Source: an archaeon GW2011_AR5 (lineage in GTDB: Archaea > Aenigmatarchaeota > Aenigmatarchaeia > GW2011-AR5). Taken from it: DNA of 64,000 nt. Location: contig JWKQ01000002.1 of NCBI GenBank assembly GCA_000806115.1, positions 52,497 to 116,496 of the forward strand, written 5' to 3'. The translations under genes and the position numbers were made by a program. Positions 1-64,000 of this stretch are shown here, piece by piece. The notes under the pieces were generated by a model. That model was not told where the DNA came from. It did not search any database and saw only the letters and a program-made list of their open reading frames with translations. Position 1 is the first letter of the stretch. Every line of letters starts with the position of its first letter.

Positions 1-252
1 TTCGCGAACTTGTTTGCCTGGAACGTCGGAACCCATTCGACGTTGAAGGCGGGATAAGCCCAGCCTTTGTCAGACTGCTTGAGCGTGAAAAGATGTCCTA
101 CGGCAGGCACGGCGACGAAAGGCTTCCCGTCCTTTTCAAACTCATACCAGAACACCTTCTCGCCCACTTTCTTCGGCTTGCCGTCGGCAAGCGCCTCTGC
201 TATCGCCTTCGCGGAGGTTGGTTTCTCGCATAGGATTAGTGTGTACGACATG
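1..252 (-). CDS. Type IA DNA topoisomerase, N-terminal TOPRIM fragment; the gene runs off the window start
   Basis: Minus-strand translation from the ATG at 250-252 gives MSYTLILCEKPTSAKAIAEALADGKPKKVGEKVFWYEFEKDGKPFVAVPAVGHLFTLKQ... This has an IxxEKPSxAKxIAxAL TOPRIM start and a VGH motif, as in archaeal/bacterial topo I/III. It is open to the window edge, so it is absent from the ORF track. A GGTGA sits 8 nt upstream of the ATG. Confidence 0.5.
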
Positions 253-270
253 AAAAAATCACCGATTAAT

Positions 271-1353
271 CTAATTTATAACTCCTTTTTGCCTTAGAAT
301 ACGTATATGGTAGTCTATTGTCGAAATATTCCTGTTCAATTCTTTGGCTATTTCAGTCCTTTTCCTGCCAGATTTGAGCAGGTTTATAACTAATTCCTTG
401 CTCTCCACTTGCCCATAGTGAGGTATCTGCTTGGAGTTCAGGATAGATTCTAATTTATTGGCTTTTTCTTTATGAATAAAGTCTATGCTTTCTTTGAATT
501 TCTTAAGATTCTCGTATCCCCGAACGTAGAAATAATAAAAATCAAATCCGTTATGATTCTTGTAACATACAGTCCCACATCTTATTCCAAATTCCTCTAT
601 CATTTTTCTTAAGTCAAAAAGCATGTTTTCATTGCTGCATGAAAGCTCTATATGCCTGTAAGGTGGCTTGAATTTTACTGAACCCTCGTCATCAGCAAAT
701 GCCTTGACAAAAGTCCTCTTTATTTCCGTATCATTGCTGTTCTTTATGAAATCCGGAATTCTACAGGTTTTGCCGTTGAAATCCGGAACAACAGTTTTTA
801 GGATTACGCCTACTGGGGAAGGCAAAGTCACGAAATCGACTCCCTTATTTTTAGATTGATATATTTCAAAATCTCCGAAGACTTTCCTTGTATGTTCTTT
901 GAAAATTTCAAGAAGCCCCCTGTCCTTGTTATAATAATGCACATGCAGATACCCATTCTTTTCAGTGCTTACACAGCCGTCACAAAAAAGATGGGCAATG
1001 ACCGAGGAAAGCTCAGGTGTTAGCGTGATTGGAAATTTTGGGTATATTGGTTTGCTTTTTGCGTTCCCGAAATTTCTGTTTTTGTAAAAACAGCTTTTCA
1101 ATTCTATTATATTTTGCTGTTCCTTATTCAGGTCGATTTCGCATAATCTGCAGATTTCAGAAAGAATTTTTAGGGGATAATTACTGTTTTTCCGCCATGA
1201 ACAAAGCGAGCCTGACCAGAGATTCATCACTTTTGCCAGTTTCCTGATGCTTCCATACTTCATAGTTACTGAATTATTTATCTTGTATGCAAATTCCTTA
1301 TTTAGCTTCACGAAGAATCTTTCAGAAGGCAGGTCGGTTATGTTTATTTGCAT
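271..1353 (-). CDS. LAGLIDADG-family homing endonuclease (two-motif, monomeric type) with a C-terminal helix-turn-helix
   Basis: 360 aa. Two LAGLIDADG-like motifs are present: IAHLFCDGCVS and VKAFADDEGSV. The C-terminal stretch TEIAKELNRNISTIDYHIRILRQKG is HTH-like. The gene starts 45 nt downstream of the RT gene on the same strand. Confidence 0.6.
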   Translation of the reverse strand: MQINITDLPSERFFVKLNKEFAYKINNSVTMKYGSIRKLAKVMNLWSGSLCSWRKNSNYPLKILSEICRLCEIDLNKEQQNIIELKSCFYKNRNFGNAKSKPIYPKFPITLTPELSSVIAHLFCDGCVSTEKNGYLHVHYYNKDRGLLEIFKEHTRKVFGDFEIYQSKNKGVDFVTLPSPVGVILKTVVPDFNGKTCRIPDFIKNSNDTEIKRTFVKAFADDEGSVKFKPPYRHIELSCSNENMLFDLRKMIEEFGIRCGTVCYKNHNGFDFYYFYVRGYENLKKFKESIDFIHKEKANKLESILNSKQIPHYGQVESKELVINLLKSGRKRTEIAKELNRNISTIDYHIRILRQKGVIN

Positions 1354-1398
1354 TTGGGCACCCTATTTTTTATTCTTAGATATAATATAGAGAAATGC

Positions 1399-2454
1399 TT
1401 ATAAAGATTGAGTGATTTTCTTCATGTTTTTTCTGATTCTGTTGCGAATCTTGTAAGTGTTTCCATGTACAGCGTAAGCGCACCATCCGCTGATTTTTGC
1501 GTCCAATTCTCCCTGTGATATGTTGCCGTTTTTGTAGTCTTCAGCAAGTTCTTCCATTCTGAGATTCATTGATCGCAAATTGCTCTTTTTCAGGAGCTTG
1601 TGGTGGTAAAAAATCCTGAACCCAAGAAAATTTGCTCCGCTGTGCAGTGCATATATTTTAGACTTATCTGGATGCAATTCAAGCTTCAGTGAATTTTTTA
1701 GAAATTCGTCTATTCTGGATTTCCACCATTCAAGAACCACTTTTTTGTCGTGCAGAATCACGAAATCATCAAGGTATCGTATGTAGAATCGTGCGCGGAG
1801 ATTATGCTTCACGAACTTGTCAAGCTCGTTGAGGTAAATGTTAGCGAAGAACTGTGATGTCAGGTTTCCTATGGGCATGCCTTTCCAGTTTTTAGTCGAA
1901 TGGTTTGCTACTATTTTCCTTATCAGGCTCATGACCTTATCGTCATTTATCTTCTTTGCCAGTATCTTTAGCAGTATTTCATGGTCAACTGTTTCAAAAT
2001 AGTGCCTTATATCGGCTTTTAGGAAGTACCCGATAGTCATGTTGCCGTCTTTGGCGTTCTTGACAAGTCGTCCGTTTTTGCTCGCTTTTCTCTTGAATGT
2101 GTCGAATCGTTTTATCGCTGCGTGAGTTCCTTTGCCTTTCCGGCTTGCATACGAATCATGTATGAATGATTTCTCGAAAAGCGGTTCTATGACGTTGCAT
2201 ATGGCATGGTGCACGACGCGGTCGCGAAAATGGGACGAGCTTATTGTCCTTGTCTTTGGGTCACGTATGACAAAATTCTTGAGGGGATGCGGCTGATAAG
2301 TGTCCGTCCTTAGTTCAGCCTCGAGCTTTGCCAGGTTCCTCTCAAGCTCTTTCTCGAATTTGTGCACATACCATTTTGAAGTCTTGTTTTTCCTTGCTTT
2401 CCTGTAAGCCAGAAGAAGGTTATCATAGGAGCAGATTTGATTATATAGATTCAT
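1399..2454 (-). mobile_element. Group II intron-type reverse transcriptase/maturase (RT + X domains, no endonuclease domain); possibly a free-standing group-II-like RT
   Basis: 351 aa. RT blocks are present: PIGNLTSQFFANIYL (RT4), RYLDDFVIL (RT5, YLDD rather than YADD) and LGFRI (RT7). A thumb/X-like GWCAYAVHGNTY follows. No space is left for intron domains V/VI before the next gene. Confidence 0.75.
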
Positions 2455-2939
2455 GAAAATCCCGGCAGGGCTGCTAGGACGAGAGGCAACCCTGTCAGTC
2501 GGCTCGCTTCTATGGAGGAACGATTTACCGGAGTTGAGCGGGTGCCTGTTCGCATTTGCGCTTCTTTTTCGAAGTCGGATGACGCATATGCGTCTGTTTG
2601 TTCCAAAAAGAATTGACGTTGAACCGGCCGTTTGCGAGTCTTGAGACTTGTCGCCGATGTCCGGGTTGAAGTTGCGCCCAACGAACCGTCTAGCTGCCTT
2701 ATCAAAGTCCTGAGACCACTGCTGCTTGAATTTGAAAAATTCTTGCAGATGTATTTTATGTCATCAGCGCCAGAGTGCGGCGCTTCGATATAAGGCAGCG
2801 TGTAGCCAGCTGCCGGGATAATTACACTTTCCAACACGTACACGACTTTAATCGCGGGTTCGCTTGGAAAATGGAATCCTGAATGCATCCCTGTATGTCG
2901 CCTGAAGACGGCAATTTCAGGCGCATTCAAGATGAACAA
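2451..2939 (-). other. Low-confidence ORF, probably chimeric; its C-terminal half is an out-of-frame read through a pseudogene fragment
   Basis: 162 aa. Its stop overlaps the RT start (ATGA). The low-complexity S/T-rich C-terminus coincides with the degenerate gene-fragment copy at 2476-2700. Confidence 0.2.
2476..2700 (-). pseudogene. Degenerate duplicate of the 3'-terminal coding region of CDS 3041-3754, with insertions and Asp-to-Asn substitutions
   Basis: Nucleotides 2476-2700 align to 3106-3215, with three insertions of about 20-70 nt. Translated in the homologous frame it gives FVGRNFNPDIGD...ANRHPLNSG...RVASRP, against FVGRDFDPDFGDYGRFYVLADRRPLDSGVDGVASRP in the intact gene. Confidence 0.45.
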
Positions 2940-3040
2940 GAAGGAAGAACTTAATATGTTATAAAAAGATCTATCTCTCTCTGGCGCTCGACAGGAAACA
3001 GAGGTTCATGTAACTTTCTTTGCGTGACTAGAATAAAAAA

Positions 3041-3754
3041 TTATGCCTTAGCTTCTGATGCAGTCCTGATGTCAATCTCGCCAATTACGTTATGTTCTGC
3101 ATAGGCGGGACGAGAGGCAACCCCGTCAACACCGGAGTCGAGCGGGCGCCTGTCCGCAAGGACGTAGAACCGGCCGTAGTCGCCGAAGTCCGGGTCGAAG
3201 TCGCGCCCAACGAACCTTTTGCCACCCTTGAAATTGTCAGGTCTGTAAAATCCTGATATTTCTACAGCAGGTAAGTCAAATTCTAAATAAGCTCTCTCTG
3301 CTTCTGCCCGCTCTTCGAAAGGCACTGTCTTTTCCGGAATGAGCGTGAACGGTTGGAAAAATCTATATCCTTTAACATTGTCCGCAATCGGGACAACCAG
3401 CCCTGGCTTTGGAGCCCATGCTTTGATGAGAATTTCATCGTCCCTGCCGTCATTTGACTTGTACAGGATAGGTATGTGTCCCTCGCTCGGAGACTGCTCG
3501 CCGCCGTGCATTCTGTCCTCTGCTGAATCATGCGTTATCTCTCCGTACCAGCTTCTTTTCCTGTCATTGTACCTCTTGACATCCCTGTCGTGAAAAGCGT
3601 TGTCAAATCTGTTGTGGCTGTATGCTGCAAAAATAGCATGACCAGGCGGTGCCTGCCTGTGAAGCTGTGCATAAGGGACTATGGTGCCCAGTTCCGGCAG
3701 TTCAAAAGGCACGTCAAACGAGCCCTTGTCTGTCAATACTCTGAAAACATCCAT
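3041..3754 (-). CDS. Hypothetical protein (no family recognised)
   Basis: 237 aa clean ORF with a protein-like composition. Its 3' end is duplicated as a degenerate fragment at 2476-2700. Confidence 0.45.
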   Translation of the reverse strand: MDVFRVLTDKGSFDVPFELPELGTIVPYAQLHRQAPPGHAIFAAYSHNRFDNAFHDRDVKRYNDRKRSWYGEITHDSAEDRMHGGEQSPSEGHIPILYKSNDGRDDEILIKAWAPKPGLVVPIADNVKGYRFFQPFTLIPEKTVPFEERAEAERAYLEFDLPAVEISGFYRPDNFKGGKRFVGRDFDPDFGDYGRFYVLADRRPLDSGVDGVASRPAYAEHNVIGEIDIRTASEAKA

Positions 3755-3827
3755 ATCTATCGTATTTTTCTTTATTGAGAAGCTTTTTAAAGCTTTCGAT
3801 TTGTTACCACTTTTAAGTTAGAAATTA

Positions 3828-5105
3828 CTACTGTTTATCGATAACTTTTGCGCCGTCCATGTATTGCTGCAAAGCCTTCGGCACTTCTATTGTGCCGTCT
3901 TCCTTCTGGTAGTTCTCCATTATGGCTATGATCGGCCTGTTTCCTGAAAGCGCAGTGTTGTTCAGCGTGTGCACAAAACCGGCGGGAGGCGCGCCCTCTT
4001 TCTCGCGGTATTTGACGTTGAGCCTTCTTGCCTGGTAGTCGGTGCAGTTGCTGTTCGAGCCGATCTCCCTGTACTGTCCGTCTGCCATGAGAAACTCCGT
4101 GTCGTATTTCTTGGCTGCCATTATGCCCATGTCGCCGGTGCAGACATTTACGACCCTGTGCGGTATTCCCAGCGTTTGATACAGCTCTTCGCTGTATCTT
4201 TGCATCTCTTCGTGAATTTTCCAGCTGTCTTCCGGAAGGCAGAATACAAACTGTTCTATCTTGTTGAAATGGTGCACGCGGAATATCCCGCGGGTGTATT
4301 TGCCGTGCGTGCCGACTTCTTTCCTGAAGCACGGCGAGATGCCTGCGAGCTTTATCGGTTTGTCCATGATTAGCGTCTCGTCCATGAACATGGCCGCCAT
4401 CGGGTGCTCGCTTGTCGCTATGAGGTGCAAATCCTCGCCCTCTATTTTATAGAGCACGTCTTCAAAATCAGCCAGGCTTGTCACGCCTTCGTAAGCTTTC
4501 CGCGACATCATGAAAGGCGGCTGGACAATCGTGAACCCTTTCTTTATCAGGAATTCCAGCGCGAACTGCTGGAGCGCCCGGTCGAGCATCACAAGCTGCC
4601 CCTTGAGATAGTAGAATCCGTGTCCTGCAATCTTCGCGGCGCGCTCTATGTCAAGCAGCCCGAGCCCTTCCGCAAGCTCGACGTGGTTTTTTGGCGTAAA
4701 ATCGAAGCTTTGCTTTCCCCATCTTTTTATCTCCTTATTTTCAGTGTCATCTTTGCCTATCGGCACAGATTCATGCAGCATATTGGGTATCTGCAGCAGC
4801 AGCTTCCTGCATTGGGCGTCGAGCTCGACGAGGCGTTCGTCCAGTTTTTTGATTTTGCCGGGAAGCTCGGCAGCCTCCTTCATGGAGGCGTCTGAAGGTT
4901 TTCCCTGCGCCTTCATTTCCATGATTGTCTTCGTTATGGTGTTCCTCTTCTGCTTCAGTTTCTCCACGTCCTGAAGCACGTCGCGGCGTTCCTTGTCGGC
5001 TTCAACCAGTTCGTGAAGCGCGTGCACGACGGCGGGGTCGTTCCTCTTTGAAAGGTTGTCCAGCACCTTCTCCGGCTGCTCGCGTACGAGTTTTATGTCA
5101 AGCAT
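3828..5105 (-). CDS. serS: Seryl-tRNA synthetase
   Basis: 425 aa. The N-terminal coiled-coil begins MLDIKLVREQPEKV and the class II core is recognisable. The length is typical. Confidence 0.9.
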   Translation of the reverse strand: MLDIKLVREQPEKVLDNLSKRNDPAVVHALHELVEADKERRDVLQDVEKLKQKRNTITKTIMEMKAQGKPSDASMKEAAELPGKIKKLDERLVELDAQCRKLLLQIPNMLHESVPIGKDDTENKEIKRWGKQSFDFTPKNHVELAEGLGLLDIERAAKIAGHGFYYLKGQLVMLDRALQQFALEFLIKKGFTIVQPPFMMSRKAYEGVTSLADFEDVLYKIEGEDLHLIATSEHPMAAMFMDETLIMDKPIKLAGISPCFRKEVGTHGKYTRGIFRVHHFNKIEQFVFCLPEDSWKIHEEMQRYSEELYQTLGIPHRVVNVCTGDMGIMAAKKYDTEFLMADGQYREIGSNSNCTDYQARRLNVKYREKEGAPPAGFVHTLNNTALSGNRPIIAIMENYQKEDGTIEVPKALQQYMDGAKVIDKQ

Positions 5106-5107
5106 AT

Positions 5108-5749
5108 CTAACTTTCACCTTTTGCTTCCTTAAAAAACTGCCTCAGATAACTTTCCATAAAATTATGCCTTTCTTCCGCCATTAGCCTTCCTGTTTTAGT
5201 GTTCATCCTGTCTTTCAGGAGCAGGAGTTTTTCATGAAAATGATTGATAGCCGAGCCTTCTGTTCTCTTATACTGTTCGAAACTCATATTTTCCCTTGCT
5301 TCAACAGAAGGGTTGAAAATTGGTATGTTCTTATAGCCTGCGTAGGTAAATGCCCGTGCAATCCCGAATGCCCCTATTGCATCCAGCCTGTCGGCATCCT
5401 GCACCACTTTGCCTTCAAGAGTCTGTATTTTATTTTGTTCCGCAGAGCCTTTGAATGAGATGTTCTCCACAATATGTATTATCTTTTCTGCCGTGCCGGA
5501 GTCCACTCCCAGGGATTGGAGCCATGCGGCGGATTTGACGGCGGTTTCATGGGAATTAAATTTGAAGTCGTCTATGTCGTGCAGCAAAGTCGCCATCTCG
5601 ACCACGAACAAATCAGCTCCCTCCTCCTTGGCTATCAGCTTCGCCGTGTTCCAGACGCGTTCTATGTGAAACCAGTCGTGCGTGGCGTCCTTGTATTCTT
5701 CCATATTCCGGCGGACGTACTCTTTTGTTCTTTCTATTGCATCTTGCAT
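5108..5749 (-). CDS. HD-domain phosphohydrolase
   Basis: 213 aa with H...HD motifs (WFHIERV, LLHDIDD). It lies 2 nt downstream of serS. Confidence 0.65.
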   Translation of the reverse strand: MQDAIERTKEYVRRNMEEYKDATHDWFHIERVWNTAKLIAKEEGADLFVVEMATLLHDIDDFKFNSHETAVKSAAWLQSLGVDSGTAEKIIHIVENISFKGSAEQNKIQTLEGKVVQDADRLDAIGAFGIARAFTYAGYKNIPIFNPSVEARENMSFEQYKRTEGSAINHFHEKLLLLKDRMNTKTGRLMAEERHNFMESYLRQFFKEAKGES

Positions 5750-5802
5750 ATAGTTAGTCTAAGTCAAGGTTTTTTAAAAATCTATCATTACATATTTAGA
5801 AT

Positions 5803-6102
5803 ATGCATAAAGCCCTGTTTCTGTTGAGAAAAATCCCGAAGGGCAAAGTCACAACATACGGCGAGCTTGCGCGCGTGACAAAGTCCAGCCCGCGCGCAAT
5901 AGGGCAGGTGATGCGGCGCAACCAGCATCCTGAATTGTATCCCTGCTACAAATGCGTGTCTGCCAGCGGCAGGATTCACGGCTATGACGGCTGCCTGAAG
6001 GGCGGGAAAGTTGACAAGAAAATATCGCTTTTGAAAAAAGACGGGATAGAAATAAGGAACAAAAGGGTTGATTTGTCAAAATATTTGCATAAGTTTGAGT
6101 GA
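5803..6102 (+). CDS. MGMT-family protein (methylated-DNA-protein-cysteine methyltransferase DNA-binding domain only)
   Basis: 99 aa. A HTH is followed by an active-site-like YPCYKCV where PCHRV would be expected. The MGMT N-terminal domain is absent. Confidence 0.5.
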   Translation: MHKALFLLRKIPKGKVTTYGELARVTKSSPRAIGQVMRRNQHPELYPCYKCVSASGRIHGYDGCLKGGKVDKKISLLKKDGIEIRNKRVDLSKYLHKFE

Positions 6103-6106
6103 TTGA

Positions 6107-6532
6107 ATGATAATAAGGCGCGCGAGGCTGTCGGATTATGAAGGATTGATTCCTCTTCTCAATGATTTTGTAGGGGATGACAGGTACTCTAGGCGGAACA
6201 ACGATTCGTTTGCGAAAATGTTAAGGGATTCAAGGAGCTTTGTATTTGTGGCTGAGGAAAAGAAGAAGCTGATAGGTTTTGTGACGTTCTGCGTGAGGAA
6301 GGTGGTGAGGTATTCCAAGCCGATAATGGAAATTGATGAAATGTACGTCTCGCCGGATTTCAGGAGAAAAGGCGTGGGAAAAAGCTTGCTGAAGCTGGCG
6401 GAAAAGAAGGCAAAAGAACTTGGCTGCAGGAAGATGTTTCTTGAATCTCACAAGGACAGGAAAGGCGCGCACAAATTCTACGCATCCATGGGCTATGAGA
6501 AAGGCGGGTATTATTTCGACAAAATGCTCTGA
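6107..6532 (+). CDS. GNAT family N-acetyltransferase
   Basis: 141 aa with an acetyl-CoA binding motif RRKGVGKSLL. Confidence 0.75.
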   Translation: MIIRRARLSDYEGLIPLLNDFVGDDRYSRRNNDSFAKMLRDSRSFVFVAEEKKKLIGFVTFCVRKVVRYSKPIMEIDEMYVSPDFRRKGVGKSLLKLAEKKAKELGCRKMFLESHKDRKGAHKFYASMGYEKGGYYFDKML

Positions 6533-7606
6533 TTATCTCGTGACCTGCTGCGCTTTGACAAAATCCGCCAGCTGCTTTGCCTTCCCTTTGGAAAGGTGTT
6601 TCCTGACGGGCTCCAGCAAGTCGTTGACGCGGCTGGATGTTGCGCTTTTCAGGTCCATTGGATGCAGCTTCCCCGCTTCAAAATCCCTGCAAAGCTCGCC
6701 TATGTTCGTATAAGTGACGTCGCCGCCGAACTTCTCCGGCCTTTCCACAGTAACCTCGTCGAAGCTCTCAAAAATTATGTACTGCATATATTCAATCAGC
6801 GGATTGTCATTTGTCTGTTTCTCGGGACAATACGCCTTCGATATCTTTCTCTCAACGTCCTGTGCAGAATCTGTCATGAATATTGCGCTGTCAGGGATGC
6901 TCTTTGACATCTTCATCGCTATGGCGCGTTCAACGGGGTCATTGACTCCTTCCGGCGGCTTGTTCAGTCCCATAAGCATGTGGTGGCTCACTACAACAGG
7001 CTTCCAGAAACCGAGCGATGGTCCAAGCTCTCTGGCAAGAATATTCACCTTTCTCTGGTCCATTCCAAGCTGGGTAATGTCGGCTTCCAGCTCGAAGATG
7101 TCTGCGCACTGCATGCACGGATAAATTATCTGGGAAGCTTTCTGGATTTCGTCCTCTTTCCTCCCCATGATCTGTCCGCATCTTATCACCCTGTTGACTG
7201 TGGTGTTCTGCGCAATCCTTATCACTTTTTTCCAGTATTCCTGGTCGTCTACAATGTCCACCGCGCGAATGAACTCGACTTTTTTTGTGTCCATCCCGGA
7301 AGCCTTCCAGACCTCGATAAGAAAGTCCCCGGCTTTCTGTATCTTCTCAAGGTCCCCGCCGAACTTTAGGTTGGTCCAGCCGTGCCAGTCGGCGGCGTAC
7401 ATCTTGAACTTGACGCCTGCTTTCAGCATCTTGTTGACGTTTATTGCACGAAGAATTCCCTGGGCTATATGCGGTATGCCTGACGGCTCAAAACCGTCGT
7501 AGGCAATGGGCTTTGTTTTCGTCTCTAGAAGTGAGCGCAGCTCCTCGCGCGTGACGATTTCCTCGCCGACTTCGCCGATAAGCTGCATGCGTTTTTCGAT
7601 GTCCAC
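6533..7606 (-). CDS. tyrS: Tyrosyl-tRNA synthetase (archaeal type)
   Basis: 357 aa with KMSKS. The C-terminus KAYCPE...NPLIEY...RPEKFGGDVTYT...LHPMDLK...LLEPVRKHL closely resembles archaeal TyrRS. Confidence 0.8.
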   Translation of the reverse strand: MDIEKRMQLIGEVGEEIVTREELRSLLETKTKPIAYDGFEPSGIPHIAQGILRAINVNKMLKAGVKFKMYAADWHGWTNLKFGGDLEKIQKAGDFLIEVWKASGMDTKKVEFIRAVDIVDDQEYWKKVIRIAQNTTVNRVIRCGQIMGRKEDEIQKASQIIYPCMQCADIFELEADITQLGMDQRKVNILARELGPSLGFWKPVVVSHHMLMGLNKPPEGVNDPVERAIAMKMSKSIPDSAIFMTDSAQDVERKISKAYCPEKQTNDNPLIEYMQYIIFESFDEVTVERPEKFGGDVTYTNIGELCRDFEAGKLHPMDLKSATSSRVNDLLEPVRKHLSKGKAKQLADFVKAQQVTR

Positions 7607-7607
7607 G

Positions 7608-8456
7608 TTAATTCCACGCTTTCCCGTATACCACTGAGTATACTTCCTTAAGCCTTCTTTTAAGTTTATCTGGGCAGTTCCTTCCGTTGCCCGAGTACCC
7701 GCAGACGATTTTGTAGTAGAGGTCGAGCAGCCGTATGAAGTACGCGCGGGTTGGTTTTGTCATCTGGTCCACTTTGTGCCCTATGTCTTCCTCCTCCATT
7801 AGCAGGAGCCTCGGTTTCTCTGTGCACAGGTAAGGCGGCATTGCCGAGCCGTCAAGCGACCTCCCGGGCTCCGTGTAGACGAATGTTGTCAGCGGCCCGA
7901 AAGTTCTCGTGTACATGTTGTCAAAGCGGCGCTCGTCAAAGTCCATTCCGTCGTGCTTCCATCCTATCTTTACCCCGTTCCCCGACTGCCTGAAGAACTC
8001 CATGTCGCCAACCTGAAGCCTCTCGTAAGTGTTCCCGTTCATCTTTACATCCCGCCTTGGCACTTCCGAGCCGAGCATTATCTCGAACCGGCGGAGGTCC
8101 AGCCTGTCAAGAAGGTTTTGCACGGAATCTCTTCGCGCGTTCGACACTCTCCTTACCGCATCCGGGTCGTTTCCGGATGCTGCATGCTCGTCCGCTATGA
8201 GAACCGTGGTCCTGTCAAGTTCGGCCCTTTCCCTCACGAGTTCTGCAGTCAGCACAAGTCCGAGTGCATCGAACGGCATATGCTCCGTGATCCCGTTCCT
8301 GTTTGACAGCCCTATCCCAAAATAGCAGCCCGTTGAGTTTTCGAGGTCTGAGCCCGGAACAAAATCGGTTATGTGCGGCTCGTCTCCAAGTCTCCGCCCA
8401 AGCGCGCGTTCGCTAACCATTCGTACCACCCATATGCTGGACCGCAGAATTTGCAA
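7608..8456 (-). CDS. Hypothetical protein
   Basis: 282 aa ORF. Its N-terminus overlaps the aspartate racemase by about 44 nt, so the true start is probably at an internal Met. Confidence 0.4.
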   Translation of the reverse strand: MQILRSSIWVVRMVSERALGRRLGDEPHITDFVPGSDLENSTGCYFGIGLSNRNGITEHMPFDALGLVLTAELVRERAELDRTTVLIADEHAASGNDPDAVRRVSNARRDSVQNLLDRLDLRRFEIMLGSEVPRRDVKMNGNTYERLQVGDMEFFRQSGNGVKIGWKHDGMDFDERRFDNMYTRTFGPLTTFVYTEPGRSLDGSAMPPYLCTEKPRLLLMEEEDIGHKVDQMTKPTRAYFIRLLDLYYKIVCGYSGNGRNCPDKLKRRLKEVYSVVYGKAWN

Positions 8457-9096
8457 GGATTTCCATGGTGTCTATAATAGGTATGCTGACGTCGCGCTGC
8501 CCGATAACCAGCTGCAGGTCCGTGCATCCAAGTATGATGCCTTGCGCCCCGCGTTCTTCAAGCTCTTTGATGATGCCTATTAGTTCATTTTTCATGCCGG
8601 CGGACATCTTGCCCTGAAGTATGAAATGTATTATCTCGGACAGCCTTGCCTGGCGTTCCTCCGGAGGCTTAAGGACTGATACGCTGGCAAGTTTTGATTC
8701 TAGTATGCCGGACTCCGCGGTTTTCGTAGTCGCCAGAAGTCCCGCTCTCCTGATTTTCCTCCTTTCAACTTCTTTTGACGTCTCTTCCAGTATGCTCAGC
8801 ACAGGCTTGTCGGACGCCTTCCTTATATCTTCTATGAAAATGTGCAGCGTGTTGCATGGCAGGACGAGCACGTCGCACCTGTCTTCCAGAAGCCTCACGC
8901 TGTCAAGGAGAAGGGGCAGGAACTGTTCGAGGCATTTTCCGTGCTTTACCGCGGACTTTTCAAGCTCGAAGGGCACAGGGACGTTGTGGATGATTATGTC
9001 AGGATGCGCGCGCGCTTTCCTGCTTCTGTTCACTATTGACATGTAGAACTGTGCCGTTGTCTCGGGACCGAACCCGCCTATTATCCCGAGCCTCAT
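8413..9096 (-). CDS. Aspartate/glutamate racemase family protein (aspartate racemase-like)
   Basis: 227 aa. It has an N-terminal GIIGGFGPETT and both catalytic Cys motifs (LPCNTLH, GCTDL). Confidence 0.75.
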   Translation of the reverse strand: MRLGIIGGFGPETTAQFYMSIVNRSRKARAHPDIIIHNVPVPFELEKSAVKHGKCLEQFLPLLLDSVRLLEDRCDVLVLPCNTLHIFIEDIRKASDKPVLSILEETSKEVERRKIRRAGLLATTKTAESGILESKLASVSVLKPPEERQARLSEIIHFILQGKMSAGMKNELIGIIKELEERGAQGIILGCTDLQLVIGQRDVSIPIIDTMEILANSAVQHMGGTNG

Positions 9097-9368
9097 GGCG
9101 ATTCCTCCAGTATCCTGAGAATAAGCATGCCTGTCTTGTTCAGTCTGACGGGCCTGGAGTTTTCATGAGTAACGGCTCCAGATGACTTTAATTTTTTGAA
9201 ATTCAGCTTCAGCGTGGAGAGCGGTATCGATTTCTCGCGCGATATGCGTGTAAGGAGCGCCGTAGACGTTTCTCCGCGTGTCTTTGAAATTTCCCTGAGA
9301 ATCAGGAGTTGATGGCAGCTGAGAGCCTTGAGTAAGAACGGTCCAAGCTTCTCGCCGCCGGATTCCAT
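9093..9368 (-). CDS. Small winged-HTH transcriptional regulator (ArsR/TrmB-like)
   Basis: 91 aa with a HTH around LLILREISKTRGETSTALLTRIS. It is divergent from the element-rich promoter region at 9396-9613. Confidence 0.5.
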   Translation of the reverse strand: MESGGEKLGPFLLKALSCHQLLILREISKTRGETSTALLTRISREKSIPLSTLKLNFKKLKSSGAVTHENSRPVRLNKTGMLILRILEESP

Positions 9369-9395
9369 TGGTAGTCCATTGCACCAACCCTTGCC

Positions 9396-9497
9396 GAATT
9401 ATAGTTAACCCAGAAAAGATTTCGGACATGAATTCTGGGTTAACAGATAGCTCACAAGGAAGTAATATCCTGTTTAATTCCTTGTAGAGCTATAATC
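9396..9497. promoter_or_regulatory. Palindromic promoter element E1: hairpin-1 (gttaacccagaa/ttctgggttaac) + AGATAG + hairpin-2 (ctcacaagga/tccttgtagag) + CTATAAT
   Basis: A perfect 12 bp inverted repeat lies at 9404-9444 and a 10 bp-stem palindrome at 9451-9489. A minus-strand TATA-like aattatag sits at 9397-9404, about 30 nt upstream of the regulator ATG at 9368. The element is about 85% identical to the copy at 47303-47404. Confidence 0.6.
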
Positions 9498-9553
9498 AGC
9501 TGTTTAATTAACGCATAAGGGCTTTTAAGCATTCTGGGCAGCTTTGGCTGGCT

Positions 9554-9613
9554 TTCCTTGTATCTCACAAGGAAATAATATTGCCTAGATTGTTTCCTTG
9601 TAGAGCTATAAAG
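9554..9613 (+). promoter_or_regulatory. Palindromic promoter element E2 (hairpin-2 module only), fused to a GCTATAAAG TATA box about 25 nt upstream of the ATG at 9636
   Basis: tatctcacaaggaaataatattgcctagattgtttccttgtagagctataaag matches the hairpin-2 half of E1/E3. The spacing from TATA to start codon is consistent with a leaderless archaeal promoter. Confidence 0.6.
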
Positions 9614-9635
9614 CGGGAAATACAGAAATAAGTTT

Positions 9636-10400
9636 ATGCTAATAGGCTCGCTAAATAATCCGGCAAACGACCTTCTCAGCGAAGTGAAGTGGATATCCAA
9701 TAACTTCGATTTCCTTGACCTGACGCTTGAGCTGCCGAAAGCCCATCCGGACAAAATAAAGATAAACGAACTAAGGAAGCTCATTGACAAAAAGAAGCTG
9801 CCCGTCGTCGGACACACGGCGTGGTACCTGCCGATAGGCTCGCCTTTCAAGGAACTGCGCGTTTATGCGCTGGGCGAGCTTGAGAAAAGCGCCGAAGTGT
9901 TTCAGAAGCTGGGTGCAAGGAAATTCAACGTCCATTTCGACCGCTCTCTGTCGCTTATACTGAAGGATTTCATGATTGAGACAAACATATGGTCCTTGAG
10001 GCGTCTCATAAAAATCGGGAAAAGGCATGATCTCAGGGTCATGGCGGAGAATACGCCGGGCTTGTTCAGCAATCCTGCGGTGCTTGACAGGATATTCGGG
10101 AAAGTTCCCGGCCTGCTGCTGCATCTTGATATAGCGCACGCGAACATAGCTCCCAGAAACCGGACGCCCGCCATCATGAAAAAGCTTTCTAAAAAGCTCA
10201 CTCACATACATATAAGCGGGAACCATGGCAAGCAGGACGAGCATCTGCCCATCGGGAAAGGGAACATAGACTGGAAGGCGATGCTGGGTGCTGTTAAAAG
10301 GGCTGGATACGATGATACAATAAGCCTTGAGGTATTCACAAGTACGAAAGACAGGCTGAAGGACAGGCCTAAATTGAGGAAAATATGGAACAATTTATAA
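9636..10400 (+). CDS. Sugar phosphate isomerase/epimerase (xylose isomerase-like TIM barrel)
   Basis: 254 aa with an AP-endonuclease-2 / xylose-isomerase-like pattern (His/Glu/Asp metal ligands). Confidence 0.5.
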   Translation: MLIGSLNNPANDLLSEVKWISNNFDFLDLTLELPKAHPDKIKINELRKLIDKKKLPVVGHTAWYLPIGSPFKELRVYALGELEKSAEVFQKLGARKFNVHFDRSLSLILKDFMIETNIWSLRRLIKIGKRHDLRVMAENTPGLFSNPAVLDRIFGKVPGLLLHLDIAHANIAPRNRTPAIMKKLSKKLTHIHISGNHGKQDEHLPIGKGNIDWKAMLGAVKRAGYDDTISLEVFTSTKDRLKDRPKLRKIWNNL

Positions 10401-10455
10401 AGAATGAGGATGAATAACTAAATGTGCCTAGTTCTGTTTCAGGGATTGATATTGT

Positions 10456-11694
10456 ATGGTTAGCGTAGATGTATTAGGCAGCGGTTCGGAGGTCGGGCGC
10501 AGCTCTATAGTAGTTTCAGGCGGGAAGCGCATTGTAATGGACTGCGGCGTGAAAATCCAGCCTGAGCCGCCGAAATATCCGACAATAGAAAAGGTTGACG
10601 CGGCGGTTATATCGCACGCGCACCTGGACCACGTGGGCGCCGCTCCGATGCTGTTCAGGAAAGGCAAGATGCCTGTCTACATGAATGACATAACGCTGGA
10701 GCTCGGAACCATGCTCGTCAAGGACTCGATGAAAGTCGCGCAAAAGGAGGGTTTCCACGTGCCTTTTGACAAGAGCCACGTCAAGAGGATGGTAAAGAAC
10801 ACAAAAATCGTCCGTTACAATGAAAAATTCCGCGTCGGCGATTTCTCGTGCAGCTTGTGGCACTCAGGGCACATACCAGGCTCGTCATCCGTCCTGATTG
10901 ACTCAGGAAAGAAGATTTTTTACACCGCCGACATCCAGACCAGGCCAAGCCATCTGCTCGAGCCGTGCAAGCTGCCTGCAAAGGTTGACACGCTGATTCT
11001 TGAGAGCACGTACGGCATGAAAGTCCAGGCTGACAGGAAGAAGGAGGAAAAAAGGCTTATTGAAGCCATCGAAGAGACCATATCAAATGACGGCGTGGCG
11101 CTGATGCCTGTGTTCGCCGTCGGCCGCGCGCAGGAAGTGATGCTGATACTGAAGGATTACATGAATAAGATTGCTCTCGACGGTATGGTGAAACTTGCCA
11201 GCGAGATTGTCGCCCAATATGGCAGCTACATAAAAACCCCCAAAGAGTTCAGGGACATGCTGAAGAAGGTAAAATTCATCAGAACCAACGAGGAGCGCGC
11301 GGCTGCGCTGAAGAAATATCCGATTATAATCGCGTCAGCCGGCATGCTTGGCGGGGGACCGGCCGTCCATTATTTGAGGGAAATGCAAAGCATGCGGGAA
11401 GGCAAGGTTCTTTTCTCAGGCTTCCTTGTTGAGGACAGCCCGGGAAGAAATCTCATAGAAACAAAAATCTTTGAGAACGATGAAGAGCGCTTTCACGTTT
11501 CAGGAGATTTGCAGCAGCTCGAGCTTAGCGCGCATGCCGACAGGAACGGCTTGATGGATATAGTGCGCCGCACAAGGCCGGAAAGGGTCATATGCGTCCA
11601 TGGAGACAAGTGTGCCGAGTTTGCGAAGGACATAGAGGAAGAGTTCAAGATACAGGCTTTCGCCCCAAAGAACGGGGAAAGTATCAGGGTTTAG
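10456..11694 (+). CDS. Beta-CASP family MBL-fold ribonuclease (aCPSF/RNase J-like)
   Basis: 412 aa. It carries HAHLDHVGA (HxHxDH) and the downstream beta-CASP motifs, with a C-terminal His. Confidence 0.7.
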   Translation: MVSVDVLGSGSEVGRSSIVVSGGKRIVMDCGVKIQPEPPKYPTIEKVDAAVISHAHLDHVGAAPMLFRKGKMPVYMNDITLELGTMLVKDSMKVAQKEGFHVPFDKSHVKRMVKNTKIVRYNEKFRVGDFSCSLWHSGHIPGSSSVLIDSGKKIFYTADIQTRPSHLLEPCKLPAKVDTLILESTYGMKVQADRKKEEKRLIEAIEETISNDGVALMPVFAVGRAQEVMLILKDYMNKIALDGMVKLASEIVAQYGSYIKTPKEFRDMLKKVKFIRTNEERAAALKKYPIIIASAGMLGGGPAVHYLREMQSMREGKVLFSGFLVEDSPGRNLIETKIFENDEERFHVSGDLQQLELSAHADRNGLMDIVRRTRPERVICVHGDKCAEFAKDIEEEFKIQAFAPKNGESIRV

Positions 11695-12353
11695 GACTTT
11701 TTTATTCTCACTCTTAACGGATAGTCTATAGGAGCATTAATTCTCTCGATTGAATGGTTGTATTCCGCGAGAACCCGTCTTTGATTCCTGCCGTTGGGGC
11801 TTGGATTATTCCCAAGATAAGGCCATAGTTGAATGTCGCCGCCGCATTTTAGTACCCTGAAAGACTCTGCAACTGCCTGTGCAAATAACAATTCTTCTTC
11901 GTCGAGTCCTTTTGCTATGCAATTTATAGAATAGATAAAATCGAATGTTTTGTCTTCAAACGGAAGCGAACCTGCCAGTGCAGAAGCGTATCTGCCGCTT
12001 TTTATATGAGACCAAAAACTCCGTCTGTTTGCTTCAGTGCCGGACCTGAACTGTGCAGCCGCATCTGGCCCGTATCTTTCTGCAATCTTCCGAGATTGCC
12101 CGTCTACGACCTGGTCCACCTGTGTTTTTAGTGATTGCAGGCTCCTGTAGCGCATGTCAACCCCGACGGCAACTGCGCCGGATTCGCTCAGGTAACGAAC
12201 GCAATCGCTTTCGCCAGAGCCTATGTCAAGGATTCTTAATCCGCGCACGTTGGAAGGGAATCCTATGACTTGGCGTCCTGCAGAATAAGACATTGCAGAC
12301 GGGTGCAATTTTCTTGAAAACATAGCTTCATTCTTTTGTGAATATTGGCGCAT
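11691..12353 (-). CDS. Class I SAM-dependent methyltransferase
   Basis: 220 aa with motif I ILDIGSGESD. Confidence 0.6.
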   Translation of the reverse strand: MRQYSQKNEAMFSRKLHPSAMSYSAGRQVIGFPSNVRGLRILDIGSGESDCVRYLSESGAVAVGVDMRYRSLQSLKTQVDQVVDGQSRKIAERYGPDAAAQFRSGTEANRRSFWSHIKSGRYASALAGSLPFEDKTFDFIYSINCIAKGLDEEELLFAQAVAESFRVLKCGGDIQLWPYLGNNPSPNGRNQRRVLAEYNHSIERINAPIDYPLRVRIKKS

Positions 12354-12385
12354 TGAATTTGGATAGCCAAAATTAATTTAAAGAT

Positions 12386-12640
12386 TCAAGGACGTCCGTC
12401 TATCTTCCTGAGCGTATTGTCAAAATGCGTTCTTCCCTTGCTTGTTATAATGTATGTACCGCGTCCCCTGACGAGTCCGGATTTTTTCATTGCAGAAAGA
12501 GACTTTGTCACGTGAGGCTTGCTTATCCTCATGGACTCCGCTATCTGTTCGCTTGTCTTCGGAGTTTCCTTGATTTCCGAAAGTATAATCGCATCCTTAA
12601 GCGTCCTGACCATTTCCACACCCAAACTATCTGTTAGCAT
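12386..12640 (-). CDS. Small winged-HTH transcriptional regulator
   Basis: 84 aa with a HTH around TSEQIAESMRISKPHVTKSL. Confidence 0.5.
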   Translation of the reverse strand: MLTDSLGVEMVRTLKDAIILSEIKETPKTSEQIAESMRISKPHVTKSLSAMKKSGLVRGRGTYIITSKGRTHFDNTLRKIDGRP

Positions 12641-12726
12641 GGAAAATCTATTTAATCCAATCTGGCGTTTTTATTTTATGGTGTTTTTGGAAAGATTTTC
12701 AAATAGTCTTGCAATAAATTATAGTT

Positions 12727-13637
12727 ATGATTGAGATAGACGGCTCAAGCGGCGAGGGCGGTGGGCAAATCATAAGAACAGCTGTGGCGCTTTCCGCGAT
12801 TACAGGCAAGCCTTGCATGATAGAGAAAATCCGCGCAGGCAGACCGAACCCCGGTTTGCAGGCGCAGCATCTCACAGCCGTCAAAGCCGTGGCGAAGATA
12901 TGCGGCGCCGAAACAGATGCCGGCATCGGAAGCACTTCCCTGATGTTCAAGCCCGGCACCATTCGGGGCGGGCAGCACGAGATAGACATAGGGACGGCAG
13001 GCGCGGTTTCTCTTGTTCTTCAATCAGTTATTCTCCCCTCGCTCCACGCAGAGCATCCTACATCGATTACAATAAAAGGAGGCACTCATGTGAGATGGAG
13101 CCCGAGCATGGACTATATGCAGAATATATTTTGCTACTACATGAAAAAACTTGGGCTCGGAGCCGACATCAGTATAGAACAGCATGGATTTTATCCGCGC
13201 GGAGGCGGCGTGATAAAAGCGAAGATAATTCCGGGCAATCCAAAGCCGCTTGACATGACAGAACGCGGCGACCTGATAGCCTACGAAGCGACAAGCATAG
13301 CGTCCGCCGACTTGCAGAAGAGTCAGGTTGCAGAACGGCAGTTGAAAAGGGTTGAAAAGATTTTTCCGTTGTCCAGAAGGAACATAGCGTATTTCCAGAC
13401 CGCAAGTCCGGGCTCAGCCGTGCACGTGTCTGCCGTGACATGGACTCAGGGGCGTGCTTCGACCGTCACATGTCAGACCAGATTCTGCCTTTTCTGGCAT
13501 TTGCAAAAAATGACAGCAGGATAAAAGTCGCGGAGATTACGGGACATGTAAGGACAAATATCCAGGTAATCGAGAAGTTCCTTCCTGTGAAGTTTGAAAT
13601 CGACGAAGCGGGAAAAATAATAAGAGTGAAAGTATGA
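12727..13637 (+). pseudogene. rtcA: RNA 3'-terminal phosphate cyclase, disrupted by a frameshift and internal deletion near 13420-13450
   Basis: ORF 12727-13524 begins with the classic RtcA IEIDGSSGEGGGQIIRTAVALSAITGKP. The RtcA C-terminus (DQILPFLAFA...) is in another frame as ORF 13440-13637. About 35 aa between the GSAVHVSA region and the xxDxHxxDQ region appear to be missing. Confidence 0.6.
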
Positions 13638-14197
13638 TGAAAAAAGACTCCGTATTTTTAACAAGAAATTTTGTGAAATCCAAGTTTATGAAAAATCCCC
13701 ATTATAGTTTCGATAACTGGGTCGTGATGTACGCGCATAGTCTCAACGTGGAAAAGATGGCTGTCAAGATATCAAAAGGAACAAAATGCGACCGGCAGGT
13801 CTTGTCCATAGGGTCTCTCCTGCACGACATTGGCAAAACATACAAAACCGATAAGGGCACACTCCACAAGCATCATGAAGATTTTAACCTGGTAGTCAGT
13901 GAAAATTTTCTTGGTACGCTGGGTTTGGACAAGAAAAGCCTGGATAAAATAAAGAAAATTATATCTTACAAGAGCAAGTCGGTGGAAATGAGAATTATAA
14001 AAGATGCCGACGCAATCGCATTTTATTACGACAAGAGGCTCAACATGCTTTTCCTGAACTGGGCAAGAAGGAATCGCCTGGGGGACGCTATAGAGAGGAA
14101 GCTCAGGAAGTTTGATAAGCTGAGATTCGAAGCGAGCAGAAAAATCGGAAAACCCTGGTTCGAGAGGATGAAAAAAGACTGGAAAATCAATTCTTGA
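13634..14197 (+). CDS. HD-domain phosphohydrolase
   Basis: 187 aa with LLHDIGK. Its ATGA overlaps the end of the rtcA remnant. Confidence 0.6.
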   Translation: MMKKDSVFLTRNFVKSKFMKNPHYSFDNWVVMYAHSLNVEKMAVKISKGTKCDRQVLSIGSLLHDIGKTYKTDKGTLHKHHEDFNLVVSENFLGTLGLDKKSLDKIKKIISYKSKSVEMRIIKDADAIAFYYDKRLNMLFLNWARRNRLGDAIERKLRKFDKLRFEASRKIGKPWFERMKKDWKINS

Positions 14198-15899
14198 GCA
14201 TCTTTCTCATCTTTTCCAGCGGGTAAGAATTAATTATCGAACTCTTTGGCGCCCATCCCCTGCGCGCGGTGGCCACTCCTATTCTCATATATCTCAGGTC
14301 CGCTATGCTGTGCGCGTCCGTATTTACGGCAAGAAAGCACCCCGCGTCGATCGCGGCTTTTGTATTTACGTCGTTCAGATCCAGCCTTTCCGGCTGGGAA
14401 TTTATTTCCAATACGGTATTTGTTTCTGCCGCCTTCTCGGTTATCTTTGTAATATCAAGCCGGACTCCGTCGCGCCTGTCAATCAGCCTGCCCGACGGAT
14501 GCCCGATTATGTCTACATTCGGGTTTTCCATTGCAGAAAGTACCCGTTGTGTGCCGTCTCCTTTCAAGCCCGAGTGAAGCGAGGCTGTGACTATGTCAAG
14601 CTTCCTCAGGACTGCGTCAGACACGGCAAATTTCCCGTCAAGCCCTATGTCAATCTCGCCGCCCTGGAGTATTTGTATATCAGCCTTCTTCCTGACTTTT
14701 TCTATTTCCCTGCTTTGCTGCTCGACGCGTTTTTTGTCCATCGCTCTTGCTATTGCAAGCTTGCCTATGTGGTCCGATATGCAGATGTATTCATAGCCCA
14801 TTTTCCCGGCGGCATTTGCCATTTCCTCTACGGTATTGGACCCGTCGCTCCATTTTGTGTGCACGTGCAGGTCTCCTTTGATGTCTCCGTAGCCGATGAG
14901 TCCGGGGAGTTTGTGCTTCTTTGCCGCCTCCAGTTCTCCCCTGTTCTCGCGCATCTCGGGCTCGATGTAGTCCATGCCTAAGCAGCGATAAACATCCTGC
15001 TCCGTTCGTCCCGCAAGAAACTTCTTCCCTCTGAAAAGTCCGTATTCGCTGAGCTTAAGTCGCCTGGAAATCGCTATCTTTCTCATTTCTATGTTGTGCT
15101 CCTTGGAACCCGTGAAATAAAGCAGCGCCGAGCCGTATTCTTTTTCCGGGAGCGCGCGCAGGTCCACTTGTATCCCGTTGAAAAGGTTGACAGAAGCCTT
15201 TGTGGGTCCCGTTGCAATAACCCGCGCAACCATGCTCATTTTCGTGAAGAATTTTATGACCGAGTCCGGCTTTTCTGATGAAACAAGTATGTCTATGTCG
15301 CCTATCGTCTCTTTCATTCGCCTCAGCGAGCCCGCGGCGTCTATCCTACGGATGTCCTTGCACTTTTTCATTTCCTTTATTATTTCGTCGGAGAGCGTCA
15401 GAGCGTGCCCCAGAAGCATTCTCCCGCCGCGCTTCTTCGATGCTTCTATGCTCCTTATTATGTTCTGCTCCGTTTTCTCCTTCAGGCTCGGTATCTTCCT
15501 AAGCTTTCCGGACTTTGCCGCCTTCTCCAGCTGTTCGAGGTTCTTTATGCCGAGTTTTTCGTAGAAGAGCTTCACTTTTTTCGGCCCGACGCCCTCTATC
15601 GCAAGCATGTCGGCAAAGCCCGGCGGCAACCCTTTCTTCAGCTCGTCGAGATATTTCAGCCTTCCTTTTTTCAGGTATTCGTCGATCTTCTCGGCGATTC
15701 CCCTGCCAACGCCCGGTATGGAGTCCAGTTTGCCTTGTTTCCATGCCTCCCCGACATCCGTAGGCATCGCTTCTACTGCCTGCGCAGCCCGCCGGTAAGC
15801 CCTTATCTTGAATATCATCTCGCCGCGTATCTCAAGCAGGTCCGCTATGTCATAAAGCAGTTTGGCAACTTCCCGGTTTTTCATGTTATTAGTTGTCAA
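14187..15899 (-). CDS. polX: DNA polymerase X family protein with a C-terminal PHP phosphoesterase domain
   Basis: 570 aa. The N-terminal Pol beta-like region has helix-hairpin-helix motifs and a GDxD catalytic segment. The C-terminal PHP region has the pattern HVHTxxSDG. Confidence 0.85.
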   Translation of the reverse strand: MTTNNMKNREVAKLLYDIADLLEIRGEMIFKIRAYRRAAQAVEAMPTDVGEAWKQGKLDSIPGVGRGIAEKIDEYLKKGRLKYLDELKKGLPPGFADMLAIEGVGPKKVKLFYEKLGIKNLEQLEKAAKSGKLRKIPSLKEKTEQNIIRSIEASKKRGGRMLLGHALTLSDEIIKEMKKCKDIRRIDAAGSLRRMKETIGDIDILVSSEKPDSVIKFFTKMSMVARVIATGPTKASVNLFNGIQVDLRALPEKEYGSALLYFTGSKEHNIEMRKIAISRRLKLSEYGLFRGKKFLAGRTEQDVYRCLGMDYIEPEMRENRGELEAAKKHKLPGLIGYGDIKGDLHVHTKWSDGSNTVEEMANAAGKMGYEYICISDHIGKLAIARAMDKKRVEQQSREIEKVRKKADIQILQGGEIDIGLDGKFAVSDAVLRKLDIVTASLHSGLKGDGTQRVLSAMENPNVDIIGHPSGRLIDRRDGVRLDITKITEKAAETNTVLEINSQPERLDLNDVNTKAAIDAGCFLAVNTDAHSIADLRYMRIGVATARRGWAPKSSIINSYPLEKMRKMLKN

Positions 15900-15937
15900 G
15901 CCAAAGGTAAAAAGCGTGCGTCCTCAAAACCTATTTA

Positions 15938-16534
15938 TTGGGCGGCGTGTCAATTATCAAAATGCACGTGACTAAAATCTATGAGAAGGATGCCGGGACA
16001 AGGCTCGTTTCTGATATTTTTGACAATATACTGGTAAACGGCGATTTCAAGTTTGAAAGCATCGAGCTTCATGTCCGCGACAAAGCCGTGTCCTTTATTG
16101 ACGACGAAAAAGCCGTTATCTGCCTGGATTATAACGACCCTTTCATAAGGGAGATGGATGCAAGGGGTATCAGAATATTGCTTGTACATGAACTGTTCAG
16201 GCTGACGTTCAAGTTTGATGTGCCTAAGCATGTAGAAGACGTCATCATAGGCCGTGAGATGCTAAGGCGCGGTTACGGGGATGAGCTCCTCTATCTCTAT
16301 TATAACAGGCTGCTGCAGGGCGGGTATGAAGGCATTGAAGGCTGCGTAAGAGCCAATCTTCCGTGGATTATCTTCTCCAAGCATGACAAGTACGATTCGG
16401 AGCTGCTGAAGAAGCAGGCCGCGAAAATATGCGGGAAGAAGTTTGACTGCCGGAGGCTGTTTGATGTGCTTGTGGACCTGTCGCAAAAGACTATTCCCAA
16501 AGCCGCTGAAGAATACACAAAGCTGGTGAAATGA
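15938..16534 (+). CDS. Hypothetical protein
   Basis: 198 aa. Its end overlaps the next ORF start (ATGA), so the two probably form an operon. Confidence 0.4.
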   Translation: MGGVSIIKMHVTKIYEKDAGTRLVSDIFDNILVNGDFKFESIELHVRDKAVSFIDDEKAVICLDYNDPFIREMDARGIRILLVHELFRLTFKFDVPKHVEDVIIGREMLRRGYGDELLYLYYNRLLQGGYEGIEGCVRANLPWIIFSKHDKYDSELLKKQAAKICGKKFDCRRLFDVLVDLSQKTIPKAAEEYTKLVK

Positions 16535-17361
16535 TGCAAATCGTGAAATACAAATGGGAAACCGGTCAGGCGCTGTCGTCGCTTAATTCGGAACCTTTCC
16601 TGTTCGCCAGGGAAGACGGCAGGATGGAAAAAATCAAGCTTTTTGACAAAAAACTTGACATAAAAATCGGTGAGAAATACTGCATCGGTTATTATAAAAA
16701 AGGCCGGCATTTCGACTGCCCGAAGAAGCGTGTCGTTGATAACGAGCGCGTCTGCAGAGAATGCGCCCTGAATGACGACTTCTTCCTTTGCATGAAGTGC
16801 ACGGGTGAGGAATGCATCAACGAGCCGCAGCGCGCAAGCTGCACAGAGAACATGTACTTCATTTATCTGGCCGCTTTCAATTCAATGCTCAAGGTTGGAA
16901 TATCATACCAGTTCAGGATAATGGAGCGCCTTGTCGAGCAGGGCGCCGACATGGGCGCCAAGATCGGGCTTGTCAGGGACGGGAAAACCGCCCGGCAGAT
17001 AGAACAGAAGATAGGAAGGGAACTTAACATTATAGACAGGGTCAGCGGGATTGACAAGCAGAAGATGCTGTTTGGCAACATCAATGTGGCCGCCGTGAAC
17101 ATATTCAACGCATACAGCAGGCTGAAGTCCAATGGGTTCGGTTCGTATCTTATCAGCCCTGAAATATACAACCTCCAAGGCATCTACAGGCTTTCTGCCG
17201 TCAGCCGGATGCCGGTGCCGCTTGAATTGAAGGACGGAACCTGCATAAGCGGCGATGTCCTTGCCGCAAAGGGGAACATAATAGTGATAAAGAACGAAAC
17301 GGGGCTGTTCTCGGTGAATGCCAGCAAGCTTCTTGGATGCGGCGTAGAACTGCTTAATTAG
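16531..17361 (+). CDS. Hypothetical protein with a Cys-rich zinc-ribbon-like segment
   Basis: 276 aa. The Cys-rich segment reads CRECALNDDFFLCMKCTGEEC. Confidence 0.4.
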   Translation: MMQIVKYKWETGQALSSLNSEPFLFAREDGRMEKIKLFDKKLDIKIGEKYCIGYYKKGRHFDCPKKRVVDNERVCRECALNDDFFLCMKCTGEECINEPQRASCTENMYFIYLAAFNSMLKVGISYQFRIMERLVEQGADMGAKIGLVRDGKTARQIEQKIGRELNIIDRVSGIDKQKMLFGNINVAAVNIFNAYSRLKSNGFGSYLISPEIYNLQGIYRLSAVSRMPVPLELKDGTCISGDVLAAKGNIIVIKNETGLFSVNASKLLGCGVELLN

Positions 17362-17414
17362 ATTATTAAATTATTATATACGAAGACGGTGTCTGAGTCA
17401 AACCCTTTCTTGGG

Positions 17415-17464
17415 GTACAAGCAAGAGTTTGCTCTTGCTGTACAGCATGAACTTTGTTCATGCT
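17415..17464 (+). other. Two adjacent near-perfect hairpins (13 bp and 9 bp stems), 30 nt after a TATATAC box; possibly a small structured RNA or an RNA processing/termination structure
   Basis: The stems are gtacaagcaagag/ctcttgctgtac and agcatgaac/gttcatgct. They lie between the stop of 16531-17361 and the start of 17488-17907. Confidence 0.35.
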
Positions 17465-17487
17465 TGTAAGACCTAGACCTAAAGTAC

Positions 17488-17907
17488 ATGACGCTAAAGC
17501 GTCGTTCGGTATCGGGAAAGAAGGGATTGGTAATGGTTTGGAAAGGCGTGATTATCGAGGAGAGCCTTGAGGACGCCTCGCTGCTGGACAGCGTATCGTT
17601 GGTTGGCTATGCCGAAAGCTTTCTTGAAGAAGAGGAAGGGAAGGGCGTGATGCGTTTTCACCACTTCGAGCTTACGGACGAAAAGAAAGAATGGTTCGTC
17701 CGCGAAGCGGAGCGCTGCCTTAAGCACGGCTGGTATATTCACATAGGAAAAGACGACATACTGGTTGTCATATTCAAAGAAAGGTCTTTCAAATTTTCCT
17801 CTTCGGAAAAAGAGAAGCTGGAAGAAGCCAGGAAATACGGCATTTCTGTCGGTGTCATCAGAGAACAGATGCCGTTCGAAGAGCTGTTAAAAGATCCTTT
17901 CTACTAG
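17488..17907 (+). CDS. Hypothetical protein; the true start may be at the downstream Met near 17533
   Basis: 139 aa ORF. The first codons overlap a hairpin (gacgctaaagcgtc). Confidence 0.35.
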   Translation: MTLKRRSVSGKKGLVMVWKGVIIEESLEDASLLDSVSLVGYAESFLEEEEGKGVMRFHHFELTDEKKEWFVREAERCLKHGWYIHIGKDDILVVIFKERSFKFSSSEKEKLEEARKYGISVGVIREQMPFEELLKDPFY

Positions 17908-18557
17908 ATCTTCTTGCTTTCCGACAGGAAGTTTATCATCTGCTTTATCAGGAAGTCCACTCCTCCTTTTTTCGGCGAGCCGTGTCCCGGCAGGAGATAT
18001 TCTATCTGGAGTTGTGAAAGCATTTTCAGGGAATTTACCAGCTGGTCCCTGTCGCCGCCGGGAAGGTCCGTCCTTCCCACTGCGTTCTCGAAAAGCGTGT
18101 CGCCCGATATGAGTATCTTTTTGCTCTTTTCGTAAAGGCATATCGATCCGGGAGTATGACCCGGCGTCGGCAGCACTTCGAACATGAAATTTGTCGTCTT
18201 GATGAGAGCGCCCGTCCTTAGAGTCTTGTTGACAGTCATTATCCTGGCTTTCTGCCCGAACAGTTCTGCAACGCTGCCGTTGCCTGTTTCAATGGACTTC
18301 TTGTCGGCGGAATGTGCGGCTATGGAAAGCTTGAGCCAGTCCTGGAATTTCTTGTTCCCGCCGATGTGGTCAAAGTGGCAGTGCGTGTTAACCAGAAGCC
18401 TGATATTGCCGGCATTGCACAGCTTTTCAATCTCCTTCTTCATGTCGCCGAAGTAATTTCCGGTTCCTGAATCAATAATAAGTTCGCCGTCAACGAGGTA
18501 AACGTTGCAGTCGGGGTCTATGCCCCCGAGGAGCTCTATTCCCTTGTAGATTTGCAT
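17904..18557 (-). CDS. MBL-fold metallo-hydrolase (glyoxalase II-like)
   Basis: 217 aa with HCHFDHIGG. Confidence 0.7.
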   Translation of the reverse strand: MQIYKGIELLGGIDPDCNVYLVDGELIIDSGTGNYFGDMKKEIEKLCNAGNIRLLVNTHCHFDHIGGNKKFQDWLKLSIAAHSADKKSIETGNGSVAELFGQKARIMTVNKTLRTGALIKTTNFMFEVLPTPGHTPGSICLYEKSKKILISGDTLFENAVGRTDLPGGDRDQLVNSLKMLSQLQIEYLLPGHGSPKKGGVDFLIKQMINFLSESKKI

Positions 18558-18605
18558 AAGAGAAATATGTCCGAAGATTTTAAGAATGAAATGTAATGCG
18601 CCAAA

Positions 18606-19343
18606 TTACGGACTGTAATTTTTGCCGCCTATAATTCTAGCGCCGGGCGTGAGGTCGTTAACTACATAAGTCGCTTTGCTGAAATCGTGATGACGTGTGA
18701 ACCTGGACGGCACGGCGACAGACTGCATGCGCGCTCCGTGAAGCGATTCGATGCCGTGGTACGCATCCTCGAATCCTACGCACCTGTAAGGTTCTGCCCC
18801 GATGCGCCCCGCGGCAATCAAGTACGGGTCCGGATTCGGCTTTCCGCGCCCTTCAGGCACCATCTCTCCGGTCACGACGCAGTCAAAATATCTCAGCATG
18901 TCAAGGCCTTTTTCACCGGCTATTATTTCAACGTCTTCCGATCTTGCCGACGTGACAAGGGGGATTTTTTTGCCTATTGACGCAAGATATGAAATAAAGC
19001 CTCTGACGCCGGGCCTTTCAACGCGTCCCGCTTCGCCCCTGAAAAGTTCCCTGAAATTCCTCCTGTACTGTTCAATTAGGCGCAGGACATCGTGCTGCCC
19101 GTGCCCGTTTCTCTGCGCAATTATCACGGGAAGCGTCTCGGTGAGCTTGTGACCGACGCATTCTCTGCTCCAATAATTCGCCGAAACCCGATGCATCCCG
19201 GCATCATTCAGGACCCGGTTGAGAGCCCTGAGATGCAGACTCTCGTCGTCAAGGAGAAGCCCGTTCATGTCAAATGGAACCGCGTCGGATTCGTCAATTA
19301 AACTTTGCAGTCTCGCGTCATGAAAATATTTTTCTTTATTCAT
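18606..19343 (-). CDS. HAD-superfamily hydrolase (subfamily IA-like)
   Basis: 245 aa. Motif I FDMNGLLLD is a DxN variant of DxD, and a GKPNPDPY motif is present. Confidence 0.6.
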   Translation of the reverse strand: MNKEKYFHDARLQSLIDESDAVPFDMNGLLLDDESLHLRALNRVLNDAGMHRVSANYWSRECVGHKLTETLPVIIAQRNGHGQHDVLRLIEQYRRNFRELFRGEAGRVERPGVRGFISYLASIGKKIPLVTSARSEDVEIIAGEKGLDMLRYFDCVVTGEMVPEGRGKPNPDPYLIAAGRIGAEPYRCVGFEDAYHGIESLHGARMQSVAVPSRFTRHHDFSKATYVVNDLTPGARIIGGKNYSP

Positions 19344-20207
19344 CTAATCAACTCCGTGAATCGCAAGCGCTACGGCTCCCATAAGCGCAGAATCGTACCC
19401 TAGAGAGGCGATCTCTATACTCGGGAACGGCACTATCTTGAGGTTTCTCTTTGCCGCATCCGTTGCAGGTCCGAGCAGTTTCCGGCCCAGCCCGTAAGCG
19501 ACGCCGCCGCCGACAAATATTCCGTCGGGCGAATGAAGTGCTATTATATTTCTCAGCCCTTCCCCGAAGTTCGTGGCAATCTCGTTTATCGTTTCTTCGT
19601 CAGTTATATCCTCGGCGCGCCTGCCGTATATGGCGTGTATGGCGTTGCCGGAAATGAAGCTTTCCAGGCATCCTTTCGCGCCGCACTCGCAGAGATGTGA
19701 CGCCGTATCAAAAGTCTTGCTTGCCTTTTTCAGCGTAATGGAAAAGCTCTGGTGAGCCATCTCAGGGTGTCCCATGCCGCGGTAGATTTTCCCGTCGATC
19801 AGTTTTCCGGCGCCCATGCCTGTACTGAGCGTTATGTAGATGAAATTCCTGTATTTGTGCGCCCCGCCGAAAAAATACTCTCCTATGGCAGCCGCGTTCG
19901 TGTCGACATCCACGTAGAAAGGGCAGCCGAATTCTTTTTCAATTATTTCTTTGAGCGGGACGTTTCTCCATTGCGGCATGTGCAGCGGGGATACAACCCC
20001 GCTCCTGTAGTCAAGCGGCCCTCCGCACGCGCATCCTATGGCAGACGGCGACGATGAAACTTCCCTCACCATCCTGGTCAGCATCTCAATGCCGTCGTTC
20101 AGATTAATCGGCGTCTTCTCCATAACACGCCTTGTTATTTTTCCGTCTTTGAAGCACGCAACCATCGTCTTTGTGCCGCCGAGGTCTATGCCCACGAATT
20201 CTTCCAT
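19344..20207 (-). CDS. ROK-family sugar kinase (glucokinase-like)
   Basis: 287 aa. It has an N-terminal GIDLGGTKT and a Zn-binding CACGG, and no N-terminal HTH. Confidence 0.7.
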   Translation of the reverse strand: MEEFVGIDLGGTKTMVACFKDGKITRRVMEKTPINLNDGIEMLTRMVREVSSSPSAIGCACGGPLDYRSGVVSPLHMPQWRNVPLKEIIEKEFGCPFYVDVDTNAAAIGEYFFGGAHKYRNFIYITLSTGMGAGKLIDGKIYRGMGHPEMAHQSFSITLKKASKTFDTASHLCECGAKGCLESFISGNAIHAIYGRRAEDITDEETINEIATNFGEGLRNIIALHSPDGIFVGGGVAYGLGRKLLGPATDAAKRNLKIVPFPSIEIASLGYDSALMGAVALAIHGVD

Positions 20208-20211
20208 GTGA

Positions 20212-21039
20212 TTACCATTTCCATTCTTTCACGGCTTTCTCGTAACCCTTCGCCGTGCCGACGTCGTATGTCACTCCGTCGTGAAGATAGCCTACAAGCT
20301 GCTCTTCTCTGCTGAGCTTGGTGAAAAGTTCTTCAATCATCATCTTCCTTTTCGGAACCATGCTTGTCACGGTCTGGTCGAATATGCAGAGTCCCGCATT
20401 TATCAGCCTCGACGGCGCCTTTGAAAGGTTGGGTTTCTCAACGAACTTGAGTATCTGGTTGCCGCGCATTTTCACGACGCCGAAGCTTGACGGGTCGCCG
20501 ACTGTGGTTAACAGAACTGTCGCAAGCTTCTTCTGGCTCTTGTGAAATTCGTACATTTCCGGTATATTGGGATCCATGAGCGTGTCGACATTCAAGAACA
20601 GGAAGCTCTTGCTAAGGTGGTCTTTCGCGAGTCCTATCGCCCCGGCAGTTCCCATGGGCTTGTTTTCCACGACATAAGTTATGTCAACGCCGAATTTTCT
20701 TCCGTCGCCGAAGTGCTGCCGTATCTTCTCGTTCATGTAATCTACGGCAAGTATTATGTTCGTGACATCGTACCTCTTCAGGAGGTTGATCTGGTGTTCG
20801 AGTATCGGCTTTCCGCGTATCGGTATCAGGGACTTCGGTATCTCGTAAGTCACAGGCCTGAGGTGGGCGCCTTCGCCCCCGGCCATAACCAGCGCAGTGT
20901 CAAGTCCTGTCTTGGAAAGCGATCTTGCTATGAGCGTCTCGATTGCATGGGACCTGTTGCGGATTTCCCTGCCGTCCACAAGGCTGTCCACCCTCCGCAA
21001 TATGTCTTTCTTCACGGTTATTGTAACGCGTTCGATCAT
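20212..21039 (-). CDS. Sugar-1-phosphate nucleotidyltransferase with an N-terminal ribbon-helix-helix (CopG-like) extension
   Basis: 275 aa. Residues 1-45 (VTITVKKDILRRVDSLVDGREIRNRSHAIETLIARSL) look RHH-like. The remainder reads LVMAGGEGAHLRP...GKP, an NTP-transferase signature. Confidence 0.6.
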   Translation of the reverse strand: MIERVTITVKKDILRRVDSLVDGREIRNRSHAIETLIARSLSKTGLDTALVMAGGEGAHLRPVTYEIPKSLIPIRGKPILEHQINLLKRYDVTNIILAVDYMNEKIRQHFGDGRKFGVDITYVVENKPMGTAGAIGLAKDHLSKSFLFLNVDTLMDPNIPEMYEFHKSQKKLATVLLTTVGDPSSFGVVKMRGNQILKFVEKPNLSKAPSRLINAGLCIFDQTVTSMVPKRKMMIEELFTKLSREEQLVGYLHDGVTYDVGTAKGYEKAVKEWKW

Positions 21040-21176
21040 AGGTACTCATCGTCCTTTGAGTTCATAAGTTTTCGGCGATTTTTCATTTTGATTTTTGCAC
21101 CATTCGGCTTTTTAATTAATAGTATGAAGAAGTATGAAAACTTAGGTATTAAAGCACTGTAGTCCTAGTGATTTGC

Positions 21177-22208
21177 ATGATAATAAGAAGCAGGTGTCCC
21201 CTGAGGATATCGTTCGCCGGCGGCGGCACCGACATAGCGCCGTACTGCTACGAGAGAGGCGGCGCAGTTGTGGCCGCCACGATAAACAAGTATTCTTACG
21301 CAAGCCTGGAAACGCGCCAGGACAAGGAAATACACATAGAATCCGTGGACTTTCTCAAGAACCTGCAGTTCAGAAACATAAACGAGATAAATTACGACAA
21401 TGAGCTGGATGTCCTGAAAGCCGTGATTAAACACCTCAATACGTCCGGGCGGGGCGCGAATATATGGATGAGAAGCGATGTGCCGCCGCGTTCGGGACTG
21501 GGCGCGTCTGCGGCGGCTTTTGCGGCGATGATTGGGCTGTTCAATCACATGCGTGCCGAAAAGAGCATGACACAATACGAGATAGCCGAGCTCGCCTACA
21601 AGCTCGAGAGGGAGGAACTCAAGATTGGCGGCGGCTTCCAGGACCAGTACGCCACCGTATTCGGCGGCATAAATTTCATTGAATTTGGAAACGGCTGGGT
21701 CAGGGTAAACCCCCTTCGGATGAGGAAAGACCACGTGCTCGAGCTTGAGAAGCATCTGGTTCTCGTCTACACAAGGGACAGGCCAGTAGGCGGCGACATA
21801 ATTGAGGCGGAGAAGAAGGGTTACAGGGAAAACAAGTCCGTCTCCGACGCGCTGGACAAAACCAAGGAAATCACGCAGGAAGTCCGGTATGCGCTTGCAA
21901 GGGGGGATTTTCTGCGCTTTGGAGATTTGCTTCACGAGGCATGGGAGGCAAAGAAGAAACACTCTTCGCTGGTGGCGGACAAGTACATAAACGACATTTA
22001 TGATCTTGCAATCAAGAACGGCGCGTTGGGTGGAAAGATATCAGGAGCGGGAGCAGGCGGCTTCATGTTCTTCTATTGCGAGCCGAACAAGGAGCACCGT
22101 GTTATCAACGCGCTAAAGGCTGCGGGCATGACGCCGGTCTCGTTCACTTTTGATTTTGAAGGACTCCAGACATGGGAGCCGAACAATATTGTTAAGGGGG
22201 TTTTTTGA
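21177..22208 (+). CDS. hddA: GHMP kinase, probably D-glycero-alpha-D-manno-heptose 7-phosphate kinase
   Basis: It starts at the internal Met MIIRSRCPLRISFAGGGTDIAPY, which is HddA-like. A GHMP motif PPRSGLGASAAAF is present. It is followed by gmhA and gmhB-hddC. Confidence 0.65.
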   Translation: MIIRSRCPLRISFAGGGTDIAPYCYERGGAVVAATINKYSYASLETRQDKEIHIESVDFLKNLQFRNINEINYDNELDVLKAVIKHLNTSGRGANIWMRSDVPPRSGLGASAAAFAAMIGLFNHMRAEKSMTQYEIAELAYKLEREELKIGGGFQDQYATVFGGINFIEFGNGWVRVNPLRMRKDHVLELEKHLVLVYTRDRPVGGDIIEAEKKGYRENKSVSDALDKTKEITQEVRYALARGDFLRFGDLLHEAWEAKKKHSSLVADKYINDIYDLAIKNGALGGKISGAGAGGFMFFYCEPNKEHRVINALKAAGMTPVSFTFDFEGLQTWEPNNIVKGVF

Positions 22209-22816
22209 TGGACAAACAGAACGACGCCACTGGCGTCATGCACTATTTGAAAAAGACGATTGACGACCACAAAGAAATGGTTGAGAAGCTGGACCTGAAT
22301 AAAATAGAAGAAGTCGCGTCTGAGATAACCGGCTGTTACAAAAACGGCGGCAAGCTCATAATCTTCGGAAACGGCGGCTCCGCAGCTGACGCAATGGCTT
22401 TCGCCACGGAATTTGAGGGGCAGCTCTCGTCCAGGGATAAAGGACGCAAGCCGCTTCCGGCAATCACTCCTTACAACACTTCGGCGCTGACTGCAATGAG
22501 CAATGACTACGGGTACGAAACCAGCTTTGTCAGATTCGTCCAGGCTAATGCAAAACGCAGCGACGTCGTCATCGGAATAAGCACCAGCGGAAACTCAAAA
22601 AACGTCCTCTCCGCGATAAAATCTGCAAAAGAGTTGGGTGCAAAGACGGTCGGGATGACTGGCGGGAACGGGGGGGAGCTTGGGAGTATCTGCGATATTC
22701 ATTTCAACGTCCCGACACCAAGCTGTTCCATAGCTCAGGAAGGGCACCTGATAGCCTATCACAGAATATGCGCGCTTGTCATCAGGGATCTTTTCGGTTA
22801 CGATGCTCTCGTGTGA
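22205..22816 (+). CDS. gmhA: SIS-domain phosphoheptose isomerase
   Basis: 203 aa with KLIIFGNGGSAADAMAFATEF and an ISTSGNS SIS motif. Confidence 0.75.
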   Translation: MMDKQNDATGVMHYLKKTIDDHKEMVEKLDLNKIEEVASEITGCYKNGGKLIIFGNGGSAADAMAFATEFEGQLSSRDKGRKPLPAITPYNTSALTAMSNDYGYETSFVRFVQANAKRSDVVIGISTSGNSKNVLSAIKSAKELGAKTVGMTGGNGGELGSICDIHFNVPTPSCSIAQEGHLIAYHRICALVIRDLFGYDALV

Positions 22817-22821
22817 TTTCA

Positions 22822-24096
22822 ATGAAACGTGCTGTCTTTCTGGATAGGGATGGGACTATAACAAATGATGACAATTACTTCTCAAGTTACGACCAAATCA
22901 GGTTTGTAGACGGCCTTGCAGAGTCTATACGAATTCTTAACGGGAACTTTCTTGTCATTTTAATCACGAACCAGCCTGTTGTGGCCCGCGGGCTTTGCAG
23001 CGAGGATGACGTAAAAGCCATGAATGACAGGATAATCGAGGAACTCGACAAGCAGGGCGCGCGAATAGACGGGGCTTATTTCTGCCCGCATCATCCCGAG
23101 CAGCACGACGATGTGCCGGAACACGCGAAGAAATACAGGGTGGAGTGCAGCTGCAGGAAGCCTGGCATCGCAATGATTGAGCAGGCTGCGAAGGATTTTG
23201 GCGTCGACGTCGGGAACAGCTTCTTTATTGGAGACTCGACAAGGGATGTGCAGGCGGCAAAAAATGCAGGCTGCACTTCGATACTTGTCATGACGGGCCT
23301 TGCAGGCAAGGACGGTAAATATGACGCCGTTCCTGATTATAAGTGTACGGATCTGCGCGAGGCCGCGTCACTGGTTAATGATTTTGCGAACTTAAAAGCT
23401 GTGATACTCGCCGGCGGAAAAGGGGAAAGGCTGAGGCCGCTCACGATTGAGACTCCGAAACCCATGCTTAAGATTGCCGGCAAGCCCATTCTGGAACATC
23501 AGATTGAAGCGTTGAAAAGATCGGGGGTGAACAAAATAGTCCTTTGCACGAGCTACCTGTCCGTCAAGATAAAGGATTATTTCGGGGACGGCTCAAGATT
23601 CGGTGTAAAGATAGAATATCCCGAGGAGCCGGAAGGATTAGGAAGCGGAGGGGCAGTCAAAAATTCTGGCGAATTCCTAAAAGATGCAAGCTACTTCATA
23701 ATAATAAACGGAGACTCCATGATAGACGAAAAGTTTGATTTAAGGCCGCTGATTAGGTGTCATATAAGAAAAAATGTGTTTGCCACGCTCTTTGTGAGGG
23801 AGAGCGACCACCCTATGGATAGCGACGTATTAAGGATGGATGAGAACGGAAAGATAACGGAGTTCATAGGACGCGGGCAGGTTGCGGAGAAACTTGCGAA
23901 CACCGGCATGACTGTGTGCTCACAGGAGTTGCTGCAATACATACCTGACGGAAATTGCAACATAGAAAAGGACGTGCTATTTAAGTTAATAGGCAAAAAA
24001 GATTTGTACGGATTCATGATGCCAAAAGAATGGTTCAAGAAAGGCGTGGATACGCCGGAACGCCTTGAATCCGTGAGAATGTATTTTGGTGATTGA
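22822..24096 (+). CDS. Fusion protein: D,D-heptose 1,7-bisphosphate phosphatase (HAD, GmhB-like) + heptose-1-phosphate guanylyl/nucleotidyltransferase (HddC-like)
   Basis: The N-terminus AVFLDRDGTI...GDSTRD is HAD/GmhB-like, and the C-terminal half AVILAGGKGERLRPLT...GKP is an NTP-transferase. The call starts at the internal Met MKRAVFL; the ORF-track start is at 22768. Confidence 0.65.
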   Translation: MKRAVFLDRDGTITNDDNYFSSYDQIRFVDGLAESIRILNGNFLVILITNQPVVARGLCSEDDVKAMNDRIIEELDKQGARIDGAYFCPHHPEQHDDVPEHAKKYRVECSCRKPGIAMIEQAAKDFGVDVGNSFFIGDSTRDVQAAKNAGCTSILVMTGLAGKDGKYDAVPDYKCTDLREAASLVNDFANLKAVILAGGKGERLRPLTIETPKPMLKIAGKPILEHQIEALKRSGVNKIVLCTSYLSVKIKDYFGDGSRFGVKIEYPEEPEGLGSGGAVKNSGEFLKDASYFIIINGDSMIDEKFDLRPLIRCHIRKNVFATLFVRESDHPMDSDVLRMDENGKITEFIGRGQVAEKLANTGMTVCSQELLQYIPDGNCNIEKDVLFKLIGKKDLYGFMMPKEWFKKGVDTPERLESVRMYFGD

Positions 24097-25014
24097 ATGA
24101 ATGTCCTTGTAACCGGCGGAGCCGGATTCATTGGAAGCAACCTAGTTGAACGCCTGGTTAAGGACGGGCATTCGGTGCGCGTGCTTGACGATTTCTCGCT
24201 GGGGAAGCCCGACAATCTGAAGTCTGTGAAGGTTGAGATTGTTAAAGGCGACCTAAGGGATTTTGACACTGTCAGGAACGCGTCGAAAGGCATTGATGTG
24301 ATATTCAACCAGGCTGCGGCCTCTGCATCGCCTATGTTCCGCGACCATCTTCACGAGTCCGTGGCCGCGAATGTTGACGGGTTTGTCAATCTTCTGAATG
24401 CTTGCAGGGTGAATGACGTAAAGAAGCTGGTATATGCGTCAACCTCGTCCGTTTACGGGAACAACAAGCCTCCGCTTCGCGAGGACATGAAGCTTGAGCC
24501 AGTGAACTTCTACGCATCCACCAAGCTGCTTAACGAACATCTGGCGATACTTTTCAGCGCGCAGTACGGTTTGGAAACCGTCGGATTTCGCTACATGAGC
24601 ATCTACGGTCCCCATGAGAAATCAAAGGGAATCTACGCGAACCTTGTTTCTCAGTTTCTCTGGGCCATGCAGAAAGGGGAGCAGCCTGTCATATACGGTG
24701 ATGGGACGCAGAAGCGCGAGTTCACCTACGTCGCCGACGTGGTGGAGGCAAACGTGTTGGCAATGAATAAGAAGAGATTGAGCGGTGAGGTGTTCAACGT
24801 CGGGACAGGAAAATCTGTATCGTTGAACGACGTCGTGGCGCTGCTCAACAAACTCCTGGACACGTCAATAAAGCCGAAGTACGTCAAGAACACAGTAAAG
24901 AACTATATCTTCACGCAGCTGTCTGACATTTCAAAGATAAGAAAAACGCTAGGATATGAGCCGAAATACACGCTGGAGAAGGGCTTGAAGGATATTCTCA
25001 GCAAAGAAGCCTGA
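24097..25014 (+). CDS. NAD-dependent epimerase/dehydratase (GalE/WbpP-like SDR)
   Basis: 305 aa with GGAGFIGS and the YxxxK triad region (YASTK). Confidence 0.7.
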   Translation: MNVLVTGGAGFIGSNLVERLVKDGHSVRVLDDFSLGKPDNLKSVKVEIVKGDLRDFDTVRNASKGIDVIFNQAAASASPMFRDHLHESVAANVDGFVNLLNACRVNDVKKLVYASTSSVYGNNKPPLREDMKLEPVNFYASTKLLNEHLAILFSAQYGLETVGFRYMSIYGPHEKSKGIYANLVSQFLWAMQKGEQPVIYGDGTQKREFTYVADVVEANVLAMNKKRLSGEVFNVGTGKSVSLNDVVALLNKLLDTSIKPKYVKNTVKNYIFTQLSDISKIRKTLGYEPKYTLEKGLKDILSKEA

Positions 25015-25103
25015 ACGTTTTGCAGAAAGAGCAAAGCTCTTGCTGCATGTGAACAGGCGAGAATAAATATCCGAAATCTTTGCCTGTTCAGCTATAAATT
25101 CTT

Positions 25104-25526
25104 TTGATTCTTTTTCTTATGATGAACGGTGATAAACTTGTTCGTACAGCAAGGTCTCATATAGGCAAAATAAGATACGCCAAATGCAAAGGCGCCCCAT
25201 ACAGGCAGGATCCGGAATCCGGCATGACATGCTACAATTTTCTGAGATTCGTGGCAAGTGAGGCGGGAATATTTATTCCTGAGCGCGTCGGAACAACATA
25301 TGTCGGGTGCTGGGAAATGTGGAATTTATTTCAGAAATCTGAACCTGTCAATGGTGTTGCAGTATTTTTTAACGGCAGGAGTAATGGCAAACCGGGACAT
25401 ATTGGAATTTACATTGGCGAAGGAACAGCTGTTCACCTTTCAAAGGAAAGAGGAACGGTAACAGAAGATCCTGTAAATGAAGTTGGGAATGTGATGGGTT
25501 ACAGGAGGATAGTTTGTGAACAATAA
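25104..25526 (+). CDS. NlpC/P60 (C40)-like papain-fold hydrolase; the start is probably at the Met near 25122
   Basis: 140 aa. It has a Cys (MTCYNF) and a His (GHIGIYIG) in the order typical of NlpC/P60. A TATA cagctataaat at 25089-25100 favours a downstream start. Confidence 0.45.
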   Translation: MILFLMMNGDKLVRTARSHIGKIRYAKCKGAPYRQDPESGMTCYNFLRFVASEAGIFIPERVGTTYVGCWEMWNLFQKSEPVNGVAVFFNGRSNGKPGHIGIYIGEGTAVHLSKERGTVTEDPVNEVGNVMGYRRIVCEQ

Positions 25527-26685
25527 AGACTATAATGAAATGCTGGACTGGCTCTATAGCCTGAAAACAATAGGTATAATGCCGGGACTCGAGAAGATCA
25601 GTGAAGCTATGGAAAAGCTCGGCAATCCACAGGATAAGCTAAGGATCATACATGTCGCGGGGACAAACGGGAAGGGCTCGGTATGTGCAATGCTTGAATC
25701 TATTTTGCGCCATGCCGGATATAAAGTTGGAATGTTCACAAGTCCGCATCTGGTGGATTTTGAAGAGCGGTTCCAGGTGAACAGGGAAAAAATAAGCCGG
25801 GAGGATGCGTTTCGTCTCGTTTCCAGGGTAAGGGAGTCCGGGGTCAATCTCACTTTTTTTGAGCTCACGACGGCTGTTGCATTTCTCCACTTCCTTGAAA
25901 AGAAAGTTGATTATGTGGTTCTTGAGGTCGGAATGGGCGGCAGGCTTGACGCGACCAACATAGTAAAGCCTGTTGCAACCGTAATTACCAGCATCTCTTT
26001 CGACCACACAAACTGGCTCGGCGACACGCTCGACAAGATTGCATATGAAAAAGCCTGCATAGCCAAGCGCGGCGTACCTCTGTTTACTCCTGTAGTCAAT
26101 GATGTTATAAAATCCGTCTGCGAGGAAAGAGGCGCTGCAATGTTCATTGTAACCGGCGAGGAAGAAACGAATATGCGCGGCGTGTTCCAGAAGAAAAATG
26201 CTGCGGCAGCCGCCTCAGTGGCGAGGCACTTGAAAATACCGGAAAGTTCCATCAAGAAAGGCCTGTTCAGCGTTTACTGGCCTGCAAGGCTTGAATTCAT
26301 CGAGAACAACGTCCTGCTTGATTGCGGGCATAACACTGACGGAATTGTAAAAATAGCCGAGTTTGTGAAAACGCTCAAGTATGGAAGGCTGATAATCATT
26401 TTTGGCGTAATGAAAGACAAGGATTACGCGGGAATGATAAAAAACCTGCCGAATTACAGCAGGATAATACTTACGAAGCCTAAAATCGAGCGTTCTCTTG
26501 ATCCGAAAAGCATTGTCATCCCGAACAGCACTATAATAGAGGATGTGGGTGAGGCGTACAATTATGCAAAAAGCATAGCGGGAGAGAAGGATCTCATACT
26601 GATTTGCGGCTCGTGTTATCTCGCGGGCGAGTTTCTTGCACGGAAGAAGAATGTAGGGATTAATCCTATCATGTTCATCCAATGA
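25516..26685 (+). CDS. folC: Mur-ligase family protein, folylpolyglutamate synthase/dihydrofolate synthase-like
   Basis: 389 aa with a P-loop HVAGTNGKGS and the Mur-ligase central and C-terminal domains. Confidence 0.65.
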   Translation: MNNKDYNEMLDWLYSLKTIGIMPGLEKISEAMEKLGNPQDKLRIIHVAGTNGKGSVCAMLESILRHAGYKVGMFTSPHLVDFEERFQVNREKISREDAFRLVSRVRESGVNLTFFELTTAVAFLHFLEKKVDYVVLEVGMGGRLDATNIVKPVATVITSISFDHTNWLGDTLDKIAYEKACIAKRGVPLFTPVVNDVIKSVCEERGAAMFIVTGEEETNMRGVFQKKNAAAAASVARHLKIPESSIKKGLFSVYWPARLEFIENNVLLDCGHNTDGIVKIAEFVKTLKYGRLIIIFGVMKDKDYAGMIKNLPNYSRIILTKPKIERSLDPKSIVIPNSTIIEDVGEAYNYAKSIAGEKDLILICGSCYLAGEFLARKKNVGINPIMFIQ

Positions 26686-27736
26686 TCTCCGCCAAGTGCT
26701 TCCTTATCCCTGCCGCAAACTCTTCTATGTCGAACCGTTCTGCAGATTTTTTGATTTTTTTATGATTCCATTTTGTTTTCTCCAGAATGGCGATGGCACC
26801 GGGCATATCATGTTCGCCTGAAAAGAACACGCCGTTGCTTCTGTTAACTGTTTCCTTGAAGCCGCCCTCGCGTATTGCAAGTATTGGTTTGCCGCTGGCA
26901 TGGCTTTCTATGGCAATGAGTCCAAGATCCTCGTCGACGTTCGCGGCAACAGTGGCTTTGCACGTGCCATAAAGCTCCAGTAGCCTGTTGTCAGAAACAG
27001 CCCCCAGGAATTTTATGTTGTTGCATCCGGCAGCCATTTGTTTCAGCCTTTTTTCGTCGGGCCCGCTTCCGGCAATTACAAGCTTCCTCCCGGTTTTTTT
27101 GAAAATACGTATAATCATGTCTATGCGCTTTAGCGGATCAAGCCGCGCGGCAGAGAGATAGAAGTCCCCGCTTTTTTTGTACTTGTACTTCTTTGTTTCT
27201 ATGCCTGTGTACGCAACAACCGTCCGTCTGTGGACGTCCTTTCCGTAATATTTGAGCACGCGACGCCTTACGTTTTCAGAATTGGCGCATATTAAGTCGA
27301 ATTTTCTCATGTAACCCTGGTCCTTGGGTGTCCAGTGCCTTATGAATTTTCTGAGGAATACGCGCTCGATCGGGTTCGACTTCCAGATAAAGTGCTGCCG
27401 AAGATCGTAAAGCGCACGCATCGGTGTGTGCAGGTAGAGCAGGTTCGGGTGCAGTTTTTCCGCGGCTGAAATGCACCAGGTGCCTGAGAAAATGTATGCG
27501 TCATACCTTGGGAAGTTATAGCTTTCGAACCTCTTCGCTATCCTCATATTCCTGACAAGCTGGGGTTTACCTTTGACTCCGAGGCTGACGATCTTCATGC
27601 CTTTCGTATTGAATGTTTTATTTTTGTCAATAAATCCTGTATATATGTCTGCGTTCAGCTTTCTTGCAAGGTTTATGACGAGCCGTTCGCCGCCGCCGCG
27701 CTTGTCAAAATAATCATGAAGTATGGCTATTTTCAT
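26675..27736 (-). CDS. Glycosyltransferase family 4
   Basis: 353 aa with a GT-B fold and EGGFKE-type C-terminal domain motifs. Confidence 0.65.
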   Translation of the reverse strand: MKIAILHDYFDKRGGGERLVINLARKLNADIYTGFIDKNKTFNTKGMKIVSLGVKGKPQLVRNMRIAKRFESYNFPRYDAYIFSGTWCISAAEKLHPNLLYLHTPMRALYDLRQHFIWKSNPIERVFLRKFIRHWTPKDQGYMRKFDLICANSENVRRRVLKYYGKDVHRRTVVAYTGIETKKYKYKKSGDFYLSAARLDPLKRIDMIIRIFKKTGRKLVIAGSGPDEKRLKQMAAGCNNIKFLGAVSDNRLLELYGTCKATVAANVDEDLGLIAIESHASGKPILAIREGGFKETVNRSNGVFFSGEHDMPGAIAILEKTKWNHKKIKKSAERFDIEEFAAGIRKHLAEIIG

Positions 27737-29298
27737 GCTGATCGCTTCCTGAATACGGCTCGTGCAATTTTCCTGACAGGGCCCGGTATGTTGCCTTTGG
27801 ATTCTATGAATTTTATGTCCTCAAATGTTATCGCCCTCAGAACCGATGCCGCGGCTATGTAAGCTGCAATGCCTGCAACAACTGAGAGTATGAATTCTGC
27901 GAGTATGGGGAGGGTAAGAAGCGCCCTCAGTGAGTGCATGACCGCCGCCGCTATTGCGCCGCTTCCGATAATTTTTGCAAGCCTCCTGAACGGCAGTGTA
28001 ACGCCTGCATGTATCGATACATAACGCATGCCAATGACTGCGCCTGATAAATAGGCAATTAGCGATGCGAAAGCCGAGCCGGTTATGCCCAGAACCGGCA
28101 CAAGCAAGAGGTTCAGTATAAGATTTATGGCAGCCATGGAGAACATGAGTTTTGTAGTAACGAAAGGTTTGCCGATTCCGTCAAGAGTTGTCTGGAATAT
28201 CACGAACACCGAGTAGAATATCATTGAAACCGACAGCACCTGGAGCGTGAACGATGCAAGAATGAAGCTGTCGCCGAACAGAAATACTATTATGGTCTCC
28301 GGAAACGTCGCTAAAACCGCCACAAACGGCATGATCATGGCCATCAGCAGCACTGACATTATCCTTACGCCCTTTTCAACATCCTTGTAGCGTTTCCTCG
28401 AGTATAATTCTGATATAAGCGGGAAGGCCACGGCTGCTATAGACCCGGAGAAAACCAGCAGGAGCTGGGAAGTCGGCAGCGCCACCTGGTAAAGTGCCAC
28501 TTCCTGCAGTGTCCTGTAAAAGGTTATTACTATCGTGTCTGTGTAGCTTATAACAATAGCGGCGATACTGCTGACGAAAACAGGCACGCCAAATCCGAGG
28601 AGTTTCCTTGCAAGCCTGTAAGACACTTTTGATTTCACCTTTGTGACGCCGAGCCCGTAGAAATTCCTGAAAAGGATTGCGGTTGTTACGCAAGCGGCTA
28701 TCAGGTATGCAATTGCCACGCCGGTCGCCCCCATGTCTATGAAAATTATAGAAAATGCGAACGTGAACAGTATCCTTACAGGCTCCACAGAGGCGTAGAG
28801 TTTCAGCTTCTGGAAGCCCTGAAAAACCGACTGAAATATCGTGAAGAACATGCTTGGGAAGAAGCTTAGCATCATCAGAACCAGTACAGGTTCCGCGGCC
28901 GGCGACTTGAAGAATGAAAGGGATATCTGTTCGCGGAATGCAAAGACGAGCATGATGAATGCTATTATAGTGAGGGTTTGTATCACAAGCACTATGGCAA
29001 TCGAGGATTTTATGTTCCCTCTCTCGTTTCTTATGAGGAATTCCGGTATGAACTTCGCGAGTGCCTGGTTGAGCCCGAGATACCTTACAAGGGTGAAGAG
29101 CCCTATGAAGGCGCTTACTGCGTAGAAAAGCCCAAACTCCTCGAGAGTAAGAGTCCTGGACAGGAATATTCTTAGAAGATATCCGATGAATATGCCGACC
29201 AGTGCGAGCGCAAGGACAAAATAGCTGTTCGACACCGCACTCCTTATTTTTTCCATACCGACCCTTTTCTTTGAAAAGAAAAGTCTAGGCATCGCCAA
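27733..29298 (-). CDS. Oligosaccharide/polysaccharide flippase (Wzx-like, MOP superfamily)
   Basis: 521 aa, about 12-14 TM helices, with a polysaccharide-biosynthesis-protein pattern. Confidence 0.65.
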   Translation of the reverse strand: MAMPRLFFSKKRVGMEKIRSAVSNSYFVLALALVGIFIGYLLRIFLSRTLTLEEFGLFYAVSAFIGLFTLVRYLGLNQALAKFIPEFLIRNERGNIKSSIAIVLVIQTLTIIAFIMLVFAFREQISLSFFKSPAAEPVLVLMMLSFFPSMFFTIFQSVFQGFQKLKLYASVEPVRILFTFAFSIIFIDMGATGVAIAYLIAACVTTAILFRNFYGLGVTKVKSKVSYRLARKLLGFGVPVFVSSIAAIVISYTDTIVITFYRTLQEVALYQVALPTSQLLLVFSGSIAAVAFPLISELYSRKRYKDVEKGVRIMSVLLMAMIMPFVAVLATFPETIIVFLFGDSFILASFTLQVLSVSMIFYSVFVIFQTTLDGIGKPFVTTKLMFSMAAINLILNLLLVPVLGITGSAFASLIAYLSGAVIGMRYVSIHAGVTLPFRRLAKIIGSGAIAAAVMHSLRALLTLPILAEFILSVVAGIAAYIAAASVLRAITFEDIKFIESKGNIPGPVRKIARAVFRKRSA

Positions 29299-29399
29299 GG
29301 TAATCCGTAGACTTTGTCTTCGTTATTTTTGTTAAAGCTTAACTTCGAGTTCTAGGAAAGGTTCCCCAGCAATAATAATTCTTTGATGAAGCTTTTTTT

Positions 29400-30347
29400 C
29401 TAAGAAAGATTCCTCCAGTAATCAAGAAGGTCTTTCATCGTTTGTTCAAACGGTATCTTAGGCTGCCATCCGGTTTTTTTGTGGAATTTGGAATAGTCGC
29501 CAAGAAGAATCTCAACGTCGCTCGGTCTCATTCTTGCAGGGTCCTGTCGAACCTCTATCTTTTTTTTGCTGAACGACAAAAGCAGCTGAAGCATGTCGTT
29601 TATTTTCCAGCTGCGCCCCGAACAGATGTTGTACGCCTCTCCGTAGTCGCACTTCTGGACGGCAAGTGCGTACGCCCTGACAACGTCGCGTACGTCTGTG
29701 AAATCCCTGGACGCATTGAGGTTGCCGACGAACATTACAGGCTGCTTGACGCCTTTTTCTATTTCTGCAATTTGTTTGGCGAAGTTCGACGTCGAAAAAA
29801 CGTCCCCCCTGCGCGGGCCCTCGTGGTTGAAAGCGCGTGTTATGACCGTCTTGAGGCCGTAGCTCTTGTGATACTGGAACGCTATCATGTCCTCCGCGAC
29901 TTTGCTGACGCCGTAAGGACTCAGCGGCCGTAGCGGGTTTGTCTCCTTTATGGGAGTTTCATTGGGCAGAACAAGCCCATATTCCTCGCTGCTGCCTGCA
30001 ATCTGCACAACAGGGTTGACGGACGACGATCTAACCGCTTCCAGAAGGTTCACCGTGCCCACTATGTTTGTGGTTAGTGTCTCCTGCGGCGCGTGGAATG
30101 ATGTATGAACAAATGACTGGGCTGCAAGATGGAATATTATGTCGGGCTCCACGGATTTTATGGCTTTCTCTATGCTGTAGCTGTCGCGTATGTCGGTTTC
30201 TATCAGTTTTACCCTGTCCTTTATGTGATTTATGTTGTCCAGCCTGCTTCTCCACCTGATGGTACCGTACACATCGTGGTCGGCAAGCAGGTGTTCTGCA
30301 AGGTGCGAGCCGACGAAGCCTGTTATACCCGTTATCAATGCTCTCAT
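29400..30347 (-). CDS. NAD-dependent epimerase/dehydratase (GDP-sugar 4-reductase/Rmd-like SDR)
   Basis: 315 aa starting ALITGITGFVGSHL, with the SDR triad region. Confidence 0.65.
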   Translation of the reverse strand: MRALITGITGFVGSHLAEHLLADHDVYGTIRWRSRLDNINHIKDRVKLIETDIRDSYSIEKAIKSVEPDIIFHLAAQSFVHTSFHAPQETLTTNIVGTVNLLEAVRSSSVNPVVQIAGSSEEYGLVLPNETPIKETNPLRPLSPYGVSKVAEDMIAFQYHKSYGLKTVITRAFNHEGPRRGDVFSTSNFAKQIAEIEKGVKQPVMFVGNLNASRDFTDVRDVVRAYALAVQKCDYGEAYNICSGRSWKINDMLQLLLSFSKKKIEVRQDPARMRPSDVEILLGDYSKFHKKTGWQPKIPFEQTMKDLLDYWRNLS

Positions 30348-30386
30348 TATATCACTCTCTTTTTGAAAAGTCTTTAAAAAACATGC

Positions 30387-31466
30387 TCAGTTCGTGTAAG
30401 ATTTGTATATCTCCTCTGAAACTTTCCTGTATTTGTACGCATTCGAGTGTTTTACTGCACGGGACGCGAGTTTTTTCCTCAGCTGCGCGTCGTCCGCCAG
30501 GTGTTCTATCTCCATTCGCATGTTTTCCCAGTCTCCGTATTCGACAAGGATGCCGCCCGGTCCGACGGTCTCCGGCACCGCACCCACGCGAGTGGAAACG
30601 ACAGGTGTGCCGCACATCATGGATTCCGCTATTGCAGAGCCGAATGACTCGTAGAACGTCGGACATACGACAATGTCGGATTTCGACAATATCTCTGCAA
30701 CCTTCCCTGTTGGGAGGTTCGAAAGGACTTTTATGTTTCCCGTTGCGCCACGCCTTAGCTCCTGTTCAAGCGGCCCTGTGCCTATGAGGATGAAATCTAT
30801 GTCCTTGCGTACAGAACCGATTTTTCTGAATATATCAAGGGCTATTTGCGGTCCTTTCCAGGGAAGAAAAGTGCCGAGATACGTTACTGTTGTCCTGGAG
30901 AATTTGCCGCCCCTGGGGTAGAATATGTCGTCATTTACCGGGCATGGAATTATCTTGTACCTTATTTTGGAATAGGCGCTAAGCTGGTTTTTCTCGTTGT
31001 TGTTAAATGGAAAAACCATTGAGCCCGAGAGAATCCGCTTGCCCTGCGTCTGATTGTACGCCGACATCATGAGGTTTTTGATTTTCGACGTCGGCGGGTG
31101 GAATGCAGCGGTGAGAAAGTGCCTGATTCCATGCTTCCTTGAGAAATTATACCCAGCTGTTGCCGGAAAGAAGCCGAAATGGAATGAATGAACTAAGTCA
31201 AAATTCCTTTCATTGTGCTCTTTTTCTATTTTTCCTGCCAGTTCTCCGGAATAGGAGAAATTAAGGGTGTTTTTTGTGGAGAATCTCCGTACCGATACGT
31301 ATTCGAGTTCCTGGTCTGCTTTTCCCCATTTCTGGGCGGGCGCGAACACCGTGCCTGTGATTCCCTTTTTTTCATGCATGTGCTTTAACAGCAGGAAAAG
31401 CGCGTTGGATATGCCCGAATTATGCTGGCTTGGTGAAAATGAGGTTGTGACAAAGCAGGGTCTCAT
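30387..31466 (-). CDS. Glycosyltransferase family 4
   Basis: 359 aa with a GT-B C-terminal domain (E..G....E motifs). Confidence 0.6.
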   Translation of the reverse strand: MRPCFVTTSFSPSQHNSGISNALFLLLKHMHEKKGITGTVFAPAQKWGKADQELEYVSVRRFSTKNTLNFSYSGELAGKIEKEHNERNFDLVHSFHFGFFPATAGYNFSRKHGIRHFLTAAFHPPTSKIKNLMMSAYNQTQGKRILSGSMVFPFNNNEKNQLSAYSKIRYKIIPCPVNDDIFYPRGGKFSRTTVTYLGTFLPWKGPQIALDIFRKIGSVRKDIDFILIGTGPLEQELRRGATGNIKVLSNLPTGKVAEILSKSDIVVCPTFYESFGSAIAESMMCGTPVVSTRVGAVPETVGPGGILVEYGDWENMRMEIEHLADDAQLRKKLASRAVKHSNAYKYRKVSEEIYKSYTN

Positions 31467-32476
31467 TGAATCACCTTGACTGCCTTGTTTTCATTTCCGG
31501 ACTCAAGAATTGAAAGCGCCACAGCAAGCGCTTTTCTTGCTTCCTCAGGCTTCACGAGGGGTTTCTGGCCGCTTATGCTGTCGACAAAGTTCTGCAGCTC
31601 AAGCTTCAGCGGCTCTTCCGCCCTGATTGGGTGCTGGATAACCCTTCCCTCGGTCACGTTGCCCTTCAGTATTATGTCTTCAAACAGGTTCTTTGTTTTT
31701 CTTGAGTGCCCCGCATCGTTCGGCGCAGAATCCTGATTTTCATAAAACCACAGGTTCTGGCTGTGATAGTCGCCTCTAAGCATGCCGTTCGTTCCGTATA
31801 TTTCTATTGTTCTCACACGTTTCGGCGACACCCAGCTGAACTCGCTTGAGCCGCGGATGTTCCCTATCTTGAACAGCACATTGGCGTATATTTCCTGCGA
31901 GCCCGTCCTTATGACATGAGCGAACACCTCATCAATGTCGCCTACCAGATAGCTTATGATGTCTGCGTCGTGCACCGCGAGGTCGACAAGAACCCCGCCA
32001 GGCGAACCATATAGCCTTTTTGGGAAAGGTCCCGCGCGCACCGTATTGACAAGATAAATTTCCCCGAGTTCCTTCACCATCTCTTTCATTCTGCTGATCA
32101 CAGGATTGAACCGTTCAACGTGTCCGATTGTGAAAATTACGCCGTTTTCCCTTGCCTTTTCTATCATCATGTTCGCATCGTGAAGATTCTCAGCTATGGG
32201 TTTCTCAACCAGTATGTTTACCTTGTGTCTTATGCAGTCAAGAAAAAGTTTCTTGTGAAACTGGCTCGGAGCGGCAATGATTACGCCATCGAGCTTCTCC
32301 TTTTCAAGCATCTCATTATGGTCGAAGTAGTGGGATTTTGCGTTGAACGTGCCGGCTATGTCCCTGCATCTCTCTTCGTTGACCTCGGAGATGCATATGT
32401 CCACGTCCTTCATTGCAGAAAGCACCCGCGCATGGTTTGTGCCCATTGTACCTGCGCCTATGATTCCTATTAGCAT
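31463..32476 (-). CDS. Gfo/Idh/MocA family oxidoreductase (WbpB-like sugar 3-dehydrogenase)
   Basis: 337 aa with an N-terminal Rossmann motif MLIGIIGAGTMG and an EKP motif. Confidence 0.7.
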   Translation of the reverse strand: MLIGIIGAGTMGTNHARVLSAMKDVDICISEVNEERCRDIAGTFNAKSHYFDHNEMLEKEKLDGVIIAAPSQFHKKLFLDCIRHKVNILVEKPIAENLHDANMMIEKARENGVIFTIGHVERFNPVISRMKEMVKELGEIYLVNTVRAGPFPKRLYGSPGGVLVDLAVHDADIISYLVGDIDEVFAHVIRTGSQEIYANVLFKIGNIRGSSEFSWVSPKRVRTIEIYGTNGMLRGDYHSQNLWFYENQDSAPNDAGHSRKTKNLFEDIILKGNVTEGRVIQHPIRAEEPLKLELQNFVDSISGQKPLVKPEEARKALAVALSILESGNENKAVKVIQ

Positions 32477-32524
32477 GACACTTGAATATTTTTCAGCCTT
32501 AAAAGGCTTGGGAAAATTTTATAG

Positions 32525-34135
32525 TTGAACAGCCGCACCAAAACGTTTAAGAATCGGGCTGAATTAAGGATAGTAATGAAACCGCTACTTCAGATGTTGG
32601 AATCTATACCTGATATGGACGTTGAGAAATTTAGCGTGACGACCGGCTCGGAAAAAATCGTCAAGGATTTCAGCGTGTCGTCCGTGAAAAAAGTGCTGTT
32701 TATCATACCGCCTACGTTCGATTTTGGGGACTTTGTAGCTTCATCCCCCACAAATGTCGCCACGATAGCGGCGTACCTGAAGAACCTCGGCTATGAAGTG
32801 AATGTGATAGACGCCGGTGTGCACAAGATAAAATTTGAGGACATAGTGAAGATGACAAAGGACTACAAGCCTGACGTCGTCGCCATCGGGTGCAATTTCT
32901 CCACGTTGCACAACCCATCGCGCATGCTCGCTTCAATGATCAAGAGGGAATACAAGAATATTCCCATCCTTGTCGGCGGCAATCACGCCACGGCGATTCC
33001 TGAAATGATACTGAAGGATTCCGCAATTGATTTTGTTGTCCTGGGTGAAGCCGAGGTGGTTATGCCCGACCTGCTCAGCGCAATCGAGAACTCGTCGGAT
33101 CTGAGAAAGGTGAACGGGCTGTGCATAAACCACAATGGGAACCAGGTAAGAACGCATCCTGCGGATTTTTTCAAGAACCTGGACGAACTGCCGCTTCCTG
33201 ACTACACGTTGTTTGACATGAGCAAATACCCGCTCTACAACATCAACTCGTCAAGAGGCTGCATATTTCGCTGCACTTACTGCGCATCGGGCGTTATTTA
33301 CAAGAGAAAATACAGGCCAAGGTCTGCAAAGAGCATAGTAGAGGAGATATCCCATCTTTCAAAGAACTTTGGCAAAAAAACCTTCTGGTTCTCGGACGAC
33401 TTGTTCGGGCAGGACCACAAATTCGTGGAGGAGCTCTGCAATTCTCTTATAGACGGCAGGCACGACGTCCAATGGAGCGTTGTAACCCGCGCTACCACCG
33501 TTCCGATTGACCAGCTCAAGCTCATGAAGCGTGCAGGCTGCACCGGAATCAGCGTCGGTATTGAGTCGGGAGATGACGAGATGCTGAAGGTAATGAAAAA
33601 GGACACAAATGCCGATGCGTACAGGATGTCAATACCAAAGGTGAAGAAGGTCATAAGGACCCGCGGCTTTTTCCTTATAGGGAACATAGGAGAAACAAAA
33701 AAAAGCGTGTGGAAAACGTTCAAGCTCATCAAGGATGTCAAGCCGGATTATGGTACGTTCTGCCCGGTGGTTCCGCTCCCGGGGACCGAGATATACAGCC
33801 AGCTGATGAGCATGGGAATAATAAATCCGGAAACCCTGAACTGGGACAAATTCTACGGCATCGACCACGAAGGAAATTATGATGACGAATCGCTGCGCCT
33901 TACGGCAAGCTGGTGCGAATTATCAGCAAGCCAGATACGCGATTACTGCAATTATGGCAACATGCTATGCCTGATGGTTGCCCTCTCGCCTGTTGAGATT
34001 TTCAGAAGGATGAAGCGTGACGGCGTGCGGCAGCAGTTCAGGGACGACAAAGACAAGATAAGGCGGCTTTTCAAATATGCGATGCGCGAGCCGAGGGCTT
34101 TCTGCAGTACGCTGAAGATTCTGGCTACTGCGTGA
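32525..34135 (+). CDS. B12-binding radical SAM protein (class B radical SAM methylase-like)
   Basis: 536 aa with an N-terminal cobalamin-binding Rossmann region, then CIFRCTYCAS (CxxxCxxC). Confidence 0.7.
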   Translation: MNSRTKTFKNRAELRIVMKPLLQMLESIPDMDVEKFSVTTGSEKIVKDFSVSSVKKVLFIIPPTFDFGDFVASSPTNVATIAAYLKNLGYEVNVIDAGVHKIKFEDIVKMTKDYKPDVVAIGCNFSTLHNPSRMLASMIKREYKNIPILVGGNHATAIPEMILKDSAIDFVVLGEAEVVMPDLLSAIENSSDLRKVNGLCINHNGNQVRTHPADFFKNLDELPLPDYTLFDMSKYPLYNINSSRGCIFRCTYCASGVIYKRKYRPRSAKSIVEEISHLSKNFGKKTFWFSDDLFGQDHKFVEELCNSLIDGRHDVQWSVVTRATTVPIDQLKLMKRAGCTGISVGIESGDDEMLKVMKKDTNADAYRMSIPKVKKVIRTRGFFLIGNIGETKKSVWKTFKLIKDVKPDYGTFCPVVPLPGTEIYSQLMSMGIINPETLNWDKFYGIDHEGNYDDESLRLTASWCELSASQIRDYCNYGNMLCLMVALSPVEIFRRMKRDGVRQQFRDDKDKIRRLFKYAMREPRAFCSTLKILATA

Positions 34136-34961
34136 TTAGTTCTTTTATTCCGTTTTTGAGGCTGATTTTCGGCTCATAGCCAAGAATCTTCTTTGCTTTT
34201 GTTATGTCACCGACAAGGTCCCCTGTTTTTTTGCCGTTGTAGATTATCTTTGCCTTGTGCTTTGTTTCTTTTTCAATAAGGCTGACAAGCCCGAGTATGC
34301 TGGTGTTTTCCTTTCCTCCAATATTGAGTATGTTGAATCCCTGGAGGCTCATCGACTTGATGGTCGCGTCTATGGCATCCTGCATTGCGACAGGATTTAT
34401 CACCGGCTTGCCTTCTGTATTCAGTTCTACAGTCTCCCCTGTCATGATTTTTTTAACGAGCCTGTTAACAAGTCTCCTGTCGTCCCCTGCGCCATAAGGG
34501 AAGAAGTACCTGAGAATTGTCACCGGAAAGTGAGACGAGTACTTTTTGCACATCTCCTCCGCCTGAACCTTTGTTTTTGTATACGCGTTGTCAGGCTTTG
34601 TTTTGTCGGTCTCTTTGAAAGGTCTGCTGCCGAAGCCGTATACGCCTCCCGTGGATGCGTAAATAAAAACGGCGTTGTTCTTTTTGGCAAGGTCGAGCAT
34701 TTTTTCAGTGCCCTTGACGTTTATCCTGAATGCCCTTTCGGCATCGCTGCATTCTGTGTCTGCTGCAAGATGAAAAATAGCGTTGATATTCGAAACCTTC
34801 GGGAATCCGGGCTCCGTCAGGTTGAAGTCGATGGTTTCATATCCGGGCTTGTCATGCCGCATGTCCAGGCCAACAACCTCAAAGCCTTTTTTCTTCAAAG
34901 AAGACGCAAGCTGACGCCCGATATATCCGCTGTCTCCTGTTACGAGGACTTTCATAGTCAC
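34125..34961 (-). CDS. NAD-dependent epimerase/reductase (short SDR, dTDP-4-dehydrorhamnose-reductase-like)
   Basis: 278 aa with VLVTGDSGYIG and a YxxxK motif. Confidence 0.55.
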   Translation of the reverse strand: MTMKVLVTGDSGYIGRQLASSLKKKGFEVVGLDMRHDKPGYETIDFNLTEPGFPKVSNINAIFHLAADTECSDAERAFRINVKGTEKMLDLAKKNNAVFIYASTGGVYGFGSRPFKETDKTKPDNAYTKTKVQAEEMCKKYSSHFPVTILRYFFPYGAGDDRRLVNRLVKKIMTGETVELNTEGKPVINPVAMQDAIDATIKSMSLQGFNILNIGGKENTSILGLVSLIEKETKHKAKIIYNGKKTGDLVGDITKAKKILGYEPKISLKNGIKELITQ

Positions 34962-35920
34962 ACCGAGTATTTCTCCCTGTACCAGTCGACGGTTCTTTTG
35001 ATTCCTTCTTCCAGTGCGACAGTCGGCTTGAAGTTCATCAGCTGTTTTGCAAGCGTTATGTCTCCCAGGTGCCTGTCAACGTCACCGGGTCTCCTTTTTT
35101 CATGGGCCGGCGGTTTTGTCCAGTCAAGCTCATTGCATATCGCCTTTACCAAGTCGTTTATGGAGATCTCCCTGCCGCTTGCAACGTTCATTGTCTTACC
35201 GCGCGTGTTTTGTTGTTTAAAGGCGTCTATTGTCGCCCTTGCCGTGTCCTCAACGTACAGGAAATCTCGCGTCTGGGTTCCGTCGCCAAAAATTACCGGT
35301 GTCTCGCCTGACATGATGCGCTTTATTGTTATAGGTATCACGCCCGCATACGACTTGTCGTTCTGGCGGGGTCCGTAGTTGTTGAACGGTCTGATTATAA
35401 CCATGTCGAGCCCGAACGTTTTGTAGTAAGAATGTACTAGGTGGTCGCAGGCCGCTTTGCTTGCCGCATAAGGCGTGCAAGGCAGAAGCGGGTGTGTTTC
35501 GCTCATCTTGCTGTGCAAAGCCGTGCCGTACACCTCGGAAGATGAATATTGAACAAGAGTGCCGAAGCGCCCTTCTCTTCCAAGCTCGCATATGACACGC
35601 GTTATGTCCACGTTTATGTCAAACGCCCATGACGGCTTGACCAGAGATACAGGAAGCGGAACCATTGCAAGGTTGAATACTACGTCGACGCCTTTGACTG
35701 CATTCTTCATTTTTTCATAGTCAGATGCGTCAATATTTTCTACAGAAATTTCCGGAAACGATGATTTTGCTTTATCGAGGTTGGATTCTTCCCCCAGAAA
35801 GAAGTTGTCAACAGCGGTTATCCCTCCCGGCTTCTCTTCTATTATTTTTTCTATCAAGTGGCTTCCTATGAAGCCCGCCCCTCCTGTAATCAGGACAGAT
35901 TTGCCTTTTAGGGAAGTCAT
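34958..35920 (-). CDS. NAD-dependent epimerase/dehydratase (nucleotide-sugar 4,6-dehydratase/decarboxylase-like)
   Basis: 320 aa with VLITGGAGFIGSHL and YAASKAACD. Confidence 0.7.
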   Translation of the reverse strand: MTSLKGKSVLITGGAGFIGSHLIEKIIEEKPGGITAVDNFFLGEESNLDKAKSSFPEISVENIDASDYEKMKNAVKGVDVVFNLAMVPLPVSLVKPSWAFDINVDITRVICELGREGRFGTLVQYSSSEVYGTALHSKMSETHPLLPCTPYAASKAACDHLVHSYYKTFGLDMVIIRPFNNYGPRQNDKSYAGVIPITIKRIMSGETPVIFGDGTQTRDFLYVEDTARATIDAFKQQNTRGKTMNVASGREISINDLVKAICNELDWTKPPAHEKRRPGDVDRHLGDITLAKQLMNFKPTVALEEGIKRTVDWYREKYSV

Positions 35921-36843
35921 ATAATCAGTGACTCGTAAATCTTCTTATATTCTGCGCGGATTTTTTTCCAGTCCATGTCCAGCGCTATTTTTCTGGCATG
36001 TTGCCCGTTAAGCGTCATTATCCTGAACTTCTTGCCGTCAAGATTCACAAAGCCGCAGGACTTGCCGAGGTTCGTGAGTTCAGAAAGTATTTGTTCGGTT
36101 GTTATCACGTCTATGCCGCATGCCATAGCTTCGAGCATGACAAGCGGGTAATCCGGTTGTTTGCTTATGTAAATAAGCGCTTTTGCAGAGTTGTACGCGT
36201 CCGGCATTTTCTCGCGGGAAATTTTTGTATAAGTCAGGTTTTTCGCGCTGTCACCGCTGACGCCAACCACTAGCATTGATTTTCCTTTTGCGAGTTGTAT
36301 GCACTCCTTGAGCCGCGCCTTGACGGGGTTCGTGCTGACCCAGATGTATTCGAACTTCTTTCGTGACTTCATTGGTATGAACTTATCCGTGTCGACTCCG
36401 TTGTGCACGATACGAACCGGGGTGATTTTGTAGTCTCTTATAAGGCGTTCATTTATCGGTTTGTTTATAGCTACTACTGCATCGGATTTCTTTATGAGAC
36501 GCGACTGCATCTGAAGCAATATCCATGCACCCAGGCGTTTCTTCCACCCCGCCGGAGGGTTCTCCTCAAAATAATTTTTCCACAATCCCTGCGCCGTCCA
36601 GATTATTTTCTTGTTCCGTGCGAGGCGGGTAACCCAGTACCCCGCGTTGTCGTTGGCGTGTATTATGTCGTAGTCGGAGAACCTGATTTTAATCGCTGCA
36701 AAAAACCCCCTGATTAAGGAACATGCACCGCCACAGCCAAGCCATTTCACGTCGCGGTCCAGGGAGAGATTTTTAACCACAGTTTCGATTCCACCGGTGG
36801 TATTGGTACTATAAGTAAGAATATAGCAGACTTTGGGCTCCAT
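35917..36843 (-). CDS. Glycosyltransferase (GT4-like)
   Basis: 308 aa with a GT-B-like C-terminal domain. Confidence 0.5.
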   Translation of the reverse strand: MEPKVCYILTYSTNTTGGIETVVKNLSLDRDVKWLGCGGACSLIRGFFAAIKIRFSDYDIIHANDNAGYWVTRLARNKKIIWTAQGLWKNYFEENPPAGWKKRLGAWILLQMQSRLIKKSDAVVAINKPINERLIRDYKITPVRIVHNGVDTDKFIPMKSRKKFEYIWVSTNPVKARLKECIQLAKGKSMLVVGVSGDSAKNLTYTKISREKMPDAYNSAKALIYISKQPDYPLVMLEAMACGIDVITTEQILSELTNLGKSCGFVNLDGKKFRIMTLNGQHARKIALDMDWKKIRAEYKKIYESLII

Positions 36844-36848
36844 GATTA

Positions 36849-37544
36849 TCAGATCCTGCTGTAATTCTTTTTGTAAGTCTCGAACTTTCCCGTAAGGTTT
36901 TTTTCAATTTCCGGAGGCACGGATTTTGAGTAGTTGCCTTCCTGCACAGTTTCGCCTCGCTCCCCCTTCTCAAGCATTCTGAGGGATTCAATCATCAAAA
37001 CCTGTTCAGTATTCTGTATGCGAAGGAATATGTCAAGCAGCGTGTCGTCCTCGAACACGTTGATTTCTTTTCTTATTAAGAGTCTCCCACGGTCGATTTC
37101 CCTGCTGATAAGATGGCATGAAACTCCCTGCTTCATGTCCTTCAATATTGCCCATTTTATTGTGTCCAGCCCGCGGTTCTCCGGCAGCAGACCCGGGTGC
37201 ATGTTCAGTATTCCGGTTTTGAACTGGTTGATTATGTTTTCCTTTATGATGCGCGCGCCAAGAATCACGCCCACGTCAAGATCGTATTCCTTTACAAGTT
37301 CCTCGCACTCCTTGCTGTTATGTGCGACAACGTGGTATGGTATTTCAAGTTTCTTCGCTATTTCCGAGGGATGCATGTATTCCATGTCTTTTTGCGACAC
37401 GCGTATTTTTGACTGGTAGAAATTAAGCTGGACCGGGTCTGCGGCCAATATGCACTCTATCTTGTAGCCGTGAAGCATTAGCCACAGCAATCCTTCCTGG
37501 GTTTTCTTGTGCTTGAAGTTATATGCAAAGACGCCTATTCTCAT
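36849..37544 (-). CDS. Formyltransferase-domain protein (sugar N-formyltransferase-like; uses N10-formyl-THF)
   Basis: It starts at the internal Met MRIGVFAYNF... A formyl_trans_N pattern (HxSLLPxxRG region: NMHPGLLPENRG) is present. It directly abuts the aminotransferase stop. Confidence 0.65.
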   Translation of the reverse strand: MRIGVFAYNFKHKKTQEGLLWLMLHGYKIECILAADPVQLNFYQSKIRVSQKDMEYMHPSEIAKKLEIPYHVVAHNSKECEELVKEYDLDVGVILGARIIKENIINQFKTGILNMHPGLLPENRGLDTIKWAILKDMKQGVSCHLISREIDRGRLLIRKEINVFEDDTLLDIFLRIQNTEQVLMIESLRMLEKGERGETVQEGNYSKSVPPEIEKNLTGKFETYKKNYSRI

Positions 37545-38629
37545 CGCATCGCCGCCTTGACGCATTGTGCTATTCTTCCAAGATCATCTTCCGTCACTCT
37601 TGGATGAATCGGGAGGCTCAAAACTTCTTCAGAAAGCCTTTCAGAAACCGGAAGCAAGTCTTTGTAGCCGAGATTCAAGTAAAGTTCCTGCATGTGTATG
37701 GGTTTCGGGTAATATATTCCGTATCCTATATTGTTATTTTTCAGCTCGTTGATAACTTTTTGCCTTTTGCCTTCTGAAACCTTTATTGTGTACTGGTGAA
37801 AGACGTGTTTCCTGCCCGGCATAACGGCAGGCAATTCTATGCCTTCGGCGTCAGACAGCAATTCAGACAGAACAGCGGCATTTCTTATTCTTGCCGCATT
37901 GAAGCCGTTGATTTTCATGAGCTGCGCGCTGCCTATGGCAGCCTGCATCTCTGTCATTCTGAAATTGTACCCGAGAATCTTGTTGTCGTACGCGACGGTT
38001 GAGCCGTGGTTTATTATTTTTCTCGCCTCTTCTGCAACAGCATCGTCGCCTGTCGTGATCATCCCGCCCTCTCCTGTAGTCATGTTTTTCGTGGCGTAGA
38101 AAGAGAAGCATCCCGTTCCGAAGGAACCTGCATGCTTCCCGGAGAACTCCGCGCCGTGGGCCTGGCAGGCGTCTTCTATCAGAACCAGGCCGTGTTCTTC
38201 GCATATATTTTCCAGTCTTTTCATGTCGCACATCTGTCCGTACAAGTGCACCGCTACAATAGCTTTGGTATTGCCTGTTATTTTCTTCTCCACATCATCA
38301 AGGTTGATGCAAAAGTCGTCGTAATTGACATCGACAAAGACGGGCTTTGCGCCTGCGTGAAGTATGCTGTTAGCGCTCGCTGCGAACGAGAAAGAAGGCG
38401 ATATAACCTCGCCGTTCGTGATGCCGTTGGCAAGCAGGGTCGTGTGCAAAGCCGTTGTCCCGTTGCTGGTGGCTATAGAATGTGATACGCCGCAGAATTC
38501 GGAGAACGCTTCCTCAAAATTTTTTGTCTCTTCGCCGCGGGCAAGGGTGCCGCTTTTCAGGACGCGTACGACTGCATTAACTTCTTCCTGTTCTATAATA
38601 GGATCTGATATCTTTATCATGGTAGCCAT
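37541..38629 (-). CDS. DegT/DnrJ/EryC1/StrS family sugar aminotransferase (PLP-dependent)
   Basis: 362 aa with the hallmark fold-type I sugar aminotransferase motifs (SFYATKNMTTGEGG). Confidence 0.8.
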   Translation of the reverse strand: MATMIKISDPIIEQEEVNAVVRVLKSGTLARGEETKNFEEAFSEFCGVSHSIATSNGTTALHTTLLANGITNGEVISPSFSFAASANSILHAGAKPVFVDVNYDDFCINLDDVEKKITGNTKAIVAVHLYGQMCDMKRLENICEEHGLVLIEDACQAHGAEFSGKHAGSFGTGCFSFYATKNMTTGEGGMITTGDDAVAEEARKIINHGSTVAYDNKILGYNFRMTEMQAAIGSAQLMKINGFNAARIRNAAVLSELLSDAEGIELPAVMPGRKHVFHQYTIKVSEGKRQKVINELKNNNIGYGIYYPKPIHMQELYLNLGYKDLLPVSERLSEEVLSLPIHPRVTEDDLGRIAQCVKAAMR

Positions 38630-38860
38630 TTAACAAGAAACGTTTTAATCGGCTTTGTCTTTTATAGCTATTGGTACGGACGCCGAATTTATGGCGTTGC
38701 AAGAAAGATTCTTTGGTTTTGCTGCATTCAAGTTTGTCAAGGACCACCGTCCAAAGACGGTGGCTTGCTGAAATTTATGAATCCTTGAGCAATTCGCATT
38801 CACTGCTTTTGAACCACTGTTTGAAAAACAGTGGAATGTGAAGTTTCATTTGCTCTGCAT

Positions 38861-39835
38861 TTAGACGCTCTGCGTCTTCCTGTCAAGCATTCTTTCCGCT
38901 GCGGTTCTTACAGCTTCCTCTGAGGTGTACCTGGTCGCCCATCCGAGTTTCTTTAGCTTGGCAGTATCGAGAAGGAATCTTGTGATGTCACCGGGCCACC
39001 CGCCGGAATTGCCTGTGTACTTTATTTCCGGTGTCAGGCCCATTTCTTCCGTGACTATCTCGGCTATCCTGTCCACCGTTATCGCGTCGGTTGTGCTCAG
39101 GTTGAAAATATTGACATCGTCATGTGCATGCTCGAGGGCGAAAAGTATGCCAGAAACGCAGTCGTCCACAAGCATGTAGGATTTGCTCTGTTTTCCGTCG
39201 CCCAATATTTCCAGTTCCGAGGGATTTTGCCTGAGCTTGTAAATGAAATCCGATATGACTGTCCTTCCTTTTTTCCTGCTCTTGTCGCCCACTATGTTTG
39301 CAAACCTGAAAATCCATCCCTTCATGCCGAACATGCTGCTATACGCGGAGATTAGTCCCTCGCAAGCCACTTTGCTCGCGCCGTAGAGCGACGTAGGCTT
39401 CAACGGCCCGTAATCCTCCGGTGTTGGCATTTTGCCGGCCTTTCCGTAGACTACGGACGACGAAGAAAAGACTATCTTTCTTACGTTGTTTTTTTGCATC
39501 GCATCGAGAACCCTGTATGTTGCTATTGTGTTCTGCTCGAGGTCCTTGTCTGTCCTTTCGCCGGGGATGAATTTGATGTCTGGATTCGCTGCCAGGTGGA
39601 ATACTATGTCCTTGCCTTTCGTCGCCGTGTCAAGAACATCTTTATCAAGCACATCGCCCTCAATCAGCGTAAATGATGGATTACCCATGAACTCTTCTAT
39701 GTGCTCCGATTTGCCGCTGCTGAAATTGTCCAGGACAGTCACATGAAACTTTTTCATAAGCTCCTTAACAAGTTCTGACCCAATGCATCCGGCCCCCCCT
39801 GTAACCAGAACGGAAAGATTATTTTGGCTGTTCAT
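38861..39835 (-). CDS. NAD-dependent epimerase/dehydratase (UDP-sugar 4-epimerase-like)
   Basis: 324 aa with VLVTGGAGCIGS and YGASKVACE. Confidence 0.7.
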   Translation of the reverse strand: MNSQNNLSVLVTGGAGCIGSELVKELMKKFHVTVLDNFSSGKSEHIEEFMGNPSFTLIEGDVLDKDVLDTATKGKDIVFHLAANPDIKFIPGERTDKDLEQNTIATYRVLDAMQKNNVRKIVFSSSSVVYGKAGKMPTPEDYGPLKPTSLYGASKVACEGLISAYSSMFGMKGWIFRFANIVGDKSRKKGRTVISDFIYKLRQNPSELEILGDGKQSKSYMLVDDCVSGILFALEHAHDDVNIFNLSTTDAITVDRIAEIVTEEMGLTPEIKYTGNSGGWPGDITRFLLDTAKLKKLGWATRYTSEEAVRTAAERMLDRKTQSV

Positions 39836-39873
39836 ACAAGTTCACTAGGAACATAATACTCTTAAAACCACTT

Positions 39874-39916
39874 CATAGAACCCGGAATTCATGTATGAAT
39901 TCTTTTCTGGGTTCAT
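39874..39916. promoter_or_regulatory. Hairpin-1-type palindrome (gaacccgg...ctgggttc) upstream of the minus-strand gene start at 39835; a member of the E-element family
   Basis: tagaacccggaattcatgtatgaattcttttctgggttcat has the same AACCC...GAATTC/CATG...GGGTT structure as hairpin-1 of E1 and E3. Confidence 0.5.
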
Positions 39917-39917
39917 A

Positions 39918-41405
39918 CTATCCGGCGCATTTGTAAATGTCGAGGATTTTTACCGGCTTGTTTATAGTTGCCGAGACAGTGCAATTGTTTCTTGATGCAT
40001 ATTCAATAATATTTCCTCTCTCAAATCTTTCTTCTATGCTGCCATCAATGGCACAGTCTGCAGTCTCGTTGAACCGCTTGAAGTTCTGGTAGTAATAGCT
40101 TTCCAGCATGAAACGGTAATAGTTTCCCGCGTATACTGAGGTGCAATTTTCCCTGAGATAGGCTATTGTCTCTGTCATTCCCTCGGACGCCTTAGCTTCT
40201 GTGTCGAGCATGCCAAGCGGTTCCCAGAGCTGGTTATGGTACAGAACGTACGAAGGTGCGGCAAGCAGTGCCTGCACGAAGAGGGTTAATGATATGACGG
40301 CGATGAACATTGCCTGGCGTCTTTTCAGCAGACTGGCAGATCTCGCTGCGAGTATTCCCAAGAACGGGACCGCACCAGTTATATGACGATATGTTATATT
40401 TGTCAGCTGGAATGAGAGAAGAACAAGAAATACGATTGCAAACATAGCAATGAATTTGTCCTGTCTTGTTGGTTTTTTCGCCATACAGTATACGCTAAGC
40501 GCGAGCAGGAACAGGACAAGTATACTCTCCTTTGCAAGGAAAAGAAGGAGGTAGTTTATTGCAGGAAGCTTTAGGAGGATAGGGTACTCAACGTTCTCGA
40601 ACACGCTGGTGAATACTCTGCGTGAGAAGGACAGCAGGATTATTGGTACATCACCAGATATCTGCTGGCTTCTTATCTCATTGCCGTACTGTACAGATAT
40701 TGTTGCGTCAGTATGCAGCCTTGAGAAACCGAAGGGCCAGGCAGCAAGGAAAATGATAATCGCAAGCACGAATGATTTTAGTATCCAGTTGTCAATTCCG
40801 AGGTTGAAGCCGCGTCTGATAGAAAGCCTTATCCGCTTCTCATAAAGCGCATAGACAATTATGAATATGAATAGTATGATTGAGATGAATTTCGTGGCTA
40901 ATGCAAGCCCAAGAAAAATTCCGAGCCATGCAAAAGAATACTTTTTCTTCTCATGGACAGCCTGCCATGTAAAGAATGCCGCCATCACATAGAAGAAGCT
41001 AAGCATGGTTTCCTGCTGCACATATCTGCTGAATTGTATATGTATTATTGAGAATGCGGTTATTGCTGATGCAAAAAGTGCGGTATTTTCACCGTAAAGC
41101 TTTCTTGAAAGCAGGAACACAGCAAGTACTGTCAATATACCAAACACTGCTGAGACGATCCTCATGCTGGATTCTGTGTCATTTATCATGACAGCTGCGC
41201 CGAAAATATATTTCGCCAGCGGCGGTGTGTCAAAAATGTAGTAATTATTTACGAAATTTCCGCTTGCATACTCGTCAGAAGCCTGTTTCATCTCGACTTC
41301 GCTGTAGCTGTAAGTTTCCCATGAGAGATCCTGTACCCTGAGAAATGTGGCAAGAACAACAACAATAACAAGCGTGAGTAAAACCGTTTTTTGCGACATT
41401 GCCAT
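39918..41405 (-). CDS. GT-C fold membrane glycosyltransferase (family 39/83, PMT/ArnT-like)
   Basis: 495 aa, multi-TM. A DTPPL motif is near the N-terminus, and there is a C-terminal soluble region. Confidence 0.55.
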   Translation of the reverse strand: MAMSQKTVLLTLVIVVVLATFLRVQDLSWETYSYSEVEMKQASDEYASGNFVNNYYIFDTPPLAKYIFGAAVMINDTESSMRIVSAVFGILTVLAVFLLSRKLYGENTALFASAITAFSIIHIQFSRYVQQETMLSFFYVMAAFFTWQAVHEKKKYSFAWLGIFLGLALATKFISIILFIFIIVYALYEKRIRLSIRRGFNLGIDNWILKSFVLAIIIFLAAWPFGFSRLHTDATISVQYGNEIRSQQISGDVPIILLSFSRRVFTSVFENVEYPILLKLPAINYLLLFLAKESILVLFLLALSVYCMAKKPTRQDKFIAMFAIVFLVLLSFQLTNITYRHITGAVPFLGILAARSASLLKRRQAMFIAVISLTLFVQALLAAPSYVLYHNQLWEPLGMLDTEAKASEGMTETIAYLRENCTSVYAGNYYRFMLESYYYQNFKRFNETADCAIDGSIEERFERGNIIEYASRNNCTVSATINKPVKILDIYKCAG

Positions 41406-41437
41406 TGTAATTTAGTCGATGCTATGATTAAATATCT

Positions 41438-42124
41438 TCATGCGAGTGCCAGTTTAATTCGGAGGTGTATGAGTTGGAAGAACATCCTGATCGGGTCGAA
41501 GAACTTGATTTTTGTGCCCTCCCGATGTTCCCATTTTATCGACATTTCTTTTAATGAATATTTCTTGTGCCTTATCCTGTAAAATATCTCGACGTCGAAT
41601 ATCCATCTGTTTGACACCATGTTCTTGAAAAGTTCCTTTGCCGCAGATTTCCTAAATCCTTTGAAGCCGCAAAGGTTATCCTTGACATGTATTCTGAAGA
41701 TAAAGTTCGCCCAGAAGTTGAATAGCTTTCCCGTCGTCTGCCGCAAAAGCGGCTGATCAACATTTGACTCATAGTTTGTTCTGTCGCCGACTACCACATC
41801 GAATTGGTCGAGCAACGGGAGCATTTTTTTAATCTCCATTGGGCTTGTTGATCCGTCCGCGTCTATGAAGATTATCTTTTCGCCGGTTGCAGCAAGCATT
41901 CCTTTCTTGATTGCGAACCCTTTGCCCATGTTCTTTTTGTAGGTTATTATACGAGCTTTCCGGAAACTTTTCAAAATATCAAGTGTTCTGTCAGTGGAGC
42001 CGTCATTCACAAAAATTACTTCGTAATCCTTGAGTGTTCTCGTCAGATTTGAAAGCTCACCAAGAAACGGTTCTATGCGGCTCTGCTCATTGTATACTGG
42101 CACCACAATCGATAGCTTTGTCAT
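41438..42124 (-). CDS. GT2 glycosyltransferase, polyprenyl-phosphate sugar synthase-like (Dpm1/ArnC-like)
   Basis: 228 aa with VVPVYNEQ...YEVIFVNDGSTDRT and DADGS. Confidence 0.7.
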   Translation of the reverse strand: MTKLSIVVPVYNEQSRIEPFLGELSNLTRTLKDYEVIFVNDGSTDRTLDILKSFRKARIITYKKNMGKGFAIKKGMLAATGEKIIFIDADGSTSPMEIKKMLPLLDQFDVVVGDRTNYESNVDQPLLRQTTGKLFNFWANFIFRIHVKDNLCGFKGFRKSAAKELFKNMVSNRWIFDVEIFYRIRHKKYSLKEMSIKWEHREGTKIKFFDPIRMFFQLIHLRIKLALA

Positions 42125-42184
42125 CTGATTTGATTTCGAATCTAGACTTTATAAAGAGTTTAAAAAGCACAATGTATCAGGTGG

Positions 42185-43654
42185 TTACGCCAGCATCTTG
42201 TCTCTGATTTTCCTCTCTATAGGAAAGTGATAGAAGTTGTGCTTGAATCTGAACTTTGCTATCGGATTGTAGATGTCGAACAGAACTTTTCCGCGTCGTG
42301 TGCTTATCTTGTATTTGACATTCTTATTCATGAAGTAGGATGTAAAATTGATGTTGTCTATTATCTTGAGTCGCTTCTTGTCGAGCCAGGTGGGGGAGTT
42401 CTTCGTCCATCCGTCAAAATCGAAGTTTGCCCATTCATTAAGGCTTGTTGGCTGCTTGAATCCTCCTTGTATAGAGAGATCCCACGCCTCCGTTCCAAGA
42501 TAAGGGCAGAAGGTGAAGAACAAACAGTACGCGTTCTTGTTCTCCTTCATAAGCTGGAGCGCAAGCTCCTTGCTCATGCGTATGTCCTCCTCTGTCTCTG
42601 TTGGATAGCCAAGTATAAACGTGAACTTTGAGACAATATTCAGCTTCGCAAGAATCCTGTTCGCCTTGACAAAATCCTCGACCTCCTCATCCTTTTTCAT
42701 CAACTTTATCATTCTTGGCGAGCCTGACTCAATGCCGACATCAATGTTCTTGCATCCGCTCTTCACAAGCAGCTGCTGGTATTCCTCGTCCATCCTGCAT
42801 ATAGCATCGGCGCGTATTCCTAGTGTGCCCCATGCGAAGTCATCAAACTCGTTGACAATTCCGCGCAGTATTGTTTTCACCCGGTTTGGGTCTGTACCGA
42901 AATTGTCATCTTGGAAGAAGAAATCGCGTATTCCATAAGTGTCTATAATGAATCTTATCTTTTCAAGAACGCGTTCTGCAGAGTAGCATCGCCATGTGTT
43001 CTTATGGACCGCAGGGTCGATGCAGAATGTGCATCGGAACGGGCATCCTCTGCTGGTTGTGAGTATTATCGACTGTCTGCTCCTGAAATCAACTGCATAA
43101 TATTTCTTCATGTCAACAAGATGATACGGCAGGTCCGGAAGCTCGTCTAGATTCTTCAGGTTGGGCCTGCTTTCATTGATTACAACATGTCCGTTTTCCC
43201 TAAAACCAATACCCTTAACGTTCCGCAGATTGCCTTTCCTTTCAAGAGTGTGTACAAGTTCGGCAAAGGTGAGCTCGCCCTCTCCAATAGTTATTATGTC
43301 TATCAACGTGTCTCCAAGAGTCTGGTGCGGCTGCATTGTCGGATGCATTCCACCCCACATAACAGGTATGTCCTTGTTGAAGTCCTTGACAAGCCGCGAT
43401 AGCTCCAGTGAATATTTCAGCTGCGGACCTGTCATTCCAGTCGTCCCGACTACGATAGGATTCAATTTCAGCTGTTTCTCGAGTTTCTCTTTCCAGTCAG
43501 ACTCGACGCGTTGGTCGATTATCGTCACTTTGTAACCTTCTTTCTCTGGGATTGAAGCTATTCCAAGCAATCCTTCGGGTATTCTTGCACCAAGATAATC
43601 CCAGCTCCCGGTGCGAGGTTGCACAAGAACGATATTTCCCGATTCTGACATCAT
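42185..43654 (-). CDS. B12-binding radical SAM protein
   Basis: 489 aa with an N-terminal B12-binding region and CPFRCTFC. Confidence 0.7.
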   Translation of the reverse strand: MMSESGNIVLVQPRTGSWDYLGARIPEGLLGIASIPEKEGYKVTIIDQRVESDWKEKLEKQLKLNPIVVGTTGMTGPQLKYSLELSRLVKDFNKDIPVMWGGMHPTMQPHQTLGDTLIDIITIGEGELTFAELVHTLERKGNLRNVKGIGFRENGHVVINESRPNLKNLDELPDLPYHLVDMKKYYAVDFRSRQSIILTTSRGCPFRCTFCIDPAVHKNTWRCYSAERVLEKIRFIIDTYGIRDFFFQDDNFGTDPNRVKTILRGIVNEFDDFAWGTLGIRADAICRMDEEYQQLLVKSGCKNIDVGIESGSPRMIKLMKKDEEVEDFVKANRILAKLNIVSKFTFILGYPTETEEDIRMSKELALQLMKENKNAYCLFFTFCPYLGTEAWDLSIQGGFKQPTSLNEWANFDFDGWTKNSPTWLDKKRLKIIDNINFTSYFMNKNVKYKISTRRGKVLFDIYNPIAKFRFKHNFYHFPIERKIRDKMLA

Positions 43655-43698
43655 ATCACCAAAACAATGTTATCTATTAGGTTATAGACTATTAAAAT

Positions 43699-45270
43699 TT
43701 AGCTGGTTTGCGAAATTTTGCAAGTTATCCCAACTTTCCTGCTGTTGACTATTGCGAAGAACGGCTCGTCCTCGCATAATTTTGATATGTTTATTATTTT
43801 CTCTTCTTCATACATTGAATAGAATGCAAGGTATTTCACCTGTCTCTCCCGTAAGAATTTCTCGTTGAGCTCCGGCCTGCGGAGGAAACTAGCTTGCCCA
43901 GATGGAGCAAGGTAAAGCGAGATGTCCCTGTCCGACCAAAGTTCGGTGTAAGGATAATCTCTTTCTCTAACTGCATCTATAAGCTGGCTTGTGGCAGATG
44001 AGTTCATTGTTATCAGAAAACTCGTGCCGAAGAGGAAGAATATTGATAATCCCGTAGCTGCCCCGATGAGCAGCTGTCTATTTTTGGGCACAAATATGAA
44101 TACTGTAGCCAGAACGAAGAAGAATGCTACGGAAGTGGGTGAATAATACGGTAGCATGTCGTTAAGGCCAGTTAGGTACGCCAGCAACAGTGCTACGGTT
44201 GCGCCGAATATTATGTATTGCATGTCATTACGCCAAAGTTCGCTTACAAGCTTCGCAGAAAGTATTATTGCTGGTGCGATTCCTATGATCATGAGCCGTT
44301 GAAAATCCTGCCCACTGCTCAAGAAAGCGATGAGAAATGTAATACCCAGCCAGCATGCGAGTATGTAGAAGGGCTTGTCACGCTTCAGTCTGGCAAGGGC
44401 GATAAGCATCAATGCCGCAAAAAACGGTGTCAGCTGCCAGGCGAATGATGACATGTAAAATATCTTTTCATATCCTGTCTCCTGGTATCCGGTACGTGCT
44501 GTCATGAATGACTTGACATAGCTGTCGAAGAAATTGAACTCGTCATTTGAAACGCCTGTGAGAGCCTCATTTATTGGAAATGAAAAATAAATCGCGAGCA
44601 GCGAAAGAACACCTGCCGAAACTATGAAAAGAAAGGATTTGCTGAATTTTACCCTGTCTCTGTGAAGGTAAGCGATGACAAGCAAAGCAGGGAGAATTGC
44701 GAGCGCCGAGAGCTTCGTCAGGAAGCCAAGCACTGTCATGATGACAAAGAGTGACAGATAGATGTTCTTTTTTCCTCTAAGGTATTTCAGGAAGAAGAAT
44801 ACGGATGCGGCAGTTGTCAGCATCAGAAAATTATCGCCGAATGCAATTGATGATGCGTAGAAATGGTATCTCAACAACGCTGCTAAGAGGGCTGCTATGA
44901 CGCCAACCTTCTCCGAATAAAGGTGCCTGCCAATGAGATAGATAAATACTATGGAAAGCAGTCCGAAAATTATCGGCAGAAATATCATAAATGCGTTAAA
45001 TCCGAAAATCGAAGCCCAAAGCGAATAGAGCAGGGTTCTCATCGGGGGGTGGGTGAAGTTGAAGAATAGTCCGTCATCAATGTACGTCATCTCCCCATTA
45101 CTCGTCTCGCTTGTTGAATATACCGCTGCCCTTCCTATCTCTGCAAAATTCCTCGCCGGACCGGCGGTGTCTATTGCGTCGCCTGTGAAATATGTGCCAA
45201 AGAAAGCGGAGCGTATTACCAATGCAAGAATAAGTATCGCGACAAGTTTTTTCATCTCGTCACCCGCCAT
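43699..45270 (-). CDS. GT-C fold membrane glycosyltransferase (family 39/83, PMT/ArnT-like)
   Basis: 523 aa, multi-TM, with THPPM and a C-terminal soluble domain. It is a paralogue-type repeat of 39918-41405. Confidence 0.55.
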   Translation of the reverse strand: MAGDEMKKLVAILILALVIRSAFFGTYFTGDAIDTAGPARNFAEIGRAAVYSTSETSNGEMTYIDDGLFFNFTHPPMRTLLYSLWASIFGFNAFMIFLPIIFGLLSIVFIYLIGRHLYSEKVGVIAALLAALLRYHFYASSIAFGDNFLMLTTAASVFFFLKYLRGKKNIYLSLFVIMTVLGFLTKLSALAILPALLVIAYLHRDRVKFSKSFLFIVSAGVLSLLAIYFSFPINEALTGVSNDEFNFFDSYVKSFMTARTGYQETGYEKIFYMSSFAWQLTPFFAALMLIALARLKRDKPFYILACWLGITFLIAFLSSGQDFQRLMIIGIAPAIILSAKLVSELWRNDMQYIIFGATVALLLAYLTGLNDMLPYYSPTSVAFFFVLATVFIFVPKNRQLLIGAATGLSIFFLFGTSFLITMNSSATSQLIDAVRERDYPYTELWSDRDISLYLAPSGQASFLRRPELNEKFLRERQVKYLAFYSMYEEEKIINISKLCEDEPFFAIVNSRKVGITCKISQTS

Positions 45271-45965
45271 TTAGCGATCTTTGCAAGCAGCTTGATGTGG
45301 TTCTTTATCTCCTTTGTATTGCTCAATTTAGACTCGCCGTATATCCGTGTTGTCAGCGTCACCGGGACTTCGATGACATTTCTCCCTTTCTTTATCATGT
45401 CAAAGAGGATTTCTGCGCATATGTCGAATCCCCTGCTTTTCATGCTTATCCCCTTCAATGCATCGCGCCGATAAAGCCTGAATATTGAACTCATTGCAGT
45501 GATGTTCCTTCCGAGAAGCGTACTGTAAAGAGTATTTACTGACTTGCTTAGGAATTTTCGGTACCAGAGAACTTTCGTTCTTCCCCCCTTGCCGAAATGT
45601 GTCCCGATCACGCAGTCGTAATCGCCGCTATTGTATTTGGTTATAAGTTTTGGAATCTCCCTTGGATGAAAGGTGAAGTCTGCGTCCAGGAAAATTATCA
45701 GGGTGCCTTTTGCGCTCTTCACGCCCGTCCTTGTGCCCGCTCCAAGTCCCATGTTTCGCGGATGCTGAACCATGCGCACATACCTGTATTTTTTCTGAAG
45801 CTTCCTTACTTCATCAGCAGTGCCGTCCGTTGAACCGTCGTCAATAACCAGGATTTCATAGCGCATACCGACGCCTTTCAGGACGGGTATCAGCTCTTTT
45901 TCAATGCGCCTGATGTTCTGCTCCTCATTGCACGCGGGAATGACGACGGTAAGCGACTCTGGCAT
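45252..45965 (-). CDS. GT2 glycosyltransferase, polyprenyl-phosphate sugar synthase-like (Dpm1-like)
   Basis: 237 aa with VVIPACNEE...YEILVIDDGSTDGT and DADF. Confidence 0.7.
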   Translation of the reverse strand: MPESLTVVIPACNEEQNIRRIEKELIPVLKGVGMRYEILVIDDGSTDGTADEVRKLQKKYRYVRMVQHPRNMGLGAGTRTGVKSAKGTLIIFLDADFTFHPREIPKLITKYNSGDYDCVIGTHFGKGGRTKVLWYRKFLSKSVNTLYSTLLGRNITAMSSIFRLYRRDALKGISMKSRGFDICAEILFDMIKKGRNVIEVPVTLTTRIYGESKLSNTKEIKNHIKLLAKIAKWRVTR

Positions 45966-45969
45966 GATC

Positions 45970-47292
45970 TCACCAGTCGTATTTGAATATTGGAAAGCCC
46001 TTGCACAGTTCTAATATATCCGACTTAACCCTTTCTTTTGTTGCGGCGTCGTTTGCGTGTTCGATTGCTTTAGAAATAAAGCCCGCTATATCCTTCATCT
46101 CGCTCTCCCTCATGCCTCTTGTTGTCAGTGCGGGAGTACCAAGCCTTATCCCGCTCGGATCATAAGGCTTTCTTGTGTCAAACGGTATAGTATTTTTGTT
46201 CACAGTTATGCAAACGTCTTCCAGCGCCTTCTCGGCTTCTCTTCCTGTTATGTTCTTGTTCTGGAGGTCGATGAGCATCAGGTGGTTGTCAGTCCCGTCA
46301 GTCACGAGCTTGAACCCGTGAGCCATGAGGGATTCCGCCAGCGTCTTTGCATTTTTAAGTATCTGCTGGGCATACCGTTTGAATCCCGGCTGCATGGCTT
46401 CGTGAAGGGCAACTGCAATTCCTGCTGTTGTATGATTATGAGGGCCGCCTTGAAGTCCGGGGAATATTGCCCTGTCAATTAGTGTGGGCAGATTTTCCCT
46501 CGGGTTAGCGCCGTCAGGAAGCGGTTTCAAAGGTTCTGACGGATTTCCGTTGCACATTATCATGCCGCCTCTAGGTCCTCGAAGCGTCTTGTGTGTAGTG
46601 GTTGTTATAACATCTGCGTGTCCTGCAGGTGATGGAACTACCTTGGCAGCAATCAATCCGGCCTCATGTGCGATGTCCGCGACGAAGTAAGAGTCTATGC
46701 TGTGCGCTATCTCGCCTAGCCGCTTGTAATCATAAATCCTCGGGTATGCTGTCGCTCCGCAGAATATCAGCTTTGGCCTTTCCTGTTTCGCCTGCGCTTC
46801 GAGCGCGTCGTAGTCTATCGTACCGTCTTGCCCTGTCTTGTAATTTACAGCATTATAAAATCTGCCAGAAAAATTCACATTCCAGCCGTGAGTAAGATGC
46901 CCGCCGAAAAACAGATGAAGTCCCATTACCTTGTCGCCCTGGTTGAGAAGCGCAAAGTATACCGCCTGATTTGCCGGACTGCCTGAGAGCGGCTGGACGT
47001 TTGCATGGCTCACGCCGAAAAGTTTTTTCGCGCGGTCAACGGCGAGCGATTCAATCTCGTCAATGAACTGGTTGCCTCCGTAATACCTTTTTCCCGGATA
47101 GCCTTCGGAATACTTGTTAGTAAGTATCGAGCCCATGGCTGCCAGAACAGAATCGCTTACATAATTCTCGGAAGGAATCATTTCAAGTCCGTTCTTCTGT
47201 CTGTTTGCCTCTTTTTGCATTGAAGTGTAAATTTCGGGGTCGGATTGCTCGAGCATATTGCCACCTTCTTTTTTAATTCTATAATCTGTCAT
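45970..47292 (-). CDS. glyA: Serine hydroxymethyltransferase (the start may be the second Met at 47256)
   Basis: 440 aa with the PLP-lysine region TTTTHKTLRGPRGG. The length is typical. Confidence 0.85.
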   Translation of the reverse strand: MTDYRIKKEGGNMLEQSDPEIYTSMQKEANRQKNGLEMIPSENYVSDSVLAAMGSILTNKYSEGYPGKRYYGGNQFIDEIESLAVDRAKKLFGVSHANVQPLSGSPANQAVYFALLNQGDKVMGLHLFFGGHLTHGWNVNFSGRFYNAVNYKTGQDGTIDYDALEAQAKQERPKLIFCGATAYPRIYDYKRLGEIAHSIDSYFVADIAHEAGLIAAKVVPSPAGHADVITTTTHKTLRGPRGGMIMCNGNPSEPLKPLPDGANPRENLPTLIDRAIFPGLQGGPHNHTTAGIAVALHEAMQPGFKRYAQQILKNAKTLAESLMAHGFKLVTDGTDNHLMLIDLQNKNITGREAEKALEDVCITVNKNTIPFDTRKPYDPSGIRLGTPALTTRGMRESEMKDIAGFISKAIEHANDAATKERVKSDILELCKGFPIFKYDW

Positions 47293-47302
47293 TTTTAATA
47301 GG

Positions 47303-47404
47303 TATATAGTGAACCCACAAACATGCCTGAATTCTTTTGTGGGTTCACAGATAGCTCACAAGGGAGTGATATTATCCAGATTATTTCCTTGTAGAGCTAT
47401 AATC
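47303..47404. promoter_or_regulatory. Palindromic promoter element E3 (hairpin-1 gtgaacccacaaa/tttgtgggttcac + AGATAG + hairpin-2 + CTATAAT), upstream of glyA; it overlaps the last 15 codons of the 5-FCL gene
   Basis: About 85% identical to E1 over about 100 nt. There is a perfect 13 bp inverted repeat at 47309-47348. The 5-FCL stop codon (47356-47358) lies inside the element. Confidence 0.6.
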
Positions 47405-47928
47405 CGTTCCTCCGTAAGTATCATGTCAACAGGCACGTCATTGCTTTCCGTGTCGATTTTGTCCACTATCTGGAAGTCGAACGCGAGTGCTATTTTCTTG
47501 CCGGCGGTTTTTGCAAGGAACCTGTCAAAATATCCGCCGCCGCGTCCTATGCGGTTGCCGTTTTTGTCAAAAGCCGTGCCCGGAATTATAATCACGTCGA
47601 ATTCATTTTTGGCTGAAACTTCCATCGGCTCCGGAATGCCGAAAGCGCCCGACTTGAGTCCGCTGCTGAATGTCCCTGGCACGATGTCGCCGTCCCTGAT
47701 GACAGGACAGTAGACATTCTTTCCCAGTTTTACGGATTCGCGAATCACTTCCGACGTATCGACTTCGTGCATGTCTGACAGGTAAATGAATATGTCGCCG
47801 GCAGTCTGAAAGTCCTCGAGCAAAATGAGCCTTTCCTTTATGATTCCGCTCTTTATTTTCATGTTGGTATGGGATTTTAACTCTTCGGATTTCTGTTTTC
47901 TGACTGTTCTTTTGTCCGTGTGTATCAC
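47356..47928 (-). CDS. 5-formyltetrahydrofolate cyclo-ligase
   Basis: 190 aa with a GRGGGYFDR motif. The C-terminal 15 residues are encoded by repeat element E3. Confidence 0.7.
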   Translation of the reverse strand: MIHTDKRTVRKQKSEELKSHTNMKIKSGIIKERLILLEDFQTAGDIFIYLSDMHEVDTSEVIRESVKLGKNVYCPVIRDGDIVPGTFSSGLKSGAFGIPEPMEVSAKNEFDVIIIPGTAFDKNGNRIGRGGGYFDRFLAKTAGKKIALAFDFQIVDKIDTESNDVPVDMILTEERIIALQGNNLDNITPL

Positions 47929-48755
47929 CTGTTTTGCACCAGATACGCATTCAGGGTGTTCTGCACCAGCATAGCTACCGTCATGGGTCCGACACCGCCG
48001 GGCACCGGCGTAATTGCAGCCGCCTTTTCCTTTACAGAAGCGTCTGCGTCGCCTACGAGCTTTTTGCCGTCCCTGTTTATGCCGACATCTATAATTATTG
48101 CATTTTCTTTTATCATGTCGCCCTTCAGGTAATTCGGCTTGCCGACTGCAACAATTACTATATCAGAATTCTTCGTTATATTTTCTATGTTCTTCGTTTT
48201 AGTGTGACACATTGTAACGGTAGCATCCCTGTTGTAAAGCATGGAATAGAGCGGCTTGCCAACATGCGCGCTTCTGCCTATGATTGCAACGTTGGCGCCG
48301 CTTATCTTTGTATTTTCTTCGAGAATTTTGATTATGCCGTACGGTGTGCATGCCGGCATGCTTTCGTCGCCGTAAGCGAGTCTTCCGAGATTGAAGGGAT
48401 GCATGCCGTCGACATCTTTCATCGGATCCAGAAGTTCAATGAATTTCTGTGTGTCGAGCCCGGGGAGGGGAAGCTGGATGAGTACGCCATTTACTGACAT
48501 GTCATTGTTTAGTTTTTTTAGAAGACTTGCCAGAGATTCTCCGTCGTCCGCTCTGTGTATCTCTGCCTGCATTCCGACCGACTCGCATGTCTTTTTTTTA
48601 ATCTTCACGTATGTCAGAGAAGCTGGATCGTTGCCGACAAGTATAGTTGCTAGTTTTGGTTTGATGCTGTTTTCTCTAATATATTTTTTTGTCTCTGAAA
48701 GGTATTTGTCAGCCGTCCTTTTTCCGTCTATGATTTTGCATGACATCCAAATCAT
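47925..48755 (-). CDS. folD: Bifunctional 5,10-methylene-THF dehydrogenase / 5,10-methenyl-THF cyclohydrolase
   Basis: 276 aa with the FolD signatures (GKRTADKYL..., VGNDPASLTYV, GGVGPMT). Confidence 0.85.
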   Translation of the reverse strand: MIWMSCKIIDGKRTADKYLSETKKYIRENSIKPKLATILVGNDPASLTYVKIKKKTCESVGMQAEIHRADDGESLASLLKKLNNDMSVNGVLIQLPLPGLDTQKFIELLDPMKDVDGMHPFNLGRLAYGDESMPACTPYGIIKILEENTKISGANVAIIGRSAHVGKPLYSMLYNRDATVTMCHTKTKNIENITKNSDIVIVAVGKPNYLKGDMIKENAIIIDVGINRDGKKLVGDADASVKEKAAAITPVPGGVGPMTVAMLVQNTLNAYLVQNR

Positions 48756-49861
48756 CTCAGAATTATATCGACGATTTTCTTGCTACTTTTTCCGTCGCCG
48801 AACGGGTTCTCCCAGTTGCGCTTCCTTTCCATCATTATATCAGCGCACTCCACTATCTTATCCGGGTCCGTCCCTGCAAGTATGTTTGCGCCGACATCTA
48901 TCGTCTCGGGCCTCTCTGTATTTTCCCTGAGTGTTACACATGGCACGCGGAGCACGCAGCTTTCTTCCTGGACGCCGCCCGAGTCGGTAAGTATGAGGCT
49001 TGCTTCCTGTTCAAGCTTTAGGAATTCCATGAAGCCGATAGGATCAATGAGTACTACGCCCTCTGGTGGAACAATATCAAATCTTTCCATAAGTTTTCTT
49101 GATCTGGGATGGACTGGATAAACTACAGGCTTGCCGAACTTGTTGTGCACCCTGCCGAATGCCCCCATGACATTGGAGAACTTTTCTCTTACATCAGCAT
49201 TCTCCTGTCTGTGAAACGTGGCGAGAACATATCCCCGGTCCAGACCGAGTTTGTCAAGTATTTCATTTCTGGATGAAGTTTTCACGGCATCATTCAGAGC
49301 GTCGACAATGGTGTTGCCTGTGACGCTTATCCTGCTTCTGTGTATGCCTTCCTTCAGCATGTTATCAGCTGCGCGCTGAGTCGGCGCAAAAAGAAAATCA
49401 GAGAGATGATCGGCTATTATCCTGTTCGCCTCCTCAGGCATCGTCCTGTCGTAGCTCCTCAATCCCGCCTCGACATGTCCAAGCATTACATTGATGTTTG
49501 TGAATGGAGCAGTTGTCGCAAGTTTTCGCGTCGTGAGTGAGCCTGCGAGAGTGCTGTTTGTGTCGCCCTGTGTTAGTACAATGCCGGGTTTCTCGTCAAG
49601 TATTATTTTCTCGATATCAATTAGCATTCTGCCGGTATGCTCGCCCTGCAGGAATGGCGCGGAAGATCTTATTCCAAGGTTATATCTTGGTGTTGGGAGA
49701 CTGAGTTGCTCGAAGAATACCTTCTCCATCTCATAATTGTAATGCTGTCCTGTGTATATCAGAAAATAGTCTGCTCCGCGGCTTTCGAGTTCCTTTATCA
49801 GCGGGCTTGTTTTTATGATTTCAGGTCTTGTACCGGCTACAATAGCTACTTTGCTGGGCAT
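48752..49861 (-). CDS. wecB: UDP-N-acetylglucosamine 2-epimerase (non-hydrolysing)
   Basis: 369 aa starting VAIVAGTRPEIIK, with HVEAGLRS. Confidence 0.8.
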   Translation of the reverse strand: MPSKVAIVAGTRPEIIKTSPLIKELESRGADYFLIYTGQHYNYEMEKVFFEQLSLPTPRYNLGIRSSAPFLQGEHTGRMLIDIEKIILDEKPGIVLTQGDTNSTLAGSLTTRKLATTAPFTNINVMLGHVEAGLRSYDRTMPEEANRIIADHLSDFLFAPTQRAADNMLKEGIHRSRISVTGNTIVDALNDAVKTSSRNEILDKLGLDRGYVLATFHRQENADVREKFSNVMGAFGRVHNKFGKPVVYPVHPRSRKLMERFDIVPPEGVVLIDPIGFMEFLKLEQEASLILTDSGGVQEESCVLRVPCVTLRENTERPETIDVGANILAGTDPDKIVECADIMMERKRNWENPFGDGKSSKKIVDIILR

Positions 49862-49939
49862 ATGAACAAGTCCGGATGAAAAGATTTAAACCGATTCTAG
49901 GACAAAACCAAAAATCTCTCAAACCTATTAAGCTTTTCT

Positions 49940-50860
49940 TTGCGTATCTCACTAATGGACATTAGTGTGATTGTTCCAATACACAACAGCAGACATTTTC
50001 TTTCTGATCTTGTAAAATCTTTGACGAATCAGGACTATCGCGGCAGCTATGAAATAATATTTGTTGATGACGGATCAACAGACGGGACAGACACTCTGAT
50101 GAAGAGTCTTGCAGGAAATGTTTCTAATATCAGGCAGAAAAAATCAGGTCCTGCTACGGCAAGAAATCTCGGAATAAGACATTCACGCGGCAGGATACTT
50201 GCATTCACTGATAGCGACTGCATACCCAATAGGAACTGGCTCTCAGAACTGGATAGGGCGTTCAAGGGCGGCGTGAGTGCGGTTGAGGGAAAGGTTGTCA
50301 CAAAGGGGCGTATCTATTCGGATTCCCATTTCATTTCCAGCAATGGTGGGATGTTCCTTACGTCTAACATAGCCTTCCTGCGCCGTTCTATCAGGGGTTT
50401 CGATGAGCGATACCAGTACCCTAACAGGGAAGATTCTGACATTGCATTCGGCATTTTATCAGGCGGCAAAACGATTGTTTTCACGAAGAAAGCAGTCGTG
50501 AGGCACAGATTGCTGAAAAGTTCGCTTTTTGGGATGCTGAAGAGAAAGTTGTACTTCGAGTCTGACGTTCTTCTTTTTAAGAAGTATCCGTATCTTTACA
50601 GGAAGTATATCAGATTCCCTTTTGAAAGATTCACACCCTTATACATTATCTTCAGCGTGGCAGGATTCATAAATCCGCTGCTATGGATAGGTATTCCGCT
50701 CACAGCTGCTGCAGAAGTCAAGTACAGAAAATATAAGTTCAGCGCCGTGTCTTATATAAAATTCTTGATCGCGCAGGCTGTTGGAAGCTTTTTGAATTTG
50801 TTCGCTGTTGTTACCGGCTGTGTAAGGTACCGAGTGAATCCAATCAGGCTGATTCTCTGA
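49940..50860 (+). CDS. GT2 glycosyltransferase
   Basis: 306 aa with VIVPIHN...YEIIFVDDGSTDGT and DSD. Confidence 0.65.
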   Translation: MRISLMDISVIVPIHNSRHFLSDLVKSLTNQDYRGSYEIIFVDDGSTDGTDTLMKSLAGNVSNIRQKKSGPATARNLGIRHSRGRILAFTDSDCIPNRNWLSELDRAFKGGVSAVEGKVVTKGRIYSDSHFISSNGGMFLTSNIAFLRRSIRGFDERYQYPNREDSDIAFGILSGGKTIVFTKKAVVRHRLLKSSLFGMLKRKLYFESDVLLFKKYPYLYRKYIRFPFERFTPLYIIFSVAGFINPLLWIGIPLTAAAEVKYRKYKFSAVSYIKFLIAQAVGSFLNLFAVVTGCVRYRVNPIRLIL

Positions 50861-51779
50861 AATATTTGATTGTTGACTTCATGCCTTCCTCTATTCCAAC
50901 ACTTGGCTTCCAGCCAAGGATTTTTCCCGCTTTGGCTATGTCTGGTTTCCTTCTCGTGGGATCGTCCGTCGGAATTTGTCTGAAAACTTTCTTTGATTTT
51001 GAATCTGTCAGTCTGATAACAATATCCGCTAGTTCAAGCATAGTTATTTCATTGGGGTTTCCCAGGTTTATTACTTCACCCGCCGATTTTTCGCTGAACA
51101 TTGCGCGTTCTATGCCTTCCACCATGTCTGAAACGTAGCAGAAGGAACGTGTCTGTCTGCCGTCTCCGTATATTGTAATCGGTTTGCTGGAAATTGCCTG
51201 ATTCACAAAATTCGGCACGACACGCCCGTCATTCTTGTTCATTCTTGGACCGTATGTGTTGAATATCCTTATGATAGTCCAATTGACTCCGGGAAAGCTA
51301 GAGACTAGCGCTTCCGAGAAACGCTTCCCCTCATCATAGCACGCCCTCGGCCCGTTTGGGTTGACATTTCCCCAGTAAGTTTCTTTCTGCGGATGTTCTT
51401 TTGGATCCCCGTATACCTCGGAAGATGACGCGTAAAGGATTTTGGCGTTATTTTCTTTTGCGAGATTGAGAAGATTGAGGGTGCCGACCGAGTTCGCCAT
51501 AAGTGTTTCGACAGGATATTTTTGGTAGTGTACCGGACTTGCAGGAGATGCCATATGAAAAATAAAATCTACACTGTCTATATCAACCTGTTTTGTTATA
51601 TCCTGGTGGATGAAAGAGAAACTTCCGTCTTTTTCAAATTCCTTCAAGTTGTTTCTTTTTCCTGTTATTTCATTATCAGCACATATCACATTGAACCTTT
51701 TTTTCAAGAGGTCTTGGCAAAGCCAGCTGCCGATGAATCCCGAGCCGCCGGCTACTAGGACAGTTTTTTTTGTTTTCAT
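50844..51779 (-). CDS. NAD-dependent epimerase/dehydratase, UDP-glucuronate decarboxylase (UXS)-like
   Basis: 311 aa with VLVAGGSGFIGS and YDEGKR. Confidence 0.7.
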   Translation of the reverse strand: MKTKKTVLVAGGSGFIGSWLCQDLLKKRFNVICADNEITGKRNNLKEFEKDGSFSFIHQDITKQVDIDSVDFIFHMASPASPVHYQKYPVETLMANSVGTLNLLNLAKENNAKILYASSSEVYGDPKEHPQKETYWGNVNPNGPRACYDEGKRFSEALVSSFPGVNWTIIRIFNTYGPRMNKNDGRVVPNFVNQAISSKPITIYGDGRQTRSFCYVSDMVEGIERAMFSEKSAGEVINLGNPNEITMLELADIVIRLTDSKSKKVFRQIPTDDPTRRKPDIAKAGKILGWKPSVGIEEGMKSTIKYFRESA

Positions 51780-51783
51780 GCAA

Positions 51784-52596
51784 TCACTTTCTGTTGTTGG
51801 AAGGCGGTATTATAAGCCCGTCATGCGCCATCTTATTGGCATTCTCATACGCCTCTATAGTGCTGATGTCTATCCAGTACGGAAGTTTTGTGACAAATCC
51901 TGCAAGCTTGTCGTCCTTTGCAAGAAGAGGAAAGAGTGAATTCTCGACTTTTATGCTCTCCCTAGGCAGCATATCGAAGACGTCGCCTATCTCAAGTATG
52001 TAATATCCGCCGTTCGCGAGCCTTGACGGGGCGTCCTCGAGCCGCGGCTTCTCCACGAAATGTTCGACAAGATTGAAGCCTTTTGACTGTTTTATTTTTG
52101 CAATTCCGAACCTGTTCAGCTGGTCTGCAGGCGCCTCGAACAGAAGTACTGTTGCGGATGTCCCGAGCTCTGCGCGGCATTTATCATGGTAGTCTATCAT
52201 GGACTTGATGTCAAATTGCGTCAGATTGTCGCCGTAAACGACGATGATCCTGCCGCTGCGGATATTCGTCTCCTCAAGTATGTATCTTATGTCGCCGGCA
52301 GTCTCCCTTTGCGGCGTCGGTATCGTGCGCACCTTGCACGGGTAGTTCATGTTCTTGAGGTACGAATCGATTGAAATGCCGTGTATGTGGGAAAGCGTCC
52401 TTTCCTCCGTGTCCTCGCCTGTCGTGCCGGACACCGCCACTATAATCTCGTCTATGCTGTCGTCCAGTACGCTCCTTATCACCCAGTCAAGCATGGGCTT
52501 GCCGTGAACAGGCAGCAGGGGCTTTGGAATGCCGTATGTCAGCGGTCTCAGCCGCGTCCCTTTGCCCGCCGCAAGAATTATCGCTTTCACCAGCAA
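51784..52596 (-). CDS. Sugar-1-phosphate nucleotidyltransferase
   Basis: 270 aa with AIILAAGKGTRLRPLTYGIPKPLLP. Confidence 0.7.
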   Translation of the reverse strand: MLVKAIILAAGKGTRLRPLTYGIPKPLLPVHGKPMLDWVIRSVLDDSIDEIIVAVSGTTGEDTEERTLSHIHGISIDSYLKNMNYPCKVRTIPTPQRETAGDIRYILEETNIRSGRIIVVYGDNLTQFDIKSMIDYHDKCRAELGTSATVLLFEAPADQLNRFGIAKIKQSKGFNLVEHFVEKPRLEDAPSRLANGGYYILEIGDVFDMLPRESIKVENSLFPLLAKDDKLAGFVTKLPYWIDISTIEAYENANKMAHDGLIIPPSNNRK

Positions 52597-53867
52597 ACAC
52601 CCTCATAGCCGCTTACCTTTTCCGGATCGAGTATTTTCCTTCCTTCAATTATTATTCTATTGTTCATGGCACTAAAGTCCTTGTCAGTGAGCGAAGCGAA
52701 TTCTTCCCAGCCCGTGAGTATCAGGCATGCGTCCGCCGCATTCAGCGCTTCTGCTGCGCTGCCCGTATAAGTGAGGTTGGGGAATATCTTTTTCATGTTC
52801 TCCGAAGCTTTCGGGTCGTAGCATCTTACGCTGCAGCCGCGCCTGAGAAGCTCAGTTACTACAGGAATTGACGGGGCGTCCCTGACGTCGTCCGTGCCCT
52901 CCTTGAATGCCAGCCCGAGTATTGCTACAGCCCTGTTGCGTATATCAGCTCTTTTTTCAAGAAGTGAAACTATCCTTAGCGGCTGCGCGGCATTGACGGA
53001 AAGCACGGTTTCAAGGATTCGTGATTTGTCGCCGGACTCGTCGGTTTTTCTGAGCAGCGCGCTTACGTCTTTTCCGAAGCAGCTGCCTCCGAACCCTATG
53101 CCTGCCTGAAGGAAGTGCCCGCCTATTCTTTTGTCGAGCCCCATTCCTTCCGCAACTTCATTGACGTCGATGTCCAGTGTTTTGCAAAGGTTCCCAATCT
53201 CGTTGATAAACGTTATCTTGGTCGCAAGGAACGCGTTGGAAGCGTATTTTATGAGTTCGGCTGTCTTGATGCTGGTGCGTTTTATTGGACAGTTGAAGCT
53301 GCTGTAAAGTTCCTGCAGCCTGTCGCATGACTCCCTGTCATATCCGCCTATCACGATCCTGTCTGGGTTGAAGAAGTCGTCAAGCGCTTTTCCTTCCCTC
53401 AGGAATTCGGGGTTCACGCATACGCCGAAACCCTTGCCGACGGTTTTGCCAGAAACCCTTTCAATTGCAGGGATTACGGTATTCTCAGTGGTGCCGGGGA
53501 GCACGGTGGATTTAACCACGACTGTGGCGTCGTTGTTCTTTATGAAATTTCCTATGTCCTCTGACGCCTTCTCTATATATTTCAAATCAATGTTTCCGTC
53601 CTGTTTCGAAGGCGTGCCGACCGCAATGAAAATGAAGTCGGTGTCCTTGACCGTTCCGATATTTTGTGTCGCGGAAAGTTTTCCGGTTTTTACAGCTTTT
53701 GCAAGAAGTTCTCCGAGCCCTTCCTCGTATATGGGAGGTTCGCCGCGGTTGATGCAGTCGACTTTGTTCTTGTCGACATCTACGCAGATTACTTCATGTT
53801 CCAGAGACGCAAAACCTGCGGCGGTGCACAACCCCACGTAACCCGAGCCTACAACTGTTATTCTCAT
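52587..53867 (-). CDS. Nucleotide-sugar 6-dehydrogenase (UDP-glucose / UDP-ManNAc dehydrogenase family)
   Basis: 426 aa with ITVVGSGYVGL and the catalytic Cys region GFGGSCFGKD. Confidence 0.8.
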   Translation of the reverse strand: MRITVVGSGYVGLCTAAGFASLEHEVICVDVDKNKVDCINRGEPPIYEEGLGELLAKAVKTGKLSATQNIGTVKDTDFIFIAVGTPSKQDGNIDLKYIEKASEDIGNFIKNNDATVVVKSTVLPGTTENTVIPAIERVSGKTVGKGFGVCVNPEFLREGKALDDFFNPDRIVIGGYDRESCDRLQELYSSFNCPIKRTSIKTAELIKYASNAFLATKITFINEIGNLCKTLDIDVNEVAEGMGLDKRIGGHFLQAGIGFGGSCFGKDVSALLRKTDESGDKSRILETVLSVNAAQPLRIVSLLEKRADIRNRAVAILGLAFKEGTDDVRDAPSIPVVTELLRRGCSVRCYDPKASENMKKIFPNLTYTGSAAEALNAADACLILTGWEEFASLTDKDFSAMNNRIIIEGRKILDPEKVSGYEGVCW

Positions 53868-53935
53868 TGACTATCAGTTTAAACAGGGGGTTTTAAAAAC
53901 ATTTAGAATGTTGCAGGAATTGCTCCAAAAATCCG

Positions 53936-55252
53936 CTATTTTCCGCTTATCAATCCCTTGATTACAAGCTTGGCGGCCCTTGGTATGTCTTTTTTCTTGA
54001 TCGTGGTCATGTTCGCGTAATAGTACGCGCGCACCCTTTCCTCCGCCGTATATTCGGCTGTGTCAAATACGGGCTTCGGCCTGGCGCCGATGTGGAACCC
54101 TTCTTTCCAGTCGCGCAATACCCTTGCGCTGGAATCTTTCTTCACCTGTTCCCATACCTCCGTGCCCGGATAAGGAACAAGAATTCCCCACGATGCCGTT
54201 ATGCCGAGGCGTTTGGCGAACTCCATGCTCCGCTTGTCAGCTTCGTATGTGCTGCCTATGAGCCCTATTATGAAGAATCCGTGAACTTTTATGCCGGCCG
54301 CCTGCGCTAAGCGTATTCCTCGTTCCACGTCTGCCAGTTTTTCTCCTTTTCGTATCTTGTCGAAAACTTCAGGGTCCCCGCTTTCAACGCCTATGGACAT
54401 CGCGTAGCATCCTGCCTGTTTCATCAGCGAGCACAGCTCCTCATCAAGCCTGTCTGCGCGTATTCCGTTGGGACATGTCCATTTCATGTCAAGGTTTTCC
54501 TCAATGAAAAGCCTGCAGATGTCTTTTGCCCTGTCCATCTGGAGCGTGAAGTTGTCGTCAAGCACCTTGAATTCCTTGCTGCTGTATTTCTCCTGCGCAT
54601 ATCTCAGCTCGGCAAGTATATTCTCTCCAGACCTTGTCCTGAACTTCCTTCCTATGACTGTCGGGACGTTGCAGTATGTGCACGTATACGGGCATCCCCT
54701 TGAAGTAACAAGAGGCCAGTTTTCTATCTTCTGTATCTCGCCGTTGATGTTAACCGAGTCAAAATCGTCATAATTTGGAAATGGCAGGGAATCGAGGTTG
54801 GAAATCCATTCGCTTGCGTGGTTTTGCACGACTTTTCCGTCTTTCCTGTAAATGAGCCCGGTGATTTCCGAGGGTTCTTTCCCCGACAGTATCTCTCTGA
54901 AAACGTACTCAGCCTCGCCGAAAACCCCCATATCAAATACGGGATTGTCAACGAGGAGGTTATAGCCGTCCACCATCACGTGAGGCCCGCCTGCGATTAT
55001 TTTCGTCTTCGGGTTCAGTTTTTTCACCATGTTTGCCACCATGATGGATTCGTCAAGCGTGAACGACTTCATGGATATGCCGACGAAGTCCGCGTCTCTT
55101 GCAGACTCGAGTCTTTTGTCGAGGTTTCCCGACCTGTTCACGAAGTCAACGACGTGCACCGTGTGTTCGTCGCGTATACTCGCGGCTATAGAAGCTATGC
55201 CGTTGTTGAGCCCTTCCCACACCCCTTTCGGATCTACAAATACAACTTTCAT
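53936..55252 (-). CDS. B12-binding radical SAM protein
   Basis: It starts at the internal Met MKVVFVDPKG; the ORF-track start is at 55291. It has a B12-binding N-terminus and CPYTCTYCN. Confidence 0.7.
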   Translation of the reverse strand: MKVVFVDPKGVWEGLNNGIASIAASIRDEHTVHVVDFVNRSGNLDKRLESARDADFVGISMKSFTLDESIMVANMVKKLNPKTKIIAGGPHVMVDGYNLLVDNPVFDMGVFGEAEYVFREILSGKEPSEITGLIYRKDGKVVQNHASEWISNLDSLPFPNYDDFDSVNINGEIQKIENWPLVTSRGCPYTCTYCNVPTVIGRKFRTRSGENILAELRYAQEKYSSKEFKVLDDNFTLQMDRAKDICRLFIEENLDMKWTCPNGIRADRLDEELCSLMKQAGCYAMSIGVESGDPEVFDKIRKGEKLADVERGIRLAQAAGIKVHGFFIIGLIGSTYEADKRSMEFAKRLGITASWGILVPYPGTEVWEQVKKDSSARVLRDWKEGFHIGARPKPVFDTAEYTAEERVRAYYYANMTTIKKKDIPRAAKLVIKGLISGK

Positions 55253-55384
55253 GTTATCACCCTGTAAGAAACACCAGAATTCTAAATTCATGTCTAGGTT
55301 CTTAAGTTAATAACACGACAATTTATTTTAAAGTGACATTGGTACAAGCTTCAAAATAAGAACGTCAAAAATCTGTTTTTTAAA

Positions 55385-55457
55385 GTGAATCCAGTAAGTT
55401 TATGTGTGGATTCACTTATAGTTCCTAAGGACAGTTTTTCCTTGGAGAACTATATAG
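55385..55457 (+). promoter_or_regulatory. Diverged palindromic promoter element E4 (hairpin gtgaatccag/tgtgtggattcac + TTATAG + palindrome ttcctaagga/tccttggagaa + CTATATAG TATA), 23-30 nt upstream of the ATG at 55480
   Basis: It has the same two-hairpin + TATA architecture as E1/E3 but a diverged sequence. The direct repeat tatagttcctaa occurs twice. Confidence 0.45.
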
Positions 55458-55479
55458 TTCCTAAAATGGAAGGTTTTCT

Positions 55480-56595
55480 ATGAGGATTGCTCTTTGCACG
55501 GAAATATTGTACCCTCTTTATGGCGTTGAGCGTCGTGTGTACGAGTTTGCGAGGCGTCTGCCGAAGTACGGTTTTGACGTCGAAGTCCTTACGTCCACGC
55601 AGCGCAGCCATTTCAAGCGCCTGAAAATCATCCAGGTAAGCAGGTGCACCATAACAAACCCGCCAAAGCGCAACTACGCTTTCTGCGCAAACTACATGTT
55701 CAGCCTTTTCCGCCAGCTCATGAAGCGCGATTATGATTTGGTGAATGCCGAAGGCCACCTTTCGCTGATTCCGTGTTCGGCTGCTGCTTCTTTGCGCAAG
55801 AAGGTTTCAATAGCGACGATACACGACCTATATCTCAGCGAATGGGGTAGCATGTACAAGAGCGCAGCCTCCCTGGCGGGTCTTCCGTTCGAGGCTGTGT
55901 CATGCAGGATGCCGTTCGACCACGTTCTTACAGTCAATTCTTCCCTGAAGGAAAAAATGAGCTCGGTTCTGAAAATACCCGAGAGAAAAGTGGAAATCCT
56001 GCACAGCGGGATTGACACGGGGTATATCGACTCTGTGAAAGGAAATGGGAAGGACGGTTCTGTAGTTTATGTCGGGCGCCTTGTGCCGCAGAAGGGCATT
56101 GAAATGCTTATCCGTTCATACGCAGTCCTCCCTGAAAATATAAGAAAATCTCACGAACTGAAGATAATCGGCGAAGGCTCGGAGCGCGGCAGGCTCGAAT
56201 CTCTTGCAAAGTCGCTCGGGATTTCAGTCAATTTCACCGGAAAGATAGAGAAGCATGAAGACGTGCTGAAGGAGCTGAAAAAAGCGTCCCTGTTCGTCCT
56301 GCCTTCCGTGCGCGAGAGCTTTGGCATCACAATACTTGAGGCGATGTGCTGCGGGGTGCCGGTAATTTCAACAAGAACAGAAGGCCCGTCGGACCACATA
56401 AGGGACGGCGAGACGGGTTTCCTAGTCGGCGACGGTAGTGGGATGGCAGAAAAGATGGAACTGGTTCTGTCAAGCAGCGTGCTCCGGAAAAAACTGTCAA
56501 GGAACGGCAGGGAATATGCGGCAAAGCACGACTGGGAAAACATCACGAAGAACGTGGCGGGTGTCTACAAAAAAGTTTATGAGAGAAAGCACTAA
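55480..56595 (+). CDS. Glycosyltransferase family 4
   Basis: 371 aa with a GT-B C-terminal EGFGITILEAMCCGVPVIST motif. Confidence 0.7.
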   Translation: MRIALCTEILYPLYGVERRVYEFARRLPKYGFDVEVLTSTQRSHFKRLKIIQVSRCTITNPPKRNYAFCANYMFSLFRQLMKRDYDLVNAEGHLSLIPCSAAASLRKKVSIATIHDLYLSEWGSMYKSAASLAGLPFEAVSCRMPFDHVLTVNSSLKEKMSSVLKIPERKVEILHSGIDTGYIDSVKGNGKDGSVVYVGRLVPQKGIEMLIRSYAVLPENIRKSHELKIIGEGSERGRLESLAKSLGISVNFTGKIEKHEDVLKELKKASLFVLPSVRESFGITILEAMCCGVPVISTRTEGPSDHIRDGETGFLVGDGSGMAEKMELVLSSSVLRKKLSRNGREYAAKHDWENITKNVAGVYKKVYERKH

Positions 56596-56831
56596 ACGGC
56601 CAAAGAAGGGTCATGCACGAAGACGAAGCTTCCCCGTGCAGCATATGGCGCCCAAGATTCGAAATCTCTTCCGTCTGTAAGTCCTCTCGGTCGTTCTTCT
56701 CCTTTTATGTAGACCTTGTATACAAATGTCCTGTCGCCTTCTGTTCTCAGTATAACTTCTACAGCACCGGGCATGTTTGGATCCCACCTGCCGAAATATG
56801 CTAGTTGTTTTTCTGACATATTCAATCCCAA
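56592..56831 (-). CDS. Small hypothetical ORF directly downstream of the AglB C-terminal ORF
   Basis: 79 aa. Its start lies 1 nt after the stop of 56833-57936. There are no recognisable motifs. Confidence 0.2.
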   Translation of the reverse strand: MGLNMSEKQLAYFGRWDPNMPGAVEVILRTEGDRTFVYKVYIKGEERPRGLTDGRDFESWAPYAARGSFVFVHDPSLAV

Positions 56832-56832
56832 G

Positions 56833-57936
56833 TTAAAATTTTACCTTGTAAAGCTTTACTTCCCCGCCCCAGTTGTTGACAAATTCAAAGTTCTCCAAAC
56901 CCTGCCCGTTGAACAGGAACATCCTCGTGAACATTGCGCCCTCGAGCTGTTCGGGTATGTAAAGTATTGCGCGGTTTCCCGGCTCTATCCATACCAGTCC
57001 CGGTATGCGCGCATCGCTCTGCGTGTAAAGGCGGCCCTGTCCCGTATTATCGAAGTACAGGAACTTCTCCACCTTCAATGGCTCCGCAATACCCTGCTGC
57101 TGGAAGAACACCGTAAGGCTTCCGTTAGAGTCATAGAGCACAAACGATTCCTGCTGCGAAACCGGATAAGTGTAAATTATGGCGTTCTGCCTGATATCAG
57201 GCCTTGCCTGTCCAAGGGGAATGGAGGCGTACACGTAAGGCGTTCCTTTCTTGTCAACCGGATTCCATGTTGCAAAGTAAGTCCACCACGTGCTCTTCCC
57301 TATCAGGTCTGACGATGCTATGTAATACATTGAGTCGCAGCCTGGCTTCCTGTATTCTTTCAGTATCTCGACGGCAAGGCTTTCATTCGACGTGAGCAGG
57401 GTTGTGGAAATGTCCTGTATGCGCGCCGTTGTTTTGTTCCCGTCCTTGTAAAGGACTATGTGGTTGATGTTGCTGTCGTATTTTTCCACTACAAGCCCTT
57501 CCTGGCCGCTGCTGGTTGGCCTCGCATAAAGATCGCCCTGGGATGCGCCGTCGAAAACCACCGCGCGCCTTCCTATGCCGGTTATGAAATGCCCTGGATC
57601 CCAGTATGTGGCAACAACAGTGCATTCCGGGGTGTTGTTCTTAATCCAGTTCAGAGCGTTGAACCAGTTGTCAGACAGCACTGTGCCCTGAGCCGATGCA
57701 AGCTGCATGCCCGGAGAGAAGTACAGGTAATAGCATATCACGAATATGAACCAGAGGACAAATATGAGCAGCGCTTCTCTTTTTGCAACCTTCTTGGCGT
57801 AGAACAGTCCTCCTGCTATCAGGAGCACAACGACGAACCCTCCAAAAGATATCAAAATATTTTGCCCAAAAGTTGCAAGGGTAACAAGCACCGACAATAC
57901 GAATGCCGCCGCAATGAATATTATGTTCTTTTCCAT
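56833..57936 (-). CDS. aglB: Oligosaccharyltransferase AglB/STT3, C-terminal part (last TM helices + periplasmic/extracellular domain with a WWDYG-type motif)
   Basis: 367 aa with two N-terminal TM helices, then ATYWDPGHFITGIG (a variant WWDYG motif) at 57589-57603. It starts 1 nt after the stop of the TM-domain ORF (TGAcATG). Confidence 0.55.
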   Translation of the reverse strand: MEKNIIFIAAAFVLSVLVTLATFGQNILISFGGFVVVLLIAGGLFYAKKVAKREALLIFVLWFIFVICYYLYFSPGMQLASAQGTVLSDNWFNALNWIKNNTPECTVVATYWDPGHFITGIGRRAVVFDGASQGDLYARPTSSGQEGLVVEKYDSNINHIVLYKDGNKTTARIQDISTTLLTSNESLAVEILKEYRKPGCDSMYYIASSDLIGKSTWWTYFATWNPVDKKGTPYVYASIPLGQARPDIRQNAIIYTYPVSQQESFVLYDSNGSLTVFFQQQGIAEPLKVEKFLYFDNTGQGRLYTQSDARIPGLVWIEPGNRAILYIPEQLEGAMFTRMFLFNGQGLENFEFVNNWGGEVKLYKVKF

Positions 57937-57937
57937 G

Positions 57938-59341
57938 TCAATCGCTCCAGCTCTTGTCCTCTCCGGTTCCCATTCTTATGAGTTTTGCAAGGAATATTGC
58001 GCTGCCTATGGCTAGCGGCGCTGAAAACAGCGTGCTGAACCTTATCGCCACTATCGTTGCGAGGAATGGTCCAAGGAACCACACAAGCAGCAGCAGCACC
58101 GTATCAACATGATGTCTCTTCTGGTAGTATGAGTAGAGAAGGTAAATCAGGGTGTAAATCATCAGGAAGAATGATGAGATGAGTATGGCGGGTCCGCCGA
58201 CGACGCTGGTGCGCTCTATTATTTCGCGCGGTCCGCCGGATTGCTGGAGTTCCGCCACCGACACATATACGTTCGGGAACTGGTAGTCCTCGCCTTTTAT
58301 TGACTGGAACTGTATCGGTCCCGCGAGCGCCGAGGTGATTTTCGTGTCGCCATACGACGGCACCGTCAGCGCGAAGGAAAGCGCGGTGTAGATGACGAAA
58401 CTTATTATTATGTATTTTGTGTCGTGCCAGCCCAGCTTGACGTTTCGTTTCTTCATTATAGTGAAGAGCAGCTTGAGGGCAATGAATCCCGTGAAAAGCC
58501 ACGTTATGTACCAGTATCCTGCCCATGTGGAGTACCATACCCAGAGCACAACAGAAGTGAGAACTGAATAGAGCAGCAGCTTCTTGTCAAGCCGTTTTGA
58601 TTCACTGGCGTATTTGTACGTGAAAATCATTGCAGCCATGACTATCGTGGATACCAGTATGACTATTGCATCCGAGTCGGGGTCTCCCCCGAGGCTTCTC
58701 GACAGGTTGCTGATGTCGAAGACGTAGATGAATGCTGCAAGGACGCCCGCGCGCCTGTCATATAACATCTTGCCTATGAAGTAGAGAGGTATCACTGCTA
58801 GCGTGGCTAAAAATGGCGGGAAATATATCAGGAATTCCCATAGCTGCATTGGCGTTAGCGCGTTTACCGCCATGTAGCTGTACGCGCCTATGTAGAAATA
58901 CGGGTACACCCATTCCGGCGGCCTGTAAAAGCCCACAGGCGCCAGCTCATAAGTGTCCAGTGTCGGCAGGACGCCGTTGTTAATAACTGTCTCGTCCATC
59001 CATCTGTAAAATACGTACGAGTCTATGTTCCTCAGGTAAGGCCAGCGGTAATCTATCAGGCGTACGTACATGCTGAGGAGCATTATTATGATTATGGCGA
59101 CTACTGTCCACCTGCTTTTCATCAAATCCTTGAATTTTCTTCTCTTGATTTTCTCAGTCGTGTGAGCGTAGAGATAGTATAGAAGCGCTCCAAGAAGTGG
59201 GATTACAATGGCCAGGACCGCCCACTTTATGGGTTTTCGCGTCCTGATTATGTCCGACAGCGACCAGACTAGTGAGGTTATCCACAGCGCAATCAGAATG
59301 ATGAAAGATGTTGCCAGAATCCCGGCTATTTCATGCGTCAT
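57938..59341 (-). CDS. aglB: Oligosaccharyltransferase AglB/STT3, N-terminal multi-TM part
   Basis: 467 aa, about 11-13 TM helices. There is a first-loop acidic motif region, a DPDSD (DxD-like) and an EL5-like SVAE (compare SVSE/TIxE). Confidence 0.55.
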   Translation of the reverse strand: MTHEIAGILATSFIILIALWITSLVWSLSDIIRTRKPIKWAVLAIVIPLLGALLYYLYAHTTEKIKRRKFKDLMKSRWTVVAIIIIMLLSMYVRLIDYRWPYLRNIDSYVFYRWMDETVINNGVLPTLDTYELAPVGFYRPPEWVYPYFYIGAYSYMAVNALTPMQLWEFLIYFPPFLATLAVIPLYFIGKMLYDRRAGVLAAFIYVFDISNLSRSLGGDPDSDAIVILVSTIVMAAMIFTYKYASESKRLDKKLLLYSVLTSVVLWVWYSTWAGYWYITWLFTGFIALKLLFTIMKKRNVKLGWHDTKYIIISFVIYTALSFALTVPSYGDTKITSALAGPIQFQSIKGEDYQFPNVYVSVAELQQSGGPREIIERTSVVGGPAILISSFFLMIYTLIYLLYSYYQKRHHVDTVLLLLVWFLGPFLATIVAIRFSTLFSAPLAIGSAIFLAKLIRMGTGEDKSWSD

Positions 59342-59385
59342 TTAAACACTAACCAATTTTTCCTTATAATGGATAAAAAGCTATT

Positions 59386-59967
59386 TTATCGTTTTCTTCC
59401 GACAGCTATGTAATTCATGCCAGCCTCGAAATTCTCTGATACAGTAATAGAGAAGCCGTTTTTTCCCAGCAATTTCTCTATCTCTTTGGGGGTGAAGTAA
59501 TGTTTGTGGTCTTCCGTGGTCTTTTCTTCCGTCAGCCCGAGTTTCACAAGAGTCTCCCAGAAAGGCTTGGCTCTTCCCATCGGCGTCGTTATTATTATCG
59601 TGCCGTCTTTCTTCAGCACCCTTCTTACCTCCGACAGGACTTTTTCCGGTTTCTCCAGGTGTTCTATGAATGCTATCATCGTGGCGACGTCAAACATACC
59701 GGACTTGAAAGGCAGCTTCTCGTCAATGCGTGTCCTCCTTATTGTTATGTTGCCGTCCTTCCTGTCCTTCACGGCTATGTCAATGCCGATGCCTCCCTTG
59801 ATCTTGTCCTTTACGGATCTGAGAAGATAGTAATCGCTGCCGCATCCCATGTCGAGCATTGTGGCGCCAGCCGGCACGTATTCCGCCACTTTTTTGTTGC
59901 GTATCACCCTGAAAAATTTGACGAAAAATTTTGTTTTCTTTTCCGCGCTCGTCTTCTTTCGGTTCAT
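59386..59967 (-). CDS. Class I SAM-dependent methyltransferase
   Basis: 193 aa with motif I LDMGCGSD. Confidence 0.6.
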   Translation of the reverse strand: MNRKKTSAEKKTKFFVKFFRVIRNKKVAEYVPAGATMLDMGCGSDYYLLRSVKDKIKGGIGIDIAVKDRKDGNITIRRTRIDEKLPFKSGMFDVATMIAFIEHLEKPEKVLSEVRRVLKKDGTIIITTPMGRAKPFWETLVKLGLTEEKTTEDHKHYFTPKEIEKLLGKNGFSITVSENFEAGMNYIAVGRKR

Positions 59968-60017
59968 TTAGAAAACTTGGTTTTATCCTTTTTAAGCTGT
60001 TTTTACCTAATTTTCGC

Positions 60018-60674
60018 ATGTTGTCAGTGATAATACCAACAATCAACGAGGAAAAATCCATCGGCAGCACCATCAAATTCGTCGGCAAAGCGCTGAAGGG
60101 GGTGCGCCACGAGATAATAATAATCGACACGAATTCTACGGACCGCACTGTGAGCATTGCCAAGTCGCTCGGCGCGAAAGTTGTGAACGAACCCAGGCGC
60201 GGCTACGGGCGCGCGTACAAAACAGGCTTCAGGCACGCCAAAGGTGGGATAATCGTTACGCTTGACGCCGACTCGACATATCCGGTAGAAGACACAATGA
60301 AGCTCGTTTCTGCGCTTGAGAACGGCTTTGATTTTGTGTCGGGCATGAGGATTCGTTCGGAGAACATGTCGCTTCTGCACCGCTTCGGCAACTGGGCAAT
60401 AACCGCGACGGCAAACGTCCTTTTCTTCACGCGTTTCATGGACAGCCAGTCGGGGATGTGGGTCTTCAAAAAATCGCTTTTGAAAAGCATGAAATTGACA
60501 AACGACAGCTGGCCGTTCTCGGGAGAGATAAAGATAGAAGCCTGGCGTCACGGACGCTTTTGCGAGGTTCCGATACCGTACGGGCTGCGCAAGGGGCAGT
60601 CAAAAGTCCGAAGCTGGAAGGTTGGCTGGGAAAACATAAAATTCCTGTTCAAGAAGCGCTTTGGGGTGAGCTGA
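60018..60674 (+). CDS. GT2 glycosyltransferase, Dpm1-like
   Basis: It starts at the internal Met MLSVIIPTINEE; the ORF-track start is at 59931. It has IIIIDTNSTDRT and DADS. Confidence 0.65.
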   Translation: MLSVIIPTINEEKSIGSTIKFVGKALKGVRHEIIIIDTNSTDRTVSIAKSLGAKVVNEPRRGYGRAYKTGFRHAKGGIIVTLDADSTYPVEDTMKLVSALENGFDFVSGMRIRSENMSLLHRFGNWAITATANVLFFTRFMDSQSGMWVFKKSLLKSMKLTNDSWPFSGEIKIEAWRHGRFCEVPIPYGLRKGQSKVRSWKVGWENIKFLFKKRFGVS

Positions 60675-61328
60675 ATGAAACTCAATCCAAAATATCTTGA
60701 CCCGAAGAAGACTGCAGTCATAGTTGTGGATCTCCAGAATGACTTCTGTCATGAGATAAGCGTGCTTCACAGAAAAAGGTCGCGAAATAAGGCGTGCGCA
60801 TTAAGGGTTTACAAATTTATCGAGGAAGCAGGGAAAGCCGGTGTGGAAGTTCTTTTCGCGCAGCAGATACACGATCCAAGAAAACTGACGTGGCGCCAGA
60901 AAAAATACTATGAAAGGGTTGCATCTGGCGAAAGGGAATTTGGTGCCTATAAGGGAAAACTCAAAATTCCGTGCGCGATGGGAACCTTCGGTGCGGAATA
61001 CTTTGATTACAAACCGCCGAAGAACAAGCTTTTCGTAAAGAGTGGTTTCGATATATGGCAAAACGAACAATTCAAAGAATTCCTAGACAAACATAAGATA
61101 GAAACGCTGATTATAACAGGCGTGGAGCTGACATGCTGTATCCTTTACGCAGTCCTTGGCGCAGAGGAGCGCGGCTTCAATATAGTAGTCCCAAAAGATC
61201 TCGTGTCTGGAGTGGATGAGGGAAAGAGAAGTCAAGATAATTTGCTAAAGATAATAGGAGAAATGTATGCCCCTGTTGTTAATTCTGAACAGATTTTGAA
61301 GATATGGACTCAAAAGAGCGGCGTATAG
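60675..61328 (+). CDS. Isochorismatase-family cysteine hydrolase
   Basis: 217 aa with KTAVIVVDLQNDFC, and a catalytic Cys in GVELTCCI. Confidence 0.7.
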   Translation: MKLNPKYLDPKKTAVIVVDLQNDFCHEISVLHRKRSRNKACALRVYKFIEEAGKAGVEVLFAQQIHDPRKLTWRQKKYYERVASGEREFGAYKGKLKIPCAMGTFGAEYFDYKPPKNKLFVKSGFDIWQNEQFKEFLDKHKIETLIITGVELTCCILYAVLGAEERGFNIVVPKDLVSGVDEGKRSQDNLLKIIGEMYAPVVNSEQILKIWTQKSGV

Positions 61329-62503
61329 AAGAAAGGCGAGCTTATTCTCTGCGTAACATGCAGCATTACGAATCCCGCCATCAGCAGGACAAATATCGCG
61401 TACAATGCCATAATTCCGTAGCTGAGTTTTTTGTTCTCGATTGTTGACAGCGCCATGAATGCAGGGAAAACAACAAGCATATATCTCGACATTCCAAACA
61501 GGTTGGGCCCGAAAAGAAGCGCCGCCATGGTGAGCAAATAATATGCGGTGTATTCGTGCCTGAGTCTTTTGTAAGACACCCATATCAGCGCTATGAACGA
61601 AACGGTGATGAACAGGTTGTAAATATGATAGGACAGATTTATTAATGTCGTGTCGATTATCATGCCATTGATCGCATGGACGAAGCCCTCCCACGGCGGC
61701 GTTAGATGCCTGCCGAACACGGAAGCGCTCTTGAGTTGTATGAACGCGTCGCCGAATGTTACAAGGTCGTACAGCATGAACGCAAGAAAGCCCGCCGGTA
61801 TCAGCAGAAGAGGCAATGAGCTTGCTTTGATTTTTTTGAGGCTGGAAAAAGGTGACTTGTAATTATAACCGGCGCATCTCAGGTACATTATCAGTATTGG
61901 TATGAACAAAAGCACTCCCTGTATTCTTGTGAGCGACGTGAAGAATCCCAGAATTCCTGCCGCAAGCCATTTCTCCTTTCTTGCTGCGTAGAACACCGAA
62001 AGCGAAAGCAGAAGGAACAGGGATTCGGTGTACATCATTGTGAAATAATATGCAGTCGGGAAAAGCAGGAGATAAAGCCCTGTTTTGTACGCGCGTTTCT
62101 TTCCAAGTTCCTGGCTTACGAGAAGGTATAATACCATGACTGCGAGAATTGACGCGATGTTTGCTATAAGGAATGCAGCCAGGTCATACCCCATGAAGCT
62201 GAAGGTTCGGATGAGCAACGGATAAAGCGGGTACCAGTGATAATTGCCGATTCCGCCGAAATTGCCGTTGTATCCGTTCTTTGCTATGTCAAGGTATGCA
62301 GTAGAGTCGTATTGTGCAAAAGGATTCAGGAACCGGTTGTCCGTCACGTGTTGCGTGTGCGTGATTTCTGCGGGGACTACGAACTGTATGGAAACTGCAA
62401 GCACTATCACAAACACTTTCATGATAAGGAAGGCGTAGAGAATTCGCCTGAACTCTCTTTCCTTCCACAGTTCGCGAAGTTTTGACAGCATTCCAACCAA
62501 CAC
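61310..62503 (-). CDS. GT-C fold membrane mannosyltransferase-like protein (PIG-V / GT76-like)
   Basis: 397 aa, multi-TM. The motif YDSTAYLDIAKNGY...WYPLYPLL resembles the PIG-V hallmark (D..YL.IA..GY......FFPLYP). Confidence 0.5.
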   Translation of the reverse strand: MLVGMLSKLRELWKEREFRRILYAFLIMKVFVIVLAVSIQFVVPAEITHTQHVTDNRFLNPFAQYDSTAYLDIAKNGYNGNFGGIGNYHWYPLYPLLIRTFSFMGYDLAAFLIANIASILAVMVLYLLVSQELGKKRAYKTGLYLLLFPTAYYFTMMYTESLFLLLSLSVFYAARKEKWLAAGILGFFTSLTRIQGVLLFIPILIMYLRCAGYNYKSPFSSLKKIKASSLPLLLIPAGFLAFMLYDLVTFGDAFIQLKSASVFGRHLTPPWEGFVHAINGMIIDTTLINLSYHIYNLFITVSFIALIWVSYKRLRHEYTAYYLLTMAALLFGPNLFGMSRYMLVVFPAFMALSTIENKKLSYGIMALYAIFVLLMAGFVMLHVTQRISSPFFYTPLF

Positions 62504-62527
62504 AGAACTTACTTTTAAAAGATTAAA

Positions 62528-63481
62528 ATGAACGTTGGGCTTATGCGGAAGTACAAGATTGGAATGTTGCTCGTAAGCCTTGTCATACTAGCAGCAGTAG
62601 TGATTTATTCCAATCCTGTTGTGCTAGCAGGCCTGCTCGCTGCAAGCGATATGAAATTTATTCTTGCAGGTTTTGTTCTGTCATTCATTGCAATACTTCT
62701 TGGCGTTCTGAAATGGCAGGTACTTCTCAAAGGTGTGAAATTTCGTGAACTTATCCCTATCCAGGTTCTGGGGTTCACAATAAGCAACTTTACCCCTGGG
62801 AAGGCAGGGGAGCCTGCAAAAGCCCTTATACTAAAGGCTGCAAAAGACACGCCAGTCTCGTCATCCCTCGCATCAATAATATGGGAAAGAGTAATGGATG
62901 TTATCGTCCTTATTTTGCTTTCGGCGGCTGCCATCAGCACATTGTCGCTTGGTTCAAATTTCCTGCTGGCAGCCTTTGGTGTGACTGTTTTTGCAGTAAT
63001 CATTATATTGTCAATAGGCGTTCTTTACAGTGAACGCTTTGGCAGAAAGATGTTCTCTTTTGTCAGGAAATTCCCGGTACTTAAGAGGCTGCCCGACAAT
63101 TTCATGGACAAATTTTACAAAACAAAAATCAGCAAGGGCAGTCTTGCGCAGTCATTCATGATATCTCTAATTACGTGGCTGATACTTGGAGTTGTGCTCT
63201 ACTTCTCCCTGCTCGCTTTTGGTGTTGTCATCAATCCATTTGTGTTGTCGGGAATAGTAGCGCTTTCGATTGTGATTGGAATAGCCTCATCACTGCCGGG
63301 TGGCTTGGGCACGACAGAAGTGGTAATGATATTCCTGCTCGGGTTGGTTGGGGTTGACCAGACAGTCGCTGCAGCCTCAGCGCTGACGTTCAGGTTCATG
63401 ACTATATGGTTCGTGAACGTGATGGGCGGCGTGTCATTCATTTACCTCTCAAGGAAATTCAAGATAAAGAATATATTTTAG
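62528..63481 (+). CDS. Flippase-like / lysylphosphatidylglycerol-synthase-TM-domain family membrane protein (UPF0104)
   Basis: 317 aa, about 8 TM helices, with a conserved G-rich segment near the C-terminus (LPGGLGTTE). Confidence 0.5.
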   Translation: MNVGLMRKYKIGMLLVSLVILAAVVIYSNPVVLAGLLAASDMKFILAGFVLSFIAILLGVLKWQVLLKGVKFRELIPIQVLGFTISNFTPGKAGEPAKALILKAAKDTPVSSSLASIIWERVMDVIVLILLSAAAISTLSLGSNFLLAAFGVTVFAVIIILSIGVLYSERFGRKMFSFVRKFPVLKRLPDNFMDKFYKTKISKGSLAQSFMISLITWLILGVVLYFSLLAFGVVINPFVLSGIVALSIVIGIASSLPGGLGTTEVVMIFLLGLVGVDQTVAAASALTFRFMTIWFVNVMGGVSFIYLSRKFKIKNIF

Positions 63482-64000
63482 AACATTCTGGATGCTGTGG
63501 TAAGTGCAAGTTTCATCAGCTTGAGTTTCGGCAACTTCACCCACGCCCCGCTGAACTTGTCGTAGTCGAAATTGCTCAGCTTCTCTATGTCAGGCCCTAT
63601 TTCCCTGAAAATTTTGTCGATGTCGTTGTTCGACAGCTGTCTGTAAATCATCCTGACGAGGAATTGCTTGTCGATTTCCCGTGCAAAGTCCCTTTTCCAC
63701 AGCGCCTCGTAGGGTTTCAAAGCTTTTGCGTCGCATTTTCCTTTCTCCATCGCTTCCCGAATAGCGACAGCCGCGTACCCGGCCGCCTTCAGTCCGAACA
63801 TTATGCCGCCGCCGGTAAGCGGTTTGTTCTGTCCGCAGGCGTCGCCGACCAGCAGCGTCCTGTCGGCATAGCTTTTCACATAGCCTGTGGGTATAAGGTA
63901 CGCCAAAATGTCGCCGCCGGGAAGGAAAAGTTTCTTCTCGAAGTGCTTCAGGTACTCTCGCGGCCTGATCGATGAAATAGTCCCATATTCGTCGTTTTGC
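63478..64000 (-). CDS. Geranylgeranyl reductase family FAD-dependent oxidoreductase, C-terminal part (the gene continues beyond the window end)
   Basis: The minus-strand ORF has LLVGDACGQNKPLTGGGIMFGLKAAGYAA..., a GGR C-terminal pattern. The ORF-track Met at 63906 is probably internal. Confidence 0.55.
   Translation of the reverse strand, partial: QNDEYGTISSIRPREYLKHFEKKLFLPGGDILAYLIPTGYVKSYADRTLLVGDACGQNKPLTGGGIMFGLKAAGYAAVAIREAMEKGKCDAKALKPYEALWKRDFAREIDKQFLVRMIYRQLSNNDIDKIFREIGPDIEKLSNFDYDKFSGAWVKLPKLKLMKLALTTASRMF

Follow-up and report, generated by a model that had tools for sequence, protein, structure and literature searches.

A probable MITE insertion supplies the 3′ end of the 5-formyl-THF cyclo-ligase gene in an Aenigmatarchaeota archaeon

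The Correia elements (CREE) of Neisseria, which measure 104-157 bp (PMC3184786), carry outward-facing promoter sequences at their ends and in some strains are found in coding sequences (PMC10969869). The repeat family analysed here, designated E, resembles them in its ~100-nt and ~150-nt size classes, in its high copy number and in its placement mostly just upstream of genes. Correia elements duplicate a TA target, and their termini start with TATAG. They differ from the E family in their bacterial host, in the lack of any sequence relationship, in their 26-bp terminal inverted repeats and in their sigma-70 promoter boxes; E copies instead contain between two and four hairpins, show weak terminal repeats and carry an end of the archaeal TATA type.

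The Rickettsia palindromic elements (RPE), which are unrelated in sequence to the E family, are repeats 105-146 nt long (PMC3184786). In the work of Ogata et al. 2000, RPEs are said to insert into protein-coding genes and to be translated as part of the product. They do so in frame, adding internal peptide segments, whereas the E copy described below replaces a C-terminus and supplies the stop codon. The rewriting of a gene end by a miniature inverted-repeat-type transposon (MITE) is ordinary, known behaviour, as with the Correia and Rickettsia elements (PMC10969869, PMC3184786).

MITEs of archaea (Sulfolobus SM1-4, Halobacterium, Haloquadratum and others) are small, non-autonomous and presumed to be mobilised in trans by IS transposases (PMC10969869); their IS partners are known, whereas no such partner was found for the E family. 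REP/REPIN sequences share with the E family the imperfect palindromic hairpins, a short conserved 5′ head, the occurrence in inverted pairs and an extragenic, multi-copy distribution, but REPs make no target duplication, while E copies are flanked by a duplicated TA and no RAYT was found with them. The searchable literature gave no report of a MITE from Aenigmatarchaeota/DPANN, and that on MITEs of these archaea no description of the present family, which is apparently new and undescribed but of a well-known kind.

We analysed a 64,000-nt stretch of the genome of archaeon GW2011_AR5, a member of the Aenigmatarchaeota (DPANN), hereafter called the window. It contains a compact, conserved minus-strand gene string, UDP-GlcNAc 2-epimerase-folD-5FCL-glyA-GT2-PMT-type glycosyltransferase, in which 5-FCL stands for the gene of 5-formyl-THF cyclo-ligase; the 5-FCL product is 100% identical to the annotated 5-formyltetrahydrofolate cyclo-ligase of archaeon GW2011_AR5. 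The repeat copy at the 5-FCL/glyA junction, E3, lies antisense to the folD-5FCL-glyA genes. The features of this region are as follows.

45970..47256, minus strand: glyA (SHMT), 428 aa; Pfam PF00464; length as called in relatives and in other assemblies
47279..47302, minus strand: fossil ancestral 5-FCL end, untranslated; CCT ATT AAA AAT GAC AGA TTA TAG (PIKNDRL and stop)
47305..47306: TA of the target-site duplication beside hairpin 1 of E3; filled/empty comparison with relatives
47307..47399, plus strand: E3, 93-nt short-form copy (TAG...CTA); covariance model 80.5 bits, E 3e-17
47309..47348: E3 hairpin 1 (GTGAACCCACAAA / TTTGTGGGTTCAC), 13-bp stem; folding, alignment and covariation across copies
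47352..47399: E3 hairpin 2 (TAGCTCACAAGG...CCTTGTAGAGCTA), with a bulged A; folding and compensatory variants in diverged copies
47356..47358, minus strand: TGA stop of 5-FCL, element-encoded, inside E3
47359..47397, minus strand: 13 element-encoded 5-FCL codons (ALQGNNLDNITPL); orthologue comparison
47400..47401: TA of the target-site duplication beside hairpin 2 of E3; filled/empty comparison
47356..47928, minus strand: 5-FCL, 190 aa; Pfam PF01812, E 1e-37
47925..48755, minus strand: folD; 4-nt overlap with the start of 5-FCL

A sequence-only reading of the window had placed a ~100-nt element at 47303-47404 and had let the 5-FCL ORF (47356-47928, minus strand) end within it. Translation and the covariance model match both confirm that the ORF terminates inside the repeat (...IIALQGNNLDNITPL and stop, written in that reading as ...TEERIIALQGNNLDNITPL and stop); the proper extent of the element is 47307-47399 plus the flanking TAs. 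Fifteen codons and the stop codon had been ascribed to the repeat; the stop and 13 of the codons do belong to it, while the preceding Ile-Ile pair is ancestral. The TA at 47400-47401 falls within that pair, in the second codon, ATA (47398-47400), and on the final base of the first codon, ATT (47401-47403). The TGA is not strictly between the two hairpins, where it had been placed; it belongs to the outer stem of hairpin 2 (GCTCAC) and is separated from the linker by a few bases.

Comparison with relatives tells native from acquired sequence. In the syntenic relatives L001-L004, with 5-FCL proteins 86% and 82% identical to that of the window, the C-terminus reads ...TEERII-PIKNDRL or -SIKNDRL before the stop. 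Along the coding strand the window reads ...CGG ATT ATA, the element, and then TA TA CCT ATT AAA AAT GAC AGA TTA TAG AATTA AAAAAGAAGGTGGCAAT ATG; the segment past the element matches the 3′ coding terminus of L001 exactly and that of L004 almost exactly. The empty site of the relatives, GGAT-TA-TACC, differs from the filled site of the window, GGAT-TA-[TAG...CTA]-TA-TACC, by the element plus one TA. Distant relatives (L051-L055; 52-57% identity) keep the synteny, are without the element and have 5-FCL/glyA gaps of -4 to 17 nt, so the compact junction is the ancestral state; the orthologous 5-FCL/glyA site thus differs in element content between the window, L001/L004 and L051-L055. The earlier reading had proposed that the element inserted into, or recombined with, the 3′ end of 5-FCL and now provides its C-terminus, and had staked this on element-free orthologues not sharing the same tail. 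They end otherwise (in IIPIKNDRL, IISIKNDRL and other sequences), a TA stands on both sides of E3 where a target-site duplication had been looked for, and the fossil codons downstream bear out the insertion as well.

We therefore regard E3 as very probably a fixed insertion of a non-autonomous, TA-duplicating, MITE-like mobile element. In the lineage of AR5 a copy would have entered the TA of ...ATT A-TA-CCT... (Ile-Ile-Pro), seven codons before the 5-FCL stop. Translation would now pass from the native Ile-Ile into E3, read 13 codons and end at the TGA of the hairpin-2 stem, so that E3 appears to have exchanged seven native codons for 13 element codons plus TGA. The seven ancestral codons and their stop would have been displaced downstream of E3, where they survive as an untranslated fossil, and glyA would have moved from within 20-odd bases of the 5-FCL stop to the 99 nt that now separate the two in the window. 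The altered tail lies outside the conserved domain (the PF01812 match spans residues 6-173 of 190), at a place where 5-FCL homologues differ in both length and sequence, so the enzyme with its element-derived tail probably still works.

An identical 181-nt junction is present in eight independent metagenome assemblies from different samples, so it is no assembly artefact, and the arrangement is real and fixed in the AR5 population. A metagenome scan for a doubly empty AR5-type site gave no match, and neither did one for the E3/5-FCL junction. As a side observation, the AR5 population is present in ENA assemblies and seemingly absent from the JGI collection.

The window carries six copies or fragments of the family, E1-E6. 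Those other than E3 are listed below.

9402..9492, plus strand: E1, full short form; covariance model 98 bits; in a divergent intergenic region
9534..9608, plus strand: E2, 5′-degenerate copy; covariance model match
25046..25098, minus strand: E6, solo hairpin-1-like copy with TTATAG terminus; weak model match, E about 0.05
39876..39920, minus strand: E4, solo hairpin 1; weak model match; directly after the TAG stop of a PMT gene (39918-41405)
55383..55452, plus strand: E5, diverged compact copy; 42 bits, E 5e-8

Outside the window, an exact-pattern scan with the hairpin-2 arms against 185,579 species genomes gave 46 loci, all in Aenigmatarchaeota MAGs (12 assemblies), and a covariance model built from 36 aligned copies, E3 being aligned with 35 others, recovered further, more diverged copies. 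The family is present in at least 15 Aenigmatarchaeota genomes. Forty-nine copies with unique flanks, from 12 Aenigmatarchaeota assemblies beyond AR5 and its two closest relatives, were compared at their ends. All 49 are bounded as TA-TAG...CTA-TA, with T at -1 in 39 and A at +3 in 43, and beyond these two positions the composition of the flanks is random. Four filled/empty pairs, including L005 vs L013 and L011 vs L034/L032, fit a TA duplication, which at 2 nt would be formally indistinguishable from insertion of an asymmetric element without duplication. Target duplications of TATA or TTAA, considered in place of TA, are incompatible with the E3 and L011 filled/empty pairs.

Presence and absence at orthologous sites is also seen for E2 (vs L057/L058) and E5 (vs L035). 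Two copies from one genome, those of L005 and L044, are identical over 92/92 positions and have different flanks, which points to recent movement of the family. Copies are found upstream of genes, downstream of genes and inside gene ends; their flanking ORFs are almost all mutually unrelated, with KaiC, Ni-SOD, T2SS-F, NYN, metallophosphoesterase, glycosyltransferases and radical SAM among the neighbours. The behaviour of a small mobile element, which the sequence-only reading had attributed to E3, is borne out across the family by the TA flanks, the many loci and the filled/empty pairs.

Judged by these sequences, the family behaves as a MITE-type non-autonomous transposon, since its copies are small (MITEs are below ~500 bp and lack coding capacity of their own, as E copies do), numerous, sharp-ended in unrelated flanks, accompanied by a target duplication and variably present at orthologous sites. 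They would be mobilised in trans by a transposase encoded elsewhere. Insertion at TA with a 2-bp TA duplication is characteristic of Stowaway-type MITEs, which derive from IS630/Tc1-mariner elements, and it is what the copies show; together with the T-TA-A preference it points to a transposase of the IS630/Tc1-mariner type. Pfam searches with 10 ORFs between or beside copies found only housekeeping domains and no transposase, and an all-against-all BLAST of 350 ORFs from the loci (~0.4 Mb) gave no repeated IS-like protein family.

The main rival concerns the manner of movement. The copies might be REP/REPIN-like hairpin doublets moved by an HUH transposase (Y1, RAYT or IS200/IS605-type) through a single-strand mechanism, rather than by a DDE enzyme. 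REP elements carry a GTAG head, and the (TA)TAG that precedes each hairpin of the E family recalls it; the hairpins are imperfect, covary and have a conserved bulged A, solo hairpins (E4, E6) and a modular long form exist, and the two halves of the element are diverged inverted copies of each other. HUH elements, however, insert without target duplication, whereas an extra TA is found at every filled site compared, in all four filled/empty comparisons, and TA...TA flanks stand symmetrically on every copy. Nor was a Y1 or RAYT gene seen in the ~0.4 Mb of locus sequence. We consider an HUH-driven origin unlikely.

The short form (~92 nt, 88-95) has two hairpins and the long form (~143 nt, 140-145) four, the two additional hairpins being placed between the pair of the short form. 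In hairpin 1, six of 14 pairs changed on both sides, in 47 cells of the alignment, a value reached by none of 500 shuffles. Hairpin 2 and its bulged A are kept through compensatory changes in diverged copies, an example being E5 (GTTCCTAAGG/CCTTGGAGAAC), which retains both hairpins in this way. Such covariation suggests that folded or palindromic ends would matter for transposition. The diverged inverted relationship between the halves is also seen with the covariance model, with which the reverse strand scores 31-37 bits. Strict terminal inverted repeats are weak, only TAG/CTA being perfect and 11/20 terminal positions matching, and the element as a whole shows modest two-fold symmetry (z about 3 vs shuffles). 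At the 5-FCL/glyA junction the centroid fold contains both hairpins of E3; z is -2.8 for the 161-nt RNA there and, when the element is treated as DNA, -6.9.

E3 departs from the family pattern in the loop of its hairpin 1, which is the reverse complement of the loop in each of the 43 other canonical copies. Most simply, the loop would have been flipped when the two arms of the perfect 13-bp stem recombined or served for template switching. The relationship of E3 to E1 had been put at about 85% identity; the relationship holds in the covariance model (98 bits for E1, 80.5 bits for E3), while the actual identity is 77% (72/94), or 82% once the loop is corrected, and the loop inversion accounts for 77% rather than ~85%.

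Copies found at promoter spacing have the same end towards the gene. With genes taken as ORFs of at least 100 aa, the hairpin-2 end stands 26-28 nt upstream of an ATG in 10 of ~62 copies and the hairpin-1 end in none; the 10 genes have no Shine-Dalgarno sequence. The excess has a binomial p of ~2e-10 when all positions serve as reference and of ~8e-7 when the reference is all TATAA sites. In leaderless archaeal genes a TATA-type box is expected ~27 nt before the ATG, and ordinary promoters of the window follow this rule, with TTTAAA or TTTATAA at about -27 from the ATG and no Shine-Dalgarno sequence. Within the window, the hairpin-2 end of E2 (CTA-TA-AA) is 27 nt upstream of the ATG of a TIM-barrel gene (9636), and that of E5 is 27 nt upstream of the ATG of a GT4 gene (55480). 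The element-free orthologue L058 of the E2 locus has TTTATAAA, 23 nt and ATG, and E2 in the window has [element...C]TATAAA, 23 nt and ATG.

The family appears to prefer T-TA-A sites such as archaeal TATA boxes. On insertion the hairpin-2 end would rebuild a CTATAA(A) box at the original spacing from the leaderless start codon, and a box rebuilt in place would explain why many copies at promoters are tolerated. The 10:0 bias towards the hairpin-2 end at -27, together with the E2 box superposed on the native TATA box of its orthologue, allows a further, tentative reading, which we hold to be possible but doubtful: the E family might act as a portable promoter/operator cassette that homes to TATA boxes, its hairpin-2 arm and regenerated CTATAA serving leaderless genes. 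If so, a single DNA-binding factor, which might be the transposase itself or a domesticated protein related to it, would control dozens of unrelated genes in reduced DPANN genomes. E3 has such an end too (its terminal CTA, the duplicated TA and the following A make an outward-facing TATA-like end), but this faces into 5-FCL on the antisense strand, away from glyA; under the cassette reading its outward promoter would fire antisense into 5-FCL/folD.

Regulation without mobility is a different proposal, in which the element would be a conserved cis-regulatory module, an operator for one DNA-binding factor or a structured leader RNA, that was never transposed and co-regulates glyA and the folate genes with the 9.4 kb locus. 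It draws on hairpin 2, an inverted repeat conserved over 22 nt that abuts a TATA-like box, on the promoter position at at least 10 genes and on the preservation of the hairpins by covariation. We find it quite improbable all the same. The genes beside the copies are functionally unrelated, which fits transposon dispersal and not a regulon, and the element is missing from the orthologous loci of outgroups; the TA duplications and filled/empty pairs, and the identical copies with differing flanks in one genome, speak for movement. A riboswitch or leader RNA was rejected in particular, since it should keep a constant orientation and position, whereas E3 is inverted relative to the copy of its closest relatives, L001/L004, placements vary across the family and the signatures are those of a mobile element. 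Where a copy stands at a promoter, moreover, transcription is predicted to start downstream of it, so that the RNA would not contain it. Rfam had nothing relevant over the whole window at the gathering threshold; with both element regions searched at E up to 10, the best matches (E 0.2-7) were to unrelated miRNA, snoRNA and sRNA models. An operator role superimposed on mobility is possible.

For glyA itself, the proposal that E3 forms part of its promoter is not supported. The minus-strand TATA noted at the hairpin-1 end is merely the element terminus, the duplicated TA and the flank (CTA-TA-TACC), and among the ~62 copies the hairpin-1 end is never found at promoter spacing. glyA, with its true start at ATG 47254-47256, keeps a GGTGG Shine-Dalgarno sequence at 47261-47265 and lies in a conserved, packed gene string, and no oligo-T tract follows the E3 hairpins on the sense strand; operon read-through is therefore the simpler account, and glyA is most likely expressed in this way from its own GGTGG site. 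The two stable hairpins of E3 would then sit in the operon mRNA between 5-FCL and glyA. Nor is there support for the suggestion that one factor acts on both the folate genes and the 9.4 kb locus, as the copies adjoin functionally unrelated genes, and no new regulatory link among folate genes is revealed.

The close relatives have a copy of their own nearby. In L001-L004 a 143-nt long-form copy, opposite in orientation to E3, sits at a TA five bases past the 5-FCL stop, ~30 nt from the TA used by E3. The window is empty at that site (TAGAAT-TA-AAAAA, against TAGAAT-TA-[element]-TA-AAAA in the relatives; for L004 the comparison includes a one-A difference in the homopolymer). E3 bears the marks of another subfamily: the stem CCCACAAA/TTTGTGGG (CACAAA/TTTGTG), the loop CCAGATT and the short form. 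After loop correction it is 93.5% identical to a copy in another genome and only 84% to the L004 copy. Differing in subfamily, orientation and TA site, E3 and the relatives' copies were thus inserted independently.

A single event has nevertheless to be weighed, in which inversion between TATA-like repeats would have rearranged the intergenic copy of the relatives on the spot and so given rise to E3. The uniquely flipped loop of E3 hairpin 1 has the same orientation towards the genes as that of the relatives' copy, TATA palindromes flank all segments around E3, and Correia elements are reported to invert (PMC10969869). When we tried to derive the window arrangement by single or multiple inversions, at least three separate events were needed to restore the orientation and order of the fossil segment, and the result conflicts with the subfamily differences between E3 and the long-form copy (84% against 93.5% to a copy elsewhere); a clean empty site also persists in the window where the relatives' copy sits. 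Rearrangement in place is thus very improbable. That the long C-terminus is ancestral and was lost in the relatives, or that the junction is an assembly chimera, has nothing in its favour beyond the ORF itself and is practically refuted by the fossil PIKNDRL codons and stop downstream, by the absence of the tail from all outgroups and by the eight identical, independent assemblies.

What we propose for E3 and its neighbour is a coincidence, sister lineages having been hit separately at sites 30 nt from each other. A second independent pair in one orthologous intergenic region, E5 vs L035, indicates that such AT-rich spacers are hit repeatedly.

E3 would show step by step how a housekeeping enzyme can have its end altered by a miniature transposon and not be destroyed, the discarded codons being still visible. 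The most interesting by-product is the homing to TATA boxes and their rebuilding, which may influence how promoters are built in archaea with very small genomes. Repeats of this kind may also be expected, in general, to fragment MAG assemblies. Gene callers are misled by the element, which produces a chimeric 5-FCL tail and a false glyA start: the start at 47292, given by the ORF finder for the longest ORF, is spurious and comes from the fossil 5-FCL codons read in another frame.

In E2 (9534-9608), one of the window's copies of the MITE-like element, the hairpin-2 end, which reads CTATAAA followed by 23 nt and ATG, superposes exactly on the native TTTATAAA box of the element-free orthologue L058 (window 9520-9635 aligned with L058:1432-1500). 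About 30 nt have been lost on the hairpin-1 side of E2, and the CTTTTA at 9522-9527, to the left of the copy, may be the other half of a box that E2 split.

The divergent spacer between the radical-SAM and GT4 genes carries an element copy both in the window (E5, 55383-55452) and in the orthologous locus L035 (2296-2387). The two copies differ in their insertion site and point in opposite directions: one toward the GT4 gene, 27 nt from its ATG, and the other toward the radical-SAM gene, at a distance of 23 nt; this spacer is a second example of independent insertions into one spacer.

Hairpin 1 (47309-47348) of E3, the copy inserted in the 3′ end of the 5-FCL gene, has a loop that is reverse-complemented relative to all other canonical copies (43 of 43). 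The flipped loop, which looks like the product of a stem-mediated loop inversion, is fixed in the AR5 population (eight of eight assemblies). Next to E3, the longest glyA ORF (440 aa, start at 47292) takes as its first 12 codons (47257-47292) the fossil codons of 5-FCL, read in another frame. This ORF is an artefact; the protein called in relatives and in other assemblies has 428 aa and starts with the ATG at 47256.

The groundwater assembly of sample ERZ27254845 (L002, L004, L056 and L060) contains the AR5 type together with its two sisters, of the P0002 and P0003 lineages, and each of the three types has an element arrangement of its own. Thus, three populations that are related and differ in insertion state coexist.

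Hairpin 1 also occurs alone in the window:

39876-39920, solo hairpin-1 copy
25046-25098, solo hairpin-1 copy

The first of these starts right at the stop codon of the PMT gene (39918-41405), a TAG that may also derive from the element. Elsewhere, one element copy sits inside another short repeated palindrome, AAGCCTTTTCTTTGAAAAAGAAAATCCTTAA (L011:460-506, L034:4430-4498 and L032:2008-2057). This palindrome is found again in other Aenigmatarchaeota genomes, and it may define a second family of repeats or be a motif resembling a terminator.

At the start of the window, the region 1399-3754 looks like a diversity-generating retroelement, with the following features:

1399-2454, reverse transcriptase ORF (Pfam RVT_1)
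2685-2816, minus strand, RT-16 RNA (Rfam match, 52 bits)
2650-2700 and 3179-3229, pair of 51-nt repeats

The upstream ORF 3041-3754 lacks a Pfam match and contains, close to its 3′ end, a sequence with 82% identity to the template-like 51-nt repeat. The retroelement is adjoined by one further ORF:

271-1353, minus strand, 360-aa ORF (LAGLIDADG-like domain; HTH at the C-terminus)

Its product may be a protein of the homing-endonuclease type.

Follow-up and report, generated by a model that had tools for sequence, protein, structure and literature searches.

The aglB locus of archaeon GW2011_AR5 raises the question of whether the catalytic subunit of an oligosaccharyltransferase (OST) can be encoded by two genes. 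In the window, i.e., the whole 64-kb stretch of DNA that was analysed, the membrane and external domains of AglB are found in two collinear ORFs separated by a single nucleotide. To our knowledge, all of the OST catalytic subunits characterised so far (PglB, AglB and STT3) are single-chain proteins, and no published split AglB was found in the literature on AglB/STT3, Aenigmarchaeota and DPANN split genes, where a mention in an earlier survey is possible. The sequence-only reading of the locus had proposed two translationally coupled ORFs, with a sequencing error or TGA read-through as the alternatives.

Two ORFs with the motifs of one AglB

The gene of the N-terminal half (N-half) is located on the minus strand at positions 59341..57938 and ends with the stop codon TGA at 57940-57938. 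Its 467-aa product is 100% identical to the archaeon GW2011_AR5 protein KHO47478.1 in GenBank. According to the AlphaFold helix map, residues 1-60 comprise two extra N-terminal TM helices, which are followed by TM1-TM12 with the external loops EL1 and EL5, while the C-terminus is a cytoplasmic tail ending ...RMGTGEDKSWSD. The N-half matched the Pfam STT3 profile PF02516 with 70.9 bits (cut-off 24.5, E 2e-19) over profile positions 4-370 of 405, and the phmmer search matched it to the A. fulgidus AglB (AfAglB; 3WAJ/5GMY) with E 2e-5.

The invariance of the motifs was counted in 36 split N-halves, 36 split C-halves and 34 fused relatives. In EL1, D107 (codon at 59021..59023, minus strand) is aligned by phmmer to the catalytic D47 of A. 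fulgidus AglB (3WAJ) and is kept in all split N-halves (36/36) and all fused relatives (34/34). The DPDSD sequence of residues 220-224 (58670..58684, minus strand) contains D222-x-D224, the second acidic DxD/DxH metal-binding motif, which phmmer aligned to D161-H-H163 of AfAglB and both Asp of which are invariant in 36/36 split N-halves. SVAE (residues 361-364; 58250..58261, minus strand) lies in EL5 and, based on general knowledge of the family, is taken by us as the equivalent of the TIXE/SVSE-type motif, with E364 as the catalytic Glu; this residue is kept in 36/36 split N-halves and in 32 of the 34 fused relatives. R434 (codon at 58040..58042, minus strand) belongs to an RF motif at the TM11/TM12 boundary that is aligned to the RF found in chain residues 385-444 of AfAglB, and it is retained in every split N-half (36/36) and every fused relative (34/34). 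We take it to be the putative donor-pyrophosphate-binding Arg of OSTs, which is R426 in AfAglB. The earlier description of this ORF as a 467-aa multi-TM protein with DPDSD and SVAE, terminated by TGA at 57938-57940, was confirmed in its coordinates, length and motifs.

The gene of the C-terminal half (C-half) occupies positions 56833..57936 of the minus strand, begins with ATG at 57936-57934 and encodes 367 aa (GenBank KHO47477.1). Three TM helices, two of them lineage-specific and one equivalent to TM13, precede the external catalytic and sequon-binding domain. By hydropathy, the helices span residues 5-23, 27-45 and 55-73 (57718..57924, minus strand), the last being the TM13 equivalent, and in the AlphaFold model they correspond to residues 471-494, 500-513 and 521-540 of the concatenated halves; the earlier count of two helices is corrected to three by both methods. 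Among 117 complete C-halves, three TM helices were predicted in 73, one in 34 and five in 5, i.e., an odd number in 112/117.

The WWDYG motif is represented by YWDPGH at C-half residues 111-116 (57589..57606, minus strand), which is aligned to WWDYG of STT3A and conserves its W, D and G. Y-W-D-P-G occurs without exception in the split C-halves (36/36), and the fused relatives carry the variant WWDPGH. About 60 residues past this motif, there is a conserved block, R-I-x-D-(I/V/M)-x-x-x-(L/F)-x-T-x-N-E, whose equivalence to the DK/MI motif, judged by eye, is putative; at the position of the putative DK-motif Lys, many fused relatives have K or R, and the split clade mostly has Thr or Ile. The C-half matched the archaeo_STT3 profile TIGR04154 at positions 463-617 of 831 (E 4e-6) with 25.6 bits, under the curated cut-off of 450, and PF22627 (AglB_core-like) with 15.2 bits, below the threshold of 27. 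The WWDYG region matched that of mammalian STT3A with E 3e-5, and the C-half also matched the PfAglB C-domain. Despite the sub-threshold profiles, the homology of the C-half is clear from its matches to fused relatives (E 5e-46 and weaker) and from the fold. Most of its homologues are annotated as 'hypothetical protein'. The other features formerly ascribed to this ORF, namely the ATG at 57936, the length of 367 aa, the WWDYG-type motif YWDPGH and the soluble domain, were all found.

The pair sits within a glycosylation gene cluster. Directly upstream of the N-half gene, there is a SAM-dependent methyltransferase gene (59386..59967, minus strand; Pfam Methyltransf_23/11), and the neighbours include a GT4 gene (55480-56595, plus strand), a GT2 gene (59931-60674, plus strand) and genes for a UDP-glucose dehydrogenase, a nucleotidyltransferase, an epimerase and a radical-SAM/B12 enzyme.

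Predicted fold and position of the cut

When the halves were joined end to end as one chain, AlphaFold gave a model with a pLDDT of 88.8 and a pTM of 0.86. The only part predicted with low confidence (pLDDT 44-64) was the junction together with the three C-half TM helices, residues 460-555. Foldseek matched the concatenate over its full length to PglB, AfAglB and yeast and human STT3, with E down to 4e-18 and a target TM-score of 0.65-0.67. The concatenate, modelled as one covalently joined chain, is confidently predicted to have the full PglB/AglB/STT3 fold. The topology of 13 core TM helices with EL1, EL5 and an external domain is provided by the two ORFs jointly, with 12 core TM helices in the first and TM13 and the external domain in the second. 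In the alignment of the concatenate, 34 fused relatives were added as anchors, which placed the C-halves correctly. An alignment of unpaired halves only was discarded, as it wrongly placed the C-halves on the membrane domain at 14-18% identity, and the model of the concatenate made without an alignment (pLDDT 40.8) was unusable.

The STT3 profile, the topology, the acidic residues and the WWDYG-type motif assign the pair to the STT3/AglB/PglB family (GT-C, CAZy GT66). In place of the single polypeptide that forms the catalytic subunit in this family, there are two ORFs with their own starts.

Fused AglBs of about 680-830 aa, 25-38% identical, are encoded by other Aenigmatarchaeota. Both ORFs can be aligned collinearly to those of 706-826 aa, in agreement with the initial estimate that the total of about 834 aa equals one full-length AglB. 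The closest full-length relatives include P0302 = MBI2547531.1 (706 aa), P0260 = MBN2095185.1 (826 aa) and P0387 = MCD6478156.1 (720 aa). The fused proteins come from the same phylum and share with the split pair the RF helix, the C-terminal domain and a P-G form of the WWDYG-type motif (WWDPGH). Unlike the split pair, they are encoded by one ORF and have a short continuous linker at the cut site, after which most of them have a single TM13. In the alignment to these relatives, the cut falls in the loop past the RFxxLFSAP helix (TM12) and ahead of the single TM13, which places it in the short cytoplasmic TM12-TM13 loop.

The split forms constitute a clade of about 25 clusters (50% identity). 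In a rough NJ tree, the fused subclade of P0260 and P0265 adjoins them, so the split may have arisen once or more than once. Two candidates for an independent split elsewhere were rejected. P0354 is a fragment of a fused gene, and P0340 (L023, identical to L024) shows a frame change in the same loop but is represented by one contig sequence and is indistinguishable from a simple frameshift. In one relative, L001, a 26-nt deletion with a frameshift is present elsewhere in the N-half.

Conservation of the split and of its junction

Loci were found in 21 GTDB species of Aenigmatarchaeota, 19 of which were informative, i.e., had both parts visible. In 19/19 of these, with identities down to about 40%, the N-half lies upstream of the C-half as a separate ORF, and the number of fused genes was 0. 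Thus, AglB is encoded as two ORFs in all of the informative relatives, and an uninterrupted aglB at the syntenic position, which would have spoken against the earlier reading, was found in none of them. The N-half has >120 clusters of homologues, all of about 390-470 aa, and the C-half >120 stand-alone clusters with 44-99% identity, all of about 300-430 aa. In at least 44 cases, an N-half and a C-half were located on one and the same contig. The identical N-half sequence was present on 9 contigs and the identical C-half on 10 (NCBI, JGI and ENA assemblies). The dN/dS calculated against L001 was 0.028 (N-half) and 0.052 (C-half), and both halves are under strong purifying selection. The split is real, old and located at TM12/TM13.

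The junction (57934..57940, minus strand) consists of TGA at 57940-57938, the spacer C at 57937 and ATG at 57936-57934, so that the C-half is read in the +1 frame with respect to the N-half. A Shine-Dalgarno (SD)-like GGAG (57945..57948, minus strand) is situated 8 nt 5' of the C-half ATG, inside the last codons of the N-half. The orthologous junctions use TGA, TAA or TAG as the stop codon, have gaps of 1, 2, 4 or 7 nt or an ATGA overlap, and show relative frames of +1 and -1; every C-half begins with Met right at the junction. Each of the abutting junctions has an SD-like purine motif (GGAGG, GAGGA, GGTGAT) 5-12 nt before the downstream ATG, the background for the same core patterns being 13/63 ORFs of the 64-kb window. 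Stop and start abut or overlap (gap <=7 nt or ATGA) in 15/19 junctions. Adjacency of the halves is not obligatory among the relatives, as a 220-aa methyltransferase gene (Methyltransf_11) lies between the N-half and the C-half in L007, L009 and L020, and a 54-aa ORF does so in one lineage.

The SD-like site at the abutting junctions argues for an independent initiation of the C-half, and translational coupling may also occur; together with the lineages that have an intervening gene, this site suggests that independent downstream initiation is possible. The TGAcATG arrangement had been regarded as deliberate coupling and not a random frameshift. The second part of this claim holds, given the conserved split. 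The first gains no particular support from the junction, because gaps <=5 nt or overlaps occur in about half of the co-directional neighbour pairs of the window, and with such packing being common there, the TGA-C-ATG junction is not special evidence for translational coupling.

A probable two-chain OST and its alternatives

Several explanations other than a fixed gene fission have to be weighed. If a normally single aglB had suffered a sequencing or assembly error, or had recently been turned into a pseudogene by a frameshift, this would account for the 1-nt offset of the collinear ORFs, which is a classic signature of an indel error. The deletion with a frameshift in the N-half of L001 is obvious, and a simple frameshift at a similar place is carried by a lone contig from an AglB lineage that is unrelated (L023 = L024). 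However, identical sequences recur on 9-10 contigs across NCBI, JGI and ENA, the split is found in every one of the 19 informative species loci, even where identity is only about 40%, each half has >100 clusters with dN/dS of 0.03-0.05 in both, and the C-halves all start with Met at the junction with an SD-like motif before it. This alternative, of which the sequencing error had been raised together with the original claim, is refuted by these comparisons and has a probability close to nil. The same holds, to a slightly lesser degree, for the production of one polypeptide by TGA read-through or recoding, programmed frameshifting or ribosomal bypassing, which we consider very improbable. The distance of 1 nt between stop and start, with the C-half in the +1 frame, would suit it, and a frameshift is conceivable from the short overlaps and gaps. 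Nevertheless, no single mechanism fits three stop codons, +1 and -1 frames and 1-7 nt gaps or ATGA overlaps; read-through, in particular, is excluded because the orthologous junctions use TGA, TAA and TAG in differing relative frames. A whole methyltransferase gene separates the halves in three lineages, and the 54-aa ORF in one. Moreover, a conserved slippery sequence is absent, and the ATG and the SD-like site are conserved instead. Rejoining of the two products by a split intein, i.e., protein trans-splicing, has a precedent, since split inteins rejoin some DPANN split genes, such as that of the Nanoarchaeum equitans DNA polymerase. Here it is hardly credible at all, as the total of 834 aa, which includes the lineage-specific extra helices, leaves no room for intein halves of ~100-150 aa, the fused relatives are collinear up to the junction on both sides, and no Pfam intein/Hint domain was found in either ORF. 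The N-half ends with Asp and the C-half starts with Met-Glu-Lys, without a Cys, Ser or Thr nucleophile.

A different possibility is that the split is real but the pair is no longer an OST, for instance with the N-half acting as a lone GT-C glycosyltransferase or with the pair being a decaying relic, and that a fused AglB encoded elsewhere performs N-glycosylation. In its favour, fused AglBs of 675-800 aa exist in other Aenigmatarchaeota, many archaea have several AglB paralogues, and the motifs of the split pair are non-canonical, with YWDPGH for WWDYG and the putative DK Lys lost. On the other hand, the halves remain together and in the same order in 19/19 loci, all of the catalytic residues of a complete OST are retained, spread over both halves, and purifying selection on both is strong. 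The pair is the only STT3 homologue in the 64-kb window, where no second one was found. There was also no size match between the listed contigs with fused genes and those with split genes, including contigs of near-genome size (610-791 kb for fused, 918 kb for split, the latter carrying P0051), a hint that fused and split aglB may exclude each other. We regard the loss of OST function as unlikely.

The preferred explanation is that AglB underwent a fission that became evolutionarily fixed in a clade of Aenigmatarchaeota (DPANN) and that the products probably form a two-polypeptide OST catalytic unit, whose separate translation, assembly from two chains and OST activity we infer. In OSTs, the active site is built by the membrane and external domains together. 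In the proposed mechanism, the first gene would supply TM1-TM12 with the metal-binding and catalytic acids of EL1, DxD and EL5 (Glu) and the donor-binding Arg. The second, translated from its own ATG with its own SD-like site, would supply an N-in, C-out anchor, formed by the TM13 equivalent with two extra helices before it, and the external domain carrying the sequon-binding motif YWDPGH. Each polypeptide would insert into the membrane independently in its native topology, and the two chains would associate non-covalently there, creating a single active site where the TM domain meets the external domain. The resulting enzyme would transfer the lipid-linked glycan, made by the glycosyltransferases that are encoded nearby, to Asn of surface proteins, and adjacency in one operon would favour co-expression. 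For this whole clade of Aenigmatarchaeota, it is likely that N-glycosylation depends on such a natural two-subunit core, with a TM1-12 chain and a TM13/external-domain chain.

The single-chain AglB of A. fulgidus (AglB-L; 3WAJ/3WAK/5GMY/7E9S) and bacterial PglB (3RCE, 5OGL, 6GXC) have the same GT-C fold, 13 core TM helices, domain order, EL1 Asp, DxD, EL5 Glu, RF Arg, WWDYG-type motif and setting in a glycosylation cluster as the split pair, at a sequence identity to the solved OSTs of about 15%. The split pair differs from them in having two genes, and by inference two chains, cut between TM12 and TM13, in its YWDPGH motif, in the putative DK Lys that is not kept, and in its additional TM helices, two at the start of the N-half and two ahead of TM13 in the C-half.

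The contiguous parts, the cut in a loop and the fixation in a lineage under selection agree with what is expected of a DPANN-type split protein gene. The split genes of Nanoarchaeum equitans include those of reverse gyrase, alanyl-tRNA synthetase and RNA polymerase B, as described in part in PMC3655853. They resemble the present case in the cut at a loop or domain boundary, fixation in a DPANN lineage with a reduced genome and a presumed non-covalent assembly, whereas the AglB halves stay adjacent and co-oriented and belong to a polytopic membrane enzyme. In the sections of PMC3655853 that discuss split genes, STT3/AglB is not included, and the sole mention of STT3 there is unrelated. A precedent from the same pathway is given by Alg13/Alg14 versus MurG/Agl24, where, according to PMC4973528 and PMC8993221, an N-glycosylation enzyme is fused or consists of two interacting polypeptides depending on the lineage, with fission and re-fusion. 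Unlike AglB, this is a GT-B enzyme composed of a membrane anchor and a soluble catalytic half, with a different reaction and a different cut.

If the two-chain reading is correct, the STT3 membrane domain needs no covalent link to the external domain, and the modules find each other untethered. The acceptor-recognising external module would then be a separable subunit that could evolve, be exchanged or be regulated independently; the anchors of 1, 3 or 5 TM helices and the genes inserted between the halves suggest such independent evolution. The pair would parallel, in a prokaryote, a step toward multi-subunit OSTs and would provide a ready design for split or modular OSTs and swaps of the acceptor-binding domain. 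As the chemistry of N-glycosylation would be unchanged, the reach of the finding is moderate. Split genes are typical of reduced DPANN genomes, and a polytopic membrane enzyme would now be among them; the case would also offer, inside one phylum, a fission event that is dated and perhaps a re-fusion as well. A likely practical consequence concerns annotation, since surveys of DPANN genomes may count half-length N-halves as truncated AglB.

Two reading frames for one probable oligosaccharyltransferase

The aglB pair lies on the minus strand of the window. The N-half ORF (467 aa) extends over 59341-57938, with its TGA stop at 57940-57938, and is separated by a single C (57937) from the C-half ORF (367 aa), which opens one base past the TGA with an ATG at 57936 and ends at 56833. 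Pfam profile PF02516 matched ORF1 with 70.9 bits (gathering score 24.5) over profile positions 4-370 of 405, and this ORF, which is alignable with Archaeoglobus fulgidus AglB-L (PDB 3WAJ/5GMY), is by sequence a clear STT3 membrane domain. ORF2 matched positions 463-617 of the archaeo_STT3 model (831 positions) and is also similar to mammalian STT3A around its WWDYG motif and to the C-terminal domain of Pyrococcus AglB. In alignments, fused homologues (706-826 aa) run collinear with ORF1 and then ORF2. The two-ORF description of the sequence-only reading, including its coordinates, was thereby confirmed, except that it counted two TM helices in the second ORF, where three hydrophobic helices precede YWDPGH.

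The GenBank proteins KHO47478.1 and KHO47477.1 (archaeon GW2011_AR5) are identical to the two window proteins, and each is annotated as a dolichyl-diphosphooligosaccharide-protein glycosyltransferase. GenBank already holds both ORFs as separate OST genes, and the gene models are public and apparently undiscussed; no description of a split AglB or STT3 was found in the literature searched.

Residues 1-60 of the N-half (59162-59341, minus strand) form an additional two-TM N-terminal extension that weakly resembles PLDc_N (PF13396; E 0.018, not reaching threshold). The extension is confined to the closest relatives, with N-halves of ~465 aa, and is absent from most others (~400 aa).

Conservation and origin of the split

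All close relatives came from Candidatus Aenigmatarchaeota (DPANN phylum). The exact sequences of the N-half and C-half were found on 9 and 10 contigs, respectively, from NCBI, JGI and ENA assemblies. Synteny was scanned across GTDB species, each represented by one genome, and 21 Aenigmatarchaeota loci were retrieved; wherever both parts lie on the contig (19 loci), the N-half is a separate ORF upstream of the C-half, and none of the 19 carries a fused aglB. Over these loci, amino acid identity to the window spans 92% to ~37% (N-half) and 84% to ~43% (C-half). Among the best 120 clusters for each half, C-half homologues measure ~300-430 aa, except for a small number of fragments and of extended calls reaching 488 aa, and N-half homologues ~390-470 aa, except for a handful of shorter fragments. 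Likewise, when 1.84 billion representatives were searched exhaustively with HMMER, all matches stronger than E = 5e-46 were stand-alone short proteins of 140-435 aa, the shortest being fragments. The reproducibility, synteny and half-length homologues, together with the junction diversity and intervening genes described below, establish that the split is real. The view of AglB as two ORFs thus holds in related genomes, where an uninterrupted gene at this position would have spoken against it, and the conserved two-gene AglB represents a variant within a known enzyme family.

Fused AglBs of 675-830 aa, 25-38% identical to the window halves, are present in other Aenigmatarchaeota. Rough neighbour-joining analysis of the C-terminal domain grouped the split forms into one clade of ~25 clusters at 50% identity and placed a small fused subclade (proteins P0260 and P0265, the latter a fragment of a fused gene) next to two stand-alone forms. 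Both a single fission followed by re-fusion and more than one fission are possible. Among the contigs listed, those with fused genes include lengths of 610-791 kb and those with split genes 918, 399 and 391 kb; no contig of equal size occurs in both lists. This lack of overlap is a hint that the fused and split forms replace each other.

Locus L023 (1-1564) belongs to an unrelated AglB lineage, with fused relatives of 850-950 aa that carry a WWDFGH motif, and shows a frame change at the same place as the window cut: the N-part ends in ...RFVLLLVPAFGVAVGTFWTNV and a stop, and a 396-aa C-part begins 8 nt ahead of that stop. L023 and L024 are 100% identical and count as a single observation, for which a simple frameshift error is possible.

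Two known phenomena come closest to the split aglB. One is the split protein genes found in DPANN archaea with reduced genomes. The other comes from the same pathway, in which Alg13/Alg14 versus MurG-like enzymes exist in split and fused forms (PMC4973528, PMC8993221).

Junctions and translation of the second half

The orthologous junctions have TGA, TAA or TAG as the stop; the ATG comes after a gap of 1, 2, 4 or 7 nt, or the two ORFs overlap in ATGA. Because stops, gaps and overlaps vary, the reading-frame relation differs among lineages, which excludes read-through at the TGA as well as any one programmed frameshift. In three loci (L007, L009, L020) a complete 220-aa Methyltransf_11 gene, encoding a SAM-dependent methyltransferase (Pfam, E 2e-21; L009:2120-2782), separates the two halves. 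A methyltransferase of broadly the same class lies in the window just upstream of the N-half (59386-59967, minus strand). In locus L018 the N-half is followed by a 54-aa ORF (2627-2791; two predicted TM segments) and then by a C-half with one TM; the small ORF may represent the two extra C-half helices encoded apart, or a frameshift, the contig being short (3.6 kb).

Every abutting junction has an SD-like purine motif 5-12 nt upstream of the C-half ATG, inside the last N-half codons: GGAG in the window (57948-57945, minus strand) and GGAGG, GAGGA or GGTGAT in relatives. The same core patterns precede only 13 of the 63 ORFs in the window. The conserved acidic N-half tail (...GED...D/E) may in part reflect the embedded ribosome-binding site. 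The tight junction had been read beforehand as deliberate translational coupling. The halves do abut, but this is not a distinctive sign, since roughly every second co-directional neighbour pair in the window is spaced by <=5 nt or overlaps by 4 nt. Some lineages, moreover, accommodate an entire gene between N-half and C-half. Coupling is possible; co-expression with independent initiation fits the data at least as well.

Catalytic residues, fold and gene neighbourhood

Compared with the closest GTDB relative, L001 (84-92% identical), the N-half has a dN/dS of 0.028 and the C-half one of 0.052 (dS ~1.8). Aligning 36 N-halves and as many C-halves with 34 fused relatives showed the OST active-site residues to be invariant throughout the split clade. 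The N-half carries D107 in EL1 (aligned with AfAglB D47), D222-x-D224 (with D161-x-H163), E364 in SVAE, which we take to be the EL5 TIXE/SVSE motif, and R434 of the RF motif; the C-half carries Y-W-D-P-G-H, aligned with WWDYG. As these residues are shared out over two polypeptides, action of either half alone as an OST is hard to reconcile with the data.

The N-half of L001 itself has a ~26-nt deletion in the EL1 region (4940-4960): YRWMDETVI is missing after ...NIDSYVF and the frame shifts just past the catalytic Asp, through either an assembly error or pseudogenisation of this copy. The gene call P0141 (348 aa, 8 members) may be in the same state.

The N-half ends a few residues past the RFxxLFSAP helix, beyond which the fused proteins continue with a short basic loop, one TM helix and the external domain. 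In the AlphaFold model ORF1 comprises two lineage-specific N-terminal helices, TM1, EL1, TM2-TM9, EL5 and TM10-TM12; ORF2 starts with two extra helices, which lead into the TM13 equivalent and the external domain. The alignment with fused relatives and this helix count place the cut in the cytoplasmic TM12-TM13 loop, and each product retains the N-in orientation. Among 117 complete C-halves, three TM segments were predicted in 73, one in 34 and five in 5, an almost always odd number that matches the requirement for a YWDPGH domain outside the cell.

The fold was modelled on the concatenated halves; the input alignment combined fused relatives and unpaired halves. The concatenate reached a mean pLDDT of 88.8 and a pTM of 0.86, the sole low-confidence stretch (residues 460-555) being the junction and the three C-half TM helices. 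Foldseek matched it at full length to PglB (6GXC and 5OGL; E ~4e-18, target TM-score 0.65-0.67), and also to AfAglB (3WAK, 7E9S) and yeast and human STT3. The model shows halves that add up to a canonical OST; with the chain covalently joined, it says nothing on their association. By sequence and fold the window pair belongs to the STT3/AglB/PglB family, from which it departs in chain number, and it would work like the other members. One operon with two cistrons would be translated separately, the C-half from its own ATG with the SD-like site; both membrane proteins would assemble so that the active site lies where the membrane and external domains meet, and the pair would glycosylate surface proteins. 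We infer the two-chain assembly and OST activity from the co-conservation of the halves and their divided catalytic residues.

The pair lies within a glycosylation gene cluster, with a SAM methyltransferase directly upstream, a GT2 and a GT4 glycosyltransferase, one on either side, and a UDP-glucose dehydrogenase, a nucleotidyltransferase and an epimerase/dehydratase nearby. A 397-aa ORF (61310-62503, minus strand) encodes a putative PMT_2-like GT-C protein and could be a second GT-C glycosyltransferase of the cluster, its match being weak and sub-threshold (23.5 bits against a Pfam threshold of 26.1); PMT_2 proteins are GT-C enzymes resembling dolichyl-phosphate-mannose protein mannosyltransferases. 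Amid the sugar-nucleotide and glycosyltransferase genes, a B12-binding radical-SAM enzyme (53936-55291, minus strand) may modify the glycan or its precursor, e.g., by methylation.
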